Shown one piece after another: positions 1-4,510 of a stretch of DNA of 4,510 bases. Each line of letters begins with the position of its first letter. Within the stretch, counting starts at the first letter, position 1. A program made the translations under genes and the position numbers. The DNA is taken from IMG/VR virus record IMGVR_UViG_2671180680_000008; one strand, given 5' to 3'. Under the pieces are notes generated by a model that did not search any database, was not told where the DNA came from, and worked only from the letters and a program-made list of their open reading frames with translations. This DNA comes from a virus (Duplodnaviria; Heunggongvirae; Uroviricota; Caudoviricetes).

Positions 1-66
1 CTGCATGACAAAGTCATCGGGCATTATCTGAACATAAAACACTATCAATAAGTTGGAGTCATTACC
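1..66 (+). mobile_element. insB: IS1 terminal fragment: 3' end of insB plus the 23-bp right inverted repeat (44-66)
   Basis: Bases 1-51 translate in frame 1 to LHDKVIGHYLNIKHYQ-stop, which I recognise as the InsB C-terminus. Bases 44-66 (atcaataagttggagtcattacc) are the reverse complement of the IS1 IRR ggtaatgactccaacttattgat. The IS1 body lies left of the window. Identity is from memory of the IS1 sequence, not a search. Confidence 0.93.
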
Positions 67-448
67 CGTTAAAACATCTGCAGATAATGACGTTGACTTG
101 GATACAGATGGATTCAGACAACTGAGGATATCGTGCCCATCCCCTTCTGCCAGCGGTGCGATTATATTGAGAAAAGCTTCTTATGAATTCGGCAAAAGTA
201 TAGGTGTATTTGATTTTGCAAACAATGCATCACCAGCGACGATGACATTTTTGATCCCAATATATAAAGATGATGATTTTGATTCAGATACTGTTGGTTT
301 TACATTTGCGTTCAAGATGCCAAGAGGCCAGTTTTTTGTAGATGTAAAAGAAAACGGGAATATCAGAGCTGGAGTTAATGTTAATGGCGAGTCGGGAGTG
401 ACCTACGAAAATTGCAAATTGAATATGAAAGATATTAATGATGATTAA
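67..448 (+). CDS. AT-rich hypothetical protein, probably a 3' gene remnant whose 5' end was cut by IS1; function unknown
   Basis: Frame 2 is open from base 38 (inside IS1) to TAA at 446-448, at least 127 codons. Hand counts give 37% GC for 181-240 and 28% for 241-300, so an open frame this long is unlikely by chance in such stop-rich sequence. A strong intrinsic terminator follows immediately. The ORF-track start at 53 is a TTG inside IS1 and is not credible; the first in-frame ATG is at 242 with no Shine-Dalgarno. I recognise no family motif. Confidence 0.5.
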
Positions 449-455
449 TATATAA

Positions 456-480
456 GCCGCCAGAAATTGGCGGTTTTTTT
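456..480 (+). terminator. Rho-independent terminator after the AT-rich ORF
   Basis: GC-rich stem ccgcca (457-462) pairs with tggcgg (468-473) around loop gaaat, followed by a 7-T run (474-480), starting 8 nt after the stop codon. Confidence 0.75.
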
Positions 481-485
481 ATAGT

Positions 486-490
486 GGAGA
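486..490 (+). promoter_or_regulatory. Shine-Dalgarno (GGAGA) for the N-like gene
   Basis: GGAGA lies 4 nt upstream of ATG 495. Confidence 0.5.
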
Positions 491-494
491 CAGT

Positions 495-1886
495 ATGGAC
501 TTACCTTCTTTACCTTCTCTTTCTTCACTCTTTTCTGCATCTTCAGGTATCAATTGGCGCGATAATCTTTACGACGCTTCATTTCGTGGCGTTCCGTTTT
601 CGGTGGAGAGCGACGAGGGTTCGTTCGGACGCCGCGTTCAGGTCCATGAATACCCAAACCGTGACAAACCGTACACGGAAGATCTCGGGCGTGCCACGCG
701 ACGGCTGACGATTAATGCGTATCTCGTTGGTGATGATTACGCAGAGCAGCGCGACAGGCTGATTACAGCGATTGAAACCGCCGGGCCGGGGACGCTGATC
801 CATCCGCAGTTCGGTGAAATGCAGGGCTGTATTGACGGGCAGGTGACCGTTTCTCACTCCGGCACTGAAGGCCGTATGTGCCGGGTTTCATTTCAGTTTG
901 TTGAGAGCGGGGAACTGTCATTTCCGGTCGCCGGAGCTGCAACCGCCAGAAAACTGGAGGAGTCGTCCGTATTCCTGGATGAGTTGATTGAAGACATGTT
1001 CGGCGATTTTGATCTCGCGGGAATACCGGACTTTATTCAGAACGATGTTATTGCCCGGACGACCGATATGCTGGGAACCGTTCAGACAGCTTTCAAAATG
1101 GTTAATTCGGCTGTTTCTGCCGGAGCGAGACTACTGCAGGGCGATTTATCCGTCATTCTGATGCCGCCGTCGGTTGCCAGTGATTTTGTGCATACGTTGC
1201 AGGATACCTGGCGGGCCGGAACCCGGCTGGTGGATAACACACAGGATCTGGTGCAGTCCATAACGACAATGTCCGGCATTACGCTGGACCCAGGACTGGC
1301 ACCGCGTGCGGTGTGGCCCACAGATTCCGCATCGGTTATCAGGCAAAAACAGCAGACAAACCTTGTGGCTGCTGTCATCCGGACGACGGCAATCAGCGAA
1401 GCCACAAGGGCGGTCACTTCACTGCCACAACCCGGAAGCCTGGTGAAAAATCAGCAGGCGGTTGTGGCTGTTGGTGGTTCCACTGAACGTCAGTCCGATA
1501 TTATTCACGTTTCTCATCCGGCACTTGACAGCGTGGCAGCCAGCACAGGACAGGATGAGAGAGCGCAACCACCCACGCGGGAAAATCTCACCATCATACG
1601 CAAATCGCTGAACGCGGCGATTGAACAGGAGCTCAGGCGTACGGCGGATGACAGGCTGTTTTTTCAGCTGACGTCATTACGTACAGAACTGAACCGGGAT
1701 ATTCAGGCGCGTCTGGTTCAGACGGAGGAAACCGCAGAGCGAACGCCAGCGGAAGTTCTGCCTGCGCTTGTTCTGGCTGCGTCATGGTACGACGATGCGT
1801 CCCGTGAAACTGATATCCTGGATCGAAATGCCATCTCTCATCCGGGCTTTGTTCCGGTCAGGGCATTAAGGGTACCCGTCAGATGA
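495..1886 (+). CDS. Phage DNA-circularisation protein (Mu N-like, 463 aa)
   Basis: Uninterrupted 463-codon ORF. The N-terminal region (WRDNLYDASFRGVPFSVESDEGSFGRRVQVHEYPNRDKPYTEDLGR) matches my recollection of the conserved DNA_circ_N-type motif of Mu N-family proteins. Position directly upstream of P/V/gp46/gp47 homologues fits Mu gene order. Not confirmed by search. Confidence 0.82.
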   Translation: MDLPSLPSLSSLFSASSGINWRDNLYDASFRGVPFSVESDEGSFGRRVQVHEYPNRDKPYTEDLGRATRRLTINAYLVGDDYAEQRDRLITAIETAGPGTLIHPQFGEMQGCIDGQVTVSHSGTEGRMCRVSFQFVESGELSFPVAGAATARKLEESSVFLDELIEDMFGDFDLAGIPDFIQNDVIARTTDMLGTVQTAFKMVNSAVSAGARLLQGDLSVILMPPSVASDFVHTLQDTWRAGTRLVDNTQDLVQSITTMSGITLDPGLAPRAVWPTDSASVIRQKQQTNLVAAVIRTTAISEATRAVTSLPQPGSLVKNQQAVVAVGGSTERQSDIIHVSHPALDSVAASTGQDERAQPPTRENLTIIRKSLNAAIEQELRRTADDRLFFQLTSLRTELNRDIQARLVQTEETAERTPAEVLPALVLAASWYDDASRETDILDRNAISHPGFVPVRALRVPVR

Positions 1887-2971
1887 ATGATACCGTTTTA
1901 CTTCGGGTTTCCGGTCGCGAATGGGGCGGCTGGACATCCGTCCGTATCAGTGCGGGCATTAACCGTATTGCCCGGGATTTTAATGTTGCCATTACCACCC
2001 GCTGGCCCGGAAGCCGGGATTATCAACCCCGGATAAAAAATGGTGAGCTGGTTGAAGTGCTTATCGGGGATGAGCCTGTGCTCACCGGATATGTGGAGGC
2101 ACTACCGCTTCGTTATGACGCCAGCAGCGTCAGCATGGGAATTGTCGGGCGAAGCAAAACAGCCGATCTGGTTGACTGCTCTGCTTTGCCACTCCAGCAG
2201 AGCGGAAAAAACCTGCTCAGAATAGTCAGTGAACTGGCTGCGCCATTTGGCATCACCGTTGTTGATGCTGGCGTGCCGCAGACAGCGGTGATTGATGCCC
2301 AGCCGGAACACGGCGAAACCGTTGCCGATTGTCTTAACCGGTTACTGGGGCAGGTTCAGACGCTGGCTTATGACGATGAATGCGGGCGACTGGTTCTGGG
2401 AAAACCCGGAACAGGTAAAGCGGCGACGGCGCTGGTGCTGGTGCTGGTGCTGGGAGAGAATATTCTTTCCTGTGACACGGAAAGAAGCATCAGAGAGCGG
2501 TTTTCTGAATATCAGGTCAGTGGGCAGCGCCCGGGCAACGACGATGATTTTGGTGAGGCCACCATTGCCGCAATACGTCAGACCATTCAGGACAGTGGCG
2601 TGACCCGTTATCGCCCTTTGTTGATTCAGCAGTCAGGCACAGCAACGACAGCAACCTGTAAGGCCCGTTGTGAATTTGAAGCGCGCCAACGGGCTGCGCT
2701 TACCCGTGAGACAACATATACGGTTCAGGGCTGGCGGCAGGGCAGTGGCGCGTTATGGCGTCCGGGGTTATCTGTCATCGTTTTCGACCCGCTGAATAAT
2801 TTTGATAATGATGAACTGGTGATCGCAGAAGTTACCTATAACCAGGACGACCGGGGCACGACGACTGAATTACGGGTTGGCCCGGCAGATGCTTATCTCC
2901 CCGAGCCTGTTACCGCCAGGAAGAAAAAAATGTTGAGGAGGATTTCTGATGAACGGGTTTTCTCTTCGTAA
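1883..2971 (+). CDS. Phage tail/baseplate hub protein (Mu P / P2 gpD-like, 362 aa)
   Basis: 362-codon ORF whose ATG (1883) overlaps the N stop codon (ATGA at 1883-1886), indicating translational coupling. Size and position between N-like and gp45-like genes match the Mu P (gp44) slot. Confidence 0.78.
   Translation: MNDTVLLRVSGREWGGWTSVRISAGINRIARDFNVAITTRWPGSRDYQPRIKNGELVEVLIGDEPVLTGYVEALPLRYDASSVSMGIVGRSKTADLVDCSALPLQQSGKNLLRIVSELAAPFGITVVDAGVPQTAVIDAQPEHGETVADCLNRLLGQVQTLAYDDECGRLVLGKPGTGKAATALVLVLVLGENILSCDTERSIRERFSEYQVSGQRPGNDDDFGEATIAAIRQTIQDSGVTRYRPLLIQQSGTATTATCKARCEFEARQRAALTRETTYTVQGWRQGSGALWRPGLSVIVFDPLNNFDNDELVIAEVTYNQDDRGTTTELRVGPADAYLPEPVTARKKKMLRRISDERVFSS
2432..2452 (+). repeat. 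In-frame tandem hexamer (CTGGTG) x3.5 inside the P-like gene, encoding LVLVLVL
   Basis: Direct read: ctg gtg ctg gtg ctg gtg ctg at 2432-2452, in the P reading frame (protein segment ATALVLVLVLGEN). Confidence 0.9.
2935..2941 (+). promoter_or_regulatory. Shine-Dalgarno (GAGGAGG) for the gp45/V-like gene, embedded in the 3' end of the P-like gene
   Basis: GAGGAGG lies 7 nt upstream of ATG 2949, which is 23 nt before the P stop at 2969-2971. Confidence 0.6.
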
Positions 2972-3249
2972 TCTGATTTCCCGGGCTGTCATCACGGCGG
3001 TGGATTCCGCCAGAAAGTGTCAGTCTGTAGGGTTGAAAATGATAGCCGGAGATCAGAAACAACACGTTGAGCACCTTGAACCTTATGGTTTTACATCTGC
3101 CGCACAGAACGGTGCTGAGGGCGTTGCTTTATTTCCGGCGGGCGATCGTTCTCATGGTGTGGTTGTGGTCGTGGCTGACAGACGTTACCGGCTGAAAGGA
3201 CTGAAACGTGGGGAAGTGGCGCTTTATGACGATCTGGGACAGTCCGTTG
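2949..3249 (+). CDS. Baseplate spike / assembly protein V (Mu gp45-like); 5' portion only, 3' end lost in the N-gap
   Basis: About 100 codons are visible. The segment HVEHLEPYGFTSAAQNGAEGVALFPAGDRSHGVVVVVADRRYRLKGLKRGEVALYDDLG resembles the conserved core of gp45/gpV spike proteins as I recall them. Strong RBS; overlaps the P 3' end. The C-terminus lies in the unresolved gap. Confidence 0.72.
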
Positions 3250-3489
3250 NNNNNNNNNNNNNNNNNNNNNNNNNNNNNNNNNNNNNNNNNNNNNNNNNNN
3301 NNNNNNNNNNNNNNNNNNNNNNNNNNNNNNNNNNNNNNNNNNNNNNNNNNNNNNNNNNNNNNNNNNNNNNNNNNNNNNNNNNNNNNNNNNNNNNNNNNNN
3401 NNNNNNNNNNNNNNNNNNNNNNNNNNNNNNNNNNNNNNNNNNNNNNNNNNNNNNNNNNNNNNNNNNNNNNNNNNNNNNNNNNNNNNNNN
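3250..3489. other. Assembly gap: 240 N
   Basis: Direct read of an uninterrupted n run. True length is unknown, so the frame relationship across it cannot be trusted. Confidence 0.99.
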
Positions 3490-3858
3490 TCGATCGACCT
3501 TCTGACGCGTGCTGTGATTATTTCGCTTTTTACATGGCGGCGTGCCGGGCGTGATGATGCACCACGGATATTTGGATGGTGGGGGGATACCTGGCCTGCG
3601 GTTCAGAATGATCGCACGGGGTCGCGTTTGTATCTGTTGCGACGCAGCAAGCTGACAAATAAAACCCCGCAGCTTGCCAGAGATTATGTCCGTGAGGCGC
3701 TGGCGTGGATGGTGGAGGATGGTGTTGCTTCCCGTCTTGATATTAACGCTGTCCGGACCGGGACAGACTCGCTGGCACTTGCCATTACCATTTACCAGCG
3801 TGACGGCAATATTCACAACATTATTTTTGATGATATCTGGAGTGAACTGAATGGCTGA
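3490..3858 (+). CDS. Baseplate protein gp46-like (Mu gp46 family); 3' portion only, 5' end in the N-gap
   Basis: 123 codons are open in frame 1 from the gap edge to TGA 3856-3858. It contains FGWWGD and GSRLYLLRRSKLT, motifs I associate with the Phage_GP46 family. The stop overlaps the next gene's start (ATGGCTGA). Confidence 0.75.
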   Translation, partial: SIDLLTRAVIISLFTWRRAGRDDAPRIFGWWGDTWPAVQNDRTGSRLYLLRRSKLTNKTPQLARDYVREALAWMVEDGVASRLDINAVRTGTDSLALAITIYQRDGNIHNIIFDDIWSELNG

Positions 3859-4444
3859 CAGTCAGTTTTATCGCCCCGGCCTCCCGCAACTTATTTCTAT
3901 GATCCGGAGCGATTTATTAACCCGCTTTGAGCAGGATACGCTGCTTCGTCGTATGGATGCGGAAGTGTATGCCCGTGTACAGGCTGCAGCCGTACACACG
4001 TTGTACGGGTATATCGATTATCTTGCCAGAAATCTGTTACCGGACGTGTGTGATGAAGACTGGCTGTACCGGCACGCCAGAATCAAACGCTGCCCGCGAA
4101 AAGAAGCGGTGGCAGCCCGGGGATTTGTGCGCTGGGATGGCGTAGAGGGGACGCCGGTATTGCCAGCGGGAACGCAGATCCAGCGTGATAATCAGGTGAC
4201 CTTTACCACGACGGCGACGGTGACCGCAGCCGATGGTCTTCTCCGGGTGCCTGTTGTGGCAGACGAACCGGGATCGGCGGGGAATACGGATGATGGTATT
4301 GCCATGCAACTGGGAACACCCGTCAGTGGTCTGCCGTCCACAGGGTACGCTGACACCATTACAGACGGTGAAGATATTGAAAATCTGGAAATATGGCGTG
4401 CCCGCGTTATGGAACGTTATTACTACATTCCACAGGGGGGCGCA
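3851..4444 (+). pseudogene. Baseplate J-like protein (Mu gp47-like), cut after about 198 codons by the IS1 insertion
   Basis: ATG at 3851 overlaps the gp46 stop. Frame 2 is open from 3851 to the window end, reading into the IS1 inverted repeat at 4445. It is not in the ORF track because no stop occurs in the window. Family call rests on position after gp46 and general similarity to baseplate-J N-terminal regions, so it is less certain than the truncation itself. Confidence 0.72.
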
Positions 4445-4510
4445 GGTAATGACTCCAACTTATTGATAGTGTTTTATGTTCAGATAATGCCCGATGACTT
4501 TGTCATGCAG
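4445..4510 (-). mobile_element. insB: IS1 terminal fragment (IRR at 4445-4467 plus insB 3' end on the minus strand), inverted relative to the left copy
   Basis: Bases 4445-4510 are the exact reverse complement of bases 1-66, checked by eye base by base. They start with ggtaatgactccaacttattgat, the IS1 IRR. The IS1 body lies right of the window. Confidence 0.93.

Follow-up and report, generated by a model that had tools for sequence, protein, structure and literature searches.

Background

A stretch of 4,510 nt from a tailed-phage record (IMGVR_UViG_2671180680_000008), hereafter the window, begins and ends with the same 66 nt in opposite orientation and encloses phage genes. The question raised by this layout is whether it marks a segment of DNA that flips or moves with the aid of two insertion sequences, or whether it records two unrelated insertion events, seen through the ends of a broken contig. 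Here, I argue that the latter is highly probable, namely that the window represents 4.4 kb of a prophage baseplate module lying between two independently transposed IS1 copies, and that it is a contig bounded by repeats. In what follows, L001 denotes the locus of Escherichia coli FDAARGOS_944, and L002 that of a complete genome carrying the window sequence.

The ends of the window belong to IS1

Upon recomputation, positions 1-66 and 4445-4510 form a perfect inverted repeat, 100% complementary over 66 nt with 4378 nt in between; the pairing ends at window position 67, where C is set against T. A perfect repeat of such length within 4.5 kb cannot have arisen by chance. Comparison with complete chromosomes identifies the terminal 66-mer as the 3' end of IS1, on the insB/IRR side, that is, the final 66 nt of a 768-bp element, and thus bears out the first-pass annotation, which had regarded both ends as perfect reverse complements from the insB-proximal end of IS1. 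The 23-bp right inverted repeat of the left copy spans window positions 44-66, and its insA and insB genes are transcribed toward the interior.

The element is 768 bp long, 25 of the 33 IS1 copies being identical. Its terminal repeats of about 23 bp are imperfect (IRL and IRR match at 18 of 23 positions), the products of its ORFs match Pfam PF03811, PF12759 and PF03400, InsA measures 91 aa, insB' is present, and the A6C frameshift motif AAAAAAC lies at IS1 positions 307-313. The 768 bp are 100% identical to elements annotated in RefSeq as 'IS1-like element IS1A family transposase', and IS1A is found in 4971 of 5426 E. coli genomes. In one copy (CP104423) the A6C run is longer by one A. That this could yield a fused, constitutively produced transposase was considered and rejected; the additional A is probably a homopolymer error, for singletons with -1 and +1 changes at the same run occur in other assemblies, some of which also contain split phage genes.

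Gene content of the enclosed segment

The interior had been described as a tail fragment of a phage, and both Pfam and PHROG assign tail and baseplate genes to it (Table 1). The order is that of a Mu/phiP27-like baseplate module and all Pfam matches exceed their gathering scores; gp47 is split, and gp45 and gp46 are partly hidden by undetermined bases. The gene interrupted at the left has no Pfam match; its intact 160-aa form is found at L001 11900-12382, and its GC content is 37% vs 54% for the remaining interior. As to the gene interrupted at the right, an intact baseplate J/gp47 gene of 360 aa lies at L001 15817-16899 (PF04865, E=1.6e-54), and its C-terminal part continues directly past the right IS1 in the form of ORFs matching PF26079. 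The gp44-like gene contains an in-frame (GCTGGT)3 repeat at 2431-2448, a VNTR present in 1-5 copies among loci.

Table 1 Features of the window (positions 1 to 4,510)
Position	Strand	Feature	Evidence or remark
1..66	+	Left IS1 end, IS1 positions 703-768	Identical to L002 9507-9572; full element L002 8805-9572
67..75	.	Inner copy of the 9-bp target duplication of the left IS1, CGTTAAAAC	Repeated directly outside the IRL end
67..448	+	AT-rich phage gene, function unknown (phrog_5586), 3' part from about codon 37 of 160	phrog_5586, E=9.7e-89
454..480	+	Hairpin resembling an intrinsic terminator	10-pair stem, then T run; follows the phrog_5586 gene
495..1886	+	DNA-circularisation protein (Mu gp43/N-like), intact, 463 aa	PF07157, E=3e-36; phrog_184, phrog_17109; RefSeq annotation
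1883..2971	+	Baseplate hub/assembly protein (Mu gp44/P-like), 362 aa	PF21683, PF22255, PF22630, PF21929
2949..3249	+	Mu gp45-like baseplate assembly protein V gene, visible 5' part	Remainder under the N run; full 177-aa gene L002 12455-12988, PF06890, E=2.1e-26
3250..3489	.	240 N, gap or mask	280 bp in complete genomes (L002 12756-13035)
3490..3858	+	GP46-family baseplate gene, visible 3' part	Full 136-aa gene L002 12994-13404, PF07409, E=4.5e-33
3851..4444	+	Baseplate J/gp47 gene, first 198 codons, interrupted by the right IS1	PF04865
4436..4444	.	Inner copy of the 9-bp target duplication of the right IS1, GGGGGCGCA	Repeated directly outside the IRL end
4445..4510	-	Right IS1 end (IRR), inverted, last 66 nt	Identical to L002 13991-14056; reverse-oriented IS1 starts there (L002 13991-14759)

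The run of N, on which the first-pass annotation was silent, covers the 3' end of the gp45-like gene and the 5' end of the gp46-like gene. It falls 40 nt short of the interval it stands for, the interior measuring 4418 bp in complete genomes vs 4378 in the window. The idea that it might conceal something unusual was discarded, as complete genomes contain ordinary gp45/gp46 coding sequence at this place.

The DNA outside both IS1 copies is also a phiP27/Mu-like tail module, collinear with the interior in order and orientation. On a single strand, tape measure, IS1, the phrog_5586 gene, DNA-circularisation, gp44, gp45, gp46 and the N-terminal part of gp47 are followed by the second IS1, the C-terminal part of gp47, gp48 and fibres, and when the IS1 copies are removed the genes are intact again, as judged against a relative with empty sites. 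The closest phage is phiP27 (AJ298298 / NC_003356), with 96.1% nucleotide identity over window positions 491-3249; none of the loci examined showed stx genes. The prophage adjoins ssrA, with the tmRNA gene at its edge, and further insertions at the locus comprise IS4 and an IS3-family element, as well as IS5 in strain 866.

Target duplications and empty sites

The window sequence lies between two full-length IS1 copies in 16 distinct complete chromosomes of about 4.8 Mb, with right ends facing inward, as the first-pass annotation had proposed; both copies are present in 16 of the 17 distinct complete chromosomes examined, and the window is 100% identical to three of these loci (L002, L005 and L010). 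Two of the 17 chromosomes have their species confirmed by the literature, namely CP066810, which is Shigella sonnei 893916 (PMC8549364), and CP022672, which is S. sonnei 866 (PMC6128377). The outer flanks of the isolate itself are taken to be those of the identical complete genomes.

The first-pass annotation had set the two inner flanks against each other and drawn conclusions from their mismatch. Such a comparison is informative for neither hypothesis, for the flanks to be compared are the inner and the outer one of a single copy, which becomes possible only with extended sequence; moreover, the right flank had been mis-indexed, since CAGGGGGGC sits at 4433-4441 while 4436-4444 reads GGGGGCGCA. 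In the complete chromosomes the target duplications that it had proposed to look for around each copy are found, and they measure 9 bp: the left IS1, on the + strand, has a perfect CGTTAAAAC on both sides in all 16 chromosomes with that copy, and the right IS1, on the - strand, has GGGGGCGCA on both sides in 17/17. In E. coli FDAARGOS_944 (99.5% identity) neither site is occupied, and CGTTAAAAC and GGGGGCGCA are each present once there.

A duplication proper to each copy, collinear outer flanks and empty sites in a relative together lead to two independent simple insertions, one of the options that had been left on the table. On this reading, the left IS1 inserted into the phrog_5586 gene at about codon 37. 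The right one, pointing the other way, went into the baseplate J/gp47 gene behind codon 198. Each event produced its own 9-bp target duplication, the usual length for IS1, which more rarely gives 8 bp, and both inactivate phage genes. The left junction would be expected to read ...TTATTAGTAACGTTAAAAC, then IS1 from IRL to IRR, then CGTTAAAACATCTGC, and the right junction ...CACAGGGGGGCGCA, then IS1 from IRR to IRL, then GGGGGCGCAGACCCTG; likewise, the outer flank of the left copy should end in ...TAGTAACGTTAAAAC and that of the right copy should begin with GGGGGCGCAGACCCTG.... When genome contigs were scanned for exact matches to GGAGTCATTACCCGTTAAAACATCTGCAG, the left junction, there were 0, so that the source contig was not recovered there. 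For the order and timing of the two events one has to rely on inference.

IS1 is known to build composite transposons, with either direct arms (Tn9) or inverted arms (Tn1681), and the pair described here, with inverted arms and outward IRL ends, has the architecture expected for a unit of the latter type, in which the baseplate genes would be the cargo moved. Nonetheless, the outer 9-mers of the IS1-IS1 unit differ (CGTTAAAAC vs GGGGGCGCA), so that no common target duplication surrounds the whole; the supposed cargo is collinear with the surrounding prophage genes, which removal of IS1 restores; no match to the interior occurs on any of 72,556 plasmids; and when the window was compared by megablast with complete E. 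coli chromosomes, each of the best matches listed contained the segment without the IS1 junctions. The composite transposon is, therefore, exceedingly improbable.

A second option concerns inversion. The two 768-bp copies are identical, inverted and separated by 4.4 kb, and so offer a substrate for RecA-dependent recombination, which would flip the baseplate segment, the window being one isomer or product of it; besides, inversions flanked by IS elements are common in Shigella at the chromosome scale (PMC8072062). After an inversion, though, an inner TGCGCCCCC would stand opposite the outer CGTTAAAAC, while matching duplications are found at each IS1 in 16/16 chromosomes, and gene order is native in all 16 that contain both copies. 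Nor is an orientation-dependent function visible in a prophage that is devoid of head genes and whose gp47 and phrog_5586 genes are already broken. The inverted isomer was seen in none of the 17 distinct chromosomes checked by duplication pairing (both copies being present in 16), consensus assemblies being able to hide minority isomers. Unswapped duplications, collinear flanks and the missing isomer speak against the first-pass suggestion that recombination between the IS1 copies had formed or inverted the segment; I regard this scenario as very unlikely. The companion suggestion, that the segment might be deletable, fails on principle: as a general rule, an exchange between inverted repeats turns the DNA between them round and does not delete it (PMC8072062). 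Measurable flipping of the 4.4-kb segment by IS1 x IS1 exchange in growing S. sonnei, or its mobilisation in the manner of Tn1681, is likewise improbable; if true, it would entail structural heterogeneity masked by consensus assemblies, and a function for flipping gets no support here.

A contig bounded by repeats

Equal stop depth at both ends, 66 nt inside a repeat, is a signature of assemblers, and one could suspect that a single IS1, or none, was wrongly joined to both ends of a contig. In closed genomes obtained independently, hybrid assemblies with long reads among them (PMC8549364), two complete IS1 lie at these exact junctions, whereby the 66-mers belong to full elements and a chimera of one copy, which the first-pass annotation had contemplated, becomes extremely unlikely.

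What the assembler probably did contribute, with two independent insertions in place, is the extent of the window. IS1 being multicopy, short-read assemblers stop at it and would release the unique stretch as a separate contig of about 4.5 kb, whose ends, running 66 nt into IS1, would appear as terminal inverted repeats. The first-pass annotation had named such a break as well, correctly, and the same proteins do recur on small contigs: the exact 463-aa protein is found in 3271 index blocks, the longest contig being 2-5 kb in 3132 of them, and the same holds for 1636 of the 1699 blocks with the exact 362-aa protein. The presence of these proteins on small contigs in thousands of assemblies fits a recurrent, repeat-induced break. 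The exact overhang of 66 nt is compatible with an assembler overlap and may be due to it; an overlap of k-1 with k=67 would be a guess at the reason. All in all, the window appears to be a repeat-bounded short-read contig from a genome of the S. sonnei type, the isolate itself being presumably S. sonnei.

In practice, where the two ends of a contig are perfect inverted repeats that reach equally far into a known IS, the contig should be taken as bounded by repeats, and a mobile or invertible reading should be entertained only once the two flanks of every IS copy have been set side by side; the locus also exemplifies how multicopy IS elements fragment short-read assemblies. The two IS1 sites, together with the nearby hexamer VNTR, are candidate markers of S. 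sonnei lineages. The biological weight is otherwise small, this being a further case of IS1 expansion breaking prophage genes of Shigella.

Comparison with known systems

Like Tn9 and Tn1681, the locus consists of two IS1 copies around a few kb, with the inverted layout of Tn1681; it differs from them in that a unit-wide duplication is missing, the enclosed genes are native to their place, and no second location of the unit was found. The G segment of Mu and the C segment of P1 are switched by the serine invertases Gin and Cin at short crossover sites, whereby tail-fibre genes are exchanged. They are likewise tail-region DNA between inverted repeats, but here the repeats are whole IS1 elements without an invertase, baseplate genes are enclosed, and a single orientation is seen.

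With respect to IS1 itself (isoform IS1A) of E. coli and Shigella, the element has the same 768 bp, repeats, insA/insB', A6C -1 motif, Pfam domains and 9-bp duplications, and no difference emerges, the window itself holding only 66 nt of each copy. The module has the gene order of the tail module of the Stx2e phage phiP27 and of Mu gp43-gp47, with the Pfam families of Mu gp44/45/46/47; in contrast to phiP27, the prophage is defective, without head genes and with gp47 split, and it has the additional AT-rich phrog_5586 gene, which falls outside the phiP27 match.

Two IS1 insertions in a prophage are ordinary for Shigella; this particular pair is not described in the available text of PMC7373316 or PMC6128377. 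In Shigella, IS insertion sites come mainly from IS1 (Hawkey et al. 2020, PMC7373316), and most prophages of S. sonnei 866, including phiP27-like regions, contain IS elements (PMC6128377). Along the same line, the lost head genes, the nearby IS4, IS3-family and IS5 elements and the two IS1 copies are part of an IS-driven decay of the prophage, and the locus, with its two IS1, IS4 and IS3-family insertions, resembles the IS-driven pseudogenisation and prophage decay that those texts report for Shigella (PMC7373316, PMC6128377).

Two independent IS1 insertions

The first and last 66 nt of the window are perfect reverse complements, spaced by 4378 nt, their complementarity stopping exactly at position 67. 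The shared 66-mer is the insB-proximal (IRR) end of IS1 and forms the final 66 nt of a 768-bp element in complete chromosomes, which confirms the inverted IS1 ends described in the first-pass annotation. The products of this element match the IS1 Pfam families PF03811, PF12759 and PF03400, its A6C frameshift motif is present, its terminal repeats agree at 18/23, and its sequence matches IS1A copies annotated by RefSeq at 100% identity. Some assemblies carry copies of 767, 769 or 770 bp (L002 13991-14759, in a locus identical to the window; also L014, L016 and L019); these indels are singletons, and three out of five lie within the A6C run, which has gained an A in CP104423 and lost one in two others. 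The likeliest explanation is homopolymer error in long reads and not mutants with a fused transposase.

Searching for exact matches to the 463-aa and 362-aa proteins yielded 17 distinct complete chromosomes of ~4.8 Mb, among them S. sonnei 866 (CP022672) and S. sonnei 893916 (CP066810); three are identical (100%) to the window on either side of its N run. Full IS1 copies and flanking duplications were sought and found in 16 of the 17, where both copies are complete and each has its own 9-mer: the left one (+ strand) has CGTTAAAAC on each side, and the right one (- strand) GGGGGCGCA. The latter is the 9-mer at 4436-4444, where CAGGGGGGC, which lies at 4433-4441, had been misplaced. Beyond the left copy are the start of the phrog_5586 gene and the tape-measure gene; beyond the right copy the C-terminal part of gp47 resumes, and gp48 and fibre genes follow, with no change of strand from the interior.

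In E. coli FDAARGOS_944, which carries ipaH, the module is 99.5% identical and lacks IS1 at either site; in-silico excision of each IS1 with one copy of its 9-mer yields the sequence of this relative. The separate 9-bp duplications, the collinear flanks and these empty sites bear out one of the origins proposed earlier, namely that two simple IS1 insertions occurred independently in a collinear prophage next to ssrA that was already in decay. The other proposal, a segment invertible or deletable by recombination between the copies, is not supported: inverted repeats recombine to invert, not to delete (PMC8072062), and a past inversion predicts swapped duplications, which are unswapped in the chromosomes with both IS1, these being consensus genomes and as such blind to rare inverted molecules. 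A composite transposon, which would carry foreign cargo and be bordered as a unit by a single duplication, was rejected as neither feature is present, and a plasmid search for the segment found none; an assembly chimera of a single IS1 is ruled out by the closed genomes. The observation is thus confirmed and its earlier interpretation partly supported, within known biology.

A recurrent small contig

The longest contig measures 2-5 kb in 3132 of 3271 index blocks for the exact 463-aa protein and in 1636 of 1699 for the 362-aa one, and this near-uniformity indicates that the same small contig recurs across draft assemblies, as expected of the draft contig broken at a repeat that had been suspected. 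PMC7373316 describes IS1 as the commonest IS in Shigella and the main contributor of insertion sites; short reads cannot cross it, so that contigs break at both copies. Each end of the window runs the same 66 nt into IS1, which may reflect an assembler overlap. The window also contains 240 N, previously unmentioned, which correspond in every complete genome to 280 bp (the gp45-like 3' end and the gp46-like 5' end); being 40 nt short, the run does not give the true length, and could represent either a scaffold gap whose size was estimated or a mask of altered length.

Prophage neighbourhood

The prophage remnant adjoins ssrA/smpB. Of its head module only a Peptidase_S78 fragment survives, and it also contains IS4 and an IS3-family element. 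Several loci, namely L013, L014, L015 and L018, have IS4 copies on both sides and bamD/rluD abutting the left end, which hints at a larger IS4-associated rearrangement. In S. sonnei 866, a 1196-bp IS5 stands in place of 1225 bp including the phrog_5586 gene and the entire left IS1, so that the right IS1 alone remains; there is no 4-bp duplication around this IS5, which suggests an IS5-associated deletion. The prophage of FDAARGOS_944, a strain labelled E. coli in which the tail module is intact, is EIEC/Shigella-like and occupies a different chromosomal site, near zinT; it has ISEc60 insertions in its portal and sheath genes, and its tail-fibre genes are followed directly downstream by an ipaH effector gene with a frameshift.

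Interior genes

Features of the window, in interior order, and of related loci
Feature	Location	Remark
phrog_5586 gene, 3' part	window 67-480	first; range includes own terminator
DNA-circularisation protein gene		second
gp44/P-like hub gene		third
(GCTGGT)n VNTR	window 2431-2448; L002 11937-11954	in hub gene, in frame
gp45-like and gp46-like genes		after hub gene; partly hidden by N run
N run	window 3250-3489	
Baseplate J/gp47 gene		last; first 198 codons
Prophage remnant	L002 1-21392	
tmRNA	L002 19488-19850	
IS4 copies	L013, regions 1-1271 and 20157-21089	
IS5	L008 8791-9986, corresponding to window 1-480 and upstream	S. sonnei 866
phrog_5586 gene	L001 11900-12382	FDAARGOS_944
ipaH	L001 21275-22916	FDAARGOS_944

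The hexamer of the baseplate hub gene occurs in three copies in the window, one in the E. coli relative and two to five in the 17 S. sonnei-type chromosomes, where the products have 360-366 aa. The target of the left IS1 in S. sonnei is the phrog_5586 gene, which lies between the tape-measure and DNA-circularisation genes, is AT-rich at 37% GC and encodes 160 aa; a Pfam search of its product gave no match. The nearest phage is the Stx2e phage phiP27 (96.1% over window 491-3249), and the phrog_5586 gene, falling outside this match, therefore looks like a moron-type insertion.

Follow-up and report, generated by a model that had tools for sequence, protein, structure and literature searches.

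The window, by which we mean the whole 4,510-nt stretch of DNA analysed here, is 100% identical to a draft contig (L013) and is bounded by a perfect 66-nt inverted repeat, the arms of which (1-66 and 4445-4510) we take to be the transposase-3' ends of two IS1 copies; gene fragments matching Pfam DDE_Tnp_IS1 are found at both ends of L013. Between these ends lies part of a Mu-type tail module (Table 1), comprising a DNA-circularization gene, a baseplate hub gene, gp45-like and gp46-like genes broken by 240 consecutive Ns, and the 5' part of a baseplate J gene. Upstream of these, and abutting the left IS1 end, is an AT-rich open reading frame followed by an intrinsic terminator.

Table 1. Features of the 4,510-nt window, in order of position
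Feature	Coordinates	Strand	Remarks
Left IS1 terminus	1..66	+	End of transposase gene (stop TAA 48-50) and terminal inverted repeat; transposase oriented towards the AT-rich ORF
Artefactual 5' extension of the open frame inside IS1	38..67	+	TTG at 53 is the start chosen by ORF finders; not native gene
IS1 9-bp target-site duplication CGTTAAAAC, downstream copy	67..75	+	Same 9 bp at both IS1 ends in L023 (5223-5231, 6000-6008)
Cargo gene 3' remnant (codons 35-160 and stop), pseudogene fragment	68..448	+	100% identity to L001 12001-12382
Rho-independent terminator of the cargo cassette	454..480	+	Stem 454-476, T-run up to 480
DNA-circularization tail gene (Mu gp43/N-like)	495..1886	+	Pfam DNA_circ_N, E = 3e-36; RefSeq annotation in L001-L003; downstream edge of the cargo slot
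Baseplate hub gene (Mu gp44/P-like)	1883..2971	+	12-nt repeat expansion and poly-A frameshift relative to the intact prophage
Baseplate J/gp47 gene, 5' part	3851..4444	+	Cut by the second IS1
Right IS1 terminus, 66 nt	4445..4510	-	Inverted relative to the left copy; simple insertion

An in-frame TAA at 35-37 precedes the AT-rich frame, which stays open from position 38 as far as a TAA at 446-448. Native sequence departs from IS1 at 66/67; positions 38-66 are IS1, and the native part of the frame (68-445) comprises 126 codons that correspond to V35-D160 of the intact protein described below. The original prediction of a frame of at least 127 codons, placed at 38-481, was right about the open frame itself. 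The sole potential start, a TTG at 53, also falls within the IS1 end, in keeping with the earlier view that the window offers no credible start codon. The GC content of 67-448 is 0.374, as against 0.544 for 495-3249 and 0.545 for 3490-4444; in 200-nt windows it is 0.365-0.41 in the AT-rich ORF versus 0.51-0.60 in the tail genes, and in 60-nt windows it spans 0.25 to 0.55. The 28-37% GC first given for the frame was slightly low overall, but its AT-richness relative to the tail genes (0.374 versus 0.54) stands, and the acidic C-terminus (KDINDD) had been read correctly. The structure closing the ORF is indeed a textbook intrinsic terminator: a stem of 10 pairs, five of them G-C, is followed by a T-run, with a minimum free energy of -13.6 kcal/mol (z = -4.8) that none of 200 shuffles matched.

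The 428 bases following the IS1 end have matches of 97-100% identity in 11 of 5426 complete Escherichia coli genomes, where they belong to an intact gene of 160 codons (483 nt) annotated as 'hypothetical protein'. The intact gene was found separately, among species-representative genomes, in one complete Shigella flexneri chromosome. Its product begins with MIKPFLMTVAILTSCCAQAKILTNEEIVSRFISN and continues into the sequence encoded in the window, from which a 67-nt spacer and the first 34 codons are missing. In every case examined, the gene order is tape measure, 160-aa gene, DNA circularization. The prophages that carry it are SfV/e14-like, combining an HK97-type head module with a Mu-type contractile tail module; they are otherwise complete and are integrated at different chromosomal sites.

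This gene is not a constant part of the tail operon. A 1.7-kb query covering the tape-measure 3' end, the gene and the 5' end of the DNA-circularization gene matches 50 E. coli genomes, of which only 11 have the middle part, the two flanks abutting in the others. Where occupied sites span about 596 nt, a gap of just 15 nt is seen in at least 29 related E. coli prophages and in 19 IMG/VR contigs, and two annotated empty sites read simply as tape-measure stop, 15 nt and DNA-circularization start. When gaps were counted among the IMG/VR contigs with a closely related DNA-circularization gene, the site was found empty in 19 loci with a 15-nt gap and in three more divergent loci with a gap of 8-11 nt. 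The cargo gene accounts for a gap of about 596 nt in six loci, an unrelated gene fills a 561-nt gap in one (L054), and in one further locus (L050, the same contig as L023 below) the gene is split by IS1 within a gap of 1373 nt (596 + 768 + 9). The gene occurs with two different C-terminal alleles of the tape measure, and each of these alleles also occurs without it. The cargo is an optional AT-rich cassette of ~580 bp, consisting of a spacer, the gene and an intrinsic terminator, that fits exactly into the gap separating the tape-measure stop from the DNA-circularization start. That most close relatives lack it agrees with independence from tail assembly.

The exact junction of IS1 with the ORF has no match in the species-representative genomes, and its context came from an IMG/VR contig (L023, from a 61.7-kb record), in which a complete 768-bp IS1 at 5232-5999 produces the same truncation as the IS1 end that cuts the cargo gene at position 66/67 of the window. 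In a blastn comparison with the intact prophage L001, positions 8054-12009 of the latter lie directly upstream of this IS1 and positions 12001-16411 directly downstream; the 9-bp overlap of the L001 coordinates across the element is the target-site duplication CGTTAAAAC, seen at both L023 junctions. Both terminal repeats, the 9-bp duplication and the flanks colinear with L001 mark a simple transposition. The second IS1, which interrupts the baseplate J gene, likewise proves to be a simple insertion in L023, its flanks being colinear. Upstream of the first element the tape-measure gene is intact, and it lies, together with the first 37 codons of the cargo gene, directly across from the remnant: this 5' fragment reads M1-T37, followed by VMLPTY and a stop within IS1.

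These arrangements bear out the leading interpretation first given of the ORF wherever it could be checked. The proposal that IS1 removed or separated the 5' part of the gene is confirmed by M1-T37 and the 9-bp duplication directly across the left IS1 in L023, which is where the original prediction had suggested looking for the missing piece. Its picture of a foreign, moron-like cargo with its own terminator likewise agrees with the presence or absence of the gene at one precise site among near-identical prophages. The supposition that the ORF stands in the place of the tape measure does not hold, as the tape measure is intact upstream and is followed by the ORF, an additional gene ahead of the DNA-circularization gene. 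Neither does the alternative that an unrelated chromosomal gene was set beside the tail genes by IS1-mediated rearrangement: although IS1 ends in inverted orientation flank the window on both sides, and such pairs can give rise to inversions and deletions, this reading is refuted because both L023 copies are simple insertions with target duplications, across which the prophage is colinear, and IS1-free prophages have the same gene order, with the same gene immediately upstream of the DNA-circularization gene, leaving it a negligible probability.

The exact 131-aa ORF formed by fusion with IS1 is present on at least 21 draft contigs of 4.6-5 kb with IS1 at start and end; both this ORF and the 37-aa 5' fragment of the cargo gene (P0034) have annotated entries in Shigella sonnei. 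A 43-aa cluster member (P0033), considered as the 5' fragment, was rejected, being a C-terminal piece read from an internal start. The left IS1 transposase gene points at the remnant, and read-through transcription is conceivable. The remnant itself has neither a native start nor a ribosome-binding site, and expression from the IS1 junction would at best yield a cytoplasmic product without a signal peptide. The window copy therefore cannot give a functional product, since these initiation signals are absent and whatever was made would be without the export signal that the two-cysteine protein requires. Decay extends to the whole prophage, as the frameshift in the hub gene and the IS1 copy in the baseplate J gene show; the window is a recurrent IS1-bounded piece of this decaying S. 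sonnei prophage. Hence, the AT-rich ORF is very probably the 3' four-fifths of an exported accessory (moron-like) prophage gene that was cut by IS1 in S. sonnei, a dead copy. In the S. sonnei lineage that gave rise to the window, IS1 transposed into codons 34-37 with duplication of 9 bp, so that one side kept the spacer, the start codon and the signal peptide (37 codons) and the other kept codons 35-160 and the terminator.

The full-length protein matches PHROG 5586, a family labelled as of unknown function, with E = 9.7e-89 over residues 1-160 of 161 profile positions; only residues 35-160 of this match are held by the window copy. The ORF is thus not the orphan it was first taken for, but belongs to a small family that recurs at the same position. 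Neither single-sequence queries nor a 13-member profile led to an assignment in Pfam, NCBIfam, PADLOC or the PDB sequences; in particular, none of the 13 members had a Pfam match at E <= 10, and none of the PADLOC-DB v2 defence-protein HMMs (0 families) was hit at E <= 1. Relatives amount to only about 20 clusters, none of them with an annotated member, in a collection of 5.8 billion proteins searched with both the single sequence and the profile, and in an exhaustive HMMER search of 1.84 billion representatives. Those with a named source come from Escherichia/Shigella, Yersinia and Pantoea, the others from sequencing-run and metagenome assemblies. The family is small and limited to Enterobacterales, and vB_EcoM-720R4 is the only deposited phage with a member. 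No description of the cargo gene was found in literature searches on the gene accessions, the PHROG identifier, phage 720R4, and morons in combination with tail genes.

Across the family, the ratio of nonsynonymous to synonymous substitution (dN/dS) between the E. coli allele and the Yersinia enterocolitica allele (74% identity) is 0.09, rising to 0.18 for the vB_EcoM-720R4 allele (about 50% identity) and 0.34 for a 40%-identical allele; these values indicate that PHROG 5586 is under purifying selection. GC3 is 0.26-0.31 across all phage-borne alleles. A chance ORF in non-coding AT-rich spacer DNA, which the failure of Pfam and NCBIfam to give a family might have favoured, is already refuted and retains virtually no probability: 126 codons would stay open in one frame at the composition of the ORF with a chance of only ~5e-5, the PHROG 5586 match has a rounded E of 1e-88, dN/dS stays at 0.09-0.34 across alleles as low as 40% in identity, and the structure model is confident.

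Inspection of the alignments for Sec export signals revealed an N-terminal signal peptide in every full-length member, most of them ending in AxA|K, and the intact protein is very probably exported via Sec. Bacterial lipoboxes follow the rule [LVI][ASTVI][GAS]C (PROSITE PS51257) after a short basic and hydrophobic N-terminus, with the Cys at 15-35. The E. coli/Shigella allele possesses an ILTS-C15 lipobox (MIKPFLMTVAILTS-C15), which fits this rule, as well as an AQA|K signal-peptidase I site, the latter in register with the AxA|K of the other members, which have no such Cys. As the lipobox is confined to this one clade, localisation is uncertain, and lipidation of the E. coli/Shigella allele is likewise an uncertain prediction. 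The Yersinia allele seems to be frameshifted in its signal peptide. The whole lipobox and signal-peptide region has been lost from the window copy.

Two cysteines, C57 and C150, are conserved in all complete members, a pair that fits a disulfide in an extracytoplasmic protein. AlphaFold2, run on a 13-sequence alignment, returned a model with a pLDDT of 83.7 and a pTM of 0.77, in which a helix (24-41) is followed by eight β-strands. The predicted fold would be an N-terminal helix packed on an eight-stranded up-and-down β-barrel, with the C57-C150 disulfide probably closing it. Foldseek comparisons with the PDB and BFVD gave nothing at E < 0.01; the modelled barrel is without a specific structural or sequence relative. 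Membership in the PliC/MliC family, prompted by a conserved SASG string and the two cysteines, was rejected, with an hhalign probability of 0.06% against validated MliC/PliC sequences and no family member touching the Pfam MliC family (PF09864).

The genomic context of the family is largely uniform. Six divergent alleles (P0001, P0002, P0003/720R4, P0011, P0012 and P0014) all lie in Mu-type tail modules, with the tape-measure gene on one side and the DNA-circularization gene on the other; the gene is always oriented with the tail operon. In the locus L048, the gene (P0017) follows a tape-measure gene and a gene for a HIRAN-domain protein. Two of the most distant members, P0019 and P0021, adjoin parA and a cI-like repressor gene on phage-plasmid-like contigs, P0019 also adjoining the IncFII repA and pemIK. 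As these two stand beside parA and the repressor rather than tail genes, the protein is not mechanically tied to tail assembly. The slot itself accepts other cargo: in L054 it is occupied by an unrelated AT-rich gene for a 151-aa protein, which has a clear lipoprotein signal (LAGC|D) and could be assigned to no family; the gene ends in a terminator nearly identical to that of the window. A terminator directly precedes the DNA-circularization start in all five cassette types examined. Given this lipoprotein gene and the terminators following all five types, the slot behaves as an exchange point for small exported-protein cassettes.

The Hendrix/Juhala definition of morons, as restated in PMC3594210, supplied the criteria against which the cassette was compared. 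It is extra DNA absent at the same site from close relatives (about 596 versus 15 nt), it deviates in base composition (GC 0.37 versus 0.54; GC3 about 0.30), and it possesses its own terminator (454-480), as do other cassette types. By virtue of this precise site, deviant composition and terminator, it displays three of the four sequence hallmarks of a moron. As for the fourth, a promoter of its own through which the repressed prophage could express it, the spacer is wholly absent from the window, and consensus scans of the 67-nt spacer of intact cassettes of the window type, and of the 720R4-type and P0011-type spacers, found no sigma-70-like site. Scans of four cassette types yielded nothing above shuffle expectation; these scans covered consensus sites in the spacer, and would miss a promoter that is weak, departs from the consensus or lies within the 3' end of the tape-measure gene. 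In another locus (L084) the upstream spacer is only 16 nt long, so that the gene may be transcribed merely as part of the late tail operon and not in the lysogen.

What the intact protein does can be approached through its predicted location. In a lysogen or an infected cell, its site of action would be the periplasm or the outer membrane, and our tentative best guess, drawn by analogy with other phage envelope proteins such as HK97 gp15, Cor and Llp, is a possible envelope-level role in superinfection exclusion or receptor masking. Bound to a receptor, or to the tail tip or tape-measure complex of an arriving phage, the protein would block adsorption or DNA entry by competitors and so protect the lysogen or infected cell. 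While late antitermination is off, the terminator would restrict transcription of the cassette. One may go further and regard the junction of the tape-measure and DNA-circularization genes as a dedicated hotspot for terminator-bearing envelope-protein cassettes, and PHROG 5586 as a new superinfection-exclusion family, though we consider this extension rather doubtful. The swapped cargo would then include the PHROG 5586 barrels, the LAGC|D lipoprotein of L054 and the HIRAN-plus-barrel pair of L048, and the PHROG 5586 protein, periplasmic or at the outer membrane, would intercept contractile-tailed phages at their incoming tail tip or tape-measure complex.

In place of a role in the lysogen, the intact protein could be a product of the late lytic cycle, co-transcribed with the tail operon and exported late, for receptor masking on the dying cell or for envelope events. 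T5 Llp, which masks receptors on the dying cell and so keeps progeny from being lost to debris, offers a precedent of this kind. The lack of any promoter-like site upstream of the gene in three cassette types, the 16-nt spacer of L084 and the constant orientation with the tail operon all speak for such a product. However, a strong terminator in mid-operon makes sense only if some transcription is not antiterminated, and two family members are found on phage-plasmid-like elements, where they lie in the maintenance/lysogeny region and well away from tail genes; on balance, a purely late product seems unlikely. A host-fitness or virulence factor of the envelope, of the λ Bor/Lom type and concerned with serum resistance, adhesion or stress tolerance rather than with phage susceptibility, would agree with a small exported protein on prophages of enteric pathogens (STEC, Shigella and Y. 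enterocolitica), and morons with such roles are documented (PMC3594210). We consider it quite unlikely here, since the gene is rare (11 of 5426 complete E. coli genomes) and also occurs in Pantoea and on environmental and metagenome contigs, is repeatedly inactivated in Shigella, and encodes a protein without similarity to Bor, Lom or any Pfam family. Finally, a divergent periplasmic lysozyme inhibitor of the PliC/MliC type or another calycin-like ligand- or enzyme-binding barrel, for example one neutralising tail-associated or host lysozymes, is very improbable, although PliC/MliC proteins (PF09864; PDB 2f09, 3f6z, 3oe3 and 4mir) share with the predicted protein a periplasmic or lipid-anchored eight-stranded β-barrel, a disulfide and an S-x-S-G loop motif.

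The window ORF itself matters little, being a dead fragment in a decaying S. sonnei prophage, and its explanation is ordinary: it is the IS1-split pseudogene of an uncharacterised prophage cargo gene, which accounts for the one element that the first reading of the window had left unplaced. The intact gene, for its part, defines a small, uncharacterised family of putatively exported β-barrel proteins, which Mu-type tail modules carry as optional cargo at a single, precise site. For phage-exclusion biology, the family and the slot in which it is exchanged offer a modest lead; they do not amount to a new kind of system. Because envelope-located prophage cargo has repeatedly been found to control phage entry or the host surface, the family is a reasonable candidate for an exclusion screen.

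Set beside known systems, the disruption resembles other IS1-disrupted Shigella prophage remnants without any unusual feature: simple insertions with 9-bp duplications inside prophage genes are a common pattern, and draft assemblies break at every IS1 copy, as here. The closest comparisons for the intact protein are small phage-encoded envelope proteins. Cor (of phi80, N15 and HK022) and T5 Llp are, like the cargo protein, small exported phage (lipo)proteins encoded beside tail or receptor-binding genes. Both are receptor-blocking lipoproteins that act at the outer membrane, and both are much smaller than the 160-aa cargo protein. No kinship in sequence with either was detected: the PHROG 5586 family gave no match to the Cor PHROG, and in the alternative cargo of L054 only the signal peptide matches it, weakly (E = 0.25). 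The gene 15 moron of HK97 and its superinfection exclusion protein gp15 were reportedly described by Juhala et al. in 2000 and Cumby et al. in 2012. This tail-operon moron adjoins the tape-measure gene and excludes superinfecting phages (PMC3594210). HK97 gp15 differs in being a YebO-like inner-membrane protein, encoded upstream of the tape measure, with a demonstrated promoter and exclusion phenotype, whereas the cargo described here would be a 160-aa signal-peptide-bearing β-barrel without a Pfam match, encoded downstream of the tape measure and without a detectable promoter. The two nevertheless share an extra gene in the tail operon beside the tape measure, its absence from close relatives, deviant GC content, a terminator of its own, and a small product targeted to the envelope.

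The junction between the tape-measure and DNA-circularization genes accommodates cargo that is unrelated to the gene split in the window. In the contig IMGVR_UViG_2189573020_000003 (1920-2375) the slot is occupied by an AT-rich gene specifying a protein of 151 aa, which found no family match in Pfam or PHROG and bears a clear lipoprotein signal (MKKALIILSCLFCLAGC|D); from this signal, the protein is probably retained in the inner membrane. The terminator of this gene, AAACCGCCAGAATCGGCGGTTTTTTT, is nearly identical to that of the window. In a metagenome contig (L048, 2387-3423), two genes come after the tape-measure gene, one with a HIRAN domain and one that is a 28%-identical member of the PHROG 5586 cargo family, which suggests stacked cargo in one slot.

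Upstream of the 720R4-type allele in IMGVR_UViG_2778261416_000006 (4700-6000), the usual 3' end of the tape-measure gene is replaced by a different sequence with three short ORFs, and homology starts again about 50 nt upstream of the cargo start. This point may be the left boundary of a mobile cassette or, alternatively, may reflect a rearrangement. The allele of a Yersinia enterocolitica prophage (L015, 7970-8010) displays an apparent 1-nt frameshift in its signal-peptide region; since adding one base would allow the upstream ATGAAAAAACCTATCTACTTGTGTTT to continue the signal peptide, this copy may likewise be inactive, or may have been mis-sequenced.

FDAARGOS_944, whose intact gene is 100% identical, is labeled E. 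coli; ISEc60 has inserted into the portal gene and the sheath gene of its prophage. Just past the prophage tail-fibre genes lies an ipaH effector gene with a frameshift (21275-22916 of that locus), and the strain may be Shigella/EIEC-like. Relative to the intact prophage, the window differs at two points in the baseplate hub gene (see table), the second of which frameshifts the last codons and extends the ORF by 22 nt into the next gene.

Changes in the tail genes of the window
Feature	Window position	Gene
GCTGGT-repeat expansion of 12 nt, adding LVLV	2431-2442	baseplate hub (gp44/P-like), vs intact prophage
1-nt poly-A deletion (A7 vs A8)	2924-2930	baseplate hub (gp44/P-like), vs intact prophage
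Cut by second IS1	3851-4510	baseplate J/gp47

The two IS1 copies of the window are mutually inverted, with the transposase 3' ends pointing inward; despite this arrangement, the intervening segment keeps the orientation of the intact prophage. In a longer contig with the same truncation (L023), the second IS1 likewise went in by simple insertion and duplicated its target. The 240 N at 3250-3489, a stretch in which the gp45-like gene ends and the gp46-like gene begins, stand for 280 real bases in an otherwise 100% identical contig (L009); hence, window coordinates past the run are 40 short of the true spacing. ORFs crossing the run are artefacts.

P0019 (GC 0.55) and the Pantoea protein P0021, which are the most distant members of the family, lie outside tail modules (L047, 2919-3413, and L083, 1-452). 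Both adjoin parA and a cI-like repressor gene on phage-plasmid-like contigs, with P0019 additionally adjoining IncFII repA and pemIK.
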